Shown here: one piece after another, positions 1 to 64,000 of the stretch
Layout: every line of letters starts with the position of its first letter
How positions within the stretch are numbered: position 1 is the first letter of the stretch
Assembly: GCF_003790525.1 (NCBI RefSeq)
Contig: NZ_CP033635.1
Length of the DNA stretch: 64,000 bases
DNA from: Escherichia coli
GTDB lineage: Bacteria; Pseudomonadota; Gammaproteobacteria; Enterobacterales; Enterobacteriaceae
Strand: one strand, 5' to 3'
Translations under genes and position numbers: made by a program
The notes under the pieces: generated by a model
What the model saw: the letters and a program-made list of their open reading frames with translations, nothing else
Databases searched by the model: none
What the model was told of the DNA's origin: nothing

Positions 1-1447
1 CAGCCGCGAAGGCGTGGAATACGCGTGGTTCAACAACGTGGAAACCAAGCCGGGCCAGGGCTTCCCGACTGACTGGGAAAACCAGGAAAAATACAAAGGC
101 GGCTGGATCCGTAAAATCAACGGCAAACTGCAGCCGCGCATGGGTAACCGCGCCATGCTGCTGGGTAAAATCTTCGCTAACCCGCATCTGCCGGGGATCG
201 ACGATTATTACGAGCCGTTCGATTTTGACTATCAGAACCTGCATACCGCGCCGGAAGGCAGCAAGTCGCAGCCGATTGCCCGTCCGCGTTCGCTGATTAC
301 CGGCGAACGGATGGCGAAAATCGAAAAAGGGCCGAACTGGGAAGATGACCTGGGCGGTGAGTTCGACAAGCTGGCGAAAGACAAGAACTTCGACAACATC
401 CAGAAGGCGATGTATAGCCAGTTCGAAAACACCTTCATGATGTATTTGCCGCGCCTGTGCGAACACTGCCTGAACCCGGCATGTGTGGCGACCTGCCCGA
501 GCGGTGCGATTTACAAGCGTGAAGAAGATGGCATCGTCCTGATCGACCAGGATAAATGCCGTGGCTGGCGTATGTGCATCACCGGATGCCCGTACAAAAA
601 AATCTATTTCAACTGGAAGAGCGGTAAGTCTGAGAAGTGCATCTTCTGCTATCCGCGTATTGAAGCGGGTCAGCCGACCGTGTGCTCAGAAACCTGTGTC
701 GGTCGTATCCGTTATCTCGGCGTGCTGTTGTACGATGCCGACGCTATTGAACGTGCAGCCAGCACTGAGAACGAGAAAGATCTTTACCAGCGTCAGCTGG
801 ACGTGTTCCTCGATCCGAACGATCCGAAAGTCATCGAGCAGGCGATTAAAGACGGTATTCCGCTGAGCGTTATTGAAGCCGCACAGCAGTCGCCGGTTTA
901 TAAAATGGCGATGGAATGGAAACTGGCGCTGCCGCTGCATCCGGAATATCGCACACTGCCGATGGTCTGGTACGTGCCGCCTCTGTCTCCGATTCAGTCT
1001 GCAGCAGACGCGGGTGAGCTGGGTAGCAACGGCATTCTGCCAGACGTCGAAAGCCTGCGTATTCCGGTGCAGTATCTGGCGAATCTGCTGACCGCCGGTG
1101 ATACCAAACCGGTACTGCGCGCGCTGAAACGTATGCTGGCGATGCGTCATTATAAACGTGCTGAAACCGTTGACGGGAAAGTGGATACCCGTGCGCTGGA
1201 AGAGGTCGGTCTGACCGAAGCCCAGGCACAGGAGATGTACCGTTATCTGGCGATTGCTAACTACGAAGATCGCTTTGTGGTGCCGAGTAGTCATCGTGAA
1301 CTGGCGCGGGAAGCCTTCCCGGAGAAAAATGGCTGCGGCTTTACCTTTGGTGATGGCTGCCACGGTTCAGATACCAAATTCAATCTGTTCAACAGCCGCC
1401 GTATCGATGCCATCGACGTAACCAGCAAAACGGAGCCGCACCCATGA
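1..1447 (+). CDS. narH: respiratory nitrate reductase beta subunit, 5'-partial (gene begins upstream of window)
   Basis: ORF 14..1447 translation carries iron-sulfur Cys clusters (CEHCLNPACVATCPSG, CRGWRMCITGCPYKK, CIFCYPR, CSETCVGRIRY) and is followed by narJ and narI; open frame reaches window edge. Confidence 0.9.
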   Translation, partial: SREGVEYAWFNNVETKPGQGFPTDWENQEKYKGGWIRKINGKLQPRMGNRAMLLGKIFANPHLPGIDDYYEPFDFDYQNLHTAPEGSKSQPIARPRSLITGERMAKIEKGPNWEDDLGGEFDKLAKDKNFDNIQKAMYSQFENTFMMYLPRLCEHCLNPACVATCPSGAIYKREEDGIVLIDQDKCRGWRMCITGCPYKKIYFNWKSGKSEKCIFCYPRIEAGQPTVCSETCVGRIRYLGVLLYDADAIERAASTENEKDLYQRQLDVFLDPNDPKVIEQAIKDGIPLSVIEAAQQSPVYKMAMEWKLALPLHPEYRTLPMVWYVPPLSPIQSAADAGELGSNGILPDVESLRIPVQYLANLLTAGDTKPVLRALKRMLAMRHYKRAETVDGKVDTRALEEVGLTEAQAQEMYRYLAIANYEDRFVVPSSHRELAREAFPEKNGCGFTFGDGCHGSDTKFNLFNSRRIDAIDVTSKTEPHP

Positions 1448-2154
1448 TCGAACTCGTGATTGTATCGCGTCTCCTTGAATATCCGGATGCTGCCTTATGG
1501 CAGCATCAACAAGAGATGTTTGAGGCGATTGCTGCGTCGAAAAATCTGTCGAAAGAAGATGCCCATGCGCTGGGCATTTTCCTGCGCGATTTAACGGCGA
1601 TGGATCCGCTCGATGCTCAGGCCCAGTACAGCGAACTGTTCGACCGTGGTCGTGCCACGTCACTGTTGCTGTTTGAACATGTGCACGGTGAATCCCGCGA
1701 CCGCGGTCAGGCGATGGTAGACCTGCTGGCGCAGTATGAGCAGCACGGTTTGCAGTTAAACAGCCGCGAATTGCCCGACCATCTGCCGCTGTATCTGGAG
1801 TACCTGGCGCAGCTGCCGCAAAGCGAAGCCGTGGAGGGTTTGAAAGATATTGCGCCGATTCTGGCATTGCTGAGTGCGCGTCTGCAACAGCGTGAAAGCC
1901 GTTATGCCGTGCTGTTTGATCTGCTGCTGAAACTGGCGAATACCGCTATCGACAGCGACAAAGTGGCGGAAAAAATTGCCGACGAAGCGCGCGACGATAC
2001 GCCGCAGGCGCTGGATGCCGTCTGGGAAGAAGAGCAGGTTAAATTCTTTGCTGACAAAGGCTGCGGTGATTCAGCAATCACTGCTCATCAGCGTCGCTTT
2101 GCCGGTGCCGTCGCGCCGCAATATCTGAATATCACCACCGGAGGACAGCACTAA
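1444..2154 (+). CDS. narJ: nitrate reductase assembly chaperone
   Basis: 236 aa ORF with 4-bp overlap after narH and immediately before narI; recognised NarJ sequence and synteny. Confidence 0.9.
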
Positions 2155-2831
2155 TGCAATTCCTGAATATGTTCTTCTTTGATATCTACCCGTACATAGC
2201 CGGGGCGGTCTTCCTGATTGGTAGCTGGCTGCGTTATGACTACGGGCAGTACACCTGGCGCGCGGCGTCCAGCCAGATGCTGGATCGCAAAGGGATGAAC
2301 CTGGCGTCGAACCTGTTCCATATCGGTATTCTGGGGATTTTTGTCGGTCACTTCTTCGGTATGCTGACGCCGCACTGGATGTATGAAGCCTGGCTGCCGA
2401 TTGAAGTGAAACAGAAAATGGCGATGTTTGCTGGTGGTGCCAGCGGTGTGCTGTGTCTGATTGGCGGCGTGCTGTTGCTGAAGCGTCGTCTGTTCAGCCC
2501 ACGCGTGCGTGCAACCACTACCGGAGCGGATATCCTGATCCTGTCGCTGCTCGTTATCCAGTGCGCGCTGGGCTTGCTGACCATTCCGTTCTCAGCCCAG
2601 CATATGGACGGTAGCGAGATGATGAAACTGGTTGGCTGGGCGCAGTCGGTAGTGACCTTCCACGGTGGTGCTTCTCAACATCTTGATGGTGTGGCATTTA
2701 TCTTCCGTCTGCACCTGGTGTTGGGGATGACGTTATTCCTGCTGTTCCCGTTCTCGCGTCTGGTGCACATCTGGAGCGTACCGGTGGAGTATCTGACACG
2801 TAAGTATCAGCTGGTGCGCGCCCGTCACTAA
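2154..2831 (+). CDS. narI: respiratory nitrate reductase gamma (cytochrome b) subunit
   Basis: 225 aa multi-TM ORF with His residues, last gene of the nar operon. Confidence 0.9.
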
Positions 2832-2852
2832 GCGAATTTTAGTTCACATAGA

Positions 2853-2877
2853 CCCTGCTTCGGCGGGGTTTTTTTAT
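2853..2877 (+). terminator. rho-independent terminator after narI
   Basis: hairpin ccctgc-ttcg-gcgggg followed by a run of nine T. Confidence 0.7.
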
Positions 2878-3009
2878 GGGCACGGTGCGGGGTGAGTTGT
2901 CGGATGCGCTTCGCTTATCCGAACTTCAGGGGAGGATATTTTAGGTCCGGTAAACGCGGTGCCATCGGGCAGAATTAGCTCGGAGTAACAGGTTTTGAGT
3001 ATTTCAGGA

Positions 3010-3190
3010 AGTAATGGTGGTGGGGGAAGGATTACTAGCGCTGCGCGCTTCACCCTTCGGATCGTTGCCTGCGGCAACGCTTTCTCGCTGGCGCTCGAGT
3101 CGCACCTTGGTCGAAGCTTCTCATCCCTCCCCGCATGGGCAGAATATTTAATTGCGGATTCGTTTGAGAGTTCACGGACTTTTGAAAAGT
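3010..3190 (-). repeat. tyrT operon distal repeat region (rtT/tpr-like) with partial tRNA 3'-end copy
   Basis: partial copy of the tRNA-Tyr 3' end (atggtggtgggggaagg) at about 3013-3031, downstream of the two full tRNA-Tyr copies; rtT/tpr identity is from memory of K-12 organisation. Confidence 0.4.
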
Positions 3191-3192
3191 GA

Positions 3193-3277
<85 letters not shown>

Positions 3278-3311
3278 AGGGGTAATTCAAATTTTGAGGT
3301 AATGCTTGAGA

Positions 3312-3396
<85 letters not shown>

Positions 3397-3439
3397 ACGG
3401 GGTAATGCTTTTTACTGGCCTGCTCCCTTATCGGGAAGC

Positions 3440-3480
3440 GGGGCGCATCATATCAAATGACGCGCCGCTGTAAAGTGTTA
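3440..3480 (-). promoter_or_regulatory. tyrT promoter (-35 TTTACA, -10 TATGAT, GC-rich discriminator)
   Basis: minus-strand sequence tttacagcggcgcgtcatttgatatgatgcgccccgc: hexamers 16 nt apart, followed by GCGCCCCGC discriminator typical of stringently controlled stable-RNA promoters. Confidence 0.75.
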
Positions 3481-3555
3481 CGTTGAGAAAAATGAACTGG
3501 TTGCGTAATTTTCATCCGTAACGGATTAAAGGTAACCAGTTATTTTTGCTGGCGA

Positions 3556-4398
3556 TTAAAGAATAATCGTCCGATTACCGTAAACAAAGACGCGCTGCGC
3601 CAGTACTTTGTAGAGTGCGCGACTTAAGACGTTTTTCTCGACGTCACGACCTGCGCGCATCATATCTTCAGCTGTGTAGGTATGATCGACATGAATAACG
3701 TCCTGCATGATGATTGGACCTTCGTCCAGATTGTCATTCACATAGTGAGCGGTTGCGCCAATAATCTTCACGCCACGTTCATAGGCCTGGTGATAAGGAC
3801 GTGCGCCGATAAACGCTGGCAGGAATGAATGGTGAATATTGATGATCTTATTCGGGAAGCGTGCCACAAATTCTGGCGTTAATACCCGCATATACTTCGC
3901 CAGCACCACGTAGTCAGGCTGATAAGCATCAATGGCATCCGCCATCTTTTGATCGTGCTCGTTGCGACTTAATCCTTCATGACTTACCAGCTCAAACGGA
4001 ATATCAAAACGCTCAACCAGAGAACGTAAAGTATCGTGGTTACCAATAACTGCCGCGATTTCGACATCCAGGCCGCCGTAATTGGCTTTCATCAACAAAT
4101 CGCCAAGGCAATGCGCCTCTTTAGTGACCAGAATCACTATCCGGCGACGACCGGCAGGATTCAGCTCACGTACGGAGCCTTCTGGCAATGCGCTATCGAG
4201 ATCCGCCAGCAGGGTGGAATCATTAAAAATCCCCTCCAGTTCCGTGCGCATAAAAAAGCGCCCGGTACGGTGATCAACAAATTCATTGTTCTGTACGATA
4301 TTTAACTCGTGCTTGTAGCAAATATTGGTGATACGTGCGATCAGACCTTTTTGGTCCGGACAAATAGTACGCAGAACTTTACGTTGGAGTGAATGCAT
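3556..4398 (-). CDS. purU: formyltetrahydrofolate deformylase
   Basis: 280 aa ORF with N-terminal ACT-like domain and C-terminal formyltransferase fold; position next to the tyrT operon. Confidence 0.9.
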   Translation of the reverse strand: MHSLQRKVLRTICPDQKGLIARITNICYKHELNIVQNNEFVDHRTGRFFMRTELEGIFNDSTLLADLDSALPEGSVRELNPAGRRRIVILVTKEAHCLGDLLMKANYGGLDVEIAAVIGNHDTLRSLVERFDIPFELVSHEGLSRNEHDQKMADAIDAYQPDYVVLAKYMRVLTPEFVARFPNKIINIHHSFLPAFIGARPYHQAYERGVKIIGATAHYVNDNLDEGPIIMQDVIHVDHTYTAEDMMRAGRDVEKNVLSRALYKVLAQRVFVYGNRTIIL

Positions 4399-4447
4399 TG
4401 CTGGAAAAACCTTGTTGAGAGTGTTTGCTAAACCGTACCGTCAACCA

Positions 4448-4906
4448 TTATTGGCCGCAGCACTTTTTAAATTTTTTACCTGAACCACAAGGGCAGGGAT
4501 CGTTGCGGCCAAACTGCGGACGTGTACCGTCAATATAGTACCATTGACCGTTTTCTTTCAAAAATCGCGAACGTTCAATGATTGCACCTGTTTTGCCACC
4601 TTCGGTAAATCGAGCAACAAAACTGACAAATCCGATATTGTCGCCGTCCTGCCAACAATGTTCAAATACGGTCAATCCCAACCATTCAGTATGCGCAAAT
4701 CCGGCCATCAATTCGGCACGTAACGCCGCTGCTCCACAAGATGGATGCCAGGTCTTTATTAAATAATCTGCGTCTTGCATCACAAAAGCGCAGTAACGCG
4801 AACGCATGAGATGTTCTGGATCAGGTGCAACCTTTTCACCAGACACATAAGGGTGGCAACATAGGCTATACTCGACAGCACTACCACAGGGACAAAGCTG
4901 AGACAC
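4448..4906 (-). CDS. ychJ: UPF0225 protein with SEC-C metal-binding motifs
   Basis: ORF with CPCGSG motifs at both ends; start placed at in-frame GTG giving 152 aa (MSQLCPCG...). Confidence 0.8.
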
Positions 4907-5018
4907 AAATAATCTCCCTGGAAACAATAACGGCGTATTAACCGCCTGAGTAGCACTATGTTAACCGAGCAGTAGCGATGTGGCTACGATTGCATTCCAG
5001 GGGAATCTTGCGGGAATA

Positions 5019-5924
5019 ATGAGAAAGATAAAAATAGGGCTGGCGCTGGGATCTGGCGCGGCGAGAGGTTGGTCGCATATTGGCGTTATTAATGCGCTAA
5101 AAAAAGTGGGTATTGAAATTGATATCGTTGCAGGATGCTCAATTGGTTCGCTGGTGGGCGCGGCCTATGCATGCGATCGATTATCTGCGCTGGAAGATTG
5201 GGTAACCTCTTTCAGTTATTGGGATGTTTTACGCCTGATGGATCTCTCCTGGCAGCGCGGTGGGTTACTGCGCGGCGAGCGTGTCTTCAATCAATATCGC
5301 GAAATAATGCCGGAAACAGAGATCGAAAATTGTTCCCGTCGCTTCGCGGCTGTTGCCACCAATTTAAGTACTGGGCGCGAATTATGGTTTACTGAAGGCG
5401 ATCTCCATCTTGCTATTCGTGCATCATGCAGTATTCCAGGACTAATGGCACCCGTTGCGCATAACGGCTACTGGCTGGTTGATGGCGCTGTAGTTAACCC
5501 AATTCCTATTTCGCTCACGCGTGCATTGGGTGCTGATATTGTGATAGCGGTCGACCTGCAGCACGATGCTCATTTGATGCAACAAGATCTGCTCTCCTTT
5601 AATGTCAGTGAAGAAAATAGCGAGAATGGTGATTCTCTGCCGTGGCATGCGCGTCTGAAAGAAAGGTTGGGCAGCATAACGACACGTCGGGCGGTGACAG
5701 CGCCAACGGCAACAGAGATTATGACCACTTCTATCCAGGTGCTGGAGAACCGCCTTAAAAGGAACCGCATGGCAGGTGATCCGCCCGATATTCTGATTCA
5801 ACCTGTTTGCCCGCAAATATCTACGCTTGATTTCCATCGCGCGCACGCTGCCATTGCGGCTGGGCAGCTGGCAGTGGAAAAGAAAATGGACGAACTTTTG
5901 CCGTTGGTACGCACCAACATTTGA
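5019..5924 (+). CDS. rssA: patatin-like phospholipase
   Basis: GxGxxRG and GCSIGS patatin motifs; start chosen at MRKIKIG (301 aa), longer ORF begins at 4980. Confidence 0.85.
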   Translation: MRKIKIGLALGSGAARGWSHIGVINALKKVGIEIDIVAGCSIGSLVGAAYACDRLSALEDWVTSFSYWDVLRLMDLSWQRGGLLRGERVFNQYREIMPETEIENCSRRFAAVATNLSTGRELWFTEGDLHLAIRASCSIPGLMAPVAHNGYWLVDGAVVNPIPISLTRALGADIVIAVDLQHDAHLMQQDLLSFNVSEENSENGDSLPWHARLKERLGSITTRRAVTAPTATEIMTTSIQVLENRLKRNRMAGDPPDILIQPVCPQISTLDFHRAHAAIAAGQLAVEKKMDELLPLVRTNI

Positions 5925-6015
5925 CCAGAATTTTTATCTACACTTAAGTTAATTCTGACAGGCGCAGGTGGCAATAGCATGCCACTATTGAGTAAAGCCA
6001 GTCAGGGGAGAGAAC

Positions 6016-7029
6016 ATGACGCAGCCATTGGTCGGAAAACAGATTCTCATTGTTGAAGATGAGCAGGTATTTCGCTCGCTTCTGGATTCGTGGTTTTCCT
6101 CATTGGGAGCGACAACGGTACTGGCGGCTGATGGGGTGGATGCCCTTGAGTTGCTGGGAGGTTTCACTCCAGACCTGATGATATGTGATATCGCGATGCC
6201 CAGAATGAACGGGCTTAAACTGCTGGAACATATACGCAACAGAGGTGACCAGACACCGGTTCTGGTGATATCTGCCACTGAAAATATGGCAGATATTGCC
6301 AAAGCGTTACGTCTGGGCGTTGAAGATGTTTTGCTGAAACCAGTTAAAGATCTGAATCGCTTGCGCGAGATGGTTTTTGCCTGTCTCTATCCCAGCATGT
6401 TTAATTCCCGCGTTGAGGAAGAGGAAAGGCTTTTTCGCGACTGGGATGCAATGGTTGATAACCCTGCCGCAGCGGCGAAATTATTACAGGAATTGCAACC
6501 GCCGGTTCAGCAGGTGATTTCCCATTGCCGGGTTAATTATCGTCAATTGGTTGCCGCGGACAAACCCGGCCTGGTGCTTGATATTGCCGCACTTTCGGAA
6601 AACGATCTGGCATTTTATTGCCTTGATGTCACCCGAGCTGGACATAATGGCGTACTTGCTGCCTTGTTATTACGCGCATTGTTTAACGGATTATTACAGG
6701 AACAGCTTGCACACCAAAATCAACGGTTGCCAGAGTTGGGCGCGTTATTGAAGCAGGTAAACCATTTACTCCGTCAGGCCAATCTGCCGGGGCAGTTTCC
6801 GCTATTAGTTGGCTATTATCATCGCGAACTGAAAAATCTCATTCTGGTTTCTGCGGGTCTGAATGCGACGTTAAATACCGGCGAACACCAGGTACAAATC
6901 AGTAATGGTGTTCCGTTAGGCACTTTAGGTAACGCTTATTTGAATCAATTGAGCCAGCGATGCGATGCCTGGCAATGCCAAATATGGGGAACCGGTGGTC
7001 GGCTGCGCTTGATGTTGTCTGCAGAATGA
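6016..7029 (+). CDS. rssB: RpoS-degradation adaptor response regulator
   Basis: 337 aa, N-terminal receiver domain (ILIVEDE, CDIAMP) and C-terminal PP2C-like domain; follows rssA. Confidence 0.9.
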   Translation: MTQPLVGKQILIVEDEQVFRSLLDSWFSSLGATTVLAADGVDALELLGGFTPDLMICDIAMPRMNGLKLLEHIRNRGDQTPVLVISATENMADIAKALRLGVEDVLLKPVKDLNRLREMVFACLYPSMFNSRVEEEERLFRDWDAMVDNPAAAAKLLQELQPPVQQVISHCRVNYRQLVAADKPGLVLDIAALSENDLAFYCLDVTRAGHNGVLAALLLRALFNGLLQEQLAHQNQRLPELGALLKQVNHLLRQANLPGQFPLLVGYYHRELKNLILVSAGLNATLNTGEHQVQISNGVPLGTLGNAYLNQLSQRCDAWQCQIWGTGGRLRLMLSAE

Positions 7030-7230
7030 GCAAACGATAACGCGGGCTAAATTTGCATTACCTGCTAATGTCGGCTGGTGGTACTATCGTCGCCATTCGT
7101 ATAAGTAATTGTCTTAATTATGCTAACTCGCCTCCTTTTCAGAACTTAGCCCCTTCGGGGTACTGATATACTGGGATGCGATACAGAAATATGAACACGT
7201 TCAAAACACGAACAGTCCAGGAGAATTTAA

Positions 7231-8139
7231 ATGGCTGCCATTAATACGAAAGTCAAAAAAGCCGTTATCCCCGTTGCGGGATTAGGAACCAGGATGTTGC
7301 CGGCGACGAAAGCCATCCCGAAAGAGATGCTGCCACTTGTCGATAAGCCATTAATTCAATACGTCGTGAATGAATGTATTGCGGCTGGCATTACTGAAAT
7401 TGTGCTGGTTACTCACTCATCTAAAAACTCTATTGAAAACCACTTTGATACCAGTTTTGAACTGGAAGCAATGCTGGAAAAACGTGTAAAACGTCAACTG
7501 CTTGATGAAGTGCAGTCTATTTGTCCGCCGCACGTGACTATTATGCAAGTTCGTCAGGGGCTGGCGAAAGGCCTGGGACACGCGGTATTGTGTGCTCACC
7601 CGGTAGTGGGTGATGAACCTGTGGCTGTTATTTTGCCTGACGTTATTCTGGATGAATATGAATCCGATTTGTCACAGGATAACCTGGCAGAGATGATCCG
7701 CCGCTTTGATGAAACGGGTCATAGCCAGATCATGGTTGAACCGGTTGCTGATGTGACCGCATATGGCGTTGTGGATTGCAAAGGCGTTGAATTAGCGCCG
7801 GGTGAAAGCGTACCGATGGTTGGCGTGGTTGAAAAACCAAAAGCGGATGTTGCGCCGTCTAATCTCGCTATTGTGGGTCGTTACGTTCTTAGCGCGGATA
7901 TTTGGCCGTTGCTGGCAAAAACCCCTCCGGGTGCTGGTGATGAAATTCAGCTCACCGACGCAATTGATATGCTGATCGAAAAAGAAACGGTGGAAGCCTA
8001 TCATATGAAAGGGAAGAGCCATGACTGCGGTAATAAATTAGGTTACATGCAGGCCTTCGTTGAATACGGTATTCGTCATAACACCCTTGGCTCGGAATTT
8101 AAAGCCTGGCTTGAAGAAGAGATGGGCATTAAGAAGTAA
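7231..8139 (+). CDS. galU: UTP-glucose-1-phosphate uridylyltransferase
   Basis: 302 aa, nucleotidyltransferase motif [24 protein letters not shown]; RBS ggaga upstream. Confidence 0.92.
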
Positions 8140-8162
8140 CATCCGTATCGGTGTTATCCACG

Positions 8163-8195
8163 AAACGGCGTTGAGCAATCGACGCCGTTTTTTTA
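8163..8195 (+). terminator. rho-independent terminator after galU
   Basis: hairpin aaacggcgt / acgccgttt followed by T run. Confidence 0.65.
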
Positions 8196-8230
8196 TAGCT
8201 TATTCTTATTAAATTGTCTTAAACCGGACA

Positions 8231-8264
8231 ATAAAAAATCCCGCCGATGGCGGGATTTTTAAGC
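8231..8264 (-). terminator. bidirectional hairpin terminator downstream of hns
   Basis: palindrome aatcccgcc-gatg-gcgggatt flanked by A and T runs on both sides. Confidence 0.65.
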
Positions 8265-8283
8265 AAGTGCAATCTACAAAAGA

Positions 8284-8697
8284 TTATTGCTTGATCAGGA
8301 AATCGTCGAGGGATTTACCTTGCTCATCCATTGCTTTTTTGATTACAGCTGGAGTACGGCCCTGGCCAGTCCAGGTTTTAGTTTCGCCGTTTTCGTCAAC
8401 GTAGCTATATTTTGCCGGACGCTGAGCACGTTTAGCTTTGGTGCCAGATTTAACGGCAGCAAGGCTATTCAGCAGTTCGTTCGGGTCAATACCGTCAGCG
8501 ATCAGCATTTCGCGATATTGCTGCAGTTTACGAGTGCGCTCTTCAACTTCAGCAGCAGCCGCGCTTTCTTCTTCGCGACGTTCGTTAACAACAACTTCTA
8601 ATTTTTCCAGCATTTCTTCCAGCGTTTCAAGTGTACATTCTCTTGCCTGCGCACGAAGAGTACGGATGTTGTTCAGAATTTTAAGTGCTTCGCTCAT
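8284..8697 (-). CDS. hns: nucleoid-associated protein H-NS
   Basis: 137 aa, [20 protein letters not shown]... with C-terminal [12 protein letters not shown]-binding motif. Confidence 0.95.
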
Positions 8698-9300
8698 TGT
8701 AGTAATCTCAAACTTATATTGGGGTGGTTTGTTGAGGTAATAATAGAGCCTTAAATTCAGTTGTGCAATAGCCAGGAATGTAAGGAATTCAAAATTGTTC
8801 TTTATTTTGTGCCGCCAATAAATATCTTTTCATAAAATTAGCCAGAAAAGACGCGGCATATAGCCCTATTTGCACCGATGATTTCGCAGCACGTGAGGTT
8901 AAAACTTCCTGATTCATGTCACATTTTATGGGGAGATTATCGTAGGCTGACGACCTTTCAGTCTTCTGTATTAGTCGTGTTTACGAGAATTCCCTATTAA
9001 GCGAATGATGAAAAGTAGAACAGTCGCAATAAGAGCAGGGACTTAGTATTGCACTATCTCCAGGAGGTCAACAGAGGGCTATTACTTGCGCAACAGGTTA
9101 AAGATTGTGAATAGTTACCAGCAGTCATTTACCCGCTTATAACAAGCGAGGCAGTTGTAATGATAGCTCAGAAGGATTATGCAAGGCTTCGTAAGGGAGA
9201 ACGCATATACCACTTCTGTGCATACTGTTGAGCTGAAAAACTGACGAATTATGATAAACTCCAGCCAACTTTAATTCATATCATTGAGGGCCTGTGGCTG

Positions 9301-9918
9301 ATGGCACAGCTATATTTCTACTATTCCGCAATGAATGCGGGTAAGTCTACAGCATTGTTGCAATCTTCATACAATTACCAGGAGCGCGGCATGCGCACTG
9401 TCGTATATACGGCAGAAATTGATGATCGCTTTGGTGCCGGGAAAGTCAGCTCGCGTATAGGTTTGTCATCGCCTGCAAAATTATTTAACCAAAATTCATC
9501 ATTATTTGATGAGATTCGTGCGGAACATGAACAGCAGGCAATTCATTGCGTACTGGTTGATGAATGCCAGTTTTTAACCAGACAACAAGTATATGAATTA
9601 TCGGAGGTTGTCGATCAACTCGATATACCCGTACTTTGTTATGGTTTACGTACCGATTTTCGAGGTGAGTTATTTATTGGCAGCCAATACTTACTGGCAT
9701 GGTCCGACAAACTGGTTGAATTAAAAACCATCTGTTTTTGTGGCCGCAAAGCAAGCATGGTGCTGCGTCTTGATCAAGCAGGCAGACCTTATAACGAAGG
9801 TGAGCAGGTGGTTATTGGTGGTAATGAACGCTACGTTTCTGTATGCCGTAAACACTATAAAGAAGCGTTAGAAGTCGGCTCATTAACGGCTATTCAGGAA
9901 AGGCATCGCCACGATTAA
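9301..9918 (+). CDS. tdk: thymidine kinase
   Basis: 205 aa, P-loop MNAGKST and zinc-binding Cys pairs (CFCG, CRKHY). Confidence 0.92.
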
Positions 9919-10169
9919 TAAGAATTTCTTTACTGACAGGGTGAGCAGGGCGCTTTTATCCTGTCAGTTCATTTTACGCACTTCATCCGGTGTATATACC
10001 CTTCTCGACAGTTCTTTAACGCCACTATACCCCTCACAGATCGCTTTTACAGTGACGTTGACTTGTGACCTGTAAAGTACAATATCGCTGTGTGTAGGCG
10101 TTATACATCGCCGTAAATATGATGAAGGCAAATGCTGTCGGTTTATGGGAAAGTTGCTTTGGGTAAAAC

Positions 10170-10197
10170 AAAAAAACGGCCCCAGAAGGGACCGTTT
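10170..10197 (-). terminator. rho-independent terminator after adhE
   Basis: minus-strand hairpin aacggtccc / ggggccgtt followed by seven T. Confidence 0.65.
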
Positions 10198-10220
10198 ATG
10201 TTGCCAGACAGCGCTACTGA

Positions 10221-12896
10221 TTAAGCGGATTTCTTCGCTTTTTTCTCAGCTTTAGCCGGAGCGGCTTCTTTTTTCGCTGCAGTTTCACCTTCTACATAAT
10301 CACGACCGTAGTAGGTATCCAGCAGAATCTGTTTCAGCTCGGAGATCAGTGGGTAACGCGGGTTAGCGCCGGTGCACTGGTCATCGAATGCATCTTCAGA
10401 CAGTTTATCCACATTCGCCAGGAAGTCTGCTTCCTGAACGCCAGCTTCACGGATAGATTTCGGAATACCCAGTTCAGCTTTCAGCGTTTCCAGCCATGCC
10501 AGCAGTTTCTCGATCTTAGCAGCAGTACGGTCGCCCGGTGCGCTCAGACCCAGGTGGTCAGCAATTTCAGCATAACGACGGCGAGCCTGCGGACGGTCAT
10601 ACTGGCTGAATGCAGTCTGCTTGGTCGGGTTGTCGTTCGCGTTGTAGCGAATAACGTTACAAATCAGCAGGGCGTTTGCCAGACCGTGCGGAATATGGAA
10701 CTGGGAACCCAGTTTGTGCGCCATTGAGTGACATACACCCAGGAAGGCGTTCGCAAACGCGATACCCGCGATAGTTGCTGCACTGTGAACACGTTCACGC
10801 GCTACCGGATTTTTAGAACCTTCGTGGTAGGACGCTGGCAGATATTCTTTCAGCAGTTTCAGTGCCTGCAGTGCCTGACCATCAGAGAACTCAGATGCCA
10901 GTACAGAAACATAAGCTTCCATGGCGTGAGTTACTGCGTCCAGACCACCGAAAGCACACAGAGACTTCGGCATGTCCATAACCAGGTTGGCATCGACAAT
11001 CGCCATATCCGGGGTCAGCGCATAGTCTGCCAGCGGATATTTCTGACCAGTAGCGTCGTCAGTTACAACCGCAAACGGAGTGACTTCAGAACCTGTACCA
11101 GAAGTGGTGGTGACAGCGATCATTTTCGCTTTCACGCCCATTTTCGGGAACTTGTAGATACGTTTACGGATATCCATAAAGCGCAGCGCCAGCTCTTCGA
11201 AGTGAGTTTCCGGATGTTCGTACATAACCCACATGATCTTCGCGGCGTCCATCGGGGAACCACCACCTAGCGCGATAATCACGTCTGGTTTGAAGGAGTT
11301 TGCCAGTTCTGCACCTTTACGAACGATGCTCAGGGTCGGGTCAGCTTCTACTTCGAAGAAGACTTCAGTTTCAACGCCTGCTGCTTTCAGTACGGAAGTG
11401 ATCTGATCAGCATAACCATTGTTGAACAGGAAGCGGTCAGTCACGATGAGCGCACGTTTGTGGCCATCAGTAATCACTTCATCCAGCGCGATTGGCAGGG
11501 AGCCACGGCGGAAGTAGATAGATTTCGGAAGTTTGTGCCACAACATGTTTTCAGCTCGCTTAGCAACGGTTTTCTTGTTGATCAGGTGTTTCGGACCAAC
11601 GTTTTCAGAGATGGAGTTACCACCCCAGGAACCACAACCCAGAGTCAGGGAAGGTGCGAGTTTGAAGTTATACAGGTCACCGATACCACCCTGAGAAGCC
11701 GGGGTGTTAATCAGGATACGAGCCGTTTTCATTTTCTGACCGAAGTAAGAAACGCGAGCCGGTTGGTTATCCTGGTCAGTGTACAGGCAAGAGGTATGAC
11801 CGATACCGCCCATAGCAACCAGTTTCTCTGCTTTTTCTACCGCATCTTCGAAATCTTTAGCACGGTACATTGCCAGAGTCGGGGACAGTTTTTCATGTGC
11901 GAACGGTTCGCTTTCATCAACAACGGTCACTTCACCGATCAGAATCTTGGTGTTTTCTGGTACAGAGAAGCCTGCCAGTTCAGCAATTTTATAGGCTGGC
12001 TGACCAACGATAGCCGCGTTCAGCGCACCGTTTTTCAGGATAACATCCTGAACAGCTTTCAGCTCTTTACCCTGCAACAGATAGCCGCCGTGGGTTGCGA
12101 AACGTTCACGTACTGCGTCATAAACAGAGTCAACAACAACAACAGACTGTTCAGAAGCACAGATTACGCCGTTGTCGAAGGTTTTGGACATCAGCACAGA
12201 TGCAACTGCACGTTTGATATCAGCAGTTTCATCGATAACAACAGGCGTGTTACCCGCGCCTACACCGATAGCTGGTTTACCGGAGCTGTATGCGGCTTTA
12301 ACCATGCCCGGACCACCAGTCGCGAGGATCAGGTTGATGTCTGGGTGGTGCATCAGTGCGTTAGACAGTTCAACCGAAGGTTGATCGATCCAGCCGATCA
12401 GATCTTTCGGAGCACCGGCAGCGATAGCAGCCTGCAGAACGATATCAGCTGCTTTGTTGGTTGCATCTTTTGCACGCGGGTGCGGGGAGAAGATAATAGC
12501 GTTACGGGTCTTCAGGCTGATCAGCGATTTGAAGATAGCAGTTGAAGTCGGGTTAGTGGTCGGAACGATACCGCAAATAATACCGATTGGTTCAGCGATA
12601 GTGATGGTACCAAAAGTGTCGTCTTCAGACAGAACACCACAGGTTTTTTCATCTTTATAGGCGTTGTAGATATATTCAGAAGCAAAGTGGTTTTTGATCA
12701 CTTTATCTTCGACGATACCCATGCCGGATTCGGCAACGGCCATTTTCGCGAGTGGGATTCGAGCATCTGCAGCAGCCAGAGCGGCGGCGCGGAAGATTTT
12801 GTCTACTTGCTCTTGAGTGAAACTGGCATATTCACGCTGGGCTTTTTTTACACGCTCTACGAGTGCGTTAAGTTCAGCGACATTAGTAACAGCCAT
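10221..12896 (-). CDS. adhE: bifunctional aldehyde/alcohol dehydrogenase
   Basis: 891 aa, N-terminal aldehyde dehydrogenase and C-terminal iron-alcohol dehydrogenase domains. Confidence 0.95.
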
Positions 12897-13372
12897 AATG
12901 CTCTCCTGATAATGTTAAACTTTTTTAGTAAATCATCTGCTCGAATACGAGAGTATAGTCAGTGCGGTGATGATTTGCTTAACCGATGGAAATCAAAAGC
13001 TTACTCGCGCTCACACTCACTGTGATTTACTAAAAGAGTTTAAACATTAGAGTTATTATCTCTAATGCGTCACTTCCAGGTGGCGTAAGCAAGATTACTC
13101 ACTTCTGGGTACTGATTACGTGATCTAAATCAAAATTTTGCAAAGCTGACACCTTTCAGCATGGCTTTTCGCCATTATAGCTAACAGTTAATAAATTGTA
13201 GTATGATTTGTTGACTACATTAGCATGTTTTGCACAAATAGATAACAATAACGAATGATAGCAATTTTAAGTAGTTAGGAGGTGAAAAATGCTGTCAAAA
13301 GGCGTATTGTCAGCGCGTCTTTTCAACCTTATTTATGGCTAACATTATCCGGCTTTTGCTTCGGAGCTAACC

Positions 13373-14020
13373 GTGATTCAGACCCTTTTTGATTTTCCCG
13401 TTTACTTCAAATTTTTCATCGGGTTATTTGCGCTGGTCAACCCGGTAGGGATTATTCCCGTCTTTATCAGCATGACCAGTTATCAGACAGCGGCAGCGCG
13501 AAATAAAACTAACCTTACAGCCAACCTGTCTGTGGCCATTATCTTGTGGATCTCGCTTTTTCTCGGCGACACGATTCTACAACTTTTTGGTATATCAATT
13601 GATTCATTCCGTATCGCCGGTGGCATCCTGGTGGTGACAATAGCGATGTCGATGATCAGCGGCAAGCTTGGCGAGGATAAACAGAACAAGCAAGAAAAAT
13701 CAGAAACCGCGGTACGTGAAAGCATTGGTGTGGTGCCGTTGGCGTTGCCGTTGATGGCGGGGCCAGGGGCGATCAGTTCTACCATCGTCTGGGGTACGCG
13801 TTATCACAGCATTAGCTATCTGTTTGGTTTCTTTGTGGCTATTGCTTTGTTCGCTTTATGTTGCTGGGGATTGTTCCGCATGGCACCGTGGCTGGTACGG
13901 GTTTTACGCCAGACCGGCATCAACGTGATTACGCGTATTATGGGGCTATTGCTGATGGCATTGGGGATTGAATTTATCGTTACTGGTATTAAGGGGATTT
14001 TCCCCGGCTTGCTTAATTAA
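13373..14020 (+). CDS. ychE: MarC-family inner membrane protein
   Basis: 215 aa multi-TM ORF between adhE and oppA. Confidence 0.85.
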   Translation: MIQTLFDFPVYFKFFIGLFALVNPVGIIPVFISMTSYQTAAARNKTNLTANLSVAIILWISLFLGDTILQLFGISIDSFRIAGGILVVTIAMSMISGKLGEDKQNKQEKSETAVRESIGVVPLALPLMAGPGAISSTIVWGTRYHSISYLFGFFVAIALFALCCWGLFRMAPWLVRVLRQTGINVITRIMGLLLMALGIEFIVTGIKGIFPGLLN

Positions 14021-14757
14021 TTCCTTTCAAATGAAACGGAGCTGCCATGCTCCGTTTACTTCGTCATTATTTTTACTTTGTTCCGGTGCAGTTATCAAAA
14101 GCAAAAGGAATGGGTAAAAATATTCTTCTTAAATTACAGTTTGTTATAAGGATTTCCTTAACTGCTTCTCGTCACCATCATGTTATTTTCGCCACATCAT
14201 AATCCTGGGCTTGCTGAAGAATAATTGAAATGATATTAGTAATTCCACTGCCTTTGGTAGAGGAAAGTGCTAAATAATAATCAATTGTTAAATTATTGTG
14301 CATTTCACTACTGGAACTGTAATCAGAAAAGATAGACATGCTTAACCCATCTCTATTTGATTGAATTGAAAGATGTTTGTTAAGACATGGATGCAAGCTA
14401 TAGATTCTGATACGGTCAATAAAAGAGAATTGCTTAACAATTTTGCAAAATGTATTGGCGAGTAAGAACCGCATTTGGTACTTTCCGGGCAACCGCCAGG
14501 CGATTCTTTATTGGTAATGAGAATAATTAACAATTAAAGAGCGTCGTGAAAGAATAATGTGTCTCGACAGGGGAGACACAGTACGAATCGACATAAGGTG
14601 ATCGTCTGAATCACCAGAATAAATAAAGTCGGTGATAGCAATCCGTAACGATAAAGTAACCTGACAGCAGAAAGTCTCCGAGCCTGTGCAGGGTCCCAAT
14701 CCGGGATTACACATGCTGGTTAATACCAGTAATTATAATGAGGGAGTCCAAAAAACA

Positions 14758-16389
14758 ATGACCAACATCACCAAGAGAAGTTTAGTAGCAGCTGGCGTTT
14801 TGGCTGCGCTTATGGCAGGGAATGTCGCGCTGGCAGCTGATGTACCCGCAGGTGTCACACTGGCGGAAAAACAAACGCTGGTACGTAACAATGGTTCAGA
14901 AGTTCAGTCATTAGATCCGCACAAAATTGAAGGTGTTCCGGAGTCTAATATCAGCCGAGACCTGTTTGAAGGCTTACTGGTTAGCGATCTTGACGGCCAT
15001 CCGGCACCTGGCGTCGCTGAATCCTGGGATAATAAAGACGCGAAAGTCTGGACCTTCCATTTGCGTAAAGATGCGAAATGGTCTGATGGCACGCCAGTCA
15101 CAGCACAAGACTTTGTGTATAGCTGGCAACGTTCTGTTGATCCAAACACTGCTTCTCCGTATGCCAGTTATCTGCAATATGGGCATATCGCCGGTATTGA
15201 TGAAATTCTTGAAGGGAAAAAACCGATTACCGATCTCGGCGTGAAAGCTATTGATGATCACACATTAGAAGTCACCTTAAGTGAACCTGTTCCGTACTTC
15301 TATAAATTACTTGTTCACCCATCAACTTCACCGGTGCCAAAAGCCGCTATCGAGAAATTCGGCGAAAAATGGACCCAGCCTGGTAATATCGTCACCAACG
15401 GTGCCTATACCTTAAAAGATTGGGTCGTAAACGAACGAATCGTTCTTGAACGCAGCCCGACCTACTGGAACAACGCGAAAACCGTTATTAACCAAGTAAC
15501 CTATTTGCCTATTGCTTCTGAAGTTACCGATGTCAACCGCTACCGTAGTGGTGAAATCGACATGACTTATAACAACATGCCGATCGAATTGTTCCAGAAG
15601 CTGAAAAAAGAGATCCCGGACGAAGTTCACGTTGATCCATACCTGTGCACTTACTATTACGAAATTAACAACCAGAAACCGCCATTTAATGACGTGCGTG
15701 TGCGTACCGCACTGAAATTGGGTATGGACCGCGATATCATTGTTAATAAAGTGAAAGCGCAGGGCGACATGCCCGCCTATGGTTACACTCCACCATATAC
15801 TGATGGCGCAAAATTGACTCAGCCGGAATGGTTTGGCTGGAGTCAGGAAAAACGTAACGAAGAAGCGAAAAAACTGCTGGCTGAAGCGGGTTATACCGCA
15901 GACAAACCGTTGACCATCAACCTGTTGTATAACACCTCCGATCTGCATAAAAAGCTGGCGATTGCTGCCTCTTCATTGTGGAAGAAAAACATTGGTGTAA
16001 ACGTCAAACTGGTTAACCAGGAGTGGAAAACGTTCCTCGACACCCGTCACCAGGGCACTTTTGATGTGGCCCGTGCAGGCTGGTGTGCAGACTACAACGA
16101 ACCAACTTCCTTCCTGAACACCATGCTGTCGAACAGCTCGATGAATACCGCGCATTATAAGAGCCCGGCCTTTGACAGCATTATGGCGGAAACGCTGAAA
16201 GCGACTGACGAGGCGCAGCGCACAGCTCTGTACACTAAAGCAGAACAACAGCTGGATAAGGATTCGGCCATTGTTCCTGTTTATTACTACGTGAATGCGC
16301 GTCTGGTGAAACCGTGGGTTGGTGGCTATACCGGCAAAGATCCGCTGGATAATACCTACACCCGGAATATGTACATTGTGAAGCACTAA
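14758..16389 (+). CDS. oppA: oligopeptide ABC transporter periplasmic binding protein
   Basis: start chosen at MTNITKRSLVAAGVLAALMAGNVALA signal peptide; substrate-binding family 5 fold; first gene of opp operon. Confidence 0.92.
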   Translation: MTNITKRSLVAAGVLAALMAGNVALAADVPAGVTLAEKQTLVRNNGSEVQSLDPHKIEGVPESNISRDLFEGLLVSDLDGHPAPGVAESWDNKDAKVWTFHLRKDAKWSDGTPVTAQDFVYSWQRSVDPNTASPYASYLQYGHIAGIDEILEGKKPITDLGVKAIDDHTLEVTLSEPVPYFYKLLVHPSTSPVPKAAIEKFGEKWTQPGNIVTNGAYTLKDWVVNERIVLERSPTYWNNAKTVINQVTYLPIASEVTDVNRYRSGEIDMTYNNMPIELFQKLKKEIPDEVHVDPYLCTYYYEINNQKPPFNDVRVRTALKLGMDRDIIVNKVKAQGDMPAYGYTPPYTDGAKLTQPEWFGWSQEKRNEEAKKLLAEAGYTADKPLTINLLYNTSDLHKKLAIAASSLWKKNIGVNVKLVNQEWKTFLDTRHQGTFDVARAGWCADYNEPTSFLNTMLSNSSMNTAHYKSPAFDSIMAETLKATDEAQRTALYTKAEQQLDKDSAIVPVYYYVNARLVKPWVGGYTGKDPLDNTYTRNMYIVKH

Positions 16390-16474
16390 TGGCAATACGT
16401 GGGGCAGGAGTGTCCTGCTCCACGGTGTCTGATTTTTATCGCATTACAGAAGGCACAGGCCAGAAGGTAGGGCA

Positions 16475-17395
16475 ATGTTAAAATTTATTCTACGTCGCTG
16501 TCTGGAAGCGATTCCGACGCTATTTATTCTTATTACTATTTCGTTCTTTATGATGCGCCTCGCACCGGGCAGTCCTTTTACCGGCGAACGTACTTTACCA
16601 CCGGAAGTGATGGCCAATATCGAAGCGAAATATCATCTTAATGATCCGATCATGACACAGTATTTCAGCTACCTGAAACAACTGGCGCATGGCGATTTCG
16701 GTCCATCGTTTAAATATAAAGATTATTCGGTCAACGACCTGGTTGCATCCAGTTTTCCCGTTTCTGCCAAACTGGGAGCCGCAGCATTTTTCCTTGCGGT
16801 AATACTGGGTGTTAGTGCTGGCGTTATTGCCGCATTAAAACAAAACACCAAATGGGACTATACCGTGATGGGGCTGGCAATGACCGGGGTTGTTATCCCC
16901 AGTTTTGTGGTTGCGCCATTATTAGTCATGATATTTGCGATCATTTTGCATTGGCTGCCGGGCGGTGGCTGGAATGGTGGTGCGCTTAAATTCATGATAC
17001 TGCCAATGGTGGCGTTGTCACTCGCCTATATCGCCAGTATTGCGCGTATTACCCGTGGCTCTATGATTGAAGTATTACACTCCAACTTTATTCGTACTGC
17101 CCGGGCGAAAGGGTTACCTATGCGGCGGATCATTTTACGCCACGCATTAAAACCTGCTCTGTTACCCGTGCTCTCCTATATGGGCCCTGCATTTGTCGGC
17201 ATTATTACCGGTTCTATGGTCATCGAAACCATTTATGGTTTGCCGGGGATTGGGCAATTGTTCGTTAATGGTGCATTGAACCGTGACTATTCCTTAGTGT
17301 TAAGCCTGACCATCCTGGTTGGTGCTTTAACCATTTTGTTTAATGCCATTGTCGATGTGCTATATGCGGTTATCGACCCGAAAATCCGTTACTGA
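16475..17395 (+). CDS. oppB: oligopeptide ABC transporter permease
   Basis: 306 aa multi-TM permease. Confidence 0.92.
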   Translation: MLKFILRRCLEAIPTLFILITISFFMMRLAPGSPFTGERTLPPEVMANIEAKYHLNDPIMTQYFSYLKQLAHGDFGPSFKYKDYSVNDLVASSFPVSAKLGAAAFFLAVILGVSAGVIAALKQNTKWDYTVMGLAMTGVVIPSFVVAPLLVMIFAIILHWLPGGGWNGGALKFMILPMVALSLAYIASIARITRGSMIEVLHSNFIRTARAKGLPMRRIILRHALKPALLPVLSYMGPAFVGIITGSMVIETIYGLPGIGQLFVNGALNRDYSLVLSLTILVGALTILFNAIVDVLYAVIDPKIRY

Positions 17396-17409
17396 TACTG
17401 GAGCTCGCG

Positions 17410-18318
17410 ATGATGTTAAGTAAGAAAAACAGCGAGACGCTGGAAAATTTCAGTGAAAAGCTGGAGGTCGAAGGGCGCAGCTTGTGGCAGGACGCACGTC
17501 GACGTTTTATGCATAACCGTGCGGCGGTTGCCAGTCTGATAGTGCTGGTGCTGATCGCGTTATTTGTCATCCTGGCACCGATGCTTTCGCAGTTTGCCTA
17601 TGACGATACTGACTGGGCGATGATGTCCAGCGCCCCGGATATGGAGTCCGGTCACTACTTTGGTACTGACTCATCTGGTCGCGACCTGCTTGTGCGCGTT
17701 GCGATTGGCGGGCGTATCTCACTCATGGTCGGTGTTGCTGCGGCACTGGTGGCAGTGGTCGTGGGGACACTTTATGGTTCGCTTTCCGGTTATCTGGGCG
17801 GTAAAGTGGATTCGGTAATGATGCGTCTGCTGGAAATCCTCAACTCCTTCCCATTCATGTTCTTCGTCATTTTGCTGGTGACCTTTTTCGGTCAAAACAT
17901 CCTGCTGATTTTCGTGGCGATTGGCATGGTTTCCTGGCTGGATATGGCTCGTATTGTGCGTGGGCAAACCCTGAGTCTGAAGCGCAAAGAGTTTATTGAG
18001 GCGGCACAAGTTGGCGGTGTATCGACGCCGGGCATTGTTATTCGCCACATTGTGCCGAACGTACTCGGTGTGGTGGTGGTCTACGCATCGCTATTGGTGC
18101 CCAGCATGATCCTCTTTGAATCTTTCCTTAGCTTCCTGGGGTTGGGGACGCAAGAGCCGTTAAGCAGCTGGGGCGCATTGCTGAGTGATGGCGCGAACTC
18201 GATGGAAGTCTCTCCATGGTTACTGTTGTTCCCAGCGGGATTCCTCGTGGTGACGCTATTTTGTTTCAACTTTATCGGCGATGGCTTGCGTGATGCCCTC
18301 GACCCGAAAGATCGTTAA
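17410..18318 (+). CDS. oppC: oligopeptide ABC transporter permease
   Basis: 302 aa multi-TM permease. Confidence 0.92.
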   Translation: MMLSKKNSETLENFSEKLEVEGRSLWQDARRRFMHNRAAVASLIVLVLIALFVILAPMLSQFAYDDTDWAMMSSAPDMESGHYFGTDSSGRDLLVRVAIGGRISLMVGVAAALVAVVVGTLYGSLSGYLGGKVDSVMMRLLEILNSFPFMFFVILLVTFFGQNILLIFVAIGMVSWLDMARIVRGQTLSLKRKEFIEAAQVGGVSTPGIVIRHIVPNVLGVVVVYASLLVPSMILFESFLSFLGLGTQEPLSSWGALLSDGANSMEVSPWLLLFPAGFLVVTLFCFNFIGDGLRDALDPKDR

Positions 18319-18329
18319 GGAGTGCAGCC

Positions 18330-19343
18330 ATGAGCGTAATTGAAACTGCAACTGTGCCGCTCGCACAACAACAGGCTGACGCACTGCTGAACGTGAAAGA
18401 TTTGCGTGTCACCTTTAATACCCCGGACGGCGACGTCACGGCGGTCAATGATCTGAATTTTTCCCTACGTGCCGGAGAAACGCTGGGCATTGTAGGTGAG
18501 TCTGGTTCGGGTAAATCGCAAACTGCATTTGCGTTGATGGGCCTGTTGGCTGCCAACGGACGTATTGGCGGATCGGCAACCTTCAATGGGCGTGAAATCC
18601 TCAATTTGCCAGAGCGTGAACTCAATAAACTGCGCGCTGAACAAATCTCAATGATTTTTCAGGACCCAATGACTTCGTTGAATCCCTATATGCGCGTCGG
18701 TGAGCAGTTGATGGAAGTGCTGATGCTGCATAAGAACATGAGCAAAGCTGAGGCGTTTGAAGAGTCGGTGCGGATGCTCGATGCGGTAAAAATGCCGGAA
18801 GCGCGTAAACGCATGAAAATGTACCCGCACGAATTTTCTGGCGGCATGCGTCAGCGAGTTATGATTGCGATGGCATTGCTATGTCGACCTAAGCTGCTGA
18901 TTGCGGATGAACCCACTACTGCGCTGGACGTCACCGTACAGGCGCAGATCATGACGCTATTGAATGAACTGAAGCGGGAATTTAATACCGCCATCATTAT
19001 GATTACCCACGATCTTGGCGTGGTGGCGGGGATCTGCGACAAAGTGCTGGTAATGTACGCCGGGCGCACGATGGAATATGGCAACGCGCGCGATGTCTTT
19101 TATCAACCCGTTCATCCTTATTCTATCGGTTTGCTCAACGCGGTGCCGCGTCTCGATGCGGAAGGTGAAACAATGTTGACCATCCCTGGTAATCCGCCAA
19201 ACCTGCTGCGATTACCGAAAGGTTGCCCGTTCCAGCCACGTTGTCCGCATGCGATGGAAATTTGTAGTAGCGCACCGCCGCTGGAAGAGTTTACGCCTGG
19301 CCGTCTGCGTGCTTGCTTTAAACCGGTGGAGGAACTGTTATGA
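18330..19343 (+). CDS. oppD: oligopeptide ABC transporter ATP-binding protein
   Basis: Walker A GESGSGKS, signature FSGGMRQR, Walker B LLIADEPTTALD. Confidence 0.92.
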   Translation: MSVIETATVPLAQQQADALLNVKDLRVTFNTPDGDVTAVNDLNFSLRAGETLGIVGESGSGKSQTAFALMGLLAANGRIGGSATFNGREILNLPERELNKLRAEQISMIFQDPMTSLNPYMRVGEQLMEVLMLHKNMSKAEAFEESVRMLDAVKMPEARKRMKMYPHEFSGGMRQRVMIAMALLCRPKLLIADEPTTALDVTVQAQIMTLLNELKREFNTAIIMITHDLGVVAGICDKVLVMYAGRTMEYGNARDVFYQPVHPYSIGLLNAVPRLDAEGETMLTIPGNPPNLLRLPKGCPFQPRCPHAMEICSSAPPLEEFTPGRLRACFKPVEELL

Positions 19344-20344
19344 ATGCTGTAACCGAAGGAAGAAAAGTCCTCCTCGAAATCGCCGATCTGAAAGTGCACT
19401 TTGAAATCAAAGATGGCAAACAGTGGTTCTGGCAACCGCCGAAAACGCTCAAAGCCGTCGATGGTGTAACTCTTCGCCTGTATGAAGGGGAAACATTAGG
19501 TGTGGTAGGGGAATCGGGATGCGGTAAGTCCACCTTTGCTCGCGCCATCATCGGTTTGGTCAAGGCGACCGACGGTCATGTTGCCTGGTTAGGTAAAGAG
19601 TTGCTGGGCATGAAGCCCGATGAATGGCGTGCCGTTCGCAGTGATATTCAGATGATTTTCCAGGATCCGTTGGCATCGCTGAACCCGCGTATGACCATCG
19701 GCGAGATCATCGCTGAACCACTGCGTACTTATCATCCGAAAATGTCACGCCAGGAAGTTCGCGAGCGCGTGAAGGCGATGATGCTGAAAGTCGGGTTATT
19801 GCCTAACCTGATTAACCGCTATCCGCATGAGTTCTCTGGTGGGCAGTGCCAGCGTATCGGGATTGCACGTGCACTTATTCTTGAACCGAAGCTGATTATC
19901 TGTGATGAGCCGGTGTCGGCGCTGGATGTGTCAATTCAGGCGCAGGTGGTCAACCTGCTCCAGCAGTTACAACGTGAGATGGGATTGTCATTAATTTTTA
20001 TCGCTCACGACCTGGCCGTGGTAAAACACATTTCCGATCGTGTGTTGGTGATGTATCTCGGCCATGCGGTAGAACTGGGGACCTATGATGAGGTCTACCA
20101 CAATCCACTACATCCTTACACCAGGGCATTGATGTCGGCAGTCCCCATACCTGATCCGGATCTGGAGAAGAACAAAACCATCCAGTTACTGGAAGGGGAA
20201 TTACCGTCGCCGATCAACCCGCCTTCCGGTTGTGTTTTCCGTACCCGTTGCCCGATTGCCGGTCCGGAGTGCGCCAAAACACGTCCTGTGCTGGAGGGCA
20301 GTTTCAGACACGCCGTTTCTTGCCTGAAAGTCGATCCACTTTAA
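19340..20344 (+). CDS. oppF: oligopeptide ABC transporter ATP-binding protein
   Basis: Walker A GESGCGKST, signature FSGGQCQR, 4-bp overlap with oppD. Confidence 0.92.
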   Translation: MNAVTEGRKVLLEIADLKVHFEIKDGKQWFWQPPKTLKAVDGVTLRLYEGETLGVVGESGCGKSTFARAIIGLVKATDGHVAWLGKELLGMKPDEWRAVRSDIQMIFQDPLASLNPRMTIGEIIAEPLRTYHPKMSRQEVRERVKAMMLKVGLLPNLINRYPHEFSGGQCQRIGIARALILEPKLIICDEPVSALDVSIQAQVVNLLQQLQREMGLSLIFIAHDLAVVKHISDRVLVMYLGHAVELGTYDEVYHNPLHPYTRALMSAVPIPDPDLEKNKTIQLLEGELPSPINPPSGCVFRTRCPIAGPECAKTRPVLEGSFRHAVSCLKVDPL

Positions 20345-20353
20345 ACACAATAA

Positions 20354-20378
20354 GGGCTGACAGTTGTCAGCCCTTTTT
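20354..20378 (+). terminator. rho-independent terminator after oppF
   Basis: hairpin gggctgaca-gt-tgtcagccc followed by TTTTT. Confidence 0.7.
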
Positions 20379-20396
20379 CACGCCGAAAGCGATTAT

Positions 20397-22221
<1,825 letters not shown>

Positions 22222-22591
22222 AGATTAGAAATCCTTTTGAAAGCGCATTGTTATGAGTTTACGCATATGGATTCATCTGGCAAATAAAAACGCGGGAAAA
22301 GCACTGGTCAGCGTCGGGGGGGGGGGTATAATGACCATTCTGTTATTGCATAGAGTAGTTAACATGAAGCGGAGTAGAACGGAAGTGGGGCGCTGGCGCA
22401 TGCAGCGTCAGGCTAGCCGACGTAAATCGCGTTGGCTTGAGGGGCAGTCGCGCCGAAATATGCGTATCCACAGCATCAGGAAGTGCATTCTAAACAAACA
22501 GCGTAACTCGTTATTGTTTGCGATCTACAATATCTAAATGTACTGGGCACCATTGCGGTGCCCAATAAGTTTACTCTTCCGTCTTTAAAGT

Positions 22592-23845
22592 CTATTTTTG
22601 CGCTGATTCTTTATTGTCAGCTTTCGTTTCTTGTTCATCGTTATCGCTGAAAATACCATGACCGGAGTTCAACAACATTGAAACGAGCATATCATTATTA
22701 ATCTCTTCACCATTTAAAACTCGTGCCAGAATTTCGCTGCCAAACAGTTGCGGCGAGAGAATGATATCCGGATGTACCATCTTAATCTTATTCAGGTTTT
22801 TGCTATCACTGACGGCGAGAACTGTTTTGACATCACTGCTCATATCTTTTGCCGAGAGTACAACAAACGCGTTATCTGCATCGTTATCACTCAGCGCCAG
22901 AATGGCCCGGCATCGATCGATTCCTGCTTTCTTTAATACTGAACTGTCATTACTGTCACCGGGGATAACATCAGCGTTATCACCTAAGCGTTGCTCAAGT
23001 TGCTTGATATCATCTTCAGGCAAGTTGCTGATAACCGTTACATTTTGTCCGCGTTGATTCAGTTGCAGAATCGTATTGATGGCGAGAATCGAATGTCCGC
23101 AAACAATAAAATGATCTTTACGATGCATTGTATGATTGTTTCCTTTTACAAGTTTGTTGAATCCCCCGCGGATAAGCGGGCCAAAAATTGAAGTCATGGA
23201 GGTGGCAAAAACGGTAATGCCGGAAATAATGACCGAAATAGTGAACAATCGTGCTGATTCAGAAACAGGGACAATATCGCCGTAGCCGACGGTTGACATG
23301 GTTTCTATCGAAAAATAGAACGCGGTCATCAAACTTTCTATTCGCGGATTAAAACCTTCGCTTAAATAAAGCGCACCGTAGGTGGAGTAAAACAGTAACG
23401 TCGTGAAACTAATAAATGCGAAAATTGTCCCGGCTGCGGCGCTACTGTGGGAGAAGTCTTTGCGCAGTATCAGCAAAAACACCAGCGTAAAAATGCAAAA
23501 TCCAATACTAAATTTCAGCCAGGGATAAAAATGCAGGGTGTAAATTAGCGCTATCAACAACAAAATGATACTGATTGCCCATGCGAGCTTTGCCCGGAAC
23601 AGTAAGCCAATGGAGTTCAGGACAAGAAAGACGCCGAGCATAAATAGAGGGGCGTTTGCCAGCAAGGAGAGATCCAACTCTGAAAATGCTTTGATATGGA
23701 AAATATCTAGCAAATTGACCGACATACCATAGATTGTTTTAAAAATAAGCAATCCATTTAAAAAGACGGCCAGCGCGAGAATGTCGTGCCGTAGGGTCAC
23801 CCATAAATTAGTTGCTGTTTGTTTGAATGTAGCCCAGTGACTCAC
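22592..23845 (-). CDS. kch: voltage-gated potassium channel Kch
   Basis: TM helices, selectivity filter TVGYGD, C-terminal RCK/TrkA-like domain; start placed at GTG giving MSHWATF (417 aa). Confidence 0.88.
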   Translation of the reverse strand: MSHWATFKQTATNLWVTLRHDILALAVFLNGLLIFKTIYGMSVNLLDIFHIKAFSELDLSLLANAPLFMLGVFLVLNSIGLLFRAKLAWAISIILLLIALIYTLHFYPWLKFSIGFCIFTLVFLLILRKDFSHSSAAAGTIFAFISFTTLLFYSTYGALYLSEGFNPRIESLMTAFYFSIETMSTVGYGDIVPVSESARLFTISVIISGITVFATSMTSIFGPLIRGGFNKLVKGNNHTMHRKDHFIVCGHSILAINTILQLNQRGQNVTVISNLPEDDIKQLEQRLGDNADVIPGDSNDSSVLKKAGIDRCRAILALSDNDADNAFVVLSAKDMSSDVKTVLAVSDSKNLNKIKMVHPDIILSPQLFGSEILARVLNGEEINNDMLVSMLLNSGHGIFSDNDEQETKADNKESAQK

Positions 23846-24348
23846 TGATACCTCTGTAACCACAATTTTGTTTAATTATCTCAACGTGCACATTTTCTGA
23901 ACATACATGCAGCGCGTGAATGTGTTAAACAATAGTAGATGACTTTATCCGCAGTAATCAAAGGTTTTGAGTGAGCAACTCTGCGTCAGGAAAGGGCATT
24001 TTCCTGAATATGTTCACATCATATAAAGAAATACAGATAAAGTTATTATCTGCTTGTGGTGGTGAATGCACTGACCGACCTATAAGGAAAGGCCAAACAA
24101 GAACACGGTTGCAAAAACCGTGCCCTTAAATATTGAATTTCTATTCAGAACACTTTCTTAAAATGTCATTCAGACCATTTCGAAGAATTTCGCATAAAAA
24201 CGTTCTGTTACGTTGAACCCTTACGCCATCTGCCTTTCAGCCCCTAAGCCATCACACTTCGAGTACAAGTGTTACATTGCGGGTATCTTTGAGCAACGAG
24301 TTTTGTGTACACTTTTGCGTACTCGCAAGCCAGATGTGTACACATTCA

Positions 24349-25407
<1,059 letters not shown>

Positions 25408-25408
25408 A

Positions 25409-25828
25409 TCAGGGAATATTCAGGTAGCAAACGCAAGCTCAGGAACCACATGGAGCTTTATGAAATCAACTGGTAACGCTGTAGCGCCTGGAGCATGGGT
25501 TCCGAATTCAGATGGCCGCCTGAAAGATGGAGTGTCCAGAATTGGAGACCCGCTCAGTAAGATGGAAATGCTAAAAGGTTGTTCCTGGACGCGAAAAGAT
25601 ACCGGACAATGGGGGATTGGGTTTATCGCGCAGGATGTTAAGAAAATCTTCCCCCAGGCAGTAACTGAGGGAGGTGATCGTCAACTTCCTGATGGAACTA
25701 TGGTGGAAGGAGTACTCTCTCCAGATACTTACGGCGTTGCGGCAGCGTTGCATCATGAAGCGATTCTGGCACTAATGAACGAACTCAGTGAATTACGAGA
25801 AGAAGTGAATGCGCTGAAAAGTGAGTAA
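25409..25828 (+). pseudogene. phage tail fibre/tailspike C-terminal fragment (intramolecular chaperone-like domain)
   Basis: translation ...NSDGRLKDGVSRIGDPLSKMEMLKGCSWTRKD...ELSELREEVNALKSE resembles the self-cleaving chaperone C-terminus of tail fibres; no N-terminal part, starts at the IS boundary. Confidence 0.45.
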
Positions 25829-25916
25829 GGGAATCATTCTTATAATCTGGAAGCCGCAACCACGCCGGATTGTACTTAATCAGTGTGACGGTTCAAGGCG
25901 TTTAATCTGAAAACAG

Positions 25917-26144
25917 CTACATATCAGTCTCTTCAAACATTTCCTGAACAGTACGGCTTATCTGTTCATTCTCATGCTTGTTGGCGTCAGTGTTGATCGC
26001 CGGCAATGTCATCATCGGTTTAACCCGGACATCAGCGCCGGGGAAAATCCGGTGAACCCTCTTGGTCAACTCGCCCAGAATGATATCTTTTGCACCGGGC
26101 AGTCCATCAAAATTCCTTTTGCCATAAACGAGTTCCACGAACAT
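25917..26144 (-). CDS. DinI-family (damage-inducible protein I / MsgA-like) protein
   Basis: 75 aa, MFVELVYGKRNFDGLPGAKDIILGELTKRVHRIFPGADVRVKP... matches DinI family pattern. Confidence 0.65.
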   Translation of the reverse strand: MFVELVYGKRNFDGLPGAKDIILGELTKRVHRIFPGADVRVKPMMTLPAINTDANKHENEQISRTVQEMFEETDM

Positions 26145-26219
26145 TGCTCATTGCCTCTTTACTGGGTGTATATACAGTATTTATACTGTGTTTTTATCCG
26201 GTATTCAAGAGAGGGCGTA

Positions 26220-26573
26220 ATGATGCCACGACGCAGCGATATTGAAATAGCCTGGTATTCTTCGATACAGCAAGAGCCGAATGGCCGGAAGACCGTCACT
26301 ACACAGCGATTTGTTCAGGGGTTGAGCAAAGTTAACTGGGAATTCTCACTCAAAGATGCTAATGCCTGGATCGAATCCAGCGTGAGCACTTTTAAATATT
26401 TATCAATGGTAGAGGGGGAAGAACGCACTTTCATGCTCTATAGCCTTGATTTATGCGATGCACATTTCCACAACCTAGTCAGGACAACCTCTTTTCTAAT
26501 AAAATGTAGATGCCTAATTTTAGGCGTCTACATAATTAATGATGATTTATTACAATTATTTTCTAGATACTAA
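26220..26573 (+). CDS. hypothetical protein
   Basis: ATG at 26220 with gagaggg RBS upstream; earlier part of the listed ORF is antisense to the DinI-like gene; 3' end runs into AT-rich DNA. Confidence 0.3.
   Translation: MMPRRSDIEIAWYSSIQQEPNGRKTVTTQRFVQGLSKVNWEFSLKDANAWIESSVSTFKYLSMVEGEERTFMLYSLDLCDAHFHNLVRTTSFLIKCRCLILGVYIINDDLLQLFSRY
26504..26533 (-). terminator. hairpin terminator downstream of the sulfatase-like gene
   Basis: 12-bp inverted repeat atgtagatgcct-aatttt-aggcgtctacat, T-rich flank on minus strand. Confidence 0.5.
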
Positions 26574-28363
26574 TCGTGAAATAATGACATTGAATAAATC
26601 CACGACGGGGTCATGTTAATTAACTTATCATAATTAAAGTTATCACTGTTTTCACAGACATGCTTTGCGTTGTGATTAAATGATACCAATCCAGATTGAA
26701 TGAAATGTTTATCAACTAATGAAGATACACAGAAAAAAGGTTTTCCATTGGCGTCGGTTATGAATTTTTTAATGGCGTCTTTATCATTTGATTTAATAAG
26801 TACAGGAACATCACCAAAATCGAGTGGGGTTGTGCTCATTTTAAAGACGAAATCTTCATCTTTTTCTTCTCCGATTTTGTTGAAAATATTACTTGGTAGC
26901 ACCCCATTTTCGACGAAATATTTATTTAGTGGTGGTTTATGGTCACCGTAAAAGACGATTACAGCATTTGGATCTATTTTTTCTACTTGCTGTGAAAATT
27001 GAACGAATCTTTTGACTGCCTCATTAATCTCATAGGTATAAACACCTTCACCATAATCATTAATGTGTTGATAAGGACCATGAGTTGACATAGTGATCAA
27101 ATGTACAAAAATATCTTTGTTTCCTGCATTTTGGATGGCTTTTAATGCTGCATTGTAAAGCAGGTAGTCATCAGGTTGCCACTGCCATGGTTTTTTAATA
27201 CTGCTATACTCTGGTGGTAAATCTCCCATATTAATAATGCTATCAAATCTATCAAATCCAAATTTAGGGTAAATTTTATTCCTATACCAAAAGTCTGCTT
27301 GGTAATTATGTGCTGCGAAAGTAATATAGCCTTTGTTTTTCAGGGCATTAGGTAATGCGTCAACTTTTGGTTTGAATGCATCTGAATATTCTTGATAGAT
27401 GATTCCTGATATTTTATCTGAATTACTTGGTAGTCCTGTCAGCATTTCAAATTCGGCATTTGCGGTACCTCCACCGTAAACTGGTGAGATGGCCCGTAAT
27501 TCACTGTAACCTTCATCAATAACAGGTTTGAAATTTTCTCGGAAGTTTTTTTTATCATACCAACATGATTCACATAAAACATAAATAATGGTTTTATTTT
27601 TTATATGAGTGGATACTAAAGATCTTTTTTCATCTAAATATCTTAATTGTTCTGCATCAGTTGCATGTGGTACAGATTTTCTGACACTTGTTTGTATTAT
27701 ATGCATTGGCAAGCCATTAACGCCAATATTTTGAGACCAATTCCAGTAAATATATTTTATATTTAAGTTGTTCGCGCTGGAGTTTATGATTTCAGAAATC
27801 CTATTGTTAGGGCTAAAAATGGTTCCAATATAGGGGTAGAATGAAAAGGGGATCGTAATGATAATTAAAAGAAATAACGATATATAATTTTTTCTTGTTG
27901 TGACCGTTTTTTTGCTAAGTAGGATTGAGATTATTGCGCCAATTAGAATAGCGACAGAGTAAGTAATGGATGATAAGTTGAGGTATTTTCCTGCGACACT
28001 CAAATTGAATCCAGAAACAATGTCATTAAATGATAAAGGCTCACCGGTTAACGCCATTTTAGTACTGTTCACAAACATCAATGTTATAATTGCGATGCCT
28101 GATAAATAAGAACATAGAAAAATTGGAATGTTTATTATTCTAAATAACAAATAAATAAACAAAATGGGGGATGAACGCCAGATGAAATTCAATATTGCAC
28201 CAATTAACTCTTTAGGCGGTTCAATATTTCCTATGATAACTATTGACTGATTTAGAAAACAAAATAAGTACAATAAAAACATAACGTTGACAATGTCGAA
28301 AACATATGATTTCAACTTTAAGTTTTTATATCTTGTAACGACTTTGCTCAAACCGATACTCAT
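26570..28363 (-). CDS. sulfatase/LTA-synthase-like membrane protein (alkaline phosphatase superfamily; possible phosphoglycerol or phosphoethanolamine transferase)
   Basis: 597 aa; N-terminal multi-TM region, C-terminal domain with metal-site-like motifs HLITMSTHGPYQ and VIVFYGDHKPP; visibly AT-rich compared with flanks. Confidence 0.7.
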   Translation of the reverse strand: MSIGLSKVVTRYKNLKLKSYVFDIVNVMFLLYLFCFLNQSIVIIGNIEPPKELIGAILNFIWRSSPILFIYLLFRIINIPIFLCSYLSGIAIITLMFVNSTKMALTGEPLSFNDIVSGFNLSVAGKYLNLSSITYSVAILIGAIISILLSKKTVTTRKNYISLFLLIIITIPFSFYPYIGTIFSPNNRISEIINSSANNLNIKYIYWNWSQNIGVNGLPMHIIQTSVRKSVPHATDAEQLRYLDEKRSLVSTHIKNKTIIYVLCESCWYDKKNFRENFKPVIDEGYSELRAISPVYGGGTANAEFEMLTGLPSNSDKISGIIYQEYSDAFKPKVDALPNALKNKGYITFAAHNYQADFWYRNKIYPKFGFDRFDSIINMGDLPPEYSSIKKPWQWQPDDYLLYNAALKAIQNAGNKDIFVHLITMSTHGPYQHINDYGEGVYTYEINEAVKRFVQFSQQVEKIDPNAVIVFYGDHKPPLNKYFVENGVLPSNIFNKIGEEKDEDFVFKMSTTPLDFGDVPVLIKSNDKDAIKKFITDANGKPFFCVSSLVDKHFIQSGLVSFNHNAKHVCENSDNFNYDKLINMTPSWIYSMSLFHD

Positions 28364-28471
28364 ATTAATGCTCTATCTCTAGAATAATGAACTTTTATGC
28401 AGAATATCACAAAATGACATTTTGGTTAAATAAATCATGGTAGTCTCTCTTACTAATCATGAGTTTAAAAT

Positions 28472-28729
28472 CTAATTAGTAGAGTATCTAATCTGTCTTT
28501 GGTATGTGTAAAAATCCAGGTTTATCCCACCATCCGGGGCGTATCCCCAGAAAACTGGATCAAGATGGAGTTTCTCGTCACGTTCGCTCAGAAGCAGAAC
28601 TTTGGTGCCTGGCGCAACGTTGAAACGTCCGATCGGTTCAGGGTCATATGGAATGTCTTGCTCGACTTCATCTGCGAGAAGGGCGAGATAGTCTTCACGC
28701 GTCATTGACTGTGAAAAGCGTCCGCACAT
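28472..28729 (-). pseudogene. SOS-response-associated peptidase (SRAP/YedK-like), truncated
   Basis: begins MCGRF (Cys2 nucleophile hallmark) but is only 85 aa, far shorter than an intact family member; C-terminus diverges next to the AT-rich insert. Confidence 0.55.
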
Positions 28730-28881
28730 AGAAACCTCCAGCCAGATGTCAGACTGAAAGTATAAGTCGTAGCGAAAAAAAAGGGGCGCTTAGATTAATG
28801 TGTACTTAAATGCGCCCTTTATTATTGATTATGTTGACTGTCTTTCGTTATTGCTTTGAATTTAAATAATATTTAATTTAT

Positions 28882-29178
28882 TCAAAACACTTTCTTAAAT
28901 GGTTTCACTGAAACGTGTTCATAGACTCCTGCCGCTACGTACGGGTCAGCATCGGCCCAGGCCTGAGCTGCTTCCAGCGACTCAAATTCAGCAATAACGG
29001 TTGAGCCAGTAAATCCCGCAGCCCCTGGATCGTTACTGTCTACTGCTGGCATTGGACCGGCGGTCAACAAACGACCTTCATCATGCAGTAACTGTAAACG
29101 TGCTAAATGTGCCGGACGAACGGAAAGGCGTTTTTCGAGGCTATCAGCTTTGTCTTGAGCGTAAATAACATACAACAC
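28882..29178 (-). CDS. yciI: YciI-like protein
   Basis: start placed at in-frame GTG giving 98 aa ([10 protein letters not shown]...); located beside tonB. Confidence 0.8.
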
Positions 29179-29401
29179 AGGCACAACTCCTTGTTCGGGA
29201 AAGTTGTAAAGTACGTTATTTGAAAGGGCGAAGATCTGCAACGGAAAGATGATGTCTTTGTTAAGACCATGCATAAAGTAAGGTCAATTACGCCAAAAAT
29301 GACATTTTCACTGATCCTGATCGTCTTGCCTTATTGAATATGATTGCTATTTGCATTTAAAATCGGGGCCTGGTTTTTCTACTGAAATGATTATGACTTC
29401 A

Positions 29402-30118
29402 ATGACCCTTGATTTACCTCGCCGCTTCCCCTGGCCGACGTTACTTTCGGTCTGCATTCATGGTGCTGTTGTGGCGGGTTTGATCTATACCTCGGTACAT
29501 CAGGTTATTGAACTACCTGCGCCCGCGCAGCCGATTTCTGTCACGATGGTTGCGCCAGCGGATCTCGAACCGCCACAAGCCGTTCAACCACCACCGGAGC
29601 CGGTGGTAGAGCCAGAACCGGAACCTGAGCCGATCCCTGAACCGCCAAAAGAAGCTCCGGTGGTCATTGAAAAGCCGAAGCCGAAACCTAAGCCAAAACC
29701 GAAGCCGGTGAAAAAGGTGGAGCAGCCAAAACGCGATGTCAAACCCGTAGAGTCGCGTCCGGCATCACCGTTTGAAAATACGGCACCCGCGCGCCCGACA
29801 TCAAGTACGGCAACGGCTGCAACCAGCAAGCCGGTTACCAGTGTGGCTTCAGGACCACGCGCATTAAGCCGTAATCAGCCGCAGTATCCGGCACGAGCAC
29901 AGGCATTGCGCATTGAAGGGCAGGTTAAAGTTAAATTTGATGTCACGCCAGATGGTCGCGTGGATAACGTACAAATCCTCTCAGCCAAGCCTGCGAACAT
30001 GTTTGAGCGTGAAGTGAAAAATGCGATGCGCAGATGGCGTTATGAGCCGGGTAAGCCAGGCAGTGGGATTGTGGTGAATATCCTGTTTAAAATTAACGGC
30101 ACTACCGAAATTCAGTAA
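29402..30118 (+). CDS. tonB: energy transducer TonB
   Basis: start at [17 protein letters not shown]; Pro-rich EP/KP repeats; C-terminal domain ...[19 protein letters not shown]... Confidence 0.92.
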
Positions 30119-30157
30119 GCATAAAGTCAAAAGCCTCCGACCGGAGGCTTTTGACTA

Positions 30158-30556
30158 TTACTCAACAGGTAAGGCGCGAGGTTTTCCTTCAGGATCAACC
30201 GCGACATACTTAAATAATGCTTCTGTCGCTTTATAGCGTTGCCCGATGGGTTCAGACGCGACTTTTTTCACCCACACTTCAATATTAATGCTGACCGATG
30301 TCGTCCCTTTCTGGACACAGCGTGCATAGCAGCACACCACATCGCCGACCGCAACCGGTCGTAAGAAAGTCATTCCTTCAACCCGCACGGTCACTACACG
30401 ACCGTGGGCAATTTCTTTCGCCAGAATAGCGCCGCCAATATCCATTTGTGACATTAACCAACCACCAAAGATGTCACCATTGGCATTGGTATCGGCGGGC
30501 ATGGCTAAAGTACGTAAAACAAGATCGCCCTGAGGGACGTTATGTGTTGTAGACAT
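30158..30556 (-). CDS. yciA: acyl-CoA thioester hydrolase (hotdog fold)
   Basis: 132 aa, position after tonB. Confidence 0.88.
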   Translation of the reverse strand: MSTTHNVPQGDLVLRTLAMPADTNANGDIFGGWLMSQMDIGGAILAKEIAHGRVVTVRVEGMTFLRPVAVGDVVCCYARCVQKGTTSVSINIEVWVKKVASEPIGQRYKATEALFKYVAVDPEGKPRALPVE

Positions 30557-30660
30557 GGTAAAACCGACTTAAAAGGAAAATCACAGGCGCGATGCTACTA
30601 TGATTTTCCTGAGGAGAACAGAGGAGATACAGCGCCAGCCCCGAAGGACTGGCAGTCTGG

Positions 30661-31200
30661 TTAGGATTTATCTTCCTGCGGCATGTGGCGGTAGATATAG
30701 ATACCGCTTAACAATGTGAAGATTAAGGTAAGGGCGGTCAGGCCAAAGACTTTAAAGTTGACCCAAATATTTTGCGGCAGCCAGAATGCGATGTAGATGT
30801 TTGCCAGGCCGCAAAGGATAAAGAAAACAGCCCAGGCCAGATTCAGCTTCGACCATACCGATTGCGGCAGGGTGAGTTCTTTACCCAGCATCCGCTGAAT
30901 TAGCGGCTTTTTCATCACCCATTGACTGACTAACAGGGCACCCGCAAACAGGGCATAAATGACAGTAACCTTCCATTTAATAAACTCATCATTGTGGAAG
31001 AACAGCGTTAAGCCACCGAAGACGACCACCAGAACAAAAGTGATCAGGGCCATCTTCTCAACCTTACGAAAGCGAACCCAGCTATAGATAAGCACAATCG
31101 CCGTGGCGACGATGAGCGCCGCAGTAGCCGCATAGATGTCATAAATCTTGTAGAACGCGAAAAAGACAACCAGCGGTAAAAAATCAAGAAACTGCTTCAT
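30661..31200 (-). CDS. yciB: inner membrane protein YciB (intracellular septation protein A family)
   Basis: 179 aa multi-TM. Confidence 0.88.
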
Positions 31201-31229
31201 TTTACGATTCCGTAATCAAATGCTTAAGG

Positions 31230-31973
31230 TTATTGGCGAATCAACATATACAGGCGGAACAGATAGATGAGCAATACGGCTGAAATCAGGTTGCTCAAGG
31301 TGTTCGCCAGTACGGCACCAATTTCCGGGGTTAATGCGGCAAAAGAAGAGGCAAAAAGCAGCAACAGTGTTTTTGCCAGCAACCAGCTCAGTACTGCGGG
31401 TGCCACCAGACGCATATTCGCCCATGTCAGCCGCATACTGCTACGCATCGAGGCAAAAATGCCCATTTTGTCCTGTACCAACATCACCGGTGCCAGAGCC
31501 AGTAAAATGGCCATGATAATTCCCGGAACGACCACCAGCATGATGCCAATCTGTACTAAAAGGGTAGTCAGAAAAATCAGAATAAATAACTTTGGCAATA
31601 TCGGCGCACTGGCACCAATAGCTCGAAGCGCACTGACTCTCTGACCCGCAGACACCAGCTGGATAATTAATATTACGCCTCCGGCTAGAATGGCGTTACC
31701 GATTAATCCTGAAAAAGTGGACGCCGCTGAAGCCTGCAGCAAAATTTGTTGCTGTTCAGGTGACATATTCTGAACCAGGTCGAACAACCCACTACTGCCG
31801 CTAACGGGCACGCCGTCATTGAGCTGAGCAAGCTGTGCATCACTGGGTGAGAAAACATGCCCTAACACCACTGTGATAAACGCACATAGCAACGATACCA
31901 ACAGAATGGTCATAAATTGATTACGGAAGAAATTTCCGGTGTCACGGTATACGGACTGCGCCGTGATAGACAT
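31230..31973 (-). CDS. yciC: inner membrane protein YciC
   Basis: 247 aa multi-TM. Confidence 0.88.
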
Positions 31974-32327
31974 GCACTCTCCTTGAGTTTTATGCAGGTG
32001 TTAATTAGCGGGCAATTGTACCCTGGTTAAGCCTCGGGTGGCAGCATCAGGTCTTGTATGGAAAAGCATATCTTTGTAAAGCGGAGGTAATTGCGGGTCT
32101 AAGCTATGGGCAAACCGCAGCAAGTGGCGAGCGAGTTAATGTTTGCGTAGTGAAATATATAGGAATTGATTTAAATCACATTAACCAGGATTCACAGTGC
32201 AACTTCTAAATTAATCCAGATCAATAAAGGGTGAATTATCATATATAATGTGATCTGTGTAGGATCATTTGTTACTCCAATGTGGGTATATTCGTCACGT
32301 TTTTATAACCATAACGACGGAGCGGAT

Positions 32328-32966
32328 ATGAAAAAGTTAACAGTGGCGGCTTTGGCAGTAACAACTCTTCTCTCTGGCAGTGCCTATGCGCATGAAGCAG
32401 GCGAATTTTTTATGCGTGCAGGGTCTGCAACCGTACGTCCAACAGAAGGTGCTGGTGGTACGTTAGGAAGTCTGGGTGGATTCAGCGTGACCAATAACAC
32501 GCAACTGGGCCTGACGTTTACTTATATGGCGACCGACAACATTGGTGTGGAATTACTGGCTGCGACGCCGTTCCGCCATAAAATCGGCACCCGGGCGACC
32601 GGCGATATTGCAACCGTTCATCATCTGCCGCCAACACTGATGGCGCAGTGGTATTTTGGTGATGCCAGCAGCAAATTCCGTCCTTACGTTGGGGCAGGTA
32701 TTAACTACACCACCTTCTTTGATAATGGATTTAACGATCATGGCAAAGAGGCGGGGCTTTCCGATCTCAGTCTGAAAGATTCCTGGGGAGCTGCCGGGCA
32801 GGTGGGGGTTGATTATCTGATTAACCGTGACTGGTTGGTTAACATGTCAGTGTGGTACATGGATATCGACACCACCGCCAGCTATAAATTTAATGGAACC
32901 CCCGTGAAAGACGCGGTACGACTGGATCCGTGGGTGTTTATGTTCTCTGCCGGATACCGCTTCTAA
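32328..32966 (+). CDS. ompW: outer membrane protein W
   Basis: start at MKKLTVAALAVTTLLSGSAYA signal peptide; beta-barrel ending ...SAGYRF (212 aa). Confidence 0.92.
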   Translation: MKKLTVAALAVTTLLSGSAYAHEAGEFFMRAGSATVRPTEGAGGTLGSLGGFSVTNNTQLGLTFTYMATDNIGVELLAATPFRHKIGTRATGDIATVHHLPPTLMAQWYFGDASSKFRPYVGAGINYTTFFDNGFNDHGKEAGLSDLSLKDSWGAAGQVGVDYLINRDWLVNMSVWYMDIDTTASYKFNGTPVKDAVRLDPWVFMFSAGYRF

Positions 32967-33002
32967 TTTTCTCTGCAAAACCTCTGCAAAACTCTTCTGC
33001 AA

Positions 33003-33029
33003 AACTGGTTATCAAATAACCAGTTTTTT
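33003..33029 (+). terminator. ompW terminator hairpin overlapping the prophage integrase stop codon (probable attL core region)
   Basis: perfect palindrome aactggttat-caa-ataaccagtt followed by TTTTTT; int stop codon lies at 33012-33014 inside the hairpin. Confidence 0.55.
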
Positions 33030-34142
33030 CCACTCTTTACCGCGTGCGTCGTTGTAAATATCGGTCATTTTTTGATTCGAATGGCCCAGCAAAATTTTGG
33101 TATCAATTCCCTGTTCTCTGAACAATCGTTCTGATAAAGATCTTTGCTCATGGAAAGAGGGTGGCGTGCCATTAGCACGCCAGTTGTAATCCACAGAATC
33201 CCGGGCTTTTTTAAATGCGACTGTTAATGTTGCTGGTTTAACCATCCCGCCGCGCTTACCCATCCCCTTAGCGTGATGATGGTGCAATAACCACGGACTA
33301 AGGATGTAATCACGACAGGATGACACCACGTCACCCAGGGTAAGATTTAATTTGTCGCAACGCAGAGCCAGAGGAATGGCTATCCGGGCTCCTGTTTTTT
33401 GCTGTTCGACATGAAGGTAACCATCCCGGATATCCGAAAACTGCATTTTGCAAATATCCGAAAGACGCTGGCCCGTCATCAGTGCCAGCAGCATGCCGCG
33501 CTGTAAAAAGTAACCATCCTTTTCCGCTGCGTTATAAATCATCATCCACTCATCAAAAGTCAGTCGCTGTCTTGATATCCGCACTTGCGGTTTTTTTGCC
33601 GATTCAGCCGGGTTAAAGCCTGGCGGAACATCACCAGTTTGTTGAGCCTCCCGGAAAACATCGATCAATACCTTCCTGAAAATTTGTCCCATTCTGTTAT
33701 GTCCCTTTGCCTTGTATTCTTCCAGCACCGATACCACATCTTTTACGGTTATGGCATCTAGCGGCCTGGCTCCAAAACGTTCATCAAACACCCTGAGAGG
33801 AGCCGCTTTTTGCTTCAGCGTGCTGAGTTTGATCTCTCCGTTCTCATATCTTTCCTGTTGAATTTTTCTGTAATTATTCAGAAAAATGGAAACGGTTGAT
33901 GCGCCGCCGGTATCACTAATAATTTTCTCCTGCAGACTGAGCATTTGCTCCATTTGTTGTCTGGCAAGACGGCTGTTCGCTTCTGCTGAAATGGTTTCCG
34001 CCAGTTTCTGGTCAATACTGCCGAGTCCATGATTTTTACCTGTGATGGGATTCCTGTAACGCCAGTAAACTTTGTTATTTCTTTTGTCAAAATACGGAGA
34101 TAAACCCGGAACATCGGTTTTATATTTTCTCGGGCGCGCCAT
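33012..34142 (-). CDS. int: prophage tyrosine integrase
   Basis: 376 aa, lambda-Int-like catalytic C-terminus (...HEQRSLSERLFREQGIDTKILLGHSNQKMTDIYNDARG) with catalytic Tyr in DIYND. Confidence 0.9.
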   Translation of the reverse strand: MARPRKYKTDVPGLSPYFDKRNNKVYWRYRNPITGKNHGLGSIDQKLAETISAEANSRLARQQMEQMLSLQEKIISDTGGASTVSIFLNNYRKIQQERYENGEIKLSTLKQKAAPLRVFDERFGARPLDAITVKDVVSVLEEYKAKGHNRMGQIFRKVLIDVFREAQQTGDVPPGFNPAESAKKPQVRISRQRLTFDEWMMIYNAAEKDGYFLQRGMLLALMTGQRLSDICKMQFSDIRDGYLHVEQQKTGARIAIPLALRCDKLNLTLGDVVSSCRDYILSPWLLHHHHAKGMGKRGGMVKPATLTVAFKKARDSVDYNWRANGTPPSFHEQRSLSERLFREQGIDTKILLGHSNQKMTDIYNDARGKEWKKLVI

Positions 34143-34368
34143 CTTCCAGTATCCTCTTCAAAGCAGGGTGATCTGTGGCGATCACCTCCGGCTTGTTTAC
34201 CATTCCGACAAAGCGAGCGCGTGGATCCACTCGCCAGTGCCTTCCTACTTTTTTGGGGAGAGGAAATATCATTCCGGCTTTAGCGTATTTACTTAACGTA
34301 CCCGGAGTAGGGACTGGTTCACTGAATTCCTCTTTTGCCCACTCAGTGAGCAGAATAAGTCTTGCCAT
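34120..34368 (-). CDS. xis: excisionase
   Basis: 82 aa ORF overlapping int start; winged-helix motif GMIFPLPKKVGRHWRVDPRARF similar to lambdoid Xis. Confidence 0.65.
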   Translation of the reverse strand: MARLILLTEWAKEEFSEPVPTPGTLSKYAKAGMIFPLPKKVGRHWRVDPRARFVGMVNKPEVIATDHPALKRILEDGAPEKI

Positions 34369-34432
34369 GAGCGTCGTTCGCTAATCATGGTCGCCGCCAC
34401 TATAGCCGGTGGGCGACGACCGGGGTTGAACA

Positions 34433-36886
34433 TTAAAAATCAGCCTGATTCGGGATCAGTTTTTGTATAGTGGCTGTTACGTATTTTGCCTGGTGAAGAG
34501 CGTCATCCAGAGCATTATGGCGCACGCCTTCGAATGGAATTACGCTTCTGGCATTGAAGTCTGTGATTTTCCCCATCTCAACGATTGTGCGTACATCACG
34601 ATCGTTGCTGTAATGCCACGGACAGGGGATGTCCAGACGTTCGTATGAGGTGCGCAAAATTGCGTTATCGAACGTTGCGCCATTACCCCACACCTGAACG
34701 AATTTTTCATCAGAGTGTTCATTGACGAATTCCCGAAAACGCAAAAGGGCATCTTTCATTTTTACCTGGTCAGTTAAAATGGCAGCTCTGGCTTCGCTGG
34801 ACTGCTTCAGCCACCATTCGATGGTGCCACCATCAGGAACAGCCCCTGTATTCATTGCGTCAGTCAGGCTGATAACGATATAAAATACCGGCCCGATTTC
34901 CCCTGTTTCCGGGTCGAAGAAAACCGCACCAATAACTACTATGGGTGCATTGGTGTTGGCTCCCATTGTTTCAAGGTCGACTGACAGGTGATTCCATACT
35001 CTGCTGGTGGATGTGATTTCACGATGACCGTTCATCTTAATTAAGGAATTTTCTGTTTCGCCAGTTTTATTATCGCTGGCGTGGCCCTGAGCGCCGCCAG
35101 TGTTCTCCTTGTGCGGATGCTCAGTGCCTTCCGTTTCCTCCGGATTTTTTTCCTGAGATTCAGCCTGATTTTCTCCATTGAATGTTTCCTGGTATGTTGC
35201 GTCACCCATTACTGAGCCACAATCAGGGCAGTTGCCGCCGCTGGTCTGACCGCAGGCGGTGCAGACTTTTTCCGGTTCCTGTTGCGCTACTGGCTCAGGT
35301 TGTTTCGTTTCTGGCTCGTTTTGTAACGCATTTTGGCTGTTTTGTTCCGCTTTCTGGTCGTTCTGTTCCGTTTCTTGCTGGTTCTGGTTCACTGAATCGC
35401 GAGTCTGGACTCCCTTAACCCATTTCAGATCATTCGGGTCGCTAATCCCTTCAACGAACTCACCACGCGAGGCCGCCAGTAATTTGTCTGCATCGACAGG
35501 ATTTTTGGGCGGAATGTTTTTCCTAGCTTCATGGAGTTCTGCCCGCAGTTTCTGATATTTCGCATCAACAGAATTCACCTGCGGCTGAGCATCCAGCGGC
35601 TGCGTGTCCGGATGATGTTCAGTTGTATCCGGTTCCACTGTTTCAGTCGTTGGCTGTTCATCTGCCATTGCGCCAGACGGTTGCGGTTTTTCTTCATCAT
35701 CCTGTTTTCCTTCTTCTGTTACACGCTGCGGCATTGGGGCAGAGGAACGACCGCAGGCAATATCCACGATTTCCGGATCAGGGTTGGCATGATCGGTTTC
35801 GGTCAGCACTTTATTCAGGTATTCGGTGACGCGCTGGGGCATAGCCTCTATACCAACCGGTGCTTCTTTCACGGAGGCAACCACGATGGCGCGGGAATAA
35901 TCCATCCCGCCTGGCATGTTCAGAAAAGCCTTAAGGAAGACGGAGAAACAGGGATCATTTTCTGCGATAATTTCGTTAACACGTCTGGTATGTGAAGGAT
36001 GCATGTTGTAAATATCCACATCCATCGAACGAGCCAGTTTTCCTGTAGCAACATCGAATGCCATTGACGCATTATCATGCACAAAACCTTCGCCGCGATC
36101 GGTAAGGATACCGCCGCCAGCGTTAGCGCCGGATGGTGTGCGACTGATGCGAGAAACACGATTTCCTTTCATCCACTCTTTTGTAAGCAGACCACGATCA
36201 GTGTAGTCAGCGTCCAGGTATGCTTCGATGAAGGAGGTCATCAGTCCCAGGTCTGAATTTACGGGGGCGGGAAAAACTTTGTCAGTGTCCCGCACCAGTT
36301 TGTACAAATCCCGAATCTCCAGCGGTTCGAGTTGCGCTGCTTTATTTGAGATGGCCAGCGCGGTAACGGCGGGAAGTTTTTCTTCCTGTGCGTTATGTAA
36401 TGAGCGCAGTTCATCCCGCGAAACGTGCGTTACTGGTTTTTCGCCGCCGTGTTGCGCCAGCCAGCGAACAGGCAGAATCTGACCTGAAACCGGCAGAAGC
36501 ATATTCTCCTCAATCTCAGTCATGTCTTCGCCATTAACATTGGTGTTGTCAGTGCTGGCTGGTTTGTCCTGCGCGGATGGCGGGGGCGCGATAAATATCA
36601 TTGTGATGCCATCTTCGCCGCCTTTTTCATACCGGTTACAGAATTCGGTATCAAACACGCCTTCCGGTGGAAGGTCATCAACAACGGGCAAATGGACGCG
36701 AACAGGTTTTTTAAAGTCGTCTTCATCATAATCGTTATCATCCATTGCGGTAATACAGCGGGAGATGGCAACAGATAATTTTTTTGCTGTAGTCCAGTAA
36801 AAACCACCTTTAATCCCAAGGCGTTTTCTGACTTTGTCATTTTTAGCTTCGCAATATAGCGCAAAAGTTTCTTTATCAGTGCTCAT
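34433..36886 (-). CDS. phage exonuclease family protein with C-terminal DEDDh (DnaQ-like) 3'-5' exonuclease domain
   Basis: 817 aa; C-terminus [23 protein letters not shown]...[13 protein letters not shown]...HNALDDA; central zinc-ribbon [16 protein letters not shown]. Confidence 0.75.
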
Positions 36887-37005
36887 TGATAAACCTCATT
36901 GCTGTTTTAAGGTTGTGCGAATCCCTGCCATTGCTGGCATATGAGAATCGACCCTTATGTATTTATTAAGCTGAATGTCGTATTGGGTCAGTTATTTATT
37001 ACAGC

Positions 37006-37227
37006 TCACCATGCCTCCGCCTTTACAGGTAAACCATCACGACCGAGGAAGACTTTAATCATGCGGTCAGTAATGCATGTTTTTGTAGTGAAATCACGGA
37101 TATAAAGTTTTTGCTTTTCGATATTGTTTGCCGATGCAACATATGTCCGGCCTTCGTAAATAACGTAATCGCCGGGAGTGACGCACTGGCGTGGTATTTC
37201 ATCGGTTCCGAAGTGATGAGCAATCAT
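37006..37227 (-). CDS. hypothetical phage protein
   Basis: 73 aa ORF with strong RBS aaggag 7 nt upstream of ATG. Confidence 0.55.
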
Positions 37228-37272
37228 AATAATCTCCTTAATAATTTGTGATATGAAGGAAATTCCAGAAAA

Positions 37273-37818
37273 CTATTTAATACTCAGCAACTGCTCGACG
37301 GTCATATTTTTAATTGCGCCCCGGTTTATGAGAGTCCATCCCTGCTTTTCCAGATAAAAACGGAAAGTATCCAGAGTACAGACCAGTGCGCCATCAGGAA
37401 CGGTTTCGGTGAATTTGATGTAGCCGTGTTCGTCGAAGCGGATAACCAGGGTGTGGTCATCACCCGGGATTATTTTGTCAGCGGGTGTGGTGTTATTCCG
37501 GCGCAGTTCTTCCTCCATGCGGTCGAACTCGGCAATGTAGGCTTCCTTGAATGCAGCGGCTTTTTTGCCGGTGAAGCCCATCACCAGGAAAACGAAGCCG
37601 TTTTTGGTGATTTGGTAGGCATTGTAGGTATTGCCACGGTGCTCGAATTTAACCCGCGAAAAGTTGCTGGTTAAAAAGCGTTCAGAACATTCGAGGGCTT
37701 CTATTTTTTGAACAACATGGTGATGCTGCTTGCCGAAGAATTCTGCGATCGCAATAGACGTAGTGACAGCGCGACCATTTTCAATGGTTACGTCAGGGTG
37801 AGAAAGGGTAGTAGCCAT
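37273..37818 (-). CDS. Rha-family phage regulatory protein (antirepressor-like)
   Basis: start placed at MATTLSHPD (RBS gagga); N-terminal Rha motif GRAVTTSIAIAEFFGKQHHHVVQKIE; frame stays open upstream to 38115. Confidence 0.7.
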   Translation of the reverse strand: MATTLSHPDVTIENGRAVTTSIAIAEFFGKQHHHVVQKIEALECSERFLTSNFSRVKFEHRGNTYNAYQITKNGFVFLVMGFTGKKAAAFKEAYIAEFDRMEEELRRNNTTPADKIIPGDDHTLVIRFDEHGYIKFTETVPDGALVCTLDTFRFYLEKQGWTLINRGAIKNMTVEQLLSIK

Positions 37819-38298
37819 GATGGCATCCTCAAGTGTTAAGTTAATTAACTCACCACCGAGGCTTTCCACGACCATAAGGGTGGCGAGACGTACAGGGGTG
37901 GAAATACCGGTCACTCGAGAACCCGGCCAGCCTTGCAGCTGCCCTGCACGCCCCACCATTATCTGAATGTGGCTGTGCTTAACGCATAAAAAAACCGCTT
38001 CGGCGCGGTTATGCGCTCGAGTAACTTTCGGGTTTCCACGCCCGGCACCCGTTTTATGAGGTGCAGGTGCACTATAATTCCACCCGTACTGGTTTTCAAT
38101 AGCTACATTCAACATTTTCTCTTACCTTTCATCACCGAAGTGAACTTTGTTGATGCGGTGCCAGGTGCCTCCAGGTGACGTTAACCAGTTAACAATTAAC
38201 GCCGGATACAGAGAATCCACCCATAACACTGTTTTTGGTTTTAACTGTTCCGCGTGCGCTGAGCCGCATTCACCACATCACAAAATTCACTTTAAAAA

Positions 38299-38349
38299 GG
38301 GCGGCAGAGCAGTCACGGAGTAAAACTGATACCGCCACGTCACCAGAAA
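38299..38349 (-). ncRNA. dicF: DicF-like small RNA
   Basis: minus strand reads tttctggtgacgtggcggtatcagttttactccgtgactgctctgccgccc, near-identical to the remembered Qin DicF sequence (2-nt difference), followed by a T run. Confidence 0.6.
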
Positions 38350-38540
38350 ATTGATAACAGAGGGCGTTGCAGCGGGGTTGTCACTCAGGCGCATGGTCAA
38401 CCTGACAACCCGGTGTCCTCAAGGGGAAGGGAACCCCGCCATGCTTACCGCCGCGCGCTTTCGTGTTGTGTGCCTGCTTTTAACCACGTCAGGCGAGGTG
38501 GTATCCTCTGAGGGGTCTGTTACCCGAGAGGAAATTGGTT

Positions 38541-38741
38541 ATGAATACAATCAAGTTTTCTTGCCCAGAATGTGGTGGCGAAGTCTTCGACACATCCTTT
38601 AAGCCGCAGGGCTCTGACAGTTTCGCGGGAGCCATCTGCAAAAATTGTGGTCACCTTGTAACTGAAGATGAGTCCTCGCAATTCGATGAGGAAATCGTTG
38701 ACAATATCTTCGGTGTAATCACCGGAGCCTTTCTGAAGTAA
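38541..38741 (+). CDS. small zinc-ribbon protein
   Basis: 66 aa with two CxxC pairs (CPECGG ... CKNCGH) and acidic tail; RBS gagagg; an overlapping minus-strand ORF (38520..38876) is a competing call. Confidence 0.4.
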   Translation: MNTIKFSCPECGGEVFDTSFKPQGSDSFAGAICKNCGHLVTEDESSQFDEEIVDNIFGVITGAFLK

Positions 38742-39060
38742 AGGCACATACCGCTTAGTTACCGCTCTGATAATTCTTACCTGTCCGGCAATGGCGCTGA
38801 TGTCAATATAAAGCGCCATTGCTGCTTCTTTGCCGATCCCGGGATGCCTTCCATTCTGATGTTTGACTTCGCCCACTGAGAAATCCTCTGTTTCCCCTTA
38901 ACGCCGGGGTAGCGGAACAAAAACCTGCTGCATAGTTAAAGTTAAACCCTGCCGTCATGTTCATACGCCTCGGGCTGGCTACTTAACCCCTGACCACTGC
39001 CTGGTAACTCGAAGTATTGCCCTGCGTTCTGTGGGGCGGGGTGGGTTGGTATGAAAGAAA

Positions 39061-39100
39061 GGATACCCATGGGTATCCAAAAAGTAAATACCCATGGGTA
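39061..39100. promoter_or_regulatory. operator palindromes downstream of the repressor gene (OL-like)
   Basis: perfect 18-bp palindrome GGATACCCATGGGTATCC and a second TACCCATGGGTA 11 bp away. Confidence 0.6.
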
Positions 39101-39144
39101 ATTTTTTTTGATGTATCTTAACTGGTGACTGGTTGTTTGGTGAG

Positions 39145-39564
39145 TTATGATGCGTTTTGTGCTTTCTTTTTACGGATTTCTTCGTAGATCATATTGTAAT
39201 ACTGTTTTTTCTCTTCAAGAGTTTTTAATAAGTTATCCGCTTCACTTTCAGGCAGTTCGTCTAAGAGATCTAAAAAAATACGTTGTCGTGGCGTTAGAAC
39301 CCTTGTTTCATAATTGGAGGCTGTGTTCGTTGATGATGAAACGATACCATCCATCCATCCCCGGGGTAACCCAAAGGACTCTTCTATAATCTCCACCATA
39401 TCATCAGCGATCCGTTTTTTTCCTTTTTTCCCCTCTGGGTACAACATTCTTGATACATAAGAAGGCTCGCGACCGATCTTTCTGGCCACGTTAACCGCTT
39501 TACCATCGCATTTCTCATCACGAATTTTGATGAGTTGTTGTCGTCTAAATTCATATTTGTCCAT
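39145..39564 (-). CDS. prophage repressor (HTH, RacR/DicA-like position)
   Basis: start at MDKYEFRRQQL (listed ORF starts further upstream at a TTG inside the operator region); divergent from the cro-like gene. Confidence 0.7.
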   Translation of the reverse strand: MDKYEFRRQQLIKIRDEKCDGKAVNVARKIGREPSYVSRMLYPEGKKGKKRIADDMVEIIEESFGLPRGWMDGIVSSSTNTASNYETRVLTPRQRIFLDLLDELPESEADNLLKTLEEKKQYYNMIYEEIRKKKAQNAS

Positions 39565-39583
39565 AGGTAAATAATAGATGCGA

Positions 39584-39638
39584 TTACCGCAAGGTAAACA
39601 ACCCAAGGGTATTGACTTTTGTTTACCTGTGGGTATTC
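39584..39638. promoter_or_regulatory. divergent promoter/operator region between repressor and cro-like gene
   Basis: three related palindromic sites TTACCgcaaGGTAA, ACCCaaGGGT, TACCtgtgGGTA sharing half-sites with the sites at 39061-39100. Confidence 0.55.
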
Positions 39639-39665
39639 TTTTGCTGTGTTTACTAAGGAGTAGCT

Positions 39666-39947
39666 ATGGAAGAATTAAGAATATTTCTCAATTCTCTTTC
39701 GTCAGATGAACAGCGTATGTTTGCATGTGAGTGTGGTACTAGCATCGGTTATCTAAGAAAGGCATTGAGTAAAGGTCAAATGTTAGGGGCATCGTTATGT
39801 GTCCTTATTGAGCGAGCCAGTAATGGTGAAGTTACACGTCAGCAACTAAGGCCTTTTGATTGGATGAATATTTGGCCCGAGCTGGAAGATACCAAAACGT
39901 TAACACAACCACTTACTAGGAGCTTGATTCATGAAAATCAAGCATGA
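39666..39947 (+). CDS. Cro-like transcriptional regulator (YdaS family)
   Basis: 93 aa, RBS aaggag, divergent from repressor, similar to Rac YdaS. Confidence 0.7.
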   Translation: MEELRIFLNSLSSDEQRMFACECGTSIGYLRKALSKGQMLGASLCVLIERASNGEVTRQQLRPFDWMNIWPELEDTKTLTQPLTRSLIHENQA

Positions 39948-40356
39948 ACACATCCGCATGGCGATGAATGCCTGGGCGCGTCCTGATGGCGAAAAAGTTC
40001 CGGCAGCTGAAATAACCCGGGCTTATTTTGAGCTGGGTATGACGTTCCCGGAACTGTATGACGACAGCCATCCCGAAGCCCTGGCCCGTAATACCCAGAA
40101 AATTTTCCGCTGGGTGGAGAAAGACACCCCTGATGCGGTTGTAAAAATTCAGGCGTTACTACCAGCGATCGAAAAGGCAATGCCGCCTTTGCTGGTGGCC
40201 AGAATGCGTAGCCACAGCTCAGCCTATTTCAGGGAGCTGCTGGAGACACGAGAACGGCTGGTGAGAGACGCTGATGATTTTATCGCAGTGGCAATCGCCG
40301 GTTTCAATCAGATGAATCGTGGTGGCCCGGCGGGTAATGCTGTGGTGATGCACTGA
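39931..40356 (+). CDS. YdaT-like regulatory protein (CII-like position)
   Basis: 141 aa ORF overlapping the cro-like stop; arrangement as in Rac ydaS-ydaT. Confidence 0.6.
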   Translation: MKIKHEHIRMAMNAWARPDGEKVPAAEITRAYFELGMTFPELYDDSHPEALARNTQKIFRWVEKDTPDAVVKIQALLPAIEKAMPPLLVARMRSHSSAYFRELLETRERLVRDADDFIAVAIAGFNQMNRGGPAGNAVVMH

Positions 40357-40426
40357 CTGGCAATAGTTATACCGGATCGCTTTCGGTAGTACGTGATTAA
40401 GGAATTCGGTATCAGAAGAGGCAATT

Positions 40427-41437
40427 ATGGCCGCATTACCATACATGCAACTGTACATCGCTGATTACCTGGCTGACACCATGCATTTATCAGCAGAGGA
40501 GCACGGTGCGTATTTGTTGCTGATGTTCAATTACTGGCAAACAGGAAAGCCAATACCTAAAAACAGGCTGGCAAAAATTGCCCGTCTGACTAATGAGCGA
40601 TGGGCTGATGTGGAGCCATCCTTGCGGGAGTTTTTTCACGATAACGGCGATGAATGGGTGCATCTTCGGATTGAGGAAGATCTGGCATCAGTCAGGGAAA
40701 AATTAACCAAAAAATCAGCCGCCGGAAAAGCATCTGTTCAGGCCAGAAGAAGCAGAAAGGAAGCAGATGTTCAAACAAAACAAGAGAGAGATTTAACAGG
40801 TGTTCAAACAAATGTTGGTGTGGTGTTTGAACATAACGCAAACACAAAGGCAACTAATAAAGATACAGATAAAGAATTAAACCCCACACATAACGCGCGC
40901 GTGCGCGAGAGTGCTCCGACCAGTGAACCGAACGGTACGCCGTTGCAGGTGGCGGAACCTGAATTTCCGGATGGCCTGAGTGAACCCATCGGGAAATTTC
41001 CGATGGCCGATGGCTGGCATCCGTCGCTGGATTTTCGACGACGGGCTGCGTTGTGGGGAGCAGCTTTGCCGGAACCGGAATTTACACCTGCTGAACTTGC
41101 CGCCTTCCGGGATTACTGGATGGCGGAGGGGAAAGTGTTCACACAGGTTCAGTGGGAGCAGAAATTCGCCCGTCACGTAAATCACGTCAGGGCGCAGGTT
41201 AAACCAGTCAGCAAGGGGGTGAACCATGCAGCAGCACCAGGTGGCACCGCATCACGGGCAGTTCAGGAAATTCGGGCAGCACGTGAGCAGTGGGAACGTG
41301 AAAACGGATTTTTCAGCGACGGAAACAGCCTGGAAGCTGTGGGAACTCATGGGGGAGGTTTATTCGGACCGCTGGACCCGGAAGAACGGGACCGCACCTT
41401 CGAAGCTCTGGATTGCACAGATTGGTGCGATGACTGA
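40427..41437 (+). CDS. replication initiation-associated protein (YdaU/DUF1376-like N-terminus)
   Basis: 336 aa; N-terminus MAALPYMQLYIADYLADTMHLSAEEHGAYLLLMFNYWQTGKP typical of DUF1376. Confidence 0.65.
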   Translation: MAALPYMQLYIADYLADTMHLSAEEHGAYLLLMFNYWQTGKPIPKNRLAKIARLTNERWADVEPSLREFFHDNGDEWVHLRIEEDLASVREKLTKKSAAGKASVQARRSRKEADVQTKQERDLTGVQTNVGVVFEHNANTKATNKDTDKELNPTHNARVRESAPTSEPNGTPLQVAEPEFPDGLSEPIGKFPMADGWHPSLDFRRRAALWGAALPEPEFTPAELAAFRDYWMAEGKVFTQVQWEQKFARHVNHVRAQVKPVSKGVNHAAAPGGTASRAVQEIRAAREQWERENGFFSDGNSLEAVGTHGGGLFGPLDPEERDRTFEALDCTDWCDD

Positions 41438-41891
41438 GCAGCAAATCCGGCAGGTCTGCCGCCAGTGCATGGACCGCTGCCGGGCGGGTGAAACATGGCC
41501 TCCTGACCTGGCTGAGTTTGTGGCGCTGATTTCTGAAAGCGGAGCCAATCCATTCGGTCTGACGTTGGATGCCGTGATGGAGGAGTACCGTCGCTGGCGC
41601 AACGAGTCCTGGCGATACGACGGGAGCGATAAATACCCGTGGTCTCAGCCTGTGCTGTATCACATATGCCTCGAGATGCGTTCAAAGGGGATTGAGCGGC
41701 AGATGACCGAAGGGGAGTTAAAACGGCTTGCAGAACGGCAACTGACGAAATGGTCAAAGCATGTTGGTATGGGCCTCAGCGTTCCGCCAGTCCGGCGACA
41801 ACTGGCGGCCCCCAAACGCCCGTCGGGACCAACGCCAATTGAGTTGCTGAAACAGGAGTATGAACGCCGGAAAGCGGCTGGTTTTGTCTGA
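41430..41891 (+). CDS. replication protein P-like (helicase loader-like)
   Basis: ATGA start/stop overlap with upstream gene; alternative in-frame starts at 41226 and 41349 would overlap the upstream gene. Confidence 0.5.
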   Translation: MTEQQIRQVCRQCMDRCRAGETWPPDLAEFVALISESGANPFGLTLDAVMEEYRRWRNESWRYDGSDKYPWSQPVLYHICLEMRSKGIERQMTEGELKRLAERQLTKWSKHVGMGLSVPPVRRQLAAPKRPSGPTPIELLKQEYERRKAAGFV

Positions 41892-41923
41892 GTTGAGAAG
41901 TAATTTTTACCGGGAGGAAATTT

Positions 41924-42688
41924 ATGGAGACTGTTTTTGACGCACTGAAAGCGATGGGAAAAGCCACATCGGTAGAACTGGCTACGCGACTTGATATCAG
42001 TCGTGAAGAAGTGCTGAACGAGCTGTGGGAACTCAAAAGAAATGGCGTCGTTGATAAAACTGGTCACACCTGGTTTCTGGCTGGCGAAGGTGAATCCCGG
42101 GTAACCGAAGAGCGACCAGAAAAATCTGAAGCACAGGATATGCTGACCGGGGAGGTTGAACAAAAAGTTACCGCAGACATGATGATTGAGTTTATCAGTC
42201 AGGAGGGGGCTAAAACGTGTGAGGAACTGGCGGGTAAGTTCGGTGTCAGCACTCGCAAGGTTGCTTCCACACTGGCGGTAGTAACCGCAACGGGGCGGCT
42301 GGCACGCGTTAATCGGAACGGTAAATTTCGTTACTGCATGCCGGGCGGTAATTTACCAGCAGAGCCGAAAGCGGCATCGGTAGCGGAAACTGATGGTAAA
42401 GCCTTTCCTCAGCCTGCATGTGTTGCGTTACCAGTACAGGAAGCTGCAACACAGGAAGATATTAAAACAGAAACTGTGGCGGACATTGTGCAGTCGCTGC
42501 CATCGTTCACCGAAACGCGAGCGGATGACCTGATTTTACCATCGCTGCATATGGCAAACCGCGAACTGCGTCGGGCGAAAAGTCATGTCCAGAAGTGGGA
42601 GCGAGTCTGCGCCGCGCTGCGGGAGCTGAATAAATATCGCGATATTGTCGCCCAGCTTTGCCAGGAGGAAACCAGTGAGCAACATTAA
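41924..42688 (+). CDS. hypothetical phage protein with two winged-helix-like segments
   Basis: 254 aa, RBS ggagga; two similar segments ([15 protein letters not shown] and [17 protein letters not shown]). Confidence 0.6.
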
Positions 42689-43244
42689 TTACCAGGCACT
42701 GCGAATGGCGGCAGAAAATGCAACCCCTGGCGAATGGTGTTCTGATGATTACTATGGGGTAATTGCTGATGCCGGACTGAACGCAAATTACTACATAGCA
42801 TCATGCTCAGGACCAGATAATCGCGCTAATAAGCGATTCATAGCAGCAGCCAATCCGGCTACCGTGCTGGCAGTGCTTGATGAACGGGAAGCCCAAAACA
42901 AACGCATTGCTGAACTGGAAATTAATCTTGCTGCACTTGCGGCGGAGAATGCGGGGCTGAAACACGCAATGGCCGTAACTCTTGAGCATGTGTCGGTCAC
43001 GGATGCAGGGCAGGCCGGAGTTGCTGCGATGATTATTAATGATGCCCTGCACCACAGCGAAACGCCAGCTACCGACGCTTTCCTGGCGGAAGTGCGGGCG
43101 CAGGGGGTGGATATGGCTCGTAACGCGATGATTGATTTTGTTGATGGTGAAGTTGGGCCAAACAAGAACGTTCCGGGGCTGATTAGAGGCGCAGAGATAT
43201 GCGTAAGTATTGCTGAACAGCTTCGCAAAGGAGGCAACCAGTGA
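42675..43244 (+). CDS. Ea22/ead-like protein, paralog 1
   Basis: GTG start after RBS aggagga; N-terminus [13 protein letters not shown]; coiled-coil segment [11 protein letters not shown]. Confidence 0.65.
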
Positions 43245-43870
43245 GCGAAATTAATTACCAGGCACTGCGTGAGGCGGCGGAACGTGCAATTCCAGCAATG
43301 GAACGCCTGTTAATGTTGCCAGCTGATGATGATTTGTTAAGTGAACAGGAACTTAAAGATTACGGTGTGGATATTGATGCGCTCAACGCCTTCAAATTTC
43401 TGACCGGACCAGAAACCGTGCTGGCGCTGCTGGATGAACGGGAAAGAAACCAGCAATACATAAAACGCCGTGACCAGGAGAACGAGGATATTGCGCTAAC
43501 GGTAGGGAAGCTGCGCGTTGAGCTGGAAGCCGCAGAGAAGCGCATTGCAGAGCTGGAGGGTAATTTCACGGTGCTGGCAGTGGAGAATGCCTCAATGAAG
43601 CTGTTTATCAGGGGTTGTTGCTACGTGTTTGATGGTCAGCAGGATGAAATATCTGATGCGTATATCTGCGCAACAGACGGAGGGATGCCGCAAACCTCGA
43701 CTACAGATGCTTTCCTGGCTGATGTACGGGCGGTGGCGTTTAACGAGCTTCGCGCGGCGTTTGTCAGGCACGCAAAAGTTGCAGGACTGGATGATGCCGA
43801 TACCGTAACGCTTAAGGAAGTGACAGAAGCATTGTTGCATTGTGCGGAACAGATTCGCGCGCCTGAATAA
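43241..43870 (+). CDS. Ea22/ead-like protein, paralog 2
   Basis: GTGA overlap with paralog 1; N-terminus [13 protein letters not shown]; coiled-coil EKRIAELE. Confidence 0.65.
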   Translation: MSEINYQALREAAERAIPAMERLLMLPADDDLLSEQELKDYGVDIDALNAFKFLTGPETVLALLDERERNQQYIKRRDQENEDIALTVGKLRVELEAAEKRIAELEGNFTVLAVENASMKLFIRGCCYVFDGQQDEISDAYICATDGGMPQTSTTDAFLADVRAVAFNELRAAFVRHAKVAGLDDADTVTLKEVTEALLHCAEQIRAPE

Positions 43871-43965
43871 TTAAATTTAGTGTTGTAAATAAAATTTAAT
43901 CCTTAACCGGAGGGATTTCTGCACCTTCAGAACAGCAGGAGGCCACCCGAAAGGGCGGTAGTGAA

Positions 43966-44148
43966 ATGCGAAAGTTCAAAATAATTATTGAAACTGGAAT
44001 AGCTGGTGGAGATTTTGAGGATGTATTCGAAGTGGACGATGACGCAACACCTGATGAAATTCATGACGAAGCAAAAGAAATTTTCTTTAACTACTGCAAT
44101 TACTCATATCACGAAATAAAAGACGAAGAGGAAGAACAAAATGGCTGA
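43966..44148 (+). CDS. small acidic phage protein
   Basis: 60 aa highly acidic ORF. Confidence 0.4.
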   Translation: MRKFKIIIETGIAGGDFEDVFEVDDDATPDEIHDEAKEIFFNYCNYSYHEIKDEEEEQNG

Positions 44149-44317
44149 TTTTGGTTCAACTAAATACAACGTCAGTTTTGAAGAATGGCATGAACTGTTA
44201 ATGGATTATGCAGAGTTACGTGGTGGAAGTGCTGCTGATGCTGAAGCCTGGCGTGATGACTACGAAGCAGGAAAAACTCCGGTCGAAGCATATTGTGATG
44301 AGTGGGGCGATGAATGA
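44141..44317 (+). CDS. small phage protein
   Basis: 58 aa ORF (MADFGSTKYNVSFEEWHELL...) found by manual translation, below the ORF-track cutoff; overlaps neighbours at both ends (ATGA at 3' end). Confidence 0.4.
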   Translation: MADFGSTKYNVSFEEWHELLMDYAELRGGSAADAEAWRDDYEAGKTPVEAYCDEWGDE

Positions 44318-44829
44318 GCGAGATTAATTATCAGGAAGGGCATGAAATGGCAGGGCAGGCAAAACCAGTTGCATGGCGATATCGCTACGTGAAAAAAGGC
44401 GTTACGGACTTTCAGGAGAAGATGTGGGTTGGTGACTGGAAATATGTACCGACAAAAGAGGATTGCAACGACAGGCCGAGCTATGAGATTCAGGCCTTAT
44501 TCACTGCCCCGTCAGTCCCGGTGACATCAGAAGGACTGGTTAAAGCCGTGCGCTTTTATGAACAGGTAAAGCGTGAGAATCCACCAGTCGAAACAGGAGC
44601 ATGGAAAGATGCTGTTGATTGGGTGCTCAAAGAGGCCTGCTGTGCTGTCATTCTGAGTAAAGCCGACAATCCACTGGCATCCAGTAATCAGGTTGGCGAA
44701 TTAACAATGTGGGTTAAACGACTGGTCAGTCAACTGAAAAAAGCTCAGCCGGACTGCAAATTACCGGAGAAGGCGATGGATTACCTGAAACGAAATGGAC
44801 TGATAAGCGCGGAGGATATTTTACGATGA
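44314..44829 (+). CDS. Ea22/ead-like protein, paralog 3
   Basis: N-terminus MSEINYQEGHEMAG shares the conserved start of the two upstream paralogs; C-terminal part differs. Confidence 0.6.
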   Translation: MSEINYQEGHEMAGQAKPVAWRYRYVKKGVTDFQEKMWVGDWKYVPTKEDCNDRPSYEIQALFTAPSVPVTSEGLVKAVRFYEQVKRENPPVETGAWKDAVDWVLKEACCAVILSKADNPLASSNQVGELTMWVKRLVSQLKKAQPDCKLPEKAMDYLKRNGLISAEDILR

Positions 44830-45033
44830 CCTGGCCTGAAGCATTCACAACGGCAGGAATTGCAATGGCGGAGGCGCTGGTGATGTATTCTATTTGCGGT
44901 TGGGGATAAATCGTTGAAAAAAGCTCCCGACACAAACATGAGTCGGGAGCTTTGATTTATATGGCTTACGAATCCGCCAGCAAGAGAGCGGGCGGACATT
45001 TTATTCTAACACCGGAATTCTGTGGGGACAAGT

Positions 45034-45333
45034 TTATAAGAAATCGGTTTCATAACTTTGTCCGCCATGATAAACACCTGCGATAAAGACTTTATTGTCA
45101 TCAACGGCAAAAGCAATAATCGTTCTGTGGCGGAAATGAGTTACCCGCATCCCCTGGCGAATATCATCGCGTTTATTGCCCCGATGCGGAAATGCAGAAA
45201 ACCCATCAAGATAATCAAGAAGCGCATTGGCATAATTGTCAGCAATGACGCCTCCTGCTTTCTCCGTTATATATCTGTGCAGGTTTATTATCTGCTGTTC
45301 GGCCTCGGGGGTAATGATGACTTCAAATGTCAT
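45034..45333 (-). CDS. parE: type II toxin, RelE/ParE family
   Basis: 99 aa ParE-like pattern; 5 bp downstream of antitoxin gene. Confidence 0.7.
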   Translation of the reverse strand: MTFEVIITPEAEQQIINLHRYITEKAGGVIADNYANALLDYLDGFSAFPHRGNKRDDIRQGMRVTHFRHRTIIAFAVDDNKVFIAGVYHGGQSYETDFL

Positions 45334-45338
45334 GCAGA

Positions 45339-45596
45339 CTACTTCCCGGATCTAATCGCGGCGCGAACCTGTGAAATGGAGCGTCCGTTGTTTGGGTTTT
45401 CGCGGATAGAATCAAGAGAGGGGGCGACTGAATGCGTTAACCACGCTTCGATTGCTTTATCGCGCTCATTCAGTGCGCGAAGCCCTTCACGAATGACCTC
45501 GCTTTCTGAAGCATAGGCACCGGAAGCCACACGGGAGCGCACCATGTCAGCCATCTCGTTAGTTAATGTAATACTGAATTGTTGGGTTGTACGCAT
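45339..45596 (-). CDS. parD: type II antitoxin, ParD/ribbon-helix-helix family
   Basis: start at MRTTQQFSITL (RBS gtgagg); RHH motif SESEVIREGLRALNERDKAIEAWL. Confidence 0.7.
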   Translation of the reverse strand: MRTTQQFSITLTNEMADMVRSRVASGAYASESEVIREGLRALNERDKAIEAWLTHSVAPSLDSIRENPNNGRSISQVRAAIRSGK

Positions 45597-45731
45597 GGTA
45601 AACCTCACGGAGTAGGATAGAACACCATTCGATGATAGCACGCTGCCTGTTGACGACAACAGAAATCAGAGACAATATTGCCTCCAGCCAGCCTGAACAA
45701 CTGGCACCTGCTGCGCCAGCAGAGACAACGG

Positions 45732-46010
45732 ATGGCGCACGATACCAGATTACACAATTCTGATAATCTCGCCGTCTTTGCCAGCAGGCACGGGCGGCAT
45801 TCACACGCATTCAAATCTGACTGGTTCCGGCATGATCCATGTACTGAAGAACAGGCAGAGTGGCTAATTCAGAACTACCGCAGACGTGGTTACGAGTTTC
45901 AGAAAGACCTAAGTCTTGACCGCCTGTACTGGATCATCTCCGTCAGGCTCCCTTATTCCGAACGCCCACCGCGTCCATCCCGCACGTACCAGCAACGGAT
46001 CTGGAGGTAA
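45732..46010 (+). CDS. hypothetical phage protein (nin-region)
   Basis: ORF preceding DUF968 gene; start uncertain (ATG at 45732 or upstream TTG at 45678). Confidence 0.35.
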   Translation: MAHDTRLHNSDNLAVFASRHGRHSHAFKSDWFRHDPCTEEQAEWLIQNYRRRGYEFQKDLSLDRLYWIISVRLPYSERPPRPSRTYQQRIWR

Positions 46011-46011
46011 C

Positions 46012-47064
46012 GTGAGGGTATTAGTGACACCTGAAATTGCTCACCGTCTGGGGATTGTACTTTTCAGACCCGGTCCTGATGCGATGCCTTTGTTTATGCA
46101 GGGGCGTGTGCTGGTGGAGCCTGAACCGAAAAGCATGCGCGGTCTGCCGTCCGGAGTCGTTCCTGCCGTTCGCCAGCCGTTGGCGGAAGATAAATCATTA
46201 CTCCCATTTTTCAGCAATGAGCGTGTGATTCGTGCTGCCGGCGGCGCTGGTGCACTGTCTGACTGGCTGTTGCGTCATGTCAAATCCTGCCAGTGGCCTC
46301 ATGGTGACTATCATCACAGTGAAACCGTCATACATCGTTACGGTACCGGAGCGATGGTGTTGTGCTGGCACTGCGACAACCAGCTGCGTGACCAGACATC
46401 CGAATCACTTGAGCAACTTGCTCAACAAAACCAGGCAGAATGGATGATTGACGTCATACGCCATGCAATGAACGGCACGCAGGAGCGGGAATTATCGCTG
46501 GCTGAATTATGCTGGTGGGCGGTGTGCAATCAGGTGACGGATGCACTACCCGAGACAGTATTGAGTCGTTCGATGGGATTACCTGCGGAAAAAATACGCT
46601 CTGTATACCGCGAAAGCGACATCATACCAGGAGAAAAGACCGCCACCAGCATACTGAAACAGCGCACAAAAAATCTTGTGCTGCCGACCCACCAGCAACA
46701 GAACCGACCACAGGAAAATAAGGTGGTCACCCTTACCGTTGATCCCGATTCTCCGGCTCAGTATCTCCGGCGCCAGAAACCACAACGGGAAGAGATGCCC
46801 GTATACACGCGCTGGGTAAAAACGCAGAAATGCATGACGTGTGGCAATCAGGCAGATGATCCGCATCACATCATTGGTCATGGACTGGGAGGGATGGGAA
46901 CAAAGGCTGACGATTTATTTGTTATTCCGCTGTGTCGTAAATGCCACAACGAACTGCATGCCGGGGTAAAAGAATTTGAAGAAAAACACGGCAGCCAGCT
47001 GTTGTTGTTGATTTGTTTTTTAATGCACGCGAAAAATTCGGGCGTCCTGAAGTGGAATGCATAA
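46012..47064 (+). CDS. DUF968-like phage protein with C-terminal zinc-finger/HNH-like motif
   Basis: GTG start after ggagg RBS; C-terminal CMTCGNQADDPHHIIGHGLGGMG...CRKCHNELH. Confidence 0.65.
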   Translation: MRVLVTPEIAHRLGIVLFRPGPDAMPLFMQGRVLVEPEPKSMRGLPSGVVPAVRQPLAEDKSLLPFFSNERVIRAAGGAGALSDWLLRHVKSCQWPHGDYHHSETVIHRYGTGAMVLCWHCDNQLRDQTSESLEQLAQQNQAEWMIDVIRHAMNGTQERELSLAELCWWAVCNQVTDALPETVLSRSMGLPAEKIRSVYRESDIIPGEKTATSILKQRTKNLVLPTHQQQNRPQENKVVTLTVDPDSPAQYLRRQKPQREEMPVYTRWVKTQKCMTCGNQADDPHHIIGHGLGGMGTKADDLFVIPLCRKCHNELHAGVKEFEEKHGSQLLLLICFLMHAKNSGVLKWNA

Positions 47065-47430
47065 ATGACTGAACACATAGAATTTGTTTTGCCTTACCCG
47101 CCAACGGTGAATACTTACTGGCGACGTCGTGGCAGCACATATTTTGTATCAAAAGTCGGTGAACGTTATCGCCGGGATGTGGCGTTAATTGTTCGCCAAC
47201 AGCGGTTGAAATTAAACCTGTCCGGAAGGCTGGCAATAAAAATTATTGCAGAGCCACCGGATAAGCGCCGCCGCGACCTGGACAATATCCTGAAGGCACC
47301 ACTGGATGCACTGACGCATGCCGGACTATTCATAGACGACGAGCAGTTTGATGAAATTAATATTGTGCGCGGTCAGCCCGTTCCTGGTGGGCGGCTGGGG
47401 ATAAAAATCACAGAACTGGAGTGCGCATGA
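47065..47430 (+). CDS. rusA: Holliday junction resolvase RusA
   Basis: 121 aa with conserved RRDLDNILKAPLDAL motif. Confidence 0.85.
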   Translation: MTEHIEFVLPYPPTVNTYWRRRGSTYFVSKVGERYRRDVALIVRQQRLKLNLSGRLAIKIIAEPPDKRRRDLDNILKAPLDALTHAGLFIDDEQFDEINIVRGQPVPGGRLGIKITELECA

Positions 47431-48095
47431 ATAACCAGTATTTACAGTTTGTGCGTGAGCAGCTCATTATCGCCACCGCTGATTTGAGTGGGGCAACAAA
47501 AGGTCAGCTTGAAGCCTGGCAGGAGAATGCCATGTTCGATACAGGGCGTTACAGGCGTAAAAAAATCCGGTACCGCGATGAAGTGACTGGAAAAATGATA
47601 ACGCGGGATAATCCACCAATCCCGGGAAAACAATCGCTGGCGAAAGGCTCATCAATTGCCCTGGTCAGCCCGGTTGAGTTTTCGACATCATCATGGCGGC
47701 GGGCGGTTCTGTCTATTGAAGAACATCAGAAAGCCTGGTTGTTGTGGTGTTACAGCGGGAGTATTTGCTGGGAGTATCAGGTCACTATAACCCACTGGGC
47801 ATGGGAAGAGTTTAAGGCCCATTGTGGCAACAGGAAAATTGCAGAGAAAACACGGGAACGCCTGAAAAAATTAATCTGGCTGGCGGCGCAGGCAGTAAAA
47901 GCAGAAATTTTTGGTAAGGAAGGTTACGAATACCAGGATCTGGCATTACTGGCGGGAGTGACAGCCAAAAACTGGTCCAAAACATTTACTGGTCACTGGA
48001 TTGCAATGAAACACATTTTTCACCGGCTGGATAGTGAGGCTTTATTGTTTGTGACGAGAACACGTTCAAAACAAAAGGCGGCATTTTCACAGTAA
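47427..48095 (+). CDS. late-gene antiterminator Q-like protein
   Basis: ATGA overlap with rusA stop; sits before a promoter-terminator pair and the lysis genes, the lambdoid Q position. Confidence 0.6.
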   Translation: MNNQYLQFVREQLIIATADLSGATKGQLEAWQENAMFDTGRYRRKKIRYRDEVTGKMITRDNPPIPGKQSLAKGSSIALVSPVEFSTSSWRRAVLSIEEHQKAWLLWCYSGSICWEYQVTITHWAWEEFKAHCGNRKIAEKTRERLKKLIWLAAQAVKAEIFGKEGYEYQDLALLAGVTAKNWSKTFTGHWIAMKHIFHRLDSEALLFVTRTRSKQKAAFSQ

Positions 48096-48180
48096 AGTAT
48101 TGCAAAAGTAGATTAAAAGGCATATATTTCGTGTGAATTTGATATTCTGCCGATTTTGTACGTAATGGCAAATCAAGCAA

Positions 48181-48205
48181 AACCCGCCGCCGAGTGGGTT
48201 TTTTT
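48181..48205 (+). terminator. tR'-like terminator downstream of Q (late promoter region)
   Basis: hairpin aacccgc-cgccga-gtgggtt followed by seven T. Confidence 0.65.
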
Positions 48206-48345
48206 ATACCTGAAAAAGACACAGAACATTAAATGTGATGGCTATTGTGCTATGAGTTTTTCCTGCTATGAAGCTTCTTGACTACATGGAGCTCCATTTG
48301 TTATGCAATATATTGTTATGTTTTTGAGTTGTTAATGGTGTTGCT

Positions 48346-49059
48346 ATGGATGACAGTACTCTGCTCAGGTACTCTTCACTTTTTGTTGCTTATATGGGAT
48401 GTCTTGGGTGGGGAAGCGCTTACTTTTATGGCTGGGGTACATCCTTTTATTATGGTTTCCCATGGTGGGTGGTTGGGGCTGGTGTCGATGATGTGGCCAG
48501 AAGCCTTTTTTATGCCGTTACAGTCATTGTTATATTCCTGATTGGGTGGGGAGTCGGTGTTGTTTTCTTCCTGGGGATCAAACAAAAAAATAATGTGCAG
48601 GATCTGAGTTTTATCAGACTTTTTCTGGCGATATTGTTGCTTTTTGTTCCGCCTGCTCTGGAGTTTTCAGTAATTCATCGACGCGTTGCGCTAGATGCAT
48701 TGGTTTTATGCGTTATTGCTGCCTTAATAATTACGGTTTTTGTCAGGTCAGGAAGAAGACTTATTTCAGTCAAATGTTTTTCGGAAATGTCTTTTATTCG
48801 TCATCACTGGATTGAGTGTATGATGGTCGGATTCATGATCTATTTCTGGGGATTTTCACTTATTGCCGGTTGGTACAAACCCCAGTTTAAGAAGGAATAT
48901 CAGATGCTCCACTATGATAGTGTCTGGTATTATGTTCTTGCACGCTATGATGACAGGCTGGTGTTGTCGAAATCGTACAGTAATGGGAGTTCTACATTCG
49001 TTATACTTAATAGCGGGCAGATTGATGACTTCGAAGTTAATGTAGTCAGAGTGCGTTAA
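48346..49059 (+). CDS. membrane protein of unknown function (cargo between Q and tRNA genes)
   Basis: 237 aa; Trp/Gly-rich N-terminal TM helices plus hydrophilic C-terminal region; visibly AT-richer than flanking prophage genes. Confidence 0.6.
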   Translation: MDDSTLLRYSSLFVAYMGCLGWGSAYFYGWGTSFYYGFPWWVVGAGVDDVARSLFYAVTVIVIFLIGWGVGVVFFLGIKQKNNVQDLSFIRLFLAILLLFVPPALEFSVIHRRVALDALVLCVIAALIITVFVRSGRRLISVKCFSEMSFIRHHWIECMMVGFMIYFWGFSLIAGWYKPQFKKEYQMLHYDSVWYYVLARYDDRLVLSKSYSNGSSTFVILNSGQIDDFEVNVVRVR

Positions 49060-49181
49060 TATTGCCTGAGTAATTTTCTGTTGACCGCTCAAATTCTTTT
49101 ACCATGTGTAGGCCAATATGCAGGATTTAATCAGGGAAGGGTATTGCAGAGCAAAACTGGCATAAGTATTATTCCGCATAC

Positions 49182-49257
49182 GTCCCTTTAGCTCAGTGGT
49201 GAGAGCGAGCGACTCATAATCGCCAGGTCGCTGGTTCAAATCCAGCAAGGGCCACCA
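49182..49257 (+). tRNA. tRNA with CAU anticodon (Ile2/Met-type, ileZ-like)
   Basis: cloverleaf folds by eye: D stem GCTC/GAGC, anticodon loop CTCATAA, T loop TTCAAAT, CCA encoded; one mismatch at pair 2-71. Confidence 0.8.
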
Positions 49258-49258
49258 A

Positions 49259-49335
49259 CCGCCACTAGCTCATCAGGAGAGAGCATCAGCCTTCTAAGCT
49301 GACTGTGCGGGGTTCGAGTCCCCGGTGGCGGTCCA
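49259..49335 (+). tRNA. tRNA-Arg (UCU)
   Basis: cloverleaf folds by eye: D stem GCTC/GAGC, anticodon stem TCAGC/GCTGA, loop CTTCTAA, T stem CGGGG/CCCCG, CCA encoded. Confidence 0.85.
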
Positions 49336-49336
49336 G

Positions 49337-49410
49337 CGCCGACTTACCTCAGTCGGCAGAACAGTTTAGTTGTAACCATCAGGCCACCACTTCAATTCCG
49401 GTAGTCGGCA
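49337..49410 (+). tRNA. tRNA-like sequence, possibly degenerate third tRNA
   Basis: perfect 7-bp acceptor stem GCCGACT/AGTCGGC and TTCAATT T-loop-like motif, but no canonical D or anticodon arm and no CCA. Confidence 0.25.
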
Positions 49411-49750
49411 CTAAATTTCCAGGCTCGTGCTCACGGCCTGCTTCATATCCGCGCCAGGTCCGTCGCGATTAAACCACAGGGCTTTTCAGGAGGGGCCACA
49501 GAGAGCGTCACACTGACCATTCCCTGTGGCTTGTGCTGAGATCCGGTCAGTGAAATTGTGCAAAGGGAATCTTCGGGAGCTTTGGGCAGAATGTCAGTTA
49601 TTGATGTTGACATCCTCCACACCCTGAAGGTCGGGGTTTTACGGCGCACTGGATAAAATACCTGAACAAACAGCCTCTTCGTGCGGCTTTTTTATAACGA
49701 GATTCTGACTTGCTGCCGTCCGTAATGTCGGATGGCGGAGGTGAGGGACT

Positions 49751-50023
49751 ATGAGAATGGACGAACGATACAGTAACGCTGCATACGGCAGCGCAGGACT
49801 TGTTGCGTTCTTTGCCAGCCTGTCACTGCAGGATTGGGGATTTATTATCGGCGTGGCGTTCAGTATCATTCTTGGTGTTCTTACTTATCGCCTTAACAAA
49901 CGGGAGCAGGAAAAACGAACCCGCATATTGCTCGAAATTCTGGAACGAACTAATGCCGGTAATGTTCCGGCTACGGCACATGCTGTGGCTGAGATTGCGA
50001 AAAAGGCACCAAAAGAAATATGA
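49751..50023 (+). CDS. holin (two-TM, pinholin-like) with dual-start motif
   Basis: 90 aa; MRM dual start, two hydrophobic helices, charged C-terminus; RBS ggaggtgaggg. Confidence 0.7.
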   Translation: MRMDERYSNAAYGSAGLVAFFASLSLQDWGFIIGVAFSIILGVLTYRLNKREQEKRTRILLEILERTNAGNVPATAHAVAEIAKKAPKEI

Positions 50024-50179
50024 CGAATATCCCGGGAGTGAGGGGATAATATACCTTTTAACAAAATCCGGGAACATGAAACGCCCGGAACGTTTCATGA
50101 GACATGCCCCGTGGGGAGCAGGGCATAACTGTGCGGAATAGCTTTCATTGTGATATCAATAATCACGGTATTCAAAATA

Positions 50180-50557
50180 TTACGGGCCTGTGGGATCAGG
50201 TTGTTTTTTGTCTGATTCCAGAGGGAAGGGACGCTGTTTCGGTTCTCTGAACTTTAGTGATAATGAATTGAAAATCCTCATTTTTTGCTGCCATGCATAA
50301 TGTCTGTCCCATGAACAGGGGGGGCTCAATTCTTCATTCACCCATGCGTTAATATCTTGTTTCAGGTGTTGAAGCATATGGGGTGTTAATGCACTCATAA
50401 TAATATCCAGCGTTTTATGCGAGAGTTTACCGTAAGGGTCTGCAAGGATGCTGCTCGTTGCTTCGTTATTATCCACCATAAGTGGAAGTAGCGCTGATTT
50501 AACTTTTTCTGTCATTAGTTGCAAAAATCTACTGCGCAAATTTTCTTTACTGTTCAT
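50180..50557 (-). CDS. hypothetical protein encoded antisense inside the lysis cassette
   Basis: 125 aa hydrophilic ORF with gagg RBS; lies between 11-bp direct repeats at 50087 and 50607. Confidence 0.45.
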   Translation of the reverse strand: MNSKENLRSRFLQLMTEKVKSALLPLMVDNNEATSSILADPYGKLSHKTLDIIMSALTPHMLQHLKQDINAWVNEELSPPCSWDRHYAWQQKMRIFNSLSLKFREPKQRPFPLESDKKQPDPTGP

Positions 50558-50680
50558 TTCTGAAGCCTCATCTGTTGTCGTTTGGTTTTCCTGAACGGGT
50601 ATGTTTATGAGACATGCTGGTACTGGATTATATACCTGATATATCCAGGGCTATAAACCTTTAGATCCTGATAAATATAC

Positions 50681-51214
50681 ATGAACGCAAAAATCAGATA
50701 CGGCCTGTCGGCTGCCGTTCTGGCGCTGATTGGTGCTGGCGCATCTGCTCCTCAGATACTTGATCAGTTTCTGGACGAAAAAGAGGGTAACCACACAACG
50801 GCATACCGCGATGGTTCTGGCATATGGACCATCTGCCGCGGTGCCACGGTGGTGGATGGAAAACACGTTTTTCCCGGAATGAAGCTGTCGAAGGAAAAAT
50901 GCGCTCAGGTTAATGCCATTGAGCGTGATAAGGCGCTGGCATGGGTGGAGCGCAATATTAAAGTTCCACTGACCGAAGCACAGAAAGCGGGTATTGCGTC
51001 ATTCTGTCCCTATAACATTGGCCCCGGTAAGTGTTTCCCGTCGACGTTTTATAAGCGGCTTAATGCCGGTGATCGAAAAGGCGCCTGCGAGGCGATTCGC
51101 TGGTGGATAAAGGATGGTGGGCGCGATTGCCGCATACGTTCAAATAACTGCTATGGACAGGTTATTCGTCGTGACCAGGAAAGCGCATTAGCCTGTTGGG
51201 GGATAGATCAGTGA
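50681..51214 (+). CDS. SAR-type endolysin (phage lysozyme)
   Basis: 177 aa; N-terminal signal-anchor-release-like segment [15 protein letters not shown] followed by lysozyme-like catalytic region; precedes Rz/Rz1. Confidence 0.8.
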
Positions 51215-51678
51215 GCAGAGTCGCCGCGATTATTTATGCTCTGGTTATCTGCATCATCGTCTGCCTGTCGTTGGCGGTCAATCATTACCGTGATAACGCC
51301 ATAGCCTACAAAGAACAGCGTGATAAAAAAGTCAGTGAACTGAAGCAGGCGACCGCCACCATTACTGACATGCAGCAGCGTCAGCGTGATGTTGCTGCGC
51401 TCGATGCAAAGTACTCGAGAGAATTAGCCAATGCGAAAGCTGAAAATGAAACTCTGCGCGCTGATGTTGCCGCTGGCCGTAAGCGCCTGCGGGTCAATGC
51501 CAGTTGCTCCGAAGCCGTGCGTGAAGCCACCGGACCCACCAGCGTGGATAATGCAACCAGCCCCCGACTGGCAGACACCGCTGAACGGGATTATTTCACC
51601 CTCAGAGAACGGTTGATGACGATGCAGAAGCAACTGGAAGGGGCACAGGAGTATATCCGCACTCAGTGCATTAAGTAG
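51211..51678 (+). CDS. i-spanin Rz
   Basis: GTGA overlap with endolysin stop; N-terminal TM helix, coiled-coil periplasmic domain. Confidence 0.8.
51431..51616 (+). CDS. o-spanin Rz1 (lipoprotein embedded in Rz, +1 frame)
   Basis: [22 protein letters not shown] lipobox and Pro-rich [28 protein letters not shown], very similar to lambda Rz1. Confidence 0.8.
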
Positions 51679-51701
51679 CCTTTTTGTTATCAGGAGAATG
51701 T

Positions 51702-51971
51702 ATGAAGAAATTACTGGTAACCGCAAAGCTCTTTAATGGAAGAATCCCGTTCCGGATTTTACAGCGTGGTCGTGTTCTGGCTGAAGGTACATTCAGTGGT
51801 AAATGCACGGAATGTTATTCACGAATATATGAAGTGGATGCCACGGATGAAGATATAATCGTTGAGTGTAATGCCGGGATTGTATCGGCCACATTGCTTC
51901 ATGGGCGAATTGAGTTGTCGCTGGAGGATGCGGCAAATGAATTACCAACTGGCAAAACTTTATCGCGGTAA
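51702..51971 (+). CDS. hypothetical phage protein
   Basis: start MKKLLVTAK with RBS aggaga; overlaps next ORF in another frame. Confidence 0.45.
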   Translation: MKKLLVTAKLFNGRIPFRILQRGRVLAEGTFSGKCTECYSRIYEVDATDEDIIVECNAGIVSATLLHGRIELSLEDAANELPTGKTLSR

Positions 51972-52137
51972 ACATTTCGCAGGGTATGGGATTGCAGTTA
52001 ATGGTGAGTTACTGGAGGGGCAGCTTTCCGCCAGGACAGAGTCACGCGGAGGCGAGCCACCAACAGTCACTGTGACTTTCAGACTGACAGCAGAACATAT
52101 CGAGAATCAGCCCGTCATTCAACTGAACAGGGTGTGA
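51937..52137 (+). CDS. hypothetical phage protein
   Basis: start MNYQLAKLY with RBS ggagga; reading frame is open upstream to 51862. Confidence 0.4.
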   Translation: MNYQLAKLYRGKHFAGYGIAVNGELLEGQLSARTESRGGEPPTVTVTFRLTAEHIENQPVIQLNRV

Positions 52138-52144
52138 GGTATTT

Positions 52145-52231
52145 ATGCCATCACGAATCCCACGTGCCTGCCGTAAGCGTGGATGCGCAGGTACAATCAC
52201 AGACAGTTCTGGTTACTGCGATAAACATCGT
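52145..52231 (+). pseudogene. HNH endonuclease, N-terminal remnant
   Basis: MPSRIPRACRKRGCAGTITDSSGYCDKHR matches the characteristic start of phage HNH endonucleases; downstream sequence is unrelated AT-rich DNA. Confidence 0.45.
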
Positions 52232-52313
52232 GTGCGACCGTGGTTGCTCGGTATCTTTGTCTCTCTTGGTAACTTATTTGTTCGAACCGGTTTACAACTT
52301 ACAGGATATAAAC

Positions 52314-52763
52314 ATGCAAGAAGAAGCAAATAAAATTCTTGTTGATTTATTGACGAAGGCCAGCGATGGAATTGATTCCGCCATTGCATTCAGTCAGGCT
52401 CAGATTCCGGATGTTGTTCATCAGTTGCTGGTATGGAATATGGTTGATAGCCTGATTAAAACATTAATAGCCATTTCAACAATCCCTCTGGTTTTCTGGT
52501 TTATGAAGAAGCAGTGCCAAAGAGTTGAGACAGGTAAAATCGGTGATGAAGGATATTCATGGGAGAAGGGAAATCCCAAATACAGGCCGACAATGGTTTG
52601 GGATAGCAAAGGTGATATTAATCTTCTTATCGTGCCATTGGTTGGAGTTTTGACTATGTGGGGGATTTTTATTATTTGTGCAGTAACCAATATGACATGG
52701 TTAAAAATCTGGCTGGCACCTAAGTTATATCTAATCGAATACGCAGCATCACTAATTAAATAG
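52314..52763 (+). CDS. membrane protein of unknown function (AT-rich moron)
   Basis: start MQEEANKIL with agga RBS; two predicted TM helices; hairpin terminator just downstream. Confidence 0.55.
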   Translation: MQEEANKILVDLLTKASDGIDSAIAFSQAQIPDVVHQLLVWNMVDSLIKTLIAISTIPLVFWFMKKQCQRVETGKIGDEGYSWEKGNPKYRPTMVWDSKGDINLLIVPLVGVLTMWGIFIICAVTNMTWLKIWLAPKLYLIEYAASLIK

Positions 52764-53194
52764 TCCATTACAAAAGCCATTCGCTACAGAGTGGCTTTGA
52801 TAATGGCTTATACCCTGTACGGGATAACTTAATTGATATCCCTTTTAACGGATAAAGGTATTCAAGCCTGACACATCATTCGCTATATAGTCGCCGTATT
52901 CCCGTATGAACAGAAACCGTAGCCCGACGGGGAACTCCTTCTGCGCGAGTGTGCGGGAATAATCAAAAACGATGTACACCGGGTTTTTACCGCGTTAATG
53001 ATTCGCGGGTTTATCCCTCATAGTCGCCTGTCCGGTGCGATGGTGGAAGAAACCGGAAGCTGTATTACAGAAAGTGCTACTACTGTATCCTGATGCGATG
53101 TATGTAATGTGAGTCAGATAATGGCACAGGATGTGGTGATGTGGCAGTCTGGAACACAGGATATATTGTCAGAATAAGACCCGTAGGAATAAAA

Positions 53195-53521
53195 ATGAAA
53201 AGACGCCTTTCACTACTTTTTCTGTTATCTGCCCTGGCAGTGGGATGCTCGCAGCAAAAAGCTGATGAGCCCCGGCAATTAGTGACGGTGTATCCACGAT
53301 ATCCGGAATATGCTGCAGCAAATTATATCAAGGGGCTGGTTGAGGTTAAGTTCGATATTGGTGCTGACGGGACTGTGACACGGATCGTTTTTCTCCGCTC
53401 AGAGCCTCATAATTTGTTTCGTGATGAAGTGGTGAAGGCCATGGCGAAATGGAGATTTGAAAAGAATAGTCCCCGTCAGGGAGTGAAGAGACAATTTATC
53501 TTTACGCCATCACGTCCCTGA
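53195..53521 (+). CDS. lipoprotein consisting of a TonB C-terminal-like domain
   Basis: start MKRRLSLLFLLSALAVGCSQQ (lipobox LAVGC); region YPRYPEYAAANYIKGLVEVKFDIGADGTVTRIVFL...FRDEVVKAMAKWRFE aligns with host TonB C-terminus [32 protein letters not shown]...[15 protein letters not shown] in this window. Confidence 0.7.
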   Translation: MKRRLSLLFLLSALAVGCSQQKADEPRQLVTVYPRYPEYAAANYIKGLVEVKFDIGADGTVTRIVFLRSEPHNLFRDEVVKAMAKWRFEKNSPRQGVKRQFIFTPSRP

Positions 53522-53885
53522 TGCTTCCAGGTAGAGAGGGGCTGGAAGCAGGAGAAAAATGAAAGAGCCAGCGGTTATATTTTTGTCATGGCTGACGAGA
53601 AATGATGGAAGAAGGCGTTGTATGCCACACAACGCCTCACTGTTCATTTCTTCTTTTTCTCTGGTGTAACCCGATGAATAAGAGTTGCACTGGTTTCCGG
53701 TGAGATGGCGATATGCTCGGGCAAAGTATGCTGGCAGTTTTCCAACTGGTCAAAAATATCTGCTCTCGTCTGTTGCAATGCCTGCAGCATGCGGCGGCAA
53801 TGCGCCTTTGCTTTTGCTAACCATCTTTCCTTCCTCTATCAGTCGCTGCGTGAACTCATCATGGAATACCAGGTAAATGCGGATG

Positions 53886-54137
53886 TTATCGGTTTTGGCT
53901 ACGCAGCATAGTACAAAACGGACAGGTGCATCCCGGAATGGGGGAGGCGTCACATGTCCCTGTGATGGTTGTTCCGGGTAATGCACTGTGTGGGGCATAA
54001 AAATGTCCGATAATTTTACTTTCTACCGCAGTTAGTTGATTCGTTGGTCCTGGTAGCACATTGGGCGAGGGTTTAAATGCCAGGCAACTGAAGGATGATG
54101 TTGCAAGGGAGATAGCGAGAATATTTCTGATTTTCAT
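53886..54137 (-). CDS. small secreted Cys-rich protein
   Basis: start MKIRNILAISLATSSFSCLA signal peptide; C-terminal Cys cluster TGTCDASPIPGCTCPFC. Confidence 0.45.
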   Translation of the reverse strand: MKIRNILAISLATSSFSCLAFKPSPNVLPGPTNQLTAVESKIIGHFYAPHSALPGTTITGTCDASPIPGCTCPFCTMLRSQNR

Positions 54138-54287
54138 TTGATGATGCCTCTGTGTGAAATGACGGTAAACGACGCACTTGTGCCGGCACATAATAGCAAG
54201 CATCAGAATAGATCAGATTCGATTCTTGCTGTAAGTGATAATTATTCTCGTTTTTTCGGGTCCTTTCCGGCGATCCAACAGGTTACG

Positions 54288-54299
54288 GGGCGTCGACCT
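54288..54299 (+). other. cos site cohesive-end sequence (cosN), lambda-like
   Basis: ...ccggcgatccaacaggttacg GGGCGTCGACCT cgcgggttttcgctatttatg closely matches the remembered lambda cos junction; about 180 bp upstream of Nu1. Confidence 0.7.
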
Positions 54300-54476
54300 C
54301 GCGGGTTTTCGCTATTTATGAAAATTTTCCGGTTTAAGGCATTTCCGTTCTTCTTCGTCGTAACTTAATGTTTTTATTTAAAATACCCCCTGAAAAGAAA
54401 GGAAACGACAGGTGCTGAAAACGAGCTTTTGGGCCTCTGTCGTTTCCTTTCTCTGTTTTTGGCCGTGGAATGAACA

Positions 54477-55025
54477 ATGGAAGTCAACAAAAAGCAGCTG
54501 GCTGACATTTTCGGTGCGAGTATCCGTACCATTCAGAACTGGCAGGAGCAGGGAATGCCCGTTCTGCGAGGCGGTGGGAAGGGTAATGAGGTGCTTTATG
54601 ACTCTGCCGCCGTCATAAAATGGTATGCCGAAAGGGATGCTGAAATTGAGAACGAAAAGCTGCGCCGGGAGGTTGAAGAACTGCGGCAGGCCAGCGAGAC
54701 AGATCTGCAGCCCGGTACGATTGATTACGAACGCTACCGTCTCACAAAAGCACAGGCAGATGCGCAGGAACTGAAAAATGCTCGTGAAGAAGGGCTGGTT
54801 CTTGAAACGGAATTATTTACCTACATTTTTCAGCGAGTTGCGCAGAATATATCCGGGATCCTTGTTCGTGTTCCGCAGACACTGCAGCGTAAATACCCTG
54901 ATATATCACCAGCACATCTTGATGCTGTGAAAACTGAAATCGCGAAAGCATCCGATGTGGCTTCTGAATCAGGTGAGAATGTGTGGAGGTGGATTGATGA
55001 TTTCAGACGAGCTGAGGGCGGCTAA
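54477..55025 (+). CDS. nu1: terminase small subunit
   Basis: [42 protein letters not shown] matches lambda Nu1 N-terminus. Confidence 0.92.
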
Positions 55026-56925
55026 CTCTACAGGAGCGATAACGACTGGTCTCCTTGCGCTAAAAATTCCTGTACCCCTGACGACAGTTCAGTGGGCAGA
55101 TCAACATTATTACCTGCCGAAAGAGTCGTCTTACACACCAGGGCGGTGGGAAACATTGCCGTTTCAGGTTGCCATAATGAACAGTATGGGTAATGACCTG
55201 ATCCGCACTGTTAATCTGATTAAATCTGCCCGTGTTGGTTATACAAAAATGCTGTTGGGAGTGGAGGCTTATTTTATTGAGCATAAATCCCGCAACAGTC
55301 TGCTTTTTCAGCCCACGGACTCAGCTGCTGAAGATTTTATGAAATCTCATGTTGAGCCAACGATAAGGGATGTTCCTGCATTGCTGGAGCTGGCTCCATG
55401 GTTCGGAAGAAAACACCGCGATAATACGCTCACCCTGAAGCGTTTTTCCTCCGGTGTGGGGTTCTGGTGTCTGGGTGGTGCGGCAGCAAAAAACTACCGT
55501 GAAAAATCCGTGGATGTGGTCTGTTATGACGAGCTTTCCTCGTTCGAACCGGATGTTGAAAAAGAGGGCTCGCCAACCCTGCTGGGGGATAAGCGTATTG
55601 AGGGCTCTGTATGGCCAAAATCCATTCGCGGCTCGACGCCTAAAATCAAAGGCTCCTGCCAGATCGAAAAAGCCGCTAACGAGTCGGCACATTTCATGCG
55701 TTTTTATGTGCCCTGCCCGCACTGTGGGGAGGAGCAGTATCTGAAATTTGGCGATGAATCCACGCCTTTTGGCCTTAAATGGGAGAAGGAAAGCCCCGAA
55801 AGCGTTTTCTACCTTTGTGAGCATCATGGCTGTGTGATCCATCAGTCTGAGCTTGACCAGAGTAACGGGCGGTGGATCTGTGAAAACACGGGCATGTGGA
55901 CCCGTGACGGCCTGATGTTTTTCAGCGCCCGGGGTGATGAAATTCCGCCGCCGCGCTCCATCACTTTCCATATCTGGACGGCGTACAGTCCGTTCACCAC
56001 CTGGGTACAGATTGTCTATGACTGGCTGGATGCACTGAAAGATCCCAACGGCCTGAAAACCTTTGTGAACACCACGCTGGGCGAGACCTGGGAAGAGGCC
56101 GTGGGCGAAAAACTCGATCACCAGGTACTGATGGATAAGGTTGTGCGTTACACGGCGGCGGTGCCTGCCCGGGTGGTTTATCTGACGGCGGGCATTGACT
56201 CGCAGCGAAACCGTTTTGAGATGTATGTCTGGGGATGGGCTCCGGGAGAGGAAGCCTTTCTGGTGGATAAAATCATTATTATGGGGCGTCCCGATGAGGA
56301 AGAGACACTGTTACGTGTGGATGCAGCGATCAACAAAAAATACTGCCATGCAGACGGAACCGAAATGACCATTTCCCGTGTCTGCTGGGACATCGGGGGG
56401 ATCGATGGCGAAATCGTTTATCAGAGGTCAAAAAAACACGGTGTTTTCCGGGTGCTGCCGGTAAAAGGCGCATCTGTCTATGGCAAGCCGGTGATCACCA
56501 TGCCAAAAACCCGCAATCAGCGGGGCGTGTATCTGTGTGAAGTGGGCACGGACACCGCAAAAGAAATTCTCTATGCCCGTATGAAAGCCGCTCCCACGCC
56601 TGCGGATGAATCCACGTCGTATGCCATCCGTTTTCCTGATGATCCGGAGATTTTTTCGCAGACAGAGGCGCAGCAACTGGTCGCGGAAGAGCTTGTGGAG
56701 AAGTGGGAAAAAGGAAAGATGCGTCTGCTGTGGGATAACAAAAAGCGGCGTAACGAAGCGCTGGACTGCCTGGTGTATGCCTACGCGGCATTACGTGTGT
56801 CCGTGCAACGCTGGCAGCTTGATCTGGCTGTACTGGCAAAATCCCGGGAAGAAGAGACGACCCGGCCAACCCTTAAAGAACTGGCAGCGAAGCTGTCCGG
56901 AGGAGTGAATGGTTACAGTCGCTGA
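54997..56925 (+). CDS. A: terminase large subunit
   Basis: start [11 protein letters not shown] overlapping Nu1 3' end; Walker-like ATPase region and close match to lambda gpA. Confidence 0.92.
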
Positions 56926-57115
56926 ACTGCAGGCGCTGCGTCAGGCGCGCCTTGATTTATTAACCGGTAAACGGGTGGTGTCTGTCCAGAAAGATGGTCG
57001 CAGAATTGAATATACGGCGGCTTCTCTGGATGAGCTTAACCGGGCGATCAATGATGCGGAGTCGGTACTGGGGACAACCCGACGTCGCCGTCGTCCGCTG
57101 GGAGTGAGGTTATGA
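56909..57115 (+). CDS. W: head-tail joining protein W
   Basis: 68 aa, ...LTGKRVVSVQKDGRRIEYTAASL... matches lambda gpW. Confidence 0.88.
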   Translation: MVTVAELQALRQARLDLLTGKRVVSVQKDGRRIEYTAASLDELNRAINDAESVLGTTRRRRRPLGVRL

Positions 57116-58704
57116 AAAGAACGCCTGTCCTGATTGATGTGAACGGCGTTCCGCTTCGTGAGAGTCTCAGCTACAACGGGGGCGGCGCAGGATTTGGCGG
57201 GCAAATGGCGGAGTGGTTGCCACCGGCGCAGAGTGTCGATGCGGCCCTGCTGCCCGCGTTGCGTCTGGGGAATGCCCGGGCAGATGATCTGGTGCGCAAT
57301 AACGGAATAGCGGCTAATGCGGTGGCCCTGCATAAGGATCACATAGTCGGGCATATGTTTCTGATCAGCTACCGTCCGAACTGGCGCTGGCTGGGGATGC
57401 GGGAGACCGCAGCAAAAAGCTTTGTCGATGAGGTGGAGGCGGCCTGGTCGGAATACGCCGAAGGGATGTCTGGCGAGATCGACGTGGAAGGAAAACGCAC
57501 GTTCACGGAATTTATCCGGGAAGGCGTGGGCGTTCATGCGTTTAACGGCGAAATCTTTGTGCAGCCGGTCTGGGATGCGGAGACTACGCAGCTGTTTCGT
57601 ACGCGTTTTAAAGCCGTGAGTCCGAAACGGGTGGACACGCCAGGATACGGTTTGGGGAACCGCTTTCTGCGGGCCGGGGTGGAGGTCGATCGGCATGGAC
57701 GGGCCGTTGCGTACCATATCTGTGAGGATGATTTTCCGCTCTCTGGTAGTGGACGATGGGAACGGATCCCGCGTGAACTTCCCACCGGGCGTCCGGCCAT
57801 GCTGCATATTTTCGAGCCGGTTGAGGACGGGCAGACCCGTGGGGCTAATCAGTTTTACAGCGTCATGGAACGGCTGAAAATGCTCGATTCCCTGCAGGCA
57901 ACACAGCTTCAGTCAGCCATAGTGAAGGCGATGTATGCAGCGACGATTGAAAGTGAACTTGATACCGAAAAGGCCTTTGAATATATCGCCGGTGCGCCGC
58001 AGGGGCAGAAGGATAATCCGCTTATTAATATTCTGGAGAAGTTCTCCAGCTGGTATGACACGAATAACGTGACACTGGGCGGTGTCAAAATTCCGCACCT
58101 TTTCCCCGGTGATGATCTGAAACTACAGACTGCGCAGGATTCAGACAATGGATTTTCTGCGCTTGAACAGGCGCTGCTGCGGTATATCGCCGCCGGTCTT
58201 GGCGTTTCCTACGAACAGTTGTCCCGTGATTACTCGAAGGTCAGTTATTCAAGTGCCCGCGCCTCCGCCAATGAGTCGTGGCGCTATTTTATGGGGCGGC
58301 GAAAATTTATTGCGGCCCGGCTGGCCACGCAGATGTTTTCCTGCTGGCTGGAAGAGGCTCTTCTGCGGGGGATTATTCGTCCGCCACGGGCGCGTTTTGA
58401 TTTTTATCAGGCGCGTTCATCCTGGTCACGGGCAGAGTGGATTGGAGACGGAAGAATGGCCATTGACGGGCTCAAGGAGGTCCAGGAATCGGTGATGCGC
58501 ATTGAGGCCGGACTGAGCACGTATGAGAAAGAGCTGGCGCTGATGGGTGAGGATTATCAGGACATTTTCCGCCAGCAGGTCAGGGAATCTGCAGAGCGGG
58601 AAAAAGCCGGACTCTCACGTCCGGTGTGGATAGCGCAGGCGTATCAGCAGCAGATAGCGGCGAGTCGCAGGCCGGAAGAGGAGACAACACCACGTGAGAC
58701 GTAA
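57112..58704 (+). CDS. B: portal protein
   Basis: 530 aa, lambda gpB-like, position after W. Confidence 0.9.
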   Translation: MKRTPVLIDVNGVPLRESLSYNGGGAGFGGQMAEWLPPAQSVDAALLPALRLGNARADDLVRNNGIAANAVALHKDHIVGHMFLISYRPNWRWLGMRETAAKSFVDEVEAAWSEYAEGMSGEIDVEGKRTFTEFIREGVGVHAFNGEIFVQPVWDAETTQLFRTRFKAVSPKRVDTPGYGLGNRFLRAGVEVDRHGRAVAYHICEDDFPLSGSGRWERIPRELPTGRPAMLHIFEPVEDGQTRGANQFYSVMERLKMLDSLQATQLQSAIVKAMYAATIESELDTEKAFEYIAGAPQGQKDNPLINILEKFSSWYDTNNVTLGGVKIPHLFPGDDLKLQTAQDSDNGFSALEQALLRYIAAGLGVSYEQLSRDYSKVSYSSARASANESWRYFMGRRKFIAARLATQMFSCWLEEALLRGIIRPPRARFDFYQARSSWSRAEWIGDGRMAIDGLKEVQESVMRIEAGLSTYEKELALMGEDYQDIFRQQVRESAEREKAGLSRPVWIAQAYQQQIAASRRPEEETTPRET

Positions 58705-60199
58705 TCTTTCACACATTATTGCCGCAGCATTCAATGAACCGCTGCTTCTGGAGCCCGCCTATGCGCGGGTTTTCTTTTGCGCGCTCGGGCGCGAGATGGG
58801 GGCAGCAAGTCTTTCGGTACCACAACAGCAGGTACAGCTTGATGCTCCCGGAATGCTGGCTGAAACGGACGAGTACATGGCCGGAGGTAAACGACCGGCC
58901 CGTGTTTACCGGGTGGTGAACGGTATTGCTGTACTGCCGGTGACCGGCATGCTGGTGCACCGGCTGGGTGGTATGCGGCCATTTTCCGGAATGACAGGCT
59001 ATGACGGCATTGTCGCCTGTCTTCAGCAGGCAATGGCGGACACCGCTGTCCGGGGCGTACTGCTGGACATTGACAGTCCGGGCGGGCAGGCCGCAGGCGC
59101 GTTTGACTGCGCTGACATGATTTACCGCCTCCGTCAGCAGAAGCCGGTCTGGGCAGTGTGCAATGACACGGCCTGTTCTGCAGCCATGCTGCTGGCGTCG
59201 GCCTGCTCCCGACGGCTGGTTACCCAGACATCCCGTATCGGCTCCATTGGCGTGATGATGAGCCATCTCAGCTATGCCGGTCATCTGGCGCAGGCCGGTG
59301 TGGATATCACGCTGATTTATGCCGGGGCGCACAAGGTGGATGGCAATCAGTTTGAAGCCTTACCGGAAGAGGTGCGTCAGGACATGCAGCAGCGCATTGA
59401 TGCGGCACACCGGATGTTTGCCGAAAAAGTGGCGATGTATACCGGGCTGTCTGTGGATGTGGTCACGGGAACAGAGGCCGCCGTTTTTGAAGGTCAGTCC
59501 GGCATTGAGGCCGGGCTGGCGGATGAATTAGTCAATGCGTCGGATGCCATCAGTGTGATGACCACGGCGCTGTACACACATGATACAGGAGGCACTATGC
59601 CGCAATTAACTGCAACGGAAGCCGCCGCGCAGGAGAACCAGCGAGTGATGGGGATCCTGACGAGTAAGGAAGCGAAAGGACGTGAACAGCTTGCCACGAT
59701 GCTGGCGGGACAACAGGGCATGAGCGTTGAACAGGCCCGGGAGATCCTGGCCGCGGCGGCACCACAGCAGCCGGTGGCATCCGCGCAGAGTGAAGCCGAT
59801 CGCATTATGGCGTGTGAAGAGGCGAAAGGTCGTGAACAACTGGCGGCAACGCTGGCGGCGATGCCGGAGATGACGGTGGAAAAAGCCCGCCCGATCCTGG
59901 CAGCTTCACCGCAGGCGGATGCCGGACCATCACTCCGTGATCAGATCATGGCCCTGGATGAGGCAAAAGGGGCTGAGGCGCAGGCTGAACAGCTGGCTGC
60001 CTGCCCGGGAATGACCGTGGAGAACGCCCGGGCTGTGCTGGCTGCGGGATCAGGTAAGGCAGAACCGGTCTCTGCATCCACAACCGCCATGTTTGAACAT
60101 TTCATGGCGAACCATTCACCGGCAGCGGTACAGGGTGGCGTGCCACAGACGTCAGCAGACGGTGATGCGGACGTGAAAATGCTCATGGCCATGCCATGA
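58694..60199 (+). CDS. C: head maturation protease C with nested scaffold (Nu3-like) region, carrying internal tandem repeats
   Basis: GTG start; N-terminal ClpP/S49-like protease region matches lambda gpC; C-terminal part has three copies of an approx 40-aa motif (EAKGREQLA...MTVE.AR.ILAA). Confidence 0.85.
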   Translation: MRRNLSHIIAAAFNEPLLLEPAYARVFFCALGREMGAASLSVPQQQVQLDAPGMLAETDEYMAGGKRPARVYRVVNGIAVLPVTGMLVHRLGGMRPFSGMTGYDGIVACLQQAMADTAVRGVLLDIDSPGGQAAGAFDCADMIYRLRQQKPVWAVCNDTACSAAMLLASACSRRLVTQTSRIGSIGVMMSHLSYAGHLAQAGVDITLIYAGAHKVDGNQFEALPEEVRQDMQQRIDAAHRMFAEKVAMYTGLSVDVVTGTEAAVFEGQSGIEAGLADELVNASDAISVMTTALYTHDTGGTMPQLTATEAAAQENQRVMGILTSKEAKGREQLATMLAGQQGMSVEQAREILAAAAPQQPVASAQSEADRIMACEEAKGREQLAATLAAMPEMTVEKARPILAASPQADAGPSLRDQIMALDEAKGAEAQAEQLAACPGMTVENARAVLAAGSGKAEPVSASTTAMFEHFMANHSPAAVQGGVPQTSADGDADVKMLMAMP

Positions 60200-60235
60200 A
60201 GCCAGTGCTGACCATCAATAGGAGGTTTTGACAAT

Positions 60236-60583
60236 ATGGTAACGAAAACCATCACTGAACAGCGTGCGGAAGTACGTATTTTTGCCGGTAATGATCCGGC
60301 TCACACCGCCACAGGCAGCAGCGGGATTTCCTCGGCAACACCGGCACTGACGCCCCTGATGCTGGATGAAGCCACCGGGAAACTGGTGGTCTGGGACGGA
60401 CAGAAAGCCGGAGGTGCGGTTGGCATACTGGTACTGCCGCTTGAAGGCACAGAGACGGTGCTGACGTATTACAAGTCGGGGACTTTTGCGACGGAGGCAA
60501 TCCGCTGGCCTGACAGTGTGGATGAACACAAAAAGGCCAACGCCTTTGCAGGCAGTGTCCTGAGTCACGCGGCGCTGCCGTAA
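60236..60583 (+). CDS. D: head decoration protein D
   Basis: 115 aa, ...DPAHTATGSSG...TPLMLDEATGKLVVWDG... matches lambda gpD. Confidence 0.88.
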   Translation: MVTKTITEQRAEVRIFAGNDPAHTATGSSGISSATPALTPLMLDEATGKLVVWDGQKAGGAVGILVLPLEGTETVLTYYKSGTFATEAIRWPDSVDEHKKANAFAGSVLSHAALP

Positions 60584-60640
60584 CACGTTATCAGGCCACC
60601 GCGGTGGCCTGACTGATTTCTGAATGAAAGGAACTGATTT

Positions 60641-61669
60641 ATGGGATTGTTTACGACCCGCCAGTTACTCGGTTATACCGAACAAAAAGTGAAATTTCGT
60701 GCGCTGTTTCTGGAGCTGTTTTTCCGTCGTACGGTGAATTTCCATACCGAAGAGGTGATGCTGGACAAAATTACCGGAAAAACGCCGGTGGCGGCCTATG
60801 TCTCCCCGGTTGTTGAAGGAAAAGTGCTGCGTCATCGTGGTGGTGAAACCCGCGTCTTGCGTCCGGGATACGTCAAGCCGAAACACGAATTTAATTCCCG
60901 GCAGGCGGTTGAGCGCCTTCCTGGTGAAGATCCGGCTCAACTGAACGATCCGGCTTACCGCCGTCTGCGTATCATTACCGATAACCTCAAACAGGAAGAG
61001 TACGCGATTGTCCAGGTGGAAGAAATGCAGGCGGTAAATGCCGTGCTGTATGGCAAATACACCATGGAAGGAGACCAGTTCGAGAAAATTGAGGTCGATT
61101 TTGGCAGATCGCCGGCGAATAACATTACGCAGGCCAGTGGTAAAAAATGGTCTGAGCACGATCGTGACACGTTCGATCCTGCGCATGATATTGACCTCTA
61201 CTGCGACCAGGCCAGCGGCCTTGTGAATATTGCCATTATGGACGGTAGCGTCTGGCGTCTGCTGAATGGTTTTAAGCTGTTCCGCGAAAAACTGGATACC
61301 CGTCGCGGTTCAAATTCGCAACTCGAAACGGCAGTGAAAGACCTGGGGGCGGTGGTGTCTTTCAAAGGGTATTACGGTGATCTGGCCATTGTGGTGGCGA
61401 AAACGTCTTATGTGGCAGAGGACGGTACCGAAAAACGTTATCTGCCAGACGGCACGCTGGTCCTGGGGAATACTGCTGCAGATGGGATCCGTTGTTACGG
61501 TGCCATTCAGGATGCACAGGCGTTGTCTGAAGGCGTGGTGGCCTCTTCCCGTTATCCGAAACACTGGCTGACGGTGGGGGATCCCGCCCGTGAATTTACC
61601 ATGACGCAGTCCGCGCCGCTGATGGTGTTGCCGGACCCGGATGAGTTTGTGGTGGTACAGGTGAAATAA
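60641..61669 (+). CDS. E: major capsid protein E
   Basis: 342 aa, ...TPGYVKPKHE..., ...TRRGSNS.LETAVKDLG..., ...YPKHW.TVGDPAREFTM.QSAPLM matches lambda gpE. Confidence 0.92.
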   Translation: MGLFTTRQLLGYTEQKVKFRALFLELFFRRTVNFHTEEVMLDKITGKTPVAAYVSPVVEGKVLRHRGGETRVLRPGYVKPKHEFNSRQAVERLPGEDPAQLNDPAYRRLRIITDNLKQEEYAIVQVEEMQAVNAVLYGKYTMEGDQFEKIEVDFGRSPANNITQASGKKWSEHDRDTFDPAHDIDLYCDQASGLVNIAIMDGSVWRLLNGFKLFREKLDTRRGSNSQLETAVKDLGAVVSFKGYYGDLAIVVAKTSYVAEDGTEKRYLPDGTLVLGNTAADGIRCYGAIQDAQALSEGVVASSRYPKHWLTVGDPAREFTMTQSAPLMVLPDPDEFVVVQVK

Positions 61670-61720
61670 TCCGTGAGCGGGGGCGAAATGCCCCCGTGTC
61701 TTTTTTCACAGAGGCCTGAT

Positions 61721-62083
61721 ATGGCAACGAAAGAGCAAAATCTGAAACGGCTTGATGAACTGGCCCGGATTCTGGGGCGTGAGCCGGATATATCCGGGAG
61801 TGCCGCAGAGATAGCGCAGCGGGTGGCGGAATGGGAAGAGGAAGCAGAGGACAAAAACCAGGAGAGTGATGAGAACGAAAGGCATTTGATGACGTATAGC
61901 TACTCCACTGGCGGGGATGAAATGAGCACTGTTCGTGTACTCAAAACCCTGCATGTGGCGGGAAAACATCCGCATGATGACAGTGATATGGAGATTGTTG
62001 TTACAGGTATGACTGTCAGAGTTGATCCAGTGAATGTTGCGGAACTTGTCCTGGAGGGGCTTGTTACAGATGAAAGTTATTAA
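61721..62083 (+). CDS. FI: DNA packaging protein FI-like
   Basis: start MATKEQNLKRL; position between E and FII; acidic central region. Confidence 0.6.
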   Translation: MATKEQNLKRLDELARILGREPDISGSAAEIAQRVAEWEEEAEDKNQESDENERHLMTYSYSTGGDEMSTVRVLKTLHVAGKHPHDDSDMEIVVTGMTVRVDPVNVAELVLEGLVTDESY

Positions 62084-62432
62084 TATCAGGGATAACGGTT
62101 TTGATACAGCCATTGCCCGGGCTGATGAAACGATACGCGGGCATATGGGAACGTCAGCCACCATTACATCCGGTGAGCAGCCCGGCGCAGTAATACGTGG
62201 TGTTTTTGATGACCCTGAAAATATCAGCTATGCCGGACAGGGCGTGCGCGTTGAAGGCTCCAGCCCGTCCCTGTTTGTCCGGACTGATGATGTGCGGCAA
62301 CTGCGGCGTGGAGACACGCTGACCATCGGTGAGGAAAACTTCTGGATAGACCGGGTTTCGCCGGATGATGGCGGAAGCTGTCATCTCTGGCTTGGGCGTG
62401 GCGTGCCGCCTGCCGTTAACCGTCGTCGCTGA
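62070..62432 (+). CDS. FII: head-tail connector protein FII
   Basis: start MKVINIRDNGFDTAIARADETIRGHMGTSATITSGEQPGAVIRG matches lambda gpFII. Confidence 0.85.
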   Translation: MKVINIRDNGFDTAIARADETIRGHMGTSATITSGEQPGAVIRGVFDDPENISYAGQGVRVEGSSPSLFVRTDDVRQLRRGDTLTIGEENFWIDRVSPDDGGSCHLWLGRGVPPAVNRRR

Positions 62433-62443
62433 AAGGGGGATGT

Positions 62444-63019
62444 ATGGCCATACAGGGTCTTGAGCAGGCCGTTGAAAACCTCAGTCGTATCAGCAGAACG
62501 GCGGTGCCCGGTGCGTCAGCAATGGCCATTAACCGCGTGGCCACAACGGCGATTAATCAGTCTTCGTCTCAGGTCGCCCGTGAAACCCGGGTGCCGAGAA
62601 AACTGGTTAAACAGCGATCCAGACTGAAACGGGCTACGGTCAGAAATCCGAATGCAAAAATTATCGTTAACCGAGGTGATCTCCCTGCTATTAAGCTGGG
62701 GATCAGGATGCTTGGTCATCGCCCGAACAGCATACTCAAAGCCGGTCAGCATCGTTATCAGCGGGCATTCATCCAGCGATTAAATAATGGGCGCTGGCAT
62801 GTTATGCAACGTCTGCCAGAAGCCAGGTATGCGAAGGGCAATGACGATAAGGGAAGGAAAAAGCGTAATCGTCTTCCCATTCAGGTGGTGAAAATTCCGA
62901 TGGCGGTCCCACTGAAACAGGCTTTTGATGAGAACGTTAACCGTATCCGGCGAGAACGTCTGCCAAAAGAACTGAGCTATGCGCTGAAACAACAACTGAG
63001 GATTGTGATAAAGCGATGA
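62444..63019 (+). CDS. Z: tail completion protein Z
   Basis: 191 aa, MAIQGLEQAVENLSRIS...ERLPKEL.YAL...LR.VIKR matches lambda gpZ. Confidence 0.88.
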   Translation: MAIQGLEQAVENLSRISRTAVPGASAMAINRVATTAINQSSSQVARETRVPRKLVKQRSRLKRATVRNPNAKIIVNRGDLPAIKLGIRMLGHRPNSILKAGQHRYQRAFIQRLNNGRWHVMQRLPEARYAKGNDDKGRKKRNRLPIQVVKIPMAVPLKQAFDENVNRIRRERLPKELSYALKQQLRIVIKR

Positions 63020-63411
63020 AACATACTGAACTCCGTGCAGCCGTACTGGATGCACTGGAGAAGCATGACACCGGGGCGACGCTTTTTGATGGTCGCCCCG
63101 CTGTTTTTGATGAGGCGGATTTTCCGGCAATTGCCGTTTATCTCACCGGCGCTGAATACACGGGCGAAGAGCTGGACAGCGATACCTGGCAGGCAGAGCT
63201 GCATATTGAAGTTTTCCTGCCTGCTCAGGTGCCGGATTCAGAGCTGGATTCGTGGATGGAGTCCCGGATTTATCCGGTGATGAGTGATATCCCGGCACTG
63301 TCAGATTTGATCACCAGTATGGTGGCCAGCGGCTATGACTACCGGCGCGACGATGATGCGGGCCTGTGGAGTTCAGCCGATCTGACTTATGTCATTACCT
63401 ATGAAATGTGA
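63016..63411 (+). CDS. U: tail terminator protein U
   Basis: 131 aa, [37 protein letters not shown] matches lambda gpU. Confidence 0.9.
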
Positions 63412-63418
63412 GGACGCT

Positions 63419-64000
63419 ATGCCTGTACCAAATCCTGTAATGCCGGTGAAAGGTGCCGGGACCACACTGTGGGTTTATAAGGGGAACGGTGACCCTTATG
63501 CGAATCCGCTTTCAGACGTTGACTGGTCGCGTCTGGCTAAAGTTAAAGACCTGACGCCCGGCGAACTGACCGCTGAGTCCTATGACGACAGTTATCTCGA
63601 TGATGAAGATGCGGACTGGGCCGCGACCGGACAGGGGCAGAAATCCGCCGGAGATACCAGCTTCACGCTGGCGTGGATGCCCGGAGAGCAGGGGCAGCAG
63701 GCGCTGCTGGCGTGGTTTAATGAAGGTGATACCCGTGCCTATAAAATCCGCTTCCCGAACGGCACGGTCGATGTGTTCCGCGGCTGGGTCAGCAGCATCG
63801 GTAAGGCGGTGACGGCGAAAGAAGTGATCACCCGCACGGTGAAAGTCACTAACGTGGGTAAACCTTCTGTAGCGGAAGAACGCAGCAAAATTACGCCGGT
63901 CAGTGCGATTAAGGTGACGCCGACATCCGGTACGGTGGCAAAAGGGAAAACAACCACCCTGACGGTTTCTTTTGAGCCGGAAAGTGCAACCGACAAGACG
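63419..64000 (+). CDS. V: major tail protein V, 3'-partial (runs off window)
   Basis: frame from ATG 63419 reads [57 protein letters not shown]..., lambda gpV-like; no stop before window end. Confidence 0.85.

Follow-up and report, generated by a model that had tools for sequence, protein, structure and literature searches.

The analyzed DNA, a 64-kb stretch of the Escherichia coli genome (hereafter, the window), carries a prophage lysis cassette with a filled gap. The 90-aa holin encoded at 49751..50023 of the plus strand has two predicted TM segments and matches the holin profile phrog_1350 (E 3e-29); in sister genomes PGAP labels it as "phage holin family protein." On the same strand, positions 50681..51214 encode the 177-aa endolysin R (phrog_7 endolysin, E 5.5e-62; PGAP "lysozyme"), whose N-terminal segment is Gly/Ala-rich and SAR-like, and which, judging by this segment and by PMC8136144, is likely a SAR-type endolysin. 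The gene of the i-spanin Rz follows (51211..51678, plus strand; phrog_13 Rz-like spanin, E 2e-76; PGAP "lysis protein"), with the ORF of the Rz1 lipoprotein embedded in it (51431-51616, plus strand; the translation contains the lipobox LAVSAC). Both the holin and the endolysin ORFs are present where an earlier note on this DNA had placed them, and the spacing between them, given there as about 650 bp, measures 657 bp. The same note had considered this spacing exceptional, as lambdoid lysis genes are normally contiguous, but this generalization fails for the phage clade in question, where the interval between the holin gene (S) and R is often filled, e.g., by YdfR, the order S–YdfR–R being common.

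The only ORF of at least 60 aa lying entirely inside the spacer is antisense to the lysis genes, and two other frames, of 113 aa and 91 aa, extend into the spacer from the holin. The G+C content of the antisense gene is 39%, compared to 52% for R, 53% for Rz, and 48% for the holin gene. The antisense gene and R diverge from an intergenic region at 50558..50680, of which the R-proximal ~20–40 bp (50641-50680) are common to phages that carry R and lack the ORF.

The antisense gene occupies positions 50180..50557 of the minus strand and encodes 125 amino acids, as the earlier note had described, including the hydrophilic character of the product. It belongs to phrog_1853 (E 4.3e-41), with ORF residues 1-102 corresponding to positions 57-158 of the 159-position profile. 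According to the family alignment, codons 1-104 (50557-50246, minus strand) constitute the canonical phrog_1853 protein, and codons 105-125 with the stop codon (50245-50180, minus strand) form a lineage-specific read-through tail: codon 105 is GAA in the window vs. TAA or TAG in all seven relatives compared. The canonical proteins are 104-106 aa long and end with ...LS(L)KFR/GNR followed by the stop. ORFs of this length are intact in seven relative loci, down to 46% identity, all of them stopping at codon 105, and the same length is observed in 72 of 80 IMG/VR loci. The window ORF departs from it in having 125 aa, and retains all 104 canonical residues, invariant ones included.

The family evolves as a protein-coding gene. 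For the relatives compared, dN/dS of the phrog_1853 ORF is about 0.15-0.40 with third-position bias, and for the window compared with loci L009 (the O157 copy), L006, L007, and L008 it is 0.18-0.31, with a third-position excess in the minus-strand frame. The AF2 model comprises five helices (pLDDT 90.3, pTM 0.81), and the 125-aa model from AFDB aligns structurally with the 104-aa one at TM 0.99. No fold or domain of record matches the five-helix model, and no similar solved structure was found. Searches with the ORF against Pfam, NCBIfam, and the PDB sequence profile gave no match; PADLOC-DB 2.0 contains no family for the ORF, its O157 homologue, or its partner discussed below, at E up to 0.1; and a profile built from ten members finds this family alone among 1.84 billion representatives. 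The product has neither a signal peptide nor a lipobox, and hence is predicted to be cytoplasmic. The homologues include ECs_1097 (WP_000138558.1) from prophage Sp4 of E. coli O157 Sakai and gp06 (YP_794053.1) from the Stx2-converting phage 86; the EDL933 entry reads "unknown protein encoded within prophage CP-933O." Literature searches by accession, PHROG identifier, and locus tag returned nothing on the family, its expression included, and ECs1097 appears in no paper. That the ORF might be a decayed ydfR or phrog_1085 gene read on the opposite strand was considered and rejected for want of any similarity; in particular, tblastn with five YdfR or YdfR-fusion proteins (E up to 100) and Pfam detected no YdfR on either strand of the spacer. 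Taken together, these data characterize the phrog_1853 product as a soluble, basic, approximately 104-aa, five-helix protein under purifying selection, and the spacer ORF is almost certainly a real conserved gene.

The homologous spacer is carried by 673 of 5426 complete E. coli genomes. In all 92 classified loci, which include three holin types, the ORF is antisense to the late operon with its 5' end toward a lysis gene, usually R, and the window ORF shares this position, facing R. The arrangement is holin>ORF<R in 55 of the 92 loci, holin>(YdfR>)partner>ORF<R in 31, and partner>ORF<holin in three. The position of the family thus varies by phage, being either the S–R interval or the region upstream of S, and its presence varies among related cassettes: the ORF forms one block with R–Rz in Stx-type prophages, is missing in some phages with R, and is missing from other cassettes with the holin type of the window.

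The latter cassettes define the left boundary of the rearrangement. Elsewhere, the holin of this type overlaps the start of its own lysozyme without any spacer, as seen in locus L005, in phage-plasmids, and in Salmonella phages UPF_BP1 and 29485. The alignment reveals a relic of this holin-stop/lysozyme-start overlap at 50021..50034 (plus strand), which reads TGACGAATAT in the window vs. TGATGAATAC in UPF_BP1, and homology to the same-holin cassettes ceases approximately 11 nt after the holin stop codon (left junction J1, ~50034). Homology to the ORF–R block of EHEC prophages begins at 50247, and that to phages with R and without the ORF begins at ~50641-50671. The 212-bp orphan segment in between the first two junctions (50035..50246) holds two hairpins, the first copy of a direct repeat, and the 21-codon tail of the ORF. 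No similarity to this segment was found in phages, plasmids, or E. coli genomes beyond 19 with the same arrangement; in IMG/VR its motifs occur only in one identical contig; and no remnant of YdfR or phrog_1085 is contained in it. The single GTDB match to its motifs, in a Desulfosporosinus MAG, probably arose by chance: by our own calculation, the chance estimate is ~0.5 for 20 specified bases in 298 Gb on both strands. Sister strains are separated by a SNP cluster within R, showing that recombination continues.

The window cassette is a chimera in which mosaic recombination at gene boundaries has placed the ORF–R–Rz block next to a foreign holin. This replaced the holin's own overlapping lysozyme, left the 212-bp orphan segment, and removed the canonical stop codon, resulting in a 125-aa product with 21 extra residues. 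We consider it very probable that the spacer marks such a mosaic junction and not an insertion accompanied by a duplication. The earlier note had viewed the spacer as a discrete unit inserted in the lysis cassette. The unit is indeed accessory and lies outside the core lysis machinery, since the holin type is spacer-free elsewhere, the ORF position is variable, and the G+C content of the gene deviates from that of R and Rz (39% vs. 52–53%); what does not hold is that 11-bp repeats are its brackets.

These repeats, ATGAGACATGC, are found exactly twice in the 64-kb window, both on the plus strand as exact matches. The second copy, at 50607..50617, had been placed correctly in the earlier note; it lies between the ORF and R, where the antisense mRNA would have its 5' UTR. 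The first is at 50097..50107, ten bases off from 50087-50097 as reported there, and bridges the two hairpins. The expected number of occurrences in the window is 0.03, a post hoc figure. When the 657-bp spacer is dinucleotide-shuffled, 6.8% of the shuffles contain some exact direct repeat of at least 11 nt; for the 1.6-kb region the share is 26.5%. Elsewhere in the window, some 150 11-mers have a second occurrence no more than 1 kb away. The arrangement with one copy per non-coding gap is rarer than expected by chance, being seen in 0.2–0.4% of shuffles (13/3000; 4/2000), and the best gapped local match between the gaps, GTTT(C)ATGAGACATGC (15/16), is equalled in three of 2000 shuffles. A second match between the gaps (GGATWATATACCT, 12/13) occurs in the order opposite to the first one; a longer collinear duplication joining the left and right gaps was therefore rejected, the two short matches in opposite order giving no extended alignment.

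The comparative data do not support target-site duplication. Neither copy falls at a comparative junction (~50034, 50247, ~50641-50671); both lie inside these boundaries. In relatives, the intergenic DNA around copy 2 forms a continuous stretch with the ORF and R, and the homologous position there reads ATGAGACCTGC in L006 (10/11) and ATGAGAGCGAC in L009 (partial); copy 1 falls in the lineage-specific orphan segment, and in the sister strains LH50-c and 24A16CRGN010 the substitution A50102G changes it to ATGAGGCATGC (10/11). As the repeats are missing in relatives and broken in sister strains, they are not target-site duplications. Likewise, four other S–ORF–R loci have no flanking repeat above chance, and the spacer segment contains no transposase or integrase and, among the repeat pairs, no terminal inverted repeats. 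An empty site with these flanks was looked for in phages, plasmids, E. coli genomes, IMG/VR, and GTDB representatives, and none turned up; since the left flank has no relatives, this search has little power. Two observations had been named in the earlier note as evidence against its proposal: relatives do carry the spacer without the repeats, and the ORF, which was to be unconserved, is strongly conserved.

The first repeat copy overlaps a candidate expression signal of the antisense gene. A perfect 9-bp inverted repeat, CATGAAACG/CGTTTCATG, with a 7-nt loop (50075-50083/50091-50099) forms an 11-pair stem as minus-strand RNA. The earlier note was right about its being perfect and overlapping repeat copy 1 (by 3 nt), and misplaced it by ten bases, at 50065-50089 and not at 50075-50099. 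Perfect 9-bp hairpins with loops of 3-10 nt arise in 61 of 3000 shuffles (2%). The second hairpin, with a 9-pair stem, lies just upstream on the minus-strand RNA (50103..50127) and is seen in both the MFE and centroid folds. The 50075-50099 hairpin is, by its sequence, a candidate 3' hairpin or terminator of the antisense transcript. Both hairpins adjoin the holin stop codon and have no clean U-tract, the 3' fold is not significantly more stable than shuffled sequences (z-score -1.5), and a simple intrinsic terminator scan of the minus strand called nothing in the window or the O157 copy. The repeats and the hairpin are thus real and mildly non-random, and alone are not compelling.

At the other end of the gene, the Shine–Dalgarno sequence GAGG (50566..50569, minus strand) is located 8 nt before the ATG at 50557, and GAGG or GAGA is kept at this place in most relatives. 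The perfect -10 hexamer TATAAT with no good -35 box (50627..50632, minus strand) is a candidate promoter element of the antisense gene; the sequence GGATTATATAC is conserved in L009, L006, and L007, and is not conserved in L008, L003, and L004; the more distant relatives do not retain the hexamer. Since the consensus sigma-70 promoter scan of the minus strand called nothing in the window or the O157 copy, TATAAT is treated here as a putative promoter only.

We suggest that the spacer probably represents a bona fide small accessory gene of lambdoid prophages, brought together with the endolysin block by mosaic recombination, and that this gene is most likely a moron-type accessory gene expressed in the lysogen. 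Its own transcript would start in the AT-rich divergent region, using TATAAT at 50632-50627, would be translated from the GAGG site, and might end at the hairpins, at 50127-50075. The antisense orientation would result in expression mainly in the lysogen, when the late operon is silent, and the product could supply an accessory function to the prophage or the host, plausibly tied to lysis-gene control or superinfection. Autonomous expression in the lysogenic phase has, in our estimate, an even chance of being correct, and any specific function proposed for the phrog_1853 protein would be unlikely to be the right one.

One alternative, unlikely in our view, is that the window ORF is a decaying, non-functional pseudogene of a real family, carried along with R. 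The ORF may indeed be decaying, given the loss of the canonical stop, frameshifts in homopolymers of some variants, and the PGAP annotation, which flags it as a (partial) pseudogene in four genomes: every relative stops at codon 105, whereas the frame in the window runs on for another 21 codons, there is no phrog_1085 partner, the 3' region is foreign, the variants P0002 and P0004/P0005 from metagenomic assemblies are frameshifted at the A6 and C7 runs, and the sole difference in the ORF between sister lineages, H60R, is non-synonymous. On the other hand, no interruption of the 125-aa frame was seen in any of the four complete genomes inspected or in the IMG/VR contig, no canonical residue has been lost, and the 125-aa and 104-aa models are nearly identical. 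A Pro-rich disordered tail does not necessarily abolish activity. As for the frameshifted variants, they come from short metagenomic assemblies and lie within homopolymers, hence sequencing errors are possible.

Comparably doubtful is the explanation in which the ORF and the phrog_1085 C-domain gene, convergent with it and overlapping its 3' end, make up a two-gene module, e.g., a late effector and its lysogen-expressed antagonist, the window copy being an orphan half. The partner is convergent with a 3' overlap of 20-32 bp in 34 of the 92 loci, the most distant relatives have the pair too, upstream of the holin, and the pair changes position as one unit. However, the partner is missing in 55 of the 92 loci, including nearly all O157-type copies, with the ORF remaining intact and constrained, and it has left no remnant in the window or EHEC spacers. 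The AF2 model of the fused pair, a weak test owing to its shallow alignment and artificial linker, has pTM of 0.41 with a low-confidence C-terminus of the partner and lends no support to a complex. The partner has no match in Pfam, NCBIfam, or PADLOC.

Still less probable is that selection acts at the level of RNA or transcription, i.e., that minus-strand transcription from a start beside R collides with the read-through from pR' and the holin, insulating R–Rz (or S in other phages) against leaky expression in lysogens or tuning the lysis timing, with the protein being secondary. This would be consistent with the invariantly antisense orientation and the 5' end abutting a lysis gene in 92 loci with three holin types, with the proximity of the hairpins to the holin stop, and with the plus-strand terminator-like sites, of which four were found in the region vs. 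1.6 expected, including 50185-50202 and 50578-50598. Nevertheless, purifying selection on amino acids and the confident conserved fold show that the protein itself is selected, no strong promoter was detected, and no covariance model of Rfam 15 matches positions 50024-50680, with two tRNAs and sub-threshold matches being found elsewhere in the window. In addition, Q-modified late transcription, which overrides weak terminators in lambda, is expected to do the same here.

The least tenable explanation, which we consider very improbable, is that a mobile element (about 50108-50606) inserted between an adjoining holin and endolysin, duplicating the 11-bp target ATGAGACATGC: the occurrence of the exact 11-mer once per non-coding flank, rare in the flank-restricted shuffles for both exact and gapped matches, and the normal contiguity of this holin type with its lysozyme would agree with it, but the repeats match no comparative junction, relatives lacking a left copy have the DNA around copy 2 in one piece with the ORF and R, copy 1 is imperfect in sister strains, the segment encodes neither a transposase nor an integrase and shows no terminal inverted repeats, the databases searched yielded no empty site, and approximately 7% of spacer shuffles hold some 11-nt repeat.

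Returning to the preferred explanation, an accessory gene acquired with the endolysin block, the strict adjacency to lysis genes could point to a direct role in lysis instead of a generic moron role. A bolder and rather improbable reading is that the phrog_1853 protein serves specifically to control lysis. Produced in the lysogen, or early in infection, off the divergent region beside R or S, it would keep the SAR-endolysin/holin system silent or safe, or prevent a superinfecting relative from causing lysis, the neighboring, convergent phrog_1085 gene being its late-expressed counterpart. If true, this would be a new class of lysis regulators present in ~12% of complete E. coli genomes, O157 included.

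For the window itself, the analysis chiefly clarifies matters: ordinary phage mosaicism and a catalogued hypothetical gene account for the odd spacing of its lysis genes, and no new mobile element is involved. The remaining interest lies in the phrog_1853 family, a constrained small protein with a confident model and no detectable homologue of established function, which is fixed antisense to a lysis gene in hundreds of prophages of pathogenic E. coli, including Sakai Sp4 and the Stx2 phage 86. Should the protein act on lysis or on the stability of the prophage, the release of Shiga toxin or spontaneous induction could be affected.

Compared to other members of phrog_1853, such as ECs_1097 and gp06 of phage 86, the window copy is similar in sequence (46-80% identity), in the five-helix model, and in the antisense position with the 5' end toward R. 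It differs by the loss of the canonical stop with the resulting 21-residue tail, by the holin type and a unique 3' flank, and by the absence of the phrog_1085 neighbor, which is present in loci of the Stx2-86 type.

The closest analogy in phage lambda is bor, a moron transcribed against the late operon, adjoining Rz, and expressed in lysogens; the moron concept reportedly goes back to Juhala/Hendrix. Similarly to the lambda-type morons, the window gene is a small extra gene of the late region, antisense, adjoining the lysis genes, with patchy presence among related phages and deviant G+C content (39% vs. 52%). Unlike bor, to which it has no homology, it encodes neither a signal peptide nor a lipobox, and in the Stx2 phage 86 both bor and the phrog_1853 gene are present, both antisense.

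Antisense or intergenic elements in late regions of the same prophage group also include the anti-sRNAs AsxR and AgvB (Pas), 51-60 nt RNAs of EHEC lambdoid prophages that are encoded between the sialate esterase gene and the holin gene or 3' of stx2AB (PMC4104026; bioRxiv 10.64898/2026.05.13.724894). The window locus differs from them in its position between holin and endolysin, in coding for a constrained protein, and in the lack of any Rfam match. The assignment of the spacer to a known sRNA was accordingly rejected, as the Rfam search was negative and the AsxR/AgvB/Pas sRNAs map elsewhere.

Finally, YdfR (DUF1327) of Qin-like and mEp460-like phages occupies the same S–R interval next to R of the same type as in the window, although it is co-oriented with the late operon and unrelated in sequence to the window gene. 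Thus, the S–R interval is a common accessory-gene slot, and in some phages YdfR and the phrog_1853 gene coexist.

The spacer between the holin and endolysin genes holds a copy, chimeric here, of an antisense prophage gene that is conserved, constrained, and uncharacterised. The phrog_1350-type holin ORF (49751–50023, plus strand), the endolysin R ORF (50681–51214, plus strand), and the 125-aa antisense ORF (50180–50557, minus strand) are all present where the earlier note placed them; it had correctly seen the spacer as unusual-looking, with coordinates slightly off and the repeat over-read. Both exact copies of the 11-bp direct repeat ATGAGACATGC, the only two in the window, exist at 50097–50107 (copy 1, which had been put 10 bases too far left) and 50607–50617 (copy 2), and the 9-bp inverted repeat is indeed perfect, lying at 50075–50083/50091–50099 and not at 50065–50089.

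Upstream of the holin are two phage tRNA genes. The first (49182–49257, anticodon CAT) is Met according to ARAGORN and tRNA-Ile in RefSeq (cf. ileZ of Sakai prophages), and the second (49259–49335) is tRNA-Arg (TCT), sister prophages L100 and L101 being annotated with tRNA-Lys instead. The interval from Q to the tRNAs, which in Stx phages houses toxin or esterase genes, encodes a multi-pass membrane protein of 237 aa at 48346–49059 (phrog_1521, a family of unknown function; G+C 42%). According to the TUM1886 annotation (L001, offset 43699), a RelE/ParE–ParD toxin–antitoxin pair is located upstream of the Q region (~45034–45596), and farther on, past the lysis genes, there are a small gene for a "TonB family protein" and a pseudogene of an HNH endonuclease (~53195–53521).

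The antisense ORF matches phrog_1853, a family of unknown function (E 4e-41), with no match in Pfam, NCBIfam, or PADLOC. Its homologues are few and restricted to enterobacterial prophages, forming 15 clusters in a set of 5.8 billion proteins and yielding 21 representatives in a profile search of a 1.84-billion set; one cluster is named in EDL933 "unknown protein encoded within prophage CP-933O," and the O157 Sakai copy is ECs_1097 of prophage Sp4, flanked by endolysin ECs_1096 and holin ECs_1100. In seven loci sharing 46–80% amino acid identity, the frame is open for 104–106 codons and closed at a common position by TAA or TAG, pairwise dN/dS is 0.15–0.40, and third positions hold most substitutions; the canonical length is seen in 72 out of 80 IMG/VR loci. 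AlphaFold2, given a 10-sequence alignment, produced a five-helix model (pLDDT 90.3, pTM 0.81), for which Foldseek found no match in PDB and only uncharacterised E. coli, Shigella, and Salmonella proteins in AFDB50; our literature search found no paper mentioning the family. Judging by the kept and constrained frame, the spacer ORF is evidently a real gene. Two coding-strand homopolymers, A6 and C7 (50281–50286 and 50318–50324), lie at the points where the frame shifts in metagenomic variants P0002 and P0004/P0005, and are either slippage-prone decay sites or places of assembly errors.

We classified 92 loci from IMG/VR, GenBank phages, E. coli genomes, and metagenomic contigs, and in every one the ORF runs antisense to the late genes on either side. 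It lies between a class II holin and R in 55 loci, and in 31 the order is holin, optionally YdfR, a gene with the phrog_1085 domain, the ORF, and R; in three loci, the most distant relatives, the phrog_1085 gene and the ORF precede the holin, two loci are of the window type, and one is a short contig (L013) that the classification placed in no class. The homologous spacer is found in 673 out of 5426 complete E. coli genomes, for the most part EHEC. In Sakai Sp4 (L104, 18366–21376), the holin–ECs_1097–endolysin–Rz block is inverted relative to the Q, tRNA, and esterase genes and adjoins pchA and IS629 copies. An IS3-family element splits the cassette holin in O157 strain 2159 (L009), leaving a defective lysis cassette and an intact antisense ORF.

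In 34 of the 92 loci, the late-sense phrog_1085 gene converges on the ORF, the 3' ends overlapping by 20–32 bp (e.g., L007 1355–2023, L003 2792–3598, L017 3338–3895, L014 1710–2264). This gene has a conserved C-domain of ~110 aa with the motifs GRCMG..LQ.AAEIE and DNPPFK, gives no match in Pfam, NCBIfam, or PADLOC, and is fused to YdfR in Stx2 phage 86. Some loci have the pair in the S–R gap and others ahead of S, so it moves as a unit. No remnant of the partner was found in the window or O157-type spacers, and the fused-chain AlphaFold2 model of both proteins, a weak test, did not support a complex (pTM 0.41).

Candidate expression signals of the antisense ORF include a perfect minus-strand TATAAT (50632–50627) with a poor −35 and AT-rich surroundings, kept in O157-type and L007-type relatives and not in more distant ones, a GAGG Shine–Dalgarno site 8 nt upstream of the ATG, and, 3' of the stop, adjacent hairpins (50127–50103 and 50099–50075) followed by UUCCCGGAUUUUGUU. 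Consensus scans of the minus strand in the window and the O157 copy called no promoter or terminator, and the 3' fold is unremarkable (z −1.5). The low G+C content of the ORF (39%) and the divergent region (38%), compared with 52–53% for R and Rz, fits a moron-type accessory unit. Most likely, the gene encodes an independently expressed, lysogen-phase accessory protein; direct control of the adjacent lysis genes is a possibility, and the most interesting remaining alternative. The 125-aa read-through copy in the window may or may not still be functional. In Stx2-86-type relatives and distant L014 and L017, a GC-rich hairpin, CGCCAGTG-N4-8-CACTGGCG, is conserved in the stretch separating the lysis gene from the ORF start, in the ORF sense (L003 ~2380–2420, L004, L014, L017), in most cases followed by TTTT; it resembles a terminator or an insulator ahead of the antisense gene, and is absent from the window and O157-type loci.

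E. coli TUM1886 has a sequence identical to the window, and the full arrangement of the window is common to only 19 complete genomes. Elsewhere, the phrog_1350-type holin occurs in ~46-kb phage-plasmids and Salmonella phages UPF_BP1 and 29485, where its stop codon and the start codon of an rrrD-like lysozyme gene (162–165 aa) overlap; according to the alignment, the window retains this overlap motif in mutated form (TGACGAATAT vs. TGATGAATAC). The holin-side alignment diverges at ~50034, the following 212 bp (50035–50246) have no relative in any collection searched, and homology to the EHEC ORF–R block starts at 50247, the last canonical ORF codon, continuing via the intergenic region into R. 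The codon at the canonical stop is GAA, and therefore the frame continues for 21 Pro/Lys-rich codons into this orphan segment. Phages with the same R lacking the ORF have only 20–40 bp before R in common, from 50641–50671. By these alignments, the antisense gene travels with the R–Rz block of Stx-type lambdoid prophages and is joined in the window to a foreign holin, the picture usual when phages swap modules at the borders of genes. Between the window and sister strains LH50-c and 24A16CRGN010, 16 SNPs are crowded into 164 bp of the endolysin gene (50815–50978), with only four differences in the preceding 1 kb; this recombination patch inside R shows that exchange is ongoing.

The earlier note read the repeats as bracketing an insertion. 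Their significance varies with the way the question is posed: the match can be lengthened to GTTT(C)ATGAGACATGC (15/16), the expected count of that particular 11-mer in 64 kb is 0.03, and only 0.2–0.4% of shuffles reach the repeat if one copy is required per non-coding gap, whereas any exact direct repeat of 11 nt or more arises in 6.8% of spacer shuffles and 26.5% of 1.6-kb-region shuffles (for the perfect 9-bp hairpin, 2%). An insertion scar is rejected: neither copy is at a junction, copy 2 belongs to intergenic DNA common to relatives (ATGAGACCTGC in L006, ATGAGAGCGAC in L009), and copy 1, spanning between two hairpins in the orphan segment, is already broken by A50102G in LH50-c and 24A16CRGN010, which form the closest sister lineage and keep the ORF intact at 125 aa. 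Four other S–ORF–R loci have no flanking repeat beyond chance, their longest common words being 7–8 nt (39–83% of shuffles). The 15/16 match leaves residual non-randomness beyond what this account covers; viewed from the minus strand, both copies would be in the untranslated ends of the putative antisense mRNA. A second short direct repeat (12/13), GGATAATATACCT/GGATTATATACCT, is located at 50044–50056 and 50625–50637, its right copy including the minus-strand TATAAT; the order of this pair is the reverse of that of the 11-mers, and therefore the two repeats are not one duplication. An Rfam search of the spacer gave no match, and the EHEC anti-sRNAs AsxR, AgvB, and Pas, considered as spacer content, mapped to other parts of the late region.

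The premise that lysis genes are contiguous is wrong for this clade, because in phages with the same R and no ORF the gap is usually filled by the co-oriented YdfR gene (DUF1327), as in mEp460, PhiR40_1, Tritos, and Sakai Sp10. The S–R gap is a common accessory slot.

What the first reader, a model, noticed from the sequence alone, without database searches (positions are those of the whole stretch)
51684..52137. Two small overlapping ORFs after Rz may be one frameshifted gene
ORF 51702..51971 and the next ORF (open from 51862, probable start 51937) overlap by 35-110 nt in different frames, both with RBS-like sequences. This could be a pair of small translationally coupled genes or a single roughly 150-aa gene with a frameshift.
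Basis: seen in the sequence. Interest (0 to 1): 0.3.

Follow-up and report, generated by a model that had tools for sequence, protein, structure and literature searches.

The report
Two separate small prophage genes
The two overlapping reading frames after the phage lysis gene Rz are two independent small phage genes of unknown function, not one broken gene; the overlap probably comes from a lost stop codon plus a one-base change in the spacer between them, so the finding is ordinary.

Summary
ORF1 (51702-51971, 89 aa) and ORF2 (51937-52137, 66 aa) overlap by 35 nt, ORF2 lies in the +1 frame, and each has its own Shine-Dalgarno sequence. The "one frameshifted gene" reading is not supported.

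- **Separate families.** ORF1 matches part of phrog_2571 and ORF2 matches all of phrog_10235. Each occurs alone in many phages: ORF1 is typically 74 aa right after Rz in Stx phages, and ORF2 starts its protein in almost every homolog, 66 aa or longer. None of the 212 homologous proteins fetched carries both domains.
- **Variable junction.** Loci with both genes show a 25 or 29 nt gap, a 4-nt ATGA overlap, or a 35-nt overlap. The frame relation differs between these forms, and both genes stay intact in their conserved parts.
- **Origin of the overlap.** All indels lie in the 31-nt spacer. Strain GF60 carries almost the same prophage and differs there by one extra A, which gives the ATGA form. 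In 68-aa alleles, codon 69 (CGA here) is TGA, at the family's usual end.
- **Tail.** AlphaFold gives residues 69-89 pLDDT below 50.
- **Selection and reality.** Median pairwise dN/dS is about 0.24 for ORF1 and 0.22 for ORF2. The allele is identical in 14 complete-genome records, so it is not a sequencing error.

The function of both proteins remains unknown.

The parts
51211..51678 (+). Rz (i-spanin) gene, the upstream neighbour. Rz1 is embedded at 51431-51616 in the +1 frame.
   Evidence: Pfam Phage_lysis E=2.1e-50. RefSeq calls it 'lysis protein' and calls the embedded ORF 'Rz1 family lipoprotein' in related loci. ORF list.
51692..51696 (+). Shine-Dalgarno sequence AGGAG of ORF1, 5 nt before ATG 51702
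   Evidence: Read from the sequence. Conserved in all window-like alleles.
51702..51971 (+). ORF1, 89 aa in this allele. It is a small all-beta protein related to the central domain of phrog_2571. The conserved core is codons 1-68 (51702-51905).
   Evidence: phrog_2571 E=6.3e-24, profile positions 100-182 of 291. 57 homologs, with a typical length of 74 aa. RefSeq WP_032304101.1. AlphaFold pLDDT is 76-92 per 10-residue block for residues 1-68. Median dN/dS is 0.24.
51906..51908 (+). Codon 69 of ORF1. It is CGA here, TGA (stop, giving a 68-aa protein) in L009, L011, L017, L023 and L109, and GGA in L010. This is the probable site of stop-codon loss.
   Evidence: Alignments. The TGA lies where stand-alone family members end (alignment A3).
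51909..51936 (+). Former intergenic spacer, now read as the ORF1 tail. It holds ORF2's Shine-Dalgarno GGAGGA (51923-51928) and the indel hotspot at 51930-51932. GF60 has an extra A after 51931.
   Evidence: All 4 indel columns and 3 SNP columns among 7 close alleles fall in 51906-51936. That is 21.9 variable columns per 100, against 3.9 in the ORF1 core and 6.0 in ORF2. GF60 comparison. In L014 the GGAGGAT..GCAAATG element sits after an unrelated upstream sequence.
51937..52137 (+). ORF2, 66 aa, a full-length member of phrog_10235. It is identical to RefSeq WP_072262440.1 but is not annotated in genomes that carry this allele.
   Evidence: phrog_10235 E=6.4e-29, profile positions 4-66 of 67. 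134 profile hits across Enterobacterales; the conserved block begins at or within a few residues of the N-terminus in every sequence read except likely upstream over-calls such as P0078 and P0082. It is 66 aa in 20 of the 21 viral-contig loci found with ORF2, L008-L028. AlphaFold mean pLDDT 83. Median dN/dS 0.22. Identity to the GF60 protein.
51937..51971 (+). The 35-nt overlap. In ORF2's frame it encodes MNYQLAKLYRGK, the most conserved part of that family. In ORF1's frame it encodes the tail NELPTGKTLSR, which is absent from alleles that stop at or before ORF2's start and from all stand-alone ORF1 relatives.
   Evidence: Invariant ORF2 columns M1 Q4 A6 K7 L8 Y9 R10. No counterpart of the tail in alignment A3. 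pLDDT below 50 for ORF1 residues 69-89.
52145..52246 (+). 5' remnant of the HNH endonuclease gene, the downstream neighbour. It begins 7 nt after ORF2's stop.
   Evidence: RefSeq pseudogene 'HNH endonuclease, missing C-terminus' in the identical locus. phrog_144 E=1e-7 for residues 1-33. Intact 116-aa HNH genes in L002 and L003.

Best explanation
The region holds two independent small genes in the late operon of a lambdoid E. coli prophage, inserted between Rz and an HNH endonuclease gene. Each is translated from its own Shine-Dalgarno sequence and ATG. ORF1 is a beta-sandwich mini-protein of about 68 aa, related to the central domain of the 286-aa phrog_2571 protein. ORF2 is a 66-aa beta-rich protein of phrog_10235. 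The 35-nt overlap is a recent by-product with no sign of function. ORF1's original stop (TGA at codon 69, 51906-51908) has become CGA, so ORF1 reads on through the old spacer, which contains ORF2's ribosome-binding site. In the sister allele (strain GF60 and 10 other complete genomes) this read-through ends at the TGA of an ATGA stop/start overlap, giving a 79-aa ORF1. In the window allele one A fewer after 51931 shifts ORF1's tail into another frame, so it ends at TAA 51969-51971, inside ORF2. The 21 added residues are not conserved and are predicted to be disordered. What is shown: two separate families, no fusion anywhere, a variable junction, and purifying selection on both genes. What is inferred: the direction of change (stop loss rather than stop gain), that ORF2 starts mainly from its own ribosome-binding site, and that both are accessory late genes. 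Their biochemical function is unknown.
For: Each gene occurs alone.
- A 74-aa ORF1 homolog follows Rz with no ORF2 in Stx1a phage 11KH263 and in 73 of the loci analysed.
- 28 phage records, mostly Stx2c, Stx2a and Stx1a phages and H-19B, carry an ORF1 homolog.
- ORF2 homologs occur without ORF1 in L006, L007, L014-L016, L018-L022 and L024-L028, in Klebsiella phage KpF5 and in Yersinia phage P840.

No fusion exists.
- Cross-searching each family's profile against 91 ORF1-family and 121 ORF2-family proteins gave only noise, with bit scores below 3.
- A profile-profile comparison of the two families found no relation.
- The 286-aa relative of ORF1 has no similarity to ORF2.

The junction varies while both genes stay intact.
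- Four states occur: overlap 35 nt (ORF1 of 89 or 88 aa), overlap 4 nt (79 aa), and gaps of 29 or 25 nt (68 aa). The frame difference is 1 or 2.
- Among 29 complete E. coli genomes the match lengths are 171 nt in 14, 172 nt in 11 and 168 nt in 4. None is 170 or 173 nt, the lengths that would fuse the frames.
- RefSeq annotates two genes in every non-window allele examined.

Other points.
- GF60 differs from the window at 3 of 801 positions, and one of these is the extra A after 51931.
- All indels fall in the spacer.
- ORF2's ribosome-binding site travels with ORF2 into an unrelated upstream context in L014.
- ORF1 residues 1-68 fold with confidence and residues 69-89 have pLDDT below 50.
- Family C-termini lie 2-4 residues after the SATLL motif.
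- Median dN/dS is 0.24 and 0.22.
- No -1 slippery heptamer was found, and the only homopolymer run is AAAA at 51954.
Against: - There is no expression evidence (RNA, ribosome profiling or peptides) for either gene.
- The direction of change at codon 69 is inferred, not proven. CGA, TGA and GGA are spread across allele backgrounds, which implies recurrent mutation or recombination.
- RefSeq does not annotate ORF2 in the 14 records with this allele. That could be read as doubt about ORF2, but the identical protein is annotated in GF60 and JNEC-KY180.
- The dN/dS values come from non-independent sequence pairs.
Confidence: 0.9

Rival explanations
1. One ancestral gene of about 145 aa was split by a frameshift mutation or a sequencing error, so ORF1 and ORF2 are the two halves of a pseudogene.
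For: The two ORFs are adjacent, on the same strand and overlapping in different frames. Frame-changing indels do occur at the junction.
Against: No intact fused homolog exists in 5.8 billion clustered or 1.84 billion representative proteins searched. Each half occurs alone as a complete gene with its own start and ribosome-binding site. ORF2's N-terminus MxxQxAKLYR begins the protein in almost all homologs read. None of the 29 complete genomes has a junction length that would fuse the frames. The allele is identical in 14 independent records, which rules out a read error. Both halves remain under purifying selection.
Confidence: 0.02
2. A programmed +1 ribosomal frameshift in the overlap produces an ORF1-ORF2 fusion protein alongside ORF1, as in prfB or, by a -1 shift, the phage tail chaperone G/GT.
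For: ORF2 lies in the +1 frame and that frame is open for 110 nt before ORF1's stop. A rare CGG codon precedes the TAA stop.
Against: No slippery motif was found. The frame relation is not conserved: it is +2 in the ATGA alleles and in the 29-nt-gap alleles, and in all gap alleles ORF1 stops before ORF2's start. The region that would have to carry the signal is the most variable and most indel-prone part of the locus. RNA folding of 51870-51990 is no more stable than shuffled sequence (z=-1.08). ORF2 has its own strong ribosome-binding site and start, and these work in contexts without ORF1.
Confidence: 0.01
3. Only ORF2 is a working gene. ORF1 is a decaying fragment of the longer phrog_2571 gene, and its variable 3' end reflects the absence of selection.
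For: ORF1 aligns only with residues 101-169 of the 286-aa PhiR46_1 protein. Its C-terminus varies between 68, 79, 88 and 89 aa, its stop codon is polymorphic, and its start is GTG in L010 and L011.
Against: Median dN/dS is 0.24 over codons 1-56. There are no indels in the 204-nt core among the close alleles. Stand-alone forms of 69-81 aa are the commonest in the 44 clusters found across 1.84 billion representatives, and the 280-aa long form is a single cluster. The core folds with confidence. The ribosome-binding site and N-terminus MKKLLVT are conserved.
Confidence: 0.07

Closest known systems
phrog_10235 (PHROGs v4, unknown function), for example RefSeq WP_072262440.1, WP_001109099.1 and Klebsiella phage KpF5 WMM91436.1
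   Same: ORF2 matches the whole 67-position profile (E=6e-29). It is identical to WP_072262440.1. It sits in the same genomic slot, between the lysis genes and the HNH/terminase module.
   Different: No real difference. Here its first 35 nt are also read by ORF1's extended tail, and RefSeq does not annotate it in genomes with this allele. Some relatives (103-112 aa) carry a C-terminal extension that is absent here.
phrog_2571 (unknown function): the 286-aa protein of Escherichia phage PhiR46_1 (XSB42772.1) and the 74-aa ORF after Rz in Stx-converting phages (H-19B, Stx1a_11KH263, Stx2c phages)
   Same: The ORF1 core is 46% identical to residues 101-169 of the 286-aa protein and 64-82% identical to the 74-aa Stx-phage ORFs in the same position directly after Rz.
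   Different: ORF1 covers only profile positions 100-182 of 291. It lacks the N- and C-terminal regions of the long form. Its last 21 residues (69-89) have no counterpart in stand-alone family members.
ATGA-type translationally coupled gene pairs (a stop/start overlap of 4 nt, common in phage late operons; established general knowledge)
   Same: Sister alleles (GF60, 2014C-3075 and others) have exactly this arrangement: ORF1 ends at the TGA of ATGA. ORF2's ribosome-binding site lies inside ORF1's coding sequence.
   Different: In the window ORF1 stops 35 nt past ORF2's start, so termination-reinitiation coupling is less likely. Alleles with a 25-29 nt gap also exist. Coupling was not measured.
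Rz/Rz1 embedded gene pair immediately upstream
   Same: Two genes in different frames share DNA on the same strand within the same operon.
   Different: Rz1 lies wholly inside Rz and the arrangement is conserved and functional (established knowledge for lambda). The ORF1/ORF2 overlap is short, not conserved, and encodes a dispensable tail in one of the two frames.

Membership tests
Single gene disrupted by a frameshift (pseudogene) | An intact homolog exists in which both parts are joined in one reading frame | tested here: not met
   No protein carries both domains among 212 family members from searches of 5.8 billion and 1.84 billion sequences. None of the 29 complete genomes has a junction length of 170 or 173 nt.
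Single gene disrupted by a frameshift (pseudogene) | The two parts always occur together and lack their own translation starts | tested here: not met
   ORF1 occurs alone in 73 loci and ORF2 alone in 15. Each has its own ribosome-binding site and ATG.
Programmed ribosomal frameshift gene | A conserved slippery site and a conserved frame relation between the two ORFs | tested here: not met
   No heptamer and no conserved shift site. The frame difference is 1 or 2 and some alleles have a gap. The junction is the most variable segment.
Programmed ribosomal frameshift gene | A fusion protein is made in vivo | not testable with these tools
   Needs mass spectrometry, ribosome profiling or reporter fusions.
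phrog_10235 (ORF2) | Significant full-length match to the family profile | tested here: met
   E=6.4e-29, protein residues 1-63 against profile positions 4-66 of 67. Invariant motif QxAKLYR...GYGIAV is present.
phrog_2571 (ORF1) | Significant match to the family profile | tested here: met
   E=6.3e-24. 46% identity to the PhiR46_1 member.
phrog_2571 (ORF1) | Full-length architecture of about 286 aa | tested here: not met
   Only profile positions 100-182 of 291 are covered. ORF1 is a single-domain short form, as are most relatives.
Translationally coupled overlapping gene pair | The upstream stop overlaps or abuts the downstream start, and the downstream ribosome-binding site lies inside the upstream gene | tested here: inconclusive
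   The ribosome-binding site inside ORF1 is met. The ATGA overlap is met in 11 of 29 sister genomes but not in the window, where the stop lies 35 nt downstream. Coupling itself cannot be tested here.

The most novel reading that the evidence does not exclude
The stop-codon polymorphism (TGA, CGA or GGA at codon 69) and the indels in the 31-nt spacer could act as a natural switch between three modes of ORF2 translation: independent (25-29 nt gap), ATGA-coupled, and occluded by ORF1 ribosomes (35-nt overlap). This would tune the dose of an accessory protein encoded just upstream of the HNH/terminase packaging module. Beyond that, the short ORF1 form could act on the full-length phrog_2571 protein of other phages, for example as a competing isolated domain.
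Probability: 0.08. Interest if true: 0.3.

Novelty: already known. Interest (0 to 1): 0.08.

Why it matters
It matters little. The result settles an annotation question: this is two genes, not a frameshifted one. It also shows that RefSeq leaves out a real, conserved 66-aa gene in every genome that carries the 35-nt-overlap allele. It is a clear small example of how losing a stop codon and a single-base indel in a spacer can create an overlap that looks like a frameshifted gene. Both proteins belong to phage families of unknown function in the accessory-gene slot between the lysis and packaging genes. Any biological interest lies in what they do, and these data do not show that.

Tried and rejected
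- **Domain and family searches.** Pfam, NCBIfam and PADLOC gave no hit for either ORF.
- **Solved structures.** Profile searches of PDB sequences returned nothing at E up to 10.
- **Paralogy.** I considered that ORF1 and ORF2 might be distant paralogs, because both start with similar beta-hairpins and an AKL[FY]xG motif. Profile-profile comparison gave 1% probability, so I dropped the idea.
- **ORF2 as part of the long form.** I tested whether ORF2 matches the C-terminal part of the 286-aa phrog_2571 protein. It does not.
- **RNA structure.** A hairpin can pair ORF2's ribosome-binding site with upstream sequence, but the fold is no more stable than shuffled sequence (z=-1.08), so I make no claim from it.
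- **Signals.** No promoter or terminator signal lies between Rz and the HNH remnant.
- **Metagenome scan.** A junction pattern returned only 3 contigs, one for each of three alleles already seen.
- **Literature.** A search for the protein accessions and phrog ids found nothing.
- **Alternative ORF2 starts.** The upstream in-frame ATGs (51871, 51901, 51928) are rejected. They do not stay in frame across the spacer alleles, and the family N-terminus begins at 51937.

Full report
**Context.** The window around the finding is the late region of a lambdoid E. coli prophage.
- It carries two tRNA genes at 49182-49335 and a holin-like ORF at 49751-50023. The holin assignment rests on weak Pfam holin matches below Pfam's curated cut-offs.
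- Next come a lysozyme gene at 50681-51214 (Pfam Phage_lysozyme), and Rz at 51211-51678 (Phage_lysis, E=2e-50) with Rz1 embedded at 51431-51616.
- The two ORFs of the finding follow.
- After them lie a 5' remnant of an HNH endonuclease gene (52145-52246), a phrog_3054 ORF (52314-52763), and a TonB_C-domain ORF.
- A lambda-type Nu1 small terminase gene starts at 54477.
- No promoter-like or terminator-like signal separates Rz, ORF1, ORF2 and the HNH remnant. They therefore most likely sit on one late transcript (inference).

**Observation.**
- ORF1 runs from ATG 51702 to TAA 51969-51971 (89 aa), with AGGAG 5 nt upstream.
- ORF2's frame is open from just after TAA 51856-51858.
- Its conserved start is ATG 51937, preceded by GGAGGA at 51923-51928, and it ends at TGA 52135-52137 (66 aa).
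- The overlap is 35 nt and ORF2 is in the +1 frame relative to ORF1.

**Two families, each found alone.**
- ORF1 matches phrog_2571 and ORF2 matches the whole of phrog_10235.
- A search of 5.8 billion clustered proteins found 57 relatives of ORF1, with a typical length of 74 aa.
- The longer entries are read-throughs into unrelated frames or over-called N-termini. None contains ORF2 sequence.
- In Stx-converting phages (H-19B, Stx1a_11KH263, many Stx2c phages) a 74-aa homolog sits directly after Rz and nothing like ORF2 follows.
- Of the loci analysed, 73 carry ORF1 without ORF2.
- ORF2 relatives number 134 in a profile search across Escherichia, Citrobacter, Klebsiella, Enterobacter, Serratia, Salmonella, Rahnella and Pantoea. 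They are 66-112 aa long.
- In all sequences read, the conserved block MxxQxAKLYR...GYGIAV begins at or within a few residues of the N-terminus, apart from likely upstream over-calls such as P0078 and P0082.
- ORF2 occurs without any ORF1 homolog in L006, L007, L014-L016, L018-L022 and L024-L028, in Klebsiella phage KpF5 and in a Yersinia phage.
- In L014 the homology to the window begins only about 15 nt before the ATG, at the element CAGGAGGATGCAAATG. ORF2's ribosome-binding site therefore belongs to the ORF2 module and not to ORF1.
- Several phages (Evi, phi467, vB_EcoM-606R7, PhiR49_2) go from Rz almost directly to the HNH gene. The ORF1-ORF2 segment is thus an optional insert.

**No fusion anywhere.**
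- Searching the ORF2 profile against 91 ORF1-family proteins, and the ORF1 profile against 121 ORF2-family proteins, gave only noise with bit scores below 3.
- These sets include the 44 clusters found by an exhaustive HMMER scan of 1.84 billion representatives.
- Profile-profile comparison finds no relationship between the two families.
- ORF1 does have a long relative, a 286-aa protein of phage PhiR46_1 in which ORF1 aligns with residues 101-169 at 46% identity. That protein has no similarity to ORF2.

**The junction varies while the genes do not.** In loci that carry both genes I found four arrangements:

| ORF1 length | Junction | Examples |
|---|---|---|
| 68 aa, ending at TGA in codon 69 | 29-nt or 25-nt gap before ORF2 | L009, L011; L017, L023, L109 |
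| 79 aa, ending at the TGA of ATGA | 4-nt overlap | L002, L010, L013, L111, GF60 and seven other genomes examined |
| 88 aa | 35-nt overlap, short spacer | GB089 type |
| 89 aa | 35-nt overlap | the window |

- The frame offset between the genes is 1 in some alleles and 2 in others.
- ORF2 keeps the same ATG start in every allele. It is 66 aa in most, apart from 3' truncations to 52 or 62 aa in a few strains.
- Among 5,426 complete E. coli genomes, 29 have both genes. The match length is 171 nt (window allele) in 14 records, 172 nt in 11 and 168 nt in 4. None has 170 or 173 nt, the lengths that would fuse the frames.
- RefSeq annotates two separate genes in every non-window allele examined.
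- Among seven closely related alleles, all four indel columns and three SNP columns lie in the 31 nt between codon 69 and ORF2's ATG. That is 21.9 variable columns per 100.
- The ORF1 core (204 nt) and ORF2 (201 nt) have no indels and 3.9 and 6.0 variable columns per 100. This is how a spacer behaves, not the coding sequence of a single gene.

**How the overlap arose.**
- Strain GF60 carries the same prophage background. It has an identical lysozyme and Rz, the same HNH remnant and the same downstream genes.
- It differs from the window at only 3 of 801 positions, and one of these is an extra A after 51931.
- With that A, ORF1 ends at ATGA. Without it, ORF1's tail shifts frame and runs to TAA 51969-51971. 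The 35-nt overlap is therefore one single-base indel away from a classic coupled pair.
- Further back, codon 69 is TGA in the most divergent ORF1 lineage linked to ORF2 (L017, L023, L109) and in L009 and L011. It is CGA in the window and several others, and GGA in L010.
- The TGA lies where stand-alone family members end, 2-4 residues after the SA[TEA]L motif.
- AlphaFold folds residues 1-68 with block-mean pLDDT of 76-92 and gives residues 69-89 pLDDT below 50.
- I infer that TGA was the original stop and that its loss extended ORF1 through the spacer. I hold this direction at about 0.6, because the three codon states are mixed across backgrounds, which implies recurrent mutation or recombination.

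**Selection.**
- Median pairwise dN/dS by the Nei-Gojobori method is 0.24 for ORF1 codons 1-56 (21 unique sequences) and 0.22 for ORF2 codons 1-63 (15 unique sequences). The pairs are not independent, so these are indicative values.
- Within the overlap, the ORF2 frame encodes the family's most conserved residues.
- The ORF1 frame there encodes a tail that is missing from alleles ending at or before ORF2's start and from all stand-alone relatives.

**Frameshifting.**
- ORF1 contains no X_XXY_YYZ heptamer, and the only homopolymer run near the overlap is AAAA at 51954.
- RNA folding of 51870-51990 is no more stable than shuffled sequence (z=-1.08).
- Because the frame relation differs among alleles, no conserved recoding signal can exist.

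**Function.**
- Nothing specific emerged. There are no Pfam, NCBIfam or PADLOC hits and no PDB sequence relatives.
- A literature search for the accessions found nothing.
- My best guess, from position alone, is that both are late-expressed accessory genes in the variable slot between the lysis and packaging modules. ORF2 usually lies a short way upstream of the HNH/terminase genes: directly before the HNH gene in the E. coli loci and KpF5, and a few genes upstream in L006 and L007.

**Verdict.**
The single frameshifted gene reading is refuted.
- The arrangement is ordinary and both proteins are already catalogued as hypothetical proteins: WP_032304101.1 for ORF1, and WP_072262440.1, identical to ORF2.
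- The one practical point is that RefSeq omits ORF2 in the 14 records with this allele.

Noticed in passing
window 51937-52137: RefSeq (PGAP) does not annotate ORF2 in any of the 14 complete-genome records with the window's 35-nt-overlap allele. It does annotate the identical protein (WP_072262440.1) in GF60 and JNEC-KY180, where the overlap is only ATGA. This looks like a systematic annotation gap caused by the overlap.
   Followed up: yes
window 52145-52260: The HNH endonuclease gene is only a 5' remnant of about 31-34 codons. Homology to loci with an intact HNH gene ends near 52237, and homology to phage PhiR46_1, upstream of its phrog_3054 gene, starts near 52258. This is a mosaic junction that joins a lysis/HNH-type right arm to a lambda-type Nu1/A packaging module.
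   Followed up: partly
window 51702-51905; L112 1701-2561: The ORF1 family is the isolated central domain (residues 101-169) of a 286-aa phrog_2571 protein found at the same position after Rz in phage PhiR46_1. The short stand-alone form (69-81 aa) is the commoner one. The whole family has only 44 clusters at 50% identity among 1.84 billion representatives.
   Followed up: partly
window 51906-51908: Codon 69 of ORF1 is CGA, TGA or GGA among otherwise near-identical alleles (L013 against L009; L010 against L011). This points to repeated change, or recombination, at this one position.
   Followed up: partly
L115 (strain C311) 599-757; L116-L119 599-787: ORF2 is shortened at its 3' end to 52 aa in strain C311 and to 62 aa (ending ...NQPSFN) in SCU-116, MS20673, AH19K002 and Eco_23-2678. 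The last residues of ORF2 therefore seem dispensable, or these copies are decaying.
   Followed up: no
L010 2265 and L011 1027: ORF1's start codon is GTG instead of ATG in two IMG/VR prophage contigs, and the ribosome-binding site is unchanged.
   Followed up: no
L028 2501-2836; proteins P0094, P0120, P0134, P0149, P0174: Many ORF2 relatives in Klebsiella, Enterobacter and Citrobacter are 98-112 aa. They carry an added C-terminal segment, for example ...AIKKAAAEGAKRGYR..., that is absent from the E. coli 66-aa form.
   Followed up: no
window 49182-49335: Two adjacent tRNA genes lie upstream of the lysis cassette. ARAGORN calls them tRNA-Met (CAT) and tRNA-Arg (TCT). RefSeq calls the first tRNA-Ile, which suggests a lysidine-modified CAT anticodon.
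   Followed up: partly
window 53195-53521: A small ORF with a TonB C-terminal domain (Pfam TonB_C, E=2.6e-13; RefSeq 'TonB family protein') lies inside the prophage between the lysis and terminase genes. Its N-terminus looks like a lipoprotein signal (…LSALAVGCSQ).
   Followed up: no
window 50180-50557 (minus strand): A 125-aa minus-strand ORF lies between the holin-like ORF and the lysozyme gene. RefSeq marks part of it as an incomplete pseudogene. It has no Pfam hit.
   Followed up: no

Follow-up and report, generated by a model that had tools for sequence, protein, structure and literature searches.

A probable module-exchange scar upstream of cos in an Escherichia coli prophage, with a phrog_3054 membrane-protein gene as passenger

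The window analyzed here is a stretch of 64,000 nucleotides from Escherichia coli (contig NZ_CP033635.1 of RefSeq assembly GCF_003790525.1). The region of interest runs from phage lysis genes through a lambda-type cos site into the terminase genes, and comprises the following features, given in window coordinates.

50681 to 51214, plus strand: endolysin (lysozyme R), present in the ORF list and annotated 'lysozyme rrrQ' in RefSeq; belongs to a lysis module common to HNH-carrying phages
51196 to 51678, plus strand: Rz i-spanin, with the Rz1 o-spanin embedded at 51431-51616 (ORF list and RefSeq)
51702 to 51971, plus strand: 89-aa ORF, homologous to the central third of the 286-291-aa phrog_2571 proteins
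51862 to 52137, plus strand: small ORF of family phrog_10235 (E 9e-30), without RefSeq annotation
52145 to 52231, plus strand: first 29 codons of an HNH endonuclease gene, a remnant limited to the zinc-ribbon-like N-terminus (C9-x4-C14, C25-x2-H28)
52228 to 52232, no strand assigned: putative recombination joint TCGTG, common to the HNH gene (codons 28-30) and to the left flank and edge of the donor palindrome
52232 to 52249, no strand assigned: degenerate N15-type SopB centromere palindrome GTGCGACCGTGGTTGCTC, identical at 16 of 18 positions to GTGCGACCGTGGTCGCAC
52250 to 52313, plus strand: 64-nt leader of the membrane-protein gene, with the ribosome-binding site AGGA at 52303-52306; conserved in PhiR46_1, L219 and phage-plasmids
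52314 to 52763, plus strand: gene for a 149-aa membrane protein of family phrog_3054 (profile E 7.5e-61, full length)
52765 to 52806, plus strand: conserved stem-loop with its core at 52773-52798 (dG -26.9 kcal/mol, z -5.3), which opens a conserved block, block B (52765-53057)
52881 to 54287, plus strand: phage-21-like right end (96% identity)
53195 to 53521, plus strand: gene for a lipoprotein with a TonB C-terminal domain, inside the phage-21-like right end ('TonB family protein' in RefSeq)
54288 to 54299, no strand assigned: lambda-type cosN cohesive end GGGCGTCGACCT; the genome end of phage 21 aligns to 54287
54477 to 56925, plus strand: lambda-type terminase, Nu1 (54477-55025) and gpA (about 54997-56925), families phrog_57 and phrog_15

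An Rfam scan of positions 49000-55000 returned two tRNAs and nothing else. The 3' end of Rz (51517-51685) is 94% identical to phages vB_EcoM-606R7 and PhiR49_2, in which an intact HNH gene comes next. The 89-aa ORF matches profile positions 100-182 of 291 of phrog_2571 (E 6e-24) and is 46% identical to residues 101-169 of the full-length protein of PhiR46_1. The phrog_10235 ORF lies on a 139-bp segment that is missing from vB_EcoM-606R7 and is edged by imperfect 9-bp direct repeats, CAGGGTATG at 51980-51988 and CAGGGTGTG at 52128-52136.

An earlier note on this DNA had read the ORF starting at 52145 as the beginning of an HNH endonuclease gene that loses its match after about 29 codons. Both statements are borne out. 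Over residues 1-29 the ORF is identical at 28 of 29 positions, the exception being T18I, to the 116-aa HNH proteins that phages vB_EcoM-606R7, PhiR49_2 and phiP27 encode in intact form, a profile search assigns the ORF to phrog_144 'HNH endonuclease' with an E-value of 1.1e-7, and past residue 29 the similarity to the intact proteins falls to zero. Alignment with the intact genes, as the note had proposed, maps the breakpoint: the DNA is 88-98% identical up to 52230-52237, where identity stops, and at the protein level the match ends at 52231/52232. The HNH stretch has matches that stop at this same point in about 890 complete E. coli genomes, and the joint itself is carried by 15 of 5426 genomes. 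The HNH domain proper (PF01844) occupies residues 66-112 of the intact protein and is missing from the window ORF. The truncated gene was already flagged in RefSeq, where 52145-52246 is annotated as an HNH endonuclease pseudogene with a missing C-terminus, and the observation of a remnant is correct. Compared with the terminase-associated HNH endonucleases of cos phages (HK97 gp74, phiP27 L34), the remnant has kept the position after the lysis genes, the CxxxxC...CxxH zinc-ribbon-like motif and a first 29 residues nearly identical to phiP27 L34 and its relatives, but the entire HNH catalytic domain is gone. An N-terminal zinc ribbon is frequent in HNH genes that adjoin cos and terminase (PMC3592412). 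With this part only, the remnant would have no function left.

The open frame that starts at 52145 continues to 52333, giving a 62-aa chimera of the HNH zinc ribbon and a new tail. It could be imagined as a small zinc-binding protein, or as an upstream ORF for translational coupling to the membrane gene, as it retains a ribosome-binding site and a start codon and its stop lies 17 nt past the ATG codon of that gene, an overlap of 20 nt. We regard this as highly improbable. The chimera exists only in the 15 genomes that carry the joint, its HNH part is the one called a pseudogene in RefSeq, and in L146 the same joint is followed by a different gene, which means that the chimeric tail is not conserved.

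The sequence that takes over at the breakpoint is of another type. At the joint, HNH identity stops at 52232-52237 and identity to the donor begins at 52228-52232, with palindrome and leader corresponding to those of PhiR46_1, L146 and L219. The donor side opens with the palindrome, whose counterpart in the N15 genome is present in four copies, equal to the published IR1-IR4. These are the N15 SopB centromere sites, with both arms perfect (PMC7205306, Table 4). Compared with these sites (GTGCGACC-NN-GGTCGCAC), the window copy likewise stands upstream of a cargo leader in the lysis-to-cos region, as do the perfect phage-plasmid copies, but it carries two mismatches, both in the right arm, and the window encodes no SopA or SopB: N15 SopA, SopB, TelN and RepA gave no tblastn match in it. 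Perfect copies are found at the same relative place in PhiR46_1, an N15-like phage-plasmid with telL/telR and ParA/ParB, and in L219. The palindrome had also been considered as a terminator, which is what the N15 GenBank record calls it, or as a generic boundary sequence; both were overruled by the correspondence of the four N15 copies with IR1-IR4. Within an integrated prophage it has presumably become a relic without function. L146 shares both the degenerate palindrome and the joint with the window and has a phrog_2571 gene in addition, which supports a single ancestral event behind the joint. The two mismatches could be older than the transfer. The presence of the palindrome at the crossover is a single case, and its position could be a coincidence.

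The exchange extends well beyond the membrane gene. In relatives with an intact HNH gene, cos, a P27-type TerS (TIGR01558) and a phrog_9 TerL follow directly downstream. In the window, cosN lies about 1.5 kb downstream of the membrane gene and 2 kb downstream of the HNH remnant, and both cos and terminase have been replaced by the lambda type. The phrog_57 and phrog_15 proteins encoded here are of different families from P27 TerS and phrog_9 TerL, and the window gpA is 68% identical to N15 gp2. Every element from the palindrome through the 64-nt leader, the 149-aa gene and the hairpin to block B is seen again in N15-like linear phage-plasmids; the cassette is found at about 90% identity on 19 plasmids of about 38-81 kb, mostly 46-51 kb.

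These observations are probably best explained as a whole by a module-exchange scar between two kinds of temperate phage, with the membrane gene as a passenger that has a role in the lytic cycle. Left of about 52232 would stand the lysis module and the start of the 116-aa HNH gene of one parent. In related phages this gene immediately precedes cos and a P27-type terminase, and its homology suggests that it assists that terminase in cutting cos; HK97 GP74 promotes cos cleavage, 'unlike lambda' (PMC9410871). Right of 52232 would stand right-end DNA of the lambda / phage 21 / N15 type, in the order decayed SopB palindrome, 64-nt leader, phrog_3054 gene, stem-loop with block B, TonB-like lipoprotein region, lambda-type cos and Nu1/A terminase. 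The two halves appear to have been fused by illegitimate recombination at the TCGTG microhomology on the edge of the palindrome, and the membrane gene would have come along on the exchanged right end. A sister lineage still carries a phrog_2571 gene between palindrome and leader; its loss may have come by deletion between TTTGTC and TCTGTC repeats or by a second recombination. The HNH remnant is likely dispensable because a terminase of the lambda type needs no HNH partner to cut cos. The direction and the order of these events are deduced from extant sequences only. The joint itself is phage mosaicism of an ordinary kind. As at other mosaic joints and 'moron' cargo sites in the lysis-to-cos interval of lambdoid phages, the breakpoint is sharp and at a short microhomology, the Rz-to-cos cargo differs from one relative to the next (bor, Rha, TonB-like genes and others) and its GC content is lower. 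The window differs from such sites in that its gene has no demonstrable promoter or terminator of its own and in that the packaging module was swapped as well.

The membrane gene itself is intact and under purifying selection, with a dN/dS of about 0.12 (range 0.11-0.17) and the strongest constraint at the termini of the protein (0.01-0.09). Residues 1-149 match profile positions 1-137 of 137 of phrog_3054. The properties ascribed to the gene in the earlier note were found: GC content drops from about 0.50-0.53 upstream to 0.38-0.40 across the gene, the protein has two hydrophobic segments (about residues 46-64 and 102-124), and a ribosome-binding site, AGGA, is located 7 nt before the ATG. 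The protein begins with a helical domain, acidic and conserved, continues with the two hydrophobic helices and a variable loop, and closes with an amphipathic helix that is highly conserved and has the near-invariant motif W-L-K/Q-I-W-x-A-P-K-L-Y-L-I/L-E-Y. Positive-inside analysis hints at an N-out, loop-in, C-out topology but is not decisive. With a deeper alignment, AlphaFold2 predicts a helical protein (pLDDT 73.6), a simple helical bundle with no informative neighbours, whereas the model from a shallow alignment was poor (pLDDT 63). Foldseek searches against PDB and BFVD gave nothing informative past uncharacterised family members, and sequence searches of Pfam, NCBIfam and PDB gave no match. 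The Sf6 gene 34 protein and HK639 gp44 are further members of this family; the window protein matches its profile over the full length, has the two-helix architecture in common with them and is 44% identical to Sf6 gp34. The product of P22 gene 17, which has a similar position and an exclusion-related function, was ruled out as a member (hhalign probability 0.1). A literature search on Sf6 gp34, phrog_3054 and the accessory genes near sieB and ral retrieved no functional study.

Relatives of this gene are usually found elsewhere in the phage genome. Among 80 close relatives, 65 are located just downstream of the antiterminator gene N in the early-left operon, as in Sf6, HF4s, Oslo and Gally, whereas the window copy lies in the late region and adjoins cos. 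Ten distant relatives all match the phrog_3054 profile. Virulent phages (N4-like, Justusliebigvirus, Vibrio and Pseudomonas) carry distant members too, in groups of small unannotated genes of the same orientation; for three distant metagenomic members the context consists of contigs of just 1-1.6 kb. No conserved downstream neighbour or partner gene was seen among seven phages. In most relatives, expression would come from the N-antiterminated early-left transcript, and the window gene would owe its expression to read-through of the Q-dependent late transcript. A simple sigma-70 consensus scan revealed no promoter-like site between 52232 and 52313, the only nearby match overlapping the start codon, nor any promoter upstream of the gene in the Oslo or Sf6 contexts; weak or non-canonical promoters could escape such a scan, so that expression in the prophage state is possible.

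Downstream of the gene, the earlier note had seen a hairpin terminator. A strong stem-loop is indeed present, but it has no U-tract, received no call in a terminator scan and is part of the neighbouring block B. This block also follows other cargo genes in lambda-like phages, and two phages devoid of the membrane gene, Ayreon and 2B8, have the stem-loop with block B; in Ayreon the stem-loop is annotated as a terminator. Where the membrane gene stands on the N side, it is followed by a terminator-like hairpin that has a T-run, and in Sf6 another one precedes it.

These data bear directly on the proposal that an autonomous moron, with its own promoter, ribosome-binding site and terminator, was inserted here and deleted most of the HNH gene, and that its membrane protein, produced from the prophage, shields the lysogen through superinfection exclusion or abortive infection. 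The truncation after codon 29 and the AT-richer foreign DNA with an intact membrane gene behind it agree with a replacement of the HNH gene. So do the GC content below that of the flanks, the ribosome-binding site with a strong stem-loop downstream, and the location in an interval known to receive cargo such as bor, Rha and TonB-like genes; in Oslo and SPN9CC, moreover, the gene adjoins sieB. However, the upstream region lacks a promoter-like site, the stem-loop belongs to a block that occurs without the gene, and the type of cos and terminase changed at the same joint, which makes the event a module exchange. The part of the proposal that called for a lone insertion is contradicted by the larger unit, found in N15-like phage-plasmids, inside which the membrane gene came. 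As to protection of the lysogen, no match to the 149-aa protein was obtained at E <= 0.1 in PADLOC-DB, which covers known and candidate defence proteins, the 65 relatives downstream of N are promoterless, and the family extends to obligately virulent phages; exclusion or abortive infection from the prophage is therefore weakened. The autonomous-moron proposal as a whole is unlikely in our view, as is a prophage-expressed defence role for the gene. The early-operon and virulent-phage contexts favour a membrane function in the lytic cycle, and the product is most likely an inner-membrane protein that acts in lytic development.

What this protein does in lytic development can be suggested only tentatively. 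A component of lysis timing (holin, antiholin or lysis regulator) comes to mind from the two hydrophobic helices and from the placement after the lysis cassette, in the late operon about 640 bp past Rz, yet no holin family of Pfam or PHROGs was matched, and the 65 close relatives and the copies in virulent phages stand far from lysis genes, among co-oriented small genes. This is very unlikely. The protein could make the envelope of a cell that is already infected refractory to further entry of phage DNA, as T4 Imm does, a guess by analogy in which we place low confidence. Like T4 Imm, HK97 gp15 and P22 SieA, it is a small phage-encoded inner-membrane protein, from a family that extends to virulent phages; the analogy with these is functional only, and the window protein has no sequence or fold similarity to them. 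The proposal is drawn from context and composition, with no sequence or structural link to characterised exclusion proteins. An early host-takeover or anti-defence factor, which would bind a conserved inner-membrane component of the host (e.g. a protease, a translocase or a membrane-bound defence effector) via its terminal helices, is also conceivable, if doubtful. The family is of very large size, with 1768 representatives at 50% identity, the motifs at its termini hardly vary between phages that infect Escherichia, Salmonella, Vibrio, Pseudomonas and Rheinheimera, the strongest constraint is on these termini, and the lambdoid copies are grouped with early host-modulating genes (ral, cIII, kil, anti-RecBCD). 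Termini so strongly conserved between phages whose hosts are distant would agree with a conserved host target, for takeover or anti-defence, at least as well as with exclusion. Against a takeover factor stand the lack of a conserved neighbour gene and of homology to characterised proteins.

The HNH remnant in itself is functionally of no importance. The locus is a case of textbook lambdoid mosaicism, useful since both parents, the exact crossover and an intermediate form are identifiable. It documents gene flow from N15-like linear phage-plasmids to an integrated prophage, with the relic of a partition site left behind, and N15-type centromere palindromes may be favoured as joints when cargo passes between phage-plasmids and integrated prophages. 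The phrog_3054 family is common (about 1,800 representative clusters at 50% identity), under purifying selection and present in tractable model phages (Sf6, P22-like). It is possible, though this is put forward with reserve, that these Sf6 gp34-like proteins are unrecognised, widespread inner-membrane effectors of Gram-negative phages, both temperate and virulent, which would act in the lytic phase via the N-terminal domain and the C-terminal helix, either to block DNA entry or to neutralise a membrane-associated host function.

The window runs from narX to ompW of the E. coli chromosome and then into a lambdoid prophage adjoining ompW, and the region under study is part of the late operon of this prophage. 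The tested stretch is 100% identical in strain LR-31 and in 14 other complete genomes. The late-operon features are, in order:

50681-51214, endolysin
51196-51678, Rz/Rz1
51702-51971, first of two small overlapping ORFs, 89 aa, homologous to the middle third only of phrog_2571 proteins
51862-52137, second small ORF (phrog_10235; unannotated in RefSeq), located on a 139-bp segment between the 9-bp imperfect repeats CAGGGTATG and CAGGGTGTG
52145-52231, HNH remnant
52314-52763, 149-aa membrane-protein gene, followed by a TonB-like lipoprotein region
54288-54299, cos of the lambda type (cohesive end GGGCGTCGACCT); the end of the phage 21 genome aligns here
then Nu1 and gpA terminase

The ORF from 52145 starts with MPSRIPRACRKRGCAGTITDSSGYCDKHR, which shares 28 of its 29 residues with the N-terminal ends of intact HNH endonucleases of 116 aa (vB_EcoM-606R7, PhiR49_2, phiP27 L34), and it matches the PHROG HNH family (E 1.1e-7). 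Past residue 29 nothing similar to the intact proteins was found, and DNA identity with their genes (88–98%) stops at 52230-52237. The HNH N-terminus reported in the earlier note and its loss after about 29 codons are thus borne out; RefSeq already records the remnant as an HNH pseudogene lacking its C-terminus. The match to the HNH stretch breaks at the same point in ~890 complete E. coli genomes, and the junction is present in only 15. Because the Pfam HNH domain of the intact proteins occupies residues 66-112, the remnant holds only the N-terminal CxxxxC...CxxH segment. PMC3592412 describes an N-terminal zinc ribbon of this kind for cos-adjacent HNH enzymes.

Left of the joint, the window tracks 606R7 and PhiR49_2 from the 3' end of Rz across a short spacer to the start of the HNH gene; the two small ORFs listed above are extra segments relative to these phages. 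Right of it, 52232-52261 and 52258-53057 show a 90–93% match to Escherichia phage PhiR46_1, a linear phage-plasmid of the N15 kind that carries telL/telR, ParA/ParB and a large primase. This right-hand cassette also occurs, at ~90% identity, in 19 plasmid records from E. coli, E. albertii, E. fergusonii and Shigella. The cassette-bearing records measure ~38 to 81 kb, the majority 46–51 kb, and of 49 plasmid records with a match, almost every one has the mobility type non-mobilizable. At the break the HNH gene reads ...CATCGTGGCGAAGG, the donor palindrome flanks ...CTCGTGTGCGACC and the window ...CATCGTGTGCGACC. Since TCGTG is common to all three, the crossover lies within it (52228-52232), and the joint would be a product of microhomology-mediated illegitimate recombination.

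The first 18 bases past the break (52232-52249), GTGCGACCGTGGTTGCTC, match the palindromic N15-type SopB centromere site GTGCGACCGTGGTCGCAC at 16 of 18 positions. Perfect copies lie at 2813 and 3033 in PhiR46_1. N15 has exactly four (33479, 35930, 41124 and 45561), which are the published SopB sites IR1-IR4 (PMC7205306, Table 4) and agree with the report that N15 and F sites differ at the fourth position of both half-sites (PMC2910045); the N15 GenBank record labels the IR4 copy a putative rho-independent terminator. The exact palindrome was found in more than 120 IMG/VR contig stretches, often with 2–4 copies per contig; its flanks fall into at least 98 different contexts, and between the lysis genes and cos of N15-like phage-plasmids it stands beside varied cargo genes. 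As SopA, SopB, TelN and RepA are all absent from the genes encoded in the window, the copy here is best read as a relic. A second weak match, with 3 mismatches, lies at 1638-1655 inside narK; it is most likely due to chance, since two matches were also obtained in 1 of 100 shuffles.

The IMG/VR contig L146 carries the lysis module, the HNH break and the two palindrome mismatches of the window, so the joint arose only once. L146 and PhiR46_1 share the order palindrome, full-length phrog_2571 gene, leader and adjoining phrog_3054 gene. In the window lineage phrog_2571 is missing between palindrome and leader, either through deletion between TTTGTC/TCTGTC repeats or through recombination with a donor resembling locus L219, whose leader comes straight after a perfect palindrome.

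Intact HNH family members immediately precede cos, as annotated in phiP27, and a terminase pair made up of a P27-family small subunit (TIGR01558) and a phrog_9 large subunit. The terminase subunits of the window belong to phrog_57 and phrog_15, gpA being 68% identical to N15 gp2, and the cohesive end is one base off that of lambda, GGGCGGCGACCT. Cos cleavage by the HK97 terminase is promoted by its HNH protein GP74, 'unlike lambda' (PMC9410871). Given these differences in terminase families, cos and HNH dependence, the joint marks a swap of the entire right-end and packaging module, and the HNH gene is superfluous once that module is exchanged. A lone moron replacing most of the HNH gene, as had been proposed, does not fit, since terminase type and cos were swapped too. 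As a structure, the joint is ordinary mosaicism, if unusually well resolved. A lipoprotein with a TonB C-terminal-like domain (53195-53521) is encoded where the window shares 96% identity with the phage 21 right end; PHROGs labels its family 'Rz-like spanin', whereas RefSeq and the phage 21 record label it TonB-like.

GC content falls from ~0.53 upstream to 0.38–0.40 across the membrane gene, an AGGA precedes its ATG by 7 nt and the 149-aa product has two hydrophobic stretches, in agreement with the AT-rich switch and two-TM ORF with RBS first described. The downstream hairpin also exists (52773-52798, z -5.3), but its proposed role as terminator is doubtful: it has no U-tract and was not called by the terminator scan. 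The Ayreon record annotates it as a terminator. The stem-loop opens a conserved block (52765-53057) that also follows other cargo, a small ORF in Ayreon and Rha in 2B8, both without a phrog_3054 gene, and it is therefore probably not the membrane gene's own terminator.

The protein matches phrog_3054 (function unassigned in PHROGs) over its full length (E 7.5e-61). Pfam, NCBIfam, PADLOC and PDB-sequence searches gave no match, and fold searches returned uncharacterised phage proteins only. Close relatives form 488 clusters at 90% identity, and the family counts 1768 representatives at 50% identity (E <= 0.001). Its members have a conserved acidic, helical N-terminal region (F26, P32, Q37, W41), a core of two variable hydrophobic helices with a 15–59-residue loop, and a nearly invariant C-terminal helix, WL(K/Q)IWxAPKLYL(I/L)EY. 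A Lys/Arg cluster directly past the first hydrophobic helix hints, not decisively, at a cytoplasmic loop and periplasmic termini. The dN/dS values (0.11–0.17 overall, 0.01–0.09 at the termini, 0.26–0.53 in the core) indicate that the gene is functional. The gene is mosaic internally: codons 1-44 and 125-149 hardly differ from the PhiR46_1 phage-plasmid allele (dS 0.04–0.06), and codons 45-124 are nearer the N-side HF4s/Gally allele (dS 0.14 versus 0.32).

Between 35806 and ~48100 the prophage carries genes for integrase, excisionase, exonuclease, kil, Rha, RusA and Q. Annotation there lacks cI, cro, N and O, and P and DicB are truncated, so that it is probably defective, in which case the late operon, membrane gene included, may never undergo normal induction. 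Its early region contains a RelE/ParE-ParD type II toxin-antitoxin pair (45034-45596, minus strand). Between Q and the lysis genes come tRNA-Ile and tRNA-Arg genes (49182-49335), an arrangement shared by many Stx-type lambdoid phages.

Among 80 close relatives in IMG/VR, 65 lie directly downstream of antiterminator N, often adjoining ral or sieB, 9 on the cos side with palindrome and conserved block, and 6 are unclassed. Annotated phages with the gene in this N-side position are Sf6 (gene 34), HF4s, Gally, Oslo and SPN9CC. For Oslo and Sf6, the promoter scan gave no plus-strand hit ahead of the gene; in both, the gene is followed by a terminator-like hairpin, and in Sf6 it is also preceded by one. 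In these settings the N-antiterminated early transcript should be the sole source of its expression. Distant relatives occur in virulent N4-like (Ithacavirus), Justusliebigvirus, Vibrio and Pseudomonas phages, amid co-oriented small unannotated genes, and the family has no conserved neighbour. Together, the N-downstream position, the negative promoter scan, virulent-phage relatives and varied neighbours favour a membrane function in the lytic cycle over a moron that protects the lysogen. The role preferred here, with low confidence, is to keep further DNA from entering during infection; host takeover or anti-defence has much the same likelihood, and involvement in lysis is improbable. The observation of the earlier note is thus confirmed and its interpretation partly supported. 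The N15 centromere relic is evidence of cargo moving from phage-plasmids into integrated prophages, and phrog_3054, uncharacterised yet very common, is a family worth carrying forward.

What the first reader, a model, noticed from the sequence alone, without database searches (positions are those of the whole stretch)
53195..53521. Prophage lipoprotein made of a TonB C-terminal domain
A small lipoprotein (lipobox LAVGC after the signal peptide) in the accessory region between the lysis cassette and cos consists essentially of a domain that aligns with the C-terminal domain of the host's own TonB in this window (shared V.VKFD...DG.V....L......FE.EV..AM..WR.E pattern). A periplasmic, membrane-tethered copy of the TonB domain that contacts TonB boxes could titrate or block TonB-dependent outer-membrane receptors, giving superinfection exclusion or colicin resistance, functionally analogous to known phage lipoproteins that inactivate FhuA (Cor, Llp). 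I do not recall this described as a mechanism.
Basis: partly seen in the sequence, partly recalled or inferred. Interest (0 to 1): 0.7.

Follow-up and report, generated by a model that had tools for sequence, protein, structure and literature searches.

The report
Prophage lipoprotein copying TonB's receptor-binding domain
A small gene carried by lambda-like prophages in about a quarter of E. coli genomes encodes an outer-membrane-tethered copy of the part of TonB that grips nutrient receptors; it probably acts as a decoy that blocks TonB-dependent toxins and phages, but nobody has tested this.

Summary
Window 53195..53521 (+) encodes a 108-aa lipoprotein precursor (lipobox LAVGC, Ser at +2). 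Its mature part is a TonB C-terminal domain: Pfam TonB_C E=3e-13, 41% identical to the host TonB in the same window, and the model lies 0.7 A rmsd from solved TonB.

It is not a TonB, because it lacks the membrane anchor and the proline-rich spacer. It is not a decaying fragment either: dN/dS is 0.12 between its two E. coli subtypes.

The gene is a moron that always sits between the lysis genes and the terminase. It occurs in phage 21, in Stx phages and in 1224 + 417 of 5426 complete E. coli genomes. A 96%-identical copy is transcribed in an LF82 lysogen.

The decoy idea is plausible but unproven. Engineered periplasmic TonB fragments are known to shut down TonB-dependent transport. AlphaFold pairs the FhuA TonB box with the phage domain much as it does with real TonB. 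A plasmid homologue lies in a bacteriocin island.

Databases already call it "TonB family protein". I found no paper on its function. It is best seen as a new variant of phage exclusion lipoproteins, with moderate to high interest.

The parts
53195..53521 (+). Gene for the 108-aa TonB_C lipoprotein precursor (stop codon included)
   Evidence: ORF list; Pfam, NCBIfam and PDB matches; annotated 'TonB family protein' in identical E. coli DNA
53185..53188 (+). AGGA ribosome-binding site, 6 nt before the ATG
   Evidence: Read from the sequence; GGAAT-AAAATG is conserved in type A and type B upstream regions
53195..53248 (+). Signal peptide, residues 1-18, ending in lipobox L14-A15-V16-G17-C18 (nt 53234..53248)
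   Evidence: Read from the translation. Cys18 is invariant in nine family members and in all 80 viral-contig copies. No family member has Asp at +2
53249..53281 (+). Short tether, residues 19-29, between the lipidated Cys and the folded domain
   Evidence: Low to moderate pLDDT at the start of the model. There are 7-8 residues between Cys and the conserved Pro in the phage-borne members
53282..53506 (+). TonB C-terminal-domain fold, residues 30-104 (Pfam match 33-102)
   Evidence: AF2 domain pLDDT is above 90. Foldseek: 1u07 rmsd 0.7 A over 77 residues; also 2gsk_B and 2grx_C
53474..53506 (+). Last beta strand (residues 94-104, equivalent to TonB beta3), the edge that pairs with TonB boxes in TonB. 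The protein stops 4 residues later, at the equivalent of TonB T235, so the last four TonB residues are missing
   Evidence: Strand E76-86 of the mature numbering in the model; alignment to TonB; beta augmentation of TonB beta3 by the FhuA TonB box is described in PMC11658791
52789..54332 (+). Mosaic block of about 1.5 kb that carries the gene; shared at 96-98% with phage 21 and with strain LH50-c, while the DNA to its left differs
   Evidence: blastn of the window against L001, L002 and L017; upstream alignment
53117..53122 (+). GATAAT, a candidate -10 element conserved between type A and type B in an otherwise diverged stretch (inference only)
   Evidence: Alignment. The consensus scan found no good sigma-70 promoter on the + strand, and there is no Fur box
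50681..51678 (+). Lysis genes upstream: endolysin 50681..51214, Rz 51196..51678, with Rz1 embedded at 51431..51616
   Evidence: PHROG matches
54477..55025 (+). Small terminase subunit (Nu1 type) downstream; cos lies at about 54287
   Evidence: PHROG 57; the end of the phage 21 linear genome aligns to window 54287
29402..30118 (+). Host tonB: the protein that the phage domain resembles and would compete with
   Evidence: Translation; BLASTP 41% identity, E=3e-19

Best explanation
[quoted passage not shown] A tether of about 10 residues holds a TonB C-terminal domain just under the outer-membrane receptors. Because it has no inner-membrane anchor and no link to ExbB/ExbD, it cannot deliver energy. 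I propose that it occupies TonB boxes: those of ligand-loaded TonB-dependent transporters, and those of incoming group B colicins, which carry their own TonB box. A variant of the same idea is that it pairs with the TonB domain itself. Either way it competes with real TonB. The lysogen would become less sensitive to TonB-dependent bacteriocins and microcins, and to phages that need TonB such as T1 and phi80, at some cost in siderophore and B12 uptake. Shown here: the domain, the lipoprotein signals, the moron position, purifying selection, and lysogen transcription of a 96%-identical copy. Inferred: outer-membrane location, TonB-box binding, and the protective phenotype.
For: Domain and fold. 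Lipobox with a non-Asp +2 residue throughout the family. Selection: dN/dS 0.12 between type A and type B, with dS 1.47; all 80 best viral-contig copies are intact, with only 6 protein alleles. Accessory gene: it always lies between Rz and a small terminase, across Nu1-type, HNH/TerS-type and Terminase_2/6-type phages, inside a 1.5-kb mosaic block. Expression: the 'TonB fragment' LF82_160 of prophage Perceval is transcribed 8-fold above the prophage median in the lysogen, against 11-fold for CI. Precedent: periplasmic TonB fragments 33-239, 103-239 and 122-239 abolish TonB-dependent activity and ferrichrome transport. Binding test in silico: with the FhuA N-terminus fused by a linker, AF2 turns FhuA residues 8-12 (the TonB box) into a strand, pLDDT about 70, on the phage domain. 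The same construct with host TonB 150-239 gives residues 7-13, pLDDT about 75-78, as in the crystal complex. The seven residues found functionally important in the TonB C-terminus (Y163, F180, G186, F202, W213, Y215, F230; PMC3005593) are kept, with Y215 as Phe. Context: on Klebsiella and Enterobacter IncF plasmids a homologue sits beside an Exc2 lipoprotein, a cloacin-type immunity gene, a colicin-E3-type RNase remnant and a bacteriocin exporter. Another plasmid homologue adjoins QatABCD.
Against: There is no experimental phenotype or binding data for any family member. Residues at the TonB positions R158, N159, Q160 and R166 differ (T, V, Y, Y). The seven 'important' residues are also conserved in most TonB_C domains I collected, so keeping them says little. 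Transporters can greatly outnumber a moderately expressed moron product, whereas the laboratory fragments were overexpressed. A tether of about 10 residues from the N-terminus may constrain docking under a barrel. Some relatives are chromosomal, next to housekeeping genes, so the family may have a non-defensive role. The gene is absent from PADLOC. The bacteriocin-island association is one module copied among plasmids, so it counts as a single instance.
Confidence: 0.45

Rival explanations
1. The binding is the same but the benefit is different. The lipoprotein dampens or retunes TonB-dependent uptake or signalling, for example to limit iron, sideromycin or haem influx or FecA-type signalling. 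It would be a physiological modulator for the lysogen, not a defence against phages or bacteriocins.
For: Phage 21 and Perceval also carry sitABCD, a TonB-independent Mn/Fe importer expressed in the lysogen. That fits a prophage that reshapes metal uptake. Chromosomal relatives lie next to ahpCF and stress genes.
Against: There is no Fur box and no iron-related regulatory signal upstream. The LH50-c prophage with the identical gene has no sit operon. The plasmid contexts are bacteriocin and defence islands.
Confidence: 0.14
2. It is an envelope lipoprotein with a structural or virulence role, like its neighbour Bor/Iss in phage 21. It would bind peptidoglycan or another periplasmic partner and improve serum resistance or envelope stability, without touching TonB boxes.
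For: It lies next to bor in phage 21 and in 14 of the 36 type A viral contigs. It is a small, basic outer-membrane lipoprotein, pI 9.9. TonB_C domains also occur in many secreted and multi-repeat proteins that are not energy transducers.
Against: The domain stays close to enterobacterial TonB (0.7 A rmsd, 40% identity), and AF2 docks a TonB box on it. Nothing here supports peptidoglycan binding.
Confidence: 0.12
3. It acts in the lytic cycle. It would be transcribed with the late operon and help lysis, or protect progeny virions from being wasted on receptors in cell debris, as Llp is thought to do for T5.
For: The gene lies in the late transcription unit, right after the lysis cassette. PHROG 1267 is labelled 'Rz-like spanin'.
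Against: A complete Rz/Rz1 pair already exists. The protein is not embedded in Rz, is not proline-rich and has a globular TonB fold. It is transcribed in the uninduced lysogen at about the level of CI. The J tail-tip C-termini of two carrier prophages (phage 21 and LH50-c) resemble lambda, 434 and Stx-phage types, not the FhuA-using HK022 or mEp types. So there is no sign that the carrier's own receptor depends on TonB.
Confidence: 0.08
4. It is a functionless remnant of a tonB gene picked up by a phage, the 'TonB fragment' or 'partial tonB-like' of older annotations.
For: Several records annotate it as partial or truncated. Frameshifted and truncated copies exist in some genomes. The prophage here sits 2 kb from tonB.
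Against: dN/dS is 0.12 with saturated synonymous sites. The length of 108 aa and the lipobox are conserved in both subtypes. A lipoprotein signal peptide has been gained. It is only 41% identical to the host tonB and groups, though weakly, with other short lipoproteins. It is expressed in a lysogen.
Confidence: 0.03

Closest known systems
Engineered periplasmic TonB fragments (TonB 33-239, 103-239, 122-239 exported with a signal peptide)
   Same: A TonB C-terminal domain in the periplasm, uncoupled from ExbB/ExbD. These constructs block ferrichrome transport and other TonB-dependent activities, which the authors attributed to competition at the transporters. The original report is, from my memory, Howard et al. 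2001, J Bacteriol.
   Different: They are laboratory constructs, soluble, overexpressed, identical in sequence to TonB and include the spacer. The phage protein is natural, lipid-anchored, has only the globular domain minus the last four residues, and is 41% identical to TonB.
Llp of phage T5 and Cor of phi80, N15 and HK022 (superinfection-exclusion lipoproteins that inactivate FhuA)
   Same: Small phage-encoded lipoproteins of the inner leaflet of the outer membrane. They act from the periplasmic side on a TonB-dependent receptor and block phage entry.
   Different: No sequence or fold relationship: Pfam finds only TonB_C, and the listed structure matches (the 50 best of 94) with any real similarity are TonB and TolA domains. 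Llp binds inside the FhuA barrel and closes the extracellular loops allosterically, and it is specific for FhuA. A TonB mimic would be generic for all TonB boxes and would affect only TonB-dependent steps.
TonB (E. coli P02929), the host energy transducer
   Same: The C-terminal domain fold, the YP motif, the conserved Gly residues and the aromatic residues.
   Different: No N-terminal transmembrane anchor and no proline-rich spacer; it scores far below the equivalog cut-offs (66.8 against 265 bits). It is anchored to the opposite membrane. Q160 and R166 are replaced, and the C-terminal four residues are absent.
Bor/Iss lipoprotein moron of lambda and phage 21
   Same: A small outer-membrane lipoprotein moron in the same genome segment between Rz and cos, expressed from the prophage.
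   Different: An unrelated sequence on the opposite strand; known for serum resistance, not for any link with TonB.
Short TonB_C lipoproteins of other phages, plasmids and chromosomes (P0038-P0042, P0049, P0063, WP_170933330)
   Same: About 110-130 aa, a lipobox, the same YP-x-Y-A-x-A-N and SEP-x-HLFD motifs, 40-47% identity. The phage copies occupy the same post-lysis position.
   Different: They are themselves uncharacterised, and some are chromosomal with no mobile-element context.

Membership tests
TonB_C domain (Pfam PF03544 / TIGR01352) | Profile match above the family threshold | tested here: met
   PF03544 E=3.2e-13; TIGR01352 48.6 bits against a cut-off of 27.1
TonB_C domain (Pfam PF03544 / TIGR01352) | Fold superimposable on solved TonB C-terminal domains | tested here: met
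   AF2 domain pLDDT above 90; Foldseek 1u07 rmsd 0.7 A over 77 residues, TM (target) 0.84-0.90 for 1u07, 2gsk_B and 2grx_C
TonB_C domain (Pfam PF03544 / TIGR01352) | Conserved YP motif and the two invariant Gly residues | tested here: met
   Y36-P37, G47 and G59 align with Y163-P164, G174 and G186
TonB energy transducer (NCBIfam NF008080-NF008084 equivalogs) | Whole-protein score above the curated equivalog cut-off | tested here: not met
   Best score 66.8 bits against a cut-off of 265; only the last ~75-85 profile positions match
TonB energy transducer (NCBIfam NF008080-NF008084 equivalogs) | N-terminal transmembrane anchor that couples to ExbB/ExbD, and a proline-rich periplasmic spacer | tested here: not met
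   The protein has 108 aa. Its N-terminus is a cleavable lipoprotein signal peptide, followed after about 10 residues by the globular domain
Bacterial lipoprotein (signal peptidase II substrate) | Basic n-region, hydrophobic h-region and a lipobox [LVI][ASTVI][GAS]C within the first ~35 residues | tested here: met
   K2-R3-R4, LSLLFLLSA, L-A-V-G-C18, read directly; conserved across the family
Bacterial lipoprotein (signal peptidase II substrate) | Outer-membrane sorting (no Asp at +2) and actual lipidation and localisation | not testable with these tools
   The +2 residue is Ser, and S, T or A in relatives, which predicts Lol-dependent outer-membrane sorting. Localisation needs fractionation or palmitate labelling
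Cor/Llp superinfection-exclusion lipoproteins | Sequence or fold homology to Cor or Llp | tested here: not met
   Pfam gives only TonB_C. The PHROG hits are 1267 and 34172, not Cor or Llp families. No Llp structure appears among the listed Foldseek matches, the 50 best of 94
Cor/Llp superinfection-exclusion lipoproteins | Blocks infection by phages that use the targeted receptor | not testable with these tools
   Needs plating assays
Rz1-type o-spanin (the label of PHROG 1267) | A short proline-rich lipoprotein gene embedded in or overlapping the i-spanin gene | tested here: not met
   The real Rz1 is at 51431..51616 inside Rz (PHROG 3198). This gene is 1.5 kb downstream and encodes a globular TonB fold
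Moron (independently expressed accessory gene of a prophage) | Present or absent among otherwise related phages, and bounded by mosaic junctions | tested here: met
   A 1.5-kb block is shared with phage 21 and LH50-c while the left flanks differ. It is found with several packaging-module types
Moron (independently expressed accessory gene of a prophage) | Transcribed in the lysogen, above the silent prophage background | tested here: inconclusive
   Shown for the 96%-identical Perceval gene LF82_160, 8-fold above the prophage median, but not for this strain. No convincing promoter or terminator was found by scanning; only a conserved GATAAT

The most novel reading that the evidence does not exclude
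A widespread family of 'anti-TonB' decoy lipoproteins is carried by phages and plasmids, present in roughly 23-30% of complete E. coli genomes. It would give lysogens generic, receptor-independent protection against all TonB-dependent bacteriocins, microcins and phages, by mimicking the host's own energy-transducer domain at the outer membrane. The iron-uptake cost would be offset in some phages by co-carried sitABCD.
Probability: 0.35. Interest if true: 0.78.

Novelty: new variant of a known kind. Interest (0 to 1): 0.6.

Why it matters
If the decoy model is right, a very common prophage gene changes how E. coli responds to three things. The first is group B colicins and catecholate-receptor microcins, which shape competition in the gut. 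The second is TonB-dependent phages. The third may be siderophore-drug conjugates that enter through TonB-dependent transporters.

It would also be a natural example of a virus copying one domain of a host machine to jam it. Unlike Cor and Llp, which each block one receptor, it would work on every TonB box. The gene is small, present in classical phage 21 and easy to test with standard colicin, phage and 55Fe-uptake assays. It would also correct a misleading database label (PHROG 1267, 'Rz-like spanin').

Tried and rejected
- **Fur regulation:** no Fur-box-like site (12 or more of 19 matches) lies between 52500 and 53600.
- **Own promoter and terminator:** the consensus scan found no good sigma-70 promoter on the + strand upstream and no terminator downstream. 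Only a GATAAT conserved between subtypes was seen.
- **Recent capture from the neighbouring host tonB:** rejected. Identity is only 41%, and in an NJ tree the gene groups with other short lipoproteins and not with gamma-proteobacterial TonB domains, although bootstrap support is weak at 26%.
- **Spanin function (PHROG label):** rejected, because Rz and Rz1 are present separately.
- **Known defence-system protein:** no PADLOC hit.
- **Self-exclusion like Cor:** the J tail-tip C-termini of two carrier prophages (phage 21 and LH50-c) resemble lambda, 434 and Stx-phage types and not the FhuA-type HK022 or mEp tips. There is therefore no sign that the carriers use a TonB-dependent receptor. This is weak evidence, since receptors were not assigned.
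- **General link with sitABCD:** present in phage 21 and Perceval, absent from the LH50-c prophage. I could not measure the association genome-wide.
- **Conservation of the seven 'functionally important' TonB residues as a specific sign of TonB-box recognition:** they are conserved in most TonB_C domains I collected, so this is not discriminating.
- **Literature:** ten searches found no functional study.

Full report
**1. What is at the coordinates**

Window 53195..53521 (+) is an ORF of 108 codons with an ATG start and a TGA stop. AGGA lies six bases upstream. The N-terminus MKRRLSLLFLLSALAVGC|SQQ has the three parts of a lipoprotein signal peptide: basic residues, a hydrophobic core, and the lipobox L-A-V-G-C with Cys18. 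The +2 residue is Ser. [quoted passage not shown]

An in-frame GTG at 53141 would add 18 residues that do not look like a signal sequence. It is not supported by the type B relatives, whose upstream DNA differs but keeps GGAAT-AAAATG.

**2. The domain**

- Pfam gives a single hit, TonB_C PF03544, E=3.2e-13, residues 33-102.
- NCBIfam TIGR01352 (tonB_Cterm) scores 48.6 bits against a cut-off of 27.1. The full-length TonB equivalogs match only through their last ~75-85 positions and fall far below their cut-offs, 66.8 against 265 bits.
- Against solved structures the best hits are the E. coli TonB C-terminal domains 1u07, 1xx3, 2gsk_B and 2grx_C, E about 1e-14, residues 24-103.
- The host tonB is in the same window, inside ORF 29351..30118, with the true start at about 29402. 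The two proteins share 41% identity over 81 residues, E=3e-19. Phage residue n corresponds to TonB residue n+127.
- An AlphaFold2 model has pLDDT above 90 across the domain. It superimposes on 1u07 at 0.7 A over 77 residues, and on the TonB chains of the BtuB and FhuA complexes at 0.8-1.0 A.

**3. What it is not**

- **Not a TonB.** It has no transmembrane anchor and no proline-rich spacer, and it would be tethered to the opposite membrane.
- **Not a spanin,** although PHROG 1267, which it matches end to end at E=2e-40, carries that label. The window already has Rz (51196..51678, PHROG 13) with Rz1 embedded at 51431..51616 (PHROG 3198).
- **Not a decaying fragment.** Two subtypes circulate in E. 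coli. Type A is the one here and in phage 21, ev017 and Perceval. Type B is about 70% identical and occurs in Stx1a phages and JLK-2012. Both are exactly 108 aa with a lipobox. Between them dN/dS is 0.12, with dS 1.47.
- **Intact in viral contigs.** In IMG/VR, 177 viral contigs encode a relative. The 80 best all carry an intact ORF with Cys18, and they comprise only six protein alleles.

**4. Where it lives**

- Megablast finds type A in 1224, and type B in 417, of 5426 complete E. coli genomes. Nearly all copies are chromosomal and annotated 'TonB family protein'.
- In the window the gene lies 1.5 kb after Rz and about 770 bp before cos. The right end of the phage 21 genome aligns to window 54287.
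- It sits in a 1.5-kb block (about 52789..54332) that is 96-98% identical in phage 21 and in strain LH50-c. The DNA to the left differs: bor in phage 21, a PHROG 3054 gene here.
- In nearly all of the 80 viral contigs with enough flanking DNA, the gene lies downstream of Rz or the endolysin and upstream of a small terminase. That terminase can be Nu1-type or HNH/TerS-type.
- More distant short lipoprotein relatives (40-47% identity) occupy the same slot in other phages: an HK97-like phage after a DUF2514 spanin, a Klebsiella phage, a phage with Terminase_2/6 and a prophage on a Salmonella plasmid.

This is the behaviour of a moron. Transcriptome data exist for the 96%-identical Perceval gene. 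In E. coli LF82 grown in LB, 'TonB fragment' LF82_160 is expressed 8-fold above the prophage median, against 11-fold for the CI repressor, and the authors list it among the morons (PMC9928086). I could not find a convincing promoter. The consensus scan is negative, there is no Fur box, and only a GATAAT at 53117..53122 is conserved between the subtypes.

**5. How it most likely works**

[quoted passage not shown] The TonB box adds a strand to the edge of the TonB sheet at strand beta3 (PMC11658791). Periplasmic TonB fragments that are not coupled to ExbB/ExbD act as dominant negatives: fragments 33-239, 103-239 and 122-239 stop TonB-dependent activity and ferrichrome transport (bioRxiv 10.1101/2020.01.05.895219, citing earlier work).

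*The phage protein.* It is a natural version of such a fragment, reduced to the globular domain and tethered to the outer membrane by about 10 residues. It ends at the equivalent of TonB T235, just after the beta3-like strand (residues 94-104), so TonB's last four residues are missing.

*In-silico binding test.* I fused the first 30 residues of mature FhuA to the domain through a 20-residue Gly/Ser linker and supplied a family alignment.
- With the phage domain, AlphaFold2 makes FhuA residues 8-12 (TITVT, the TonB box) a beta strand at pLDDT about 70. The linker and the rest of the peptide stay coil.
- With host TonB 150-239 as a positive control, residues 7-13 become a strand at pLDDT 75-78, which matches the crystal complex as I recall it.
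- The test has limits. No negative control could be run, and the tool does not report which strand the peptide pairs with.

*Conserved residues.* The seven residues found functionally important in the TonB C-terminus (Y163, F180, G186, F202, W213, Y215, F230; PMC3005593) are all kept, with Y215 as Phe. They are also conserved in most TonB_C domains I collected, so this is weak evidence.

*Differences from TonB.* R158, N159, Q160 and R166 become T, V, Y and Y. Type B has Leu at the Q160 position, the same residue as the classical Q160L suppressor, which restores function with mutant TonB boxes. This is only suggestive.

**6. Context that bears on the benefit**

- On IncF plasmids of Klebsiella and Enterobacter, a 42%-identical short TonB_C lipoprotein is followed 48 bp later by an Exc2-family lipoprotein (NF033828, E=1.5e-34). 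It faces a cloacin-type immunity gene and a remnant of a colicin-E3-type ribonuclease (PF09000, E=5e-25).
- Next in that locus come a 191-aa protein with a double-glycine-type leader and a HlyD/peptidase-ABC exporter. This is a bacteriocin island. It is one module copied among plasmids, so it counts as a single association.
- Another plasmid homologue lies beside a QatABCD defence system.
- Two relatives are chromosomal, next to ahpCF/GST and Usp/acetyltransferase genes. The family is therefore not exclusively mobile.
- The J tail-tip C-termini of two carrier prophages (phage 21 and LH50-c) resemble lambda, 434 and Stx-phage types. They match the FhuA-using HK022 and mEp phages only in the N-terminal part of the query. 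If the protein excludes anything, it is more likely foreign phages and bacteriocins than the carrier's own kind.
- Phage 21 and Perceval also carry sitABCD, a TonB-independent Mn/Fe importer. That could offset an iron-uptake cost. The LH50-c prophage with the identical gene lacks it.

**7. Weighing the explanations**

| Explanation | Confidence |
|---|---|
| Outer-membrane-tethered, non-energised TonB mimic that competes with TonB at TonB boxes (or pairs with TonB itself) and lowers sensitivity to TonB-dependent bacteriocins and phages | 0.45 |
| Same binding, but the benefit is physiological modulation of uptake | 0.14 |
| Bor-like envelope or virulence lipoprotein | 0.12 |
| Lytic-cycle role | 0.08 |
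| Functionless remnant (contradicted by the selection data) | 0.03 |

The main weaknesses of the leading model:
- There is no experiment on any family member.
- Stoichiometry may be unfavourable, with abundant transporters against a moderately expressed moron product.
- The short N-terminal tether may constrain docking.
- The Q160-region residues differ from TonB.

**8. Comparison with what is known, and novelty**

The gene is already in the databases: 'TonB family protein' in RefSeq, 'TonB C-terminal domain protein' in the phage 21 record, 'partial tonB-like membrane protein' in CP-933N-derived annotation, and PHROG 1267. It has been listed as an expressed moron. So noticing it is not new.

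What I could not find in ten full-text searches, including a 2024 review of superinfection exclusion, is any statement or test of its function.

Functionally the nearest things are the engineered dominant-negative TonB fragments and the Cor and Llp lipoproteins, which inactivate FhuA from the periplasmic side. It shares location and logic with Cor and Llp but not their fold, and it would be generic for all TonB boxes. I rate it a new variant of a known kind: a phage exclusion or lysogenic-conversion lipoprotein built by domain mimicry of a host machine. Interest is 0.6. It is common, is present in a classical phage, is cheap to test, and is relevant to colicin and microcin ecology and perhaps to siderophore-drug conjugates. 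The mechanism, however, is still inference.

Noticed in passing
window 32250..32966 (ompW), 33012..34142 (- strand, integrase), 29402..30118 (tonB): The prophage is integrated at the 3' end of ompW, only about 2 kb from the host tonB whose domain it mimics. In strain LH50-c a partial ompW copy marks the other end. This looks like coincidence: the phage gene is only 41% identical to tonB and lies in the middle of the prophage map.
   Followed up: partly
L003 8968..12001 (phage 21 record positions 21967-25416); Perceval prophage of LF82: Phage 21 and Perceval carry sitABCD, a TonB-independent Mn/Fe ABC importer, together with the TonB_C lipoprotein. Both are expressed in the LF82 lysogen. This could compensate for reduced TonB-dependent iron uptake. 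The LH50-c prophage lacks it.
   Followed up: partly
L019 6956..14249 (Klebsiella pneumoniae plasmid NZ_CP073792.1); the first three genes also in L022 5956..7486: Gene order: short TonB_C lipoprotein, Exc2-family lipoprotein, cloacin-type immunity gene, a 73-aa remnant of a colicin-E3-type RNase interrupted by an IS, a 191-aa protein with a GG-type leader, and a HlyD/peptidase-ABC exporter. This is a bacteriocin island on IncF plasmids.
   Followed up: partly
L015 5348..5737 and 7213..11737: A 129-aa TonB_C lipoprotein (P0063) lies on a ParM/StbB plasmid about 1.5 kb upstream of a QatABCD-like defence system: KAP NTPase, QatB and a TatD DNase.
   Followed up: no
PHROG 1267 (matched by window 53195..53518): The PHROG family that this protein matches end to end (E=2e-40) is labelled 'Rz-like spanin'. 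The protein has a TonB_C fold and the real Rz/Rz1 pair lies elsewhere in the window, so the label is probably an annotation carry-over.
   Followed up: yes
window 49182..49335: Two adjacent tRNA genes (anticodons CAT and TCT) lie in the late region, after the Q antiterminator gene and before the lysis genes. They are annotated tRNA-Ile and tRNA-Lys in strain LH50-c and called tRNA-Met and tRNA-Arg by ARAGORN.
   Followed up: no
type B alleles (P0010, P0011; L017 3501..3827): Type B proteins have Leu at the position of TonB Q160, the residue of the classical Q160L suppressor that restores function with mutant TonB boxes. Type A has Tyr there.
   Followed up: no
L008 6001..6402; L013 2329..2670: Short TonB_C lipoproteins (P0041, P0049) also occur in plain chromosomal contexts, next to ahpC/ahpF and a GST gene, or next to Usp and an acetyltransferase, with no mobile-element genes in view.
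   Followed up: no
window 53468..53476 (codons 92-94): The window's allele reads N-S-P-R-Q at residues 91-95. The commonest type A allele (35 of 80 viral contigs, and phage 21) reads N-R-P-C-Q, which puts a second Cys in the loop before the last strand.
   Followed up: no
proteins P0036, P0043, P0048, P0056 and others: Many of the best database hits are long proteins with 3-5 tandem TonB_C domains. They show that this domain is widely reused outside energy transduction.
   Followed up: no
window 52134..52763 (+), 53644..53790 (-), 53705..53911 (+): The neighbouring small ORFs match PHROGs of unknown function: 3054/10207, 4843 and 3744. The last two lie inside the same conserved 1.5-kb block as the TonB_C gene and might be co-inherited partners.
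   Followed up: no
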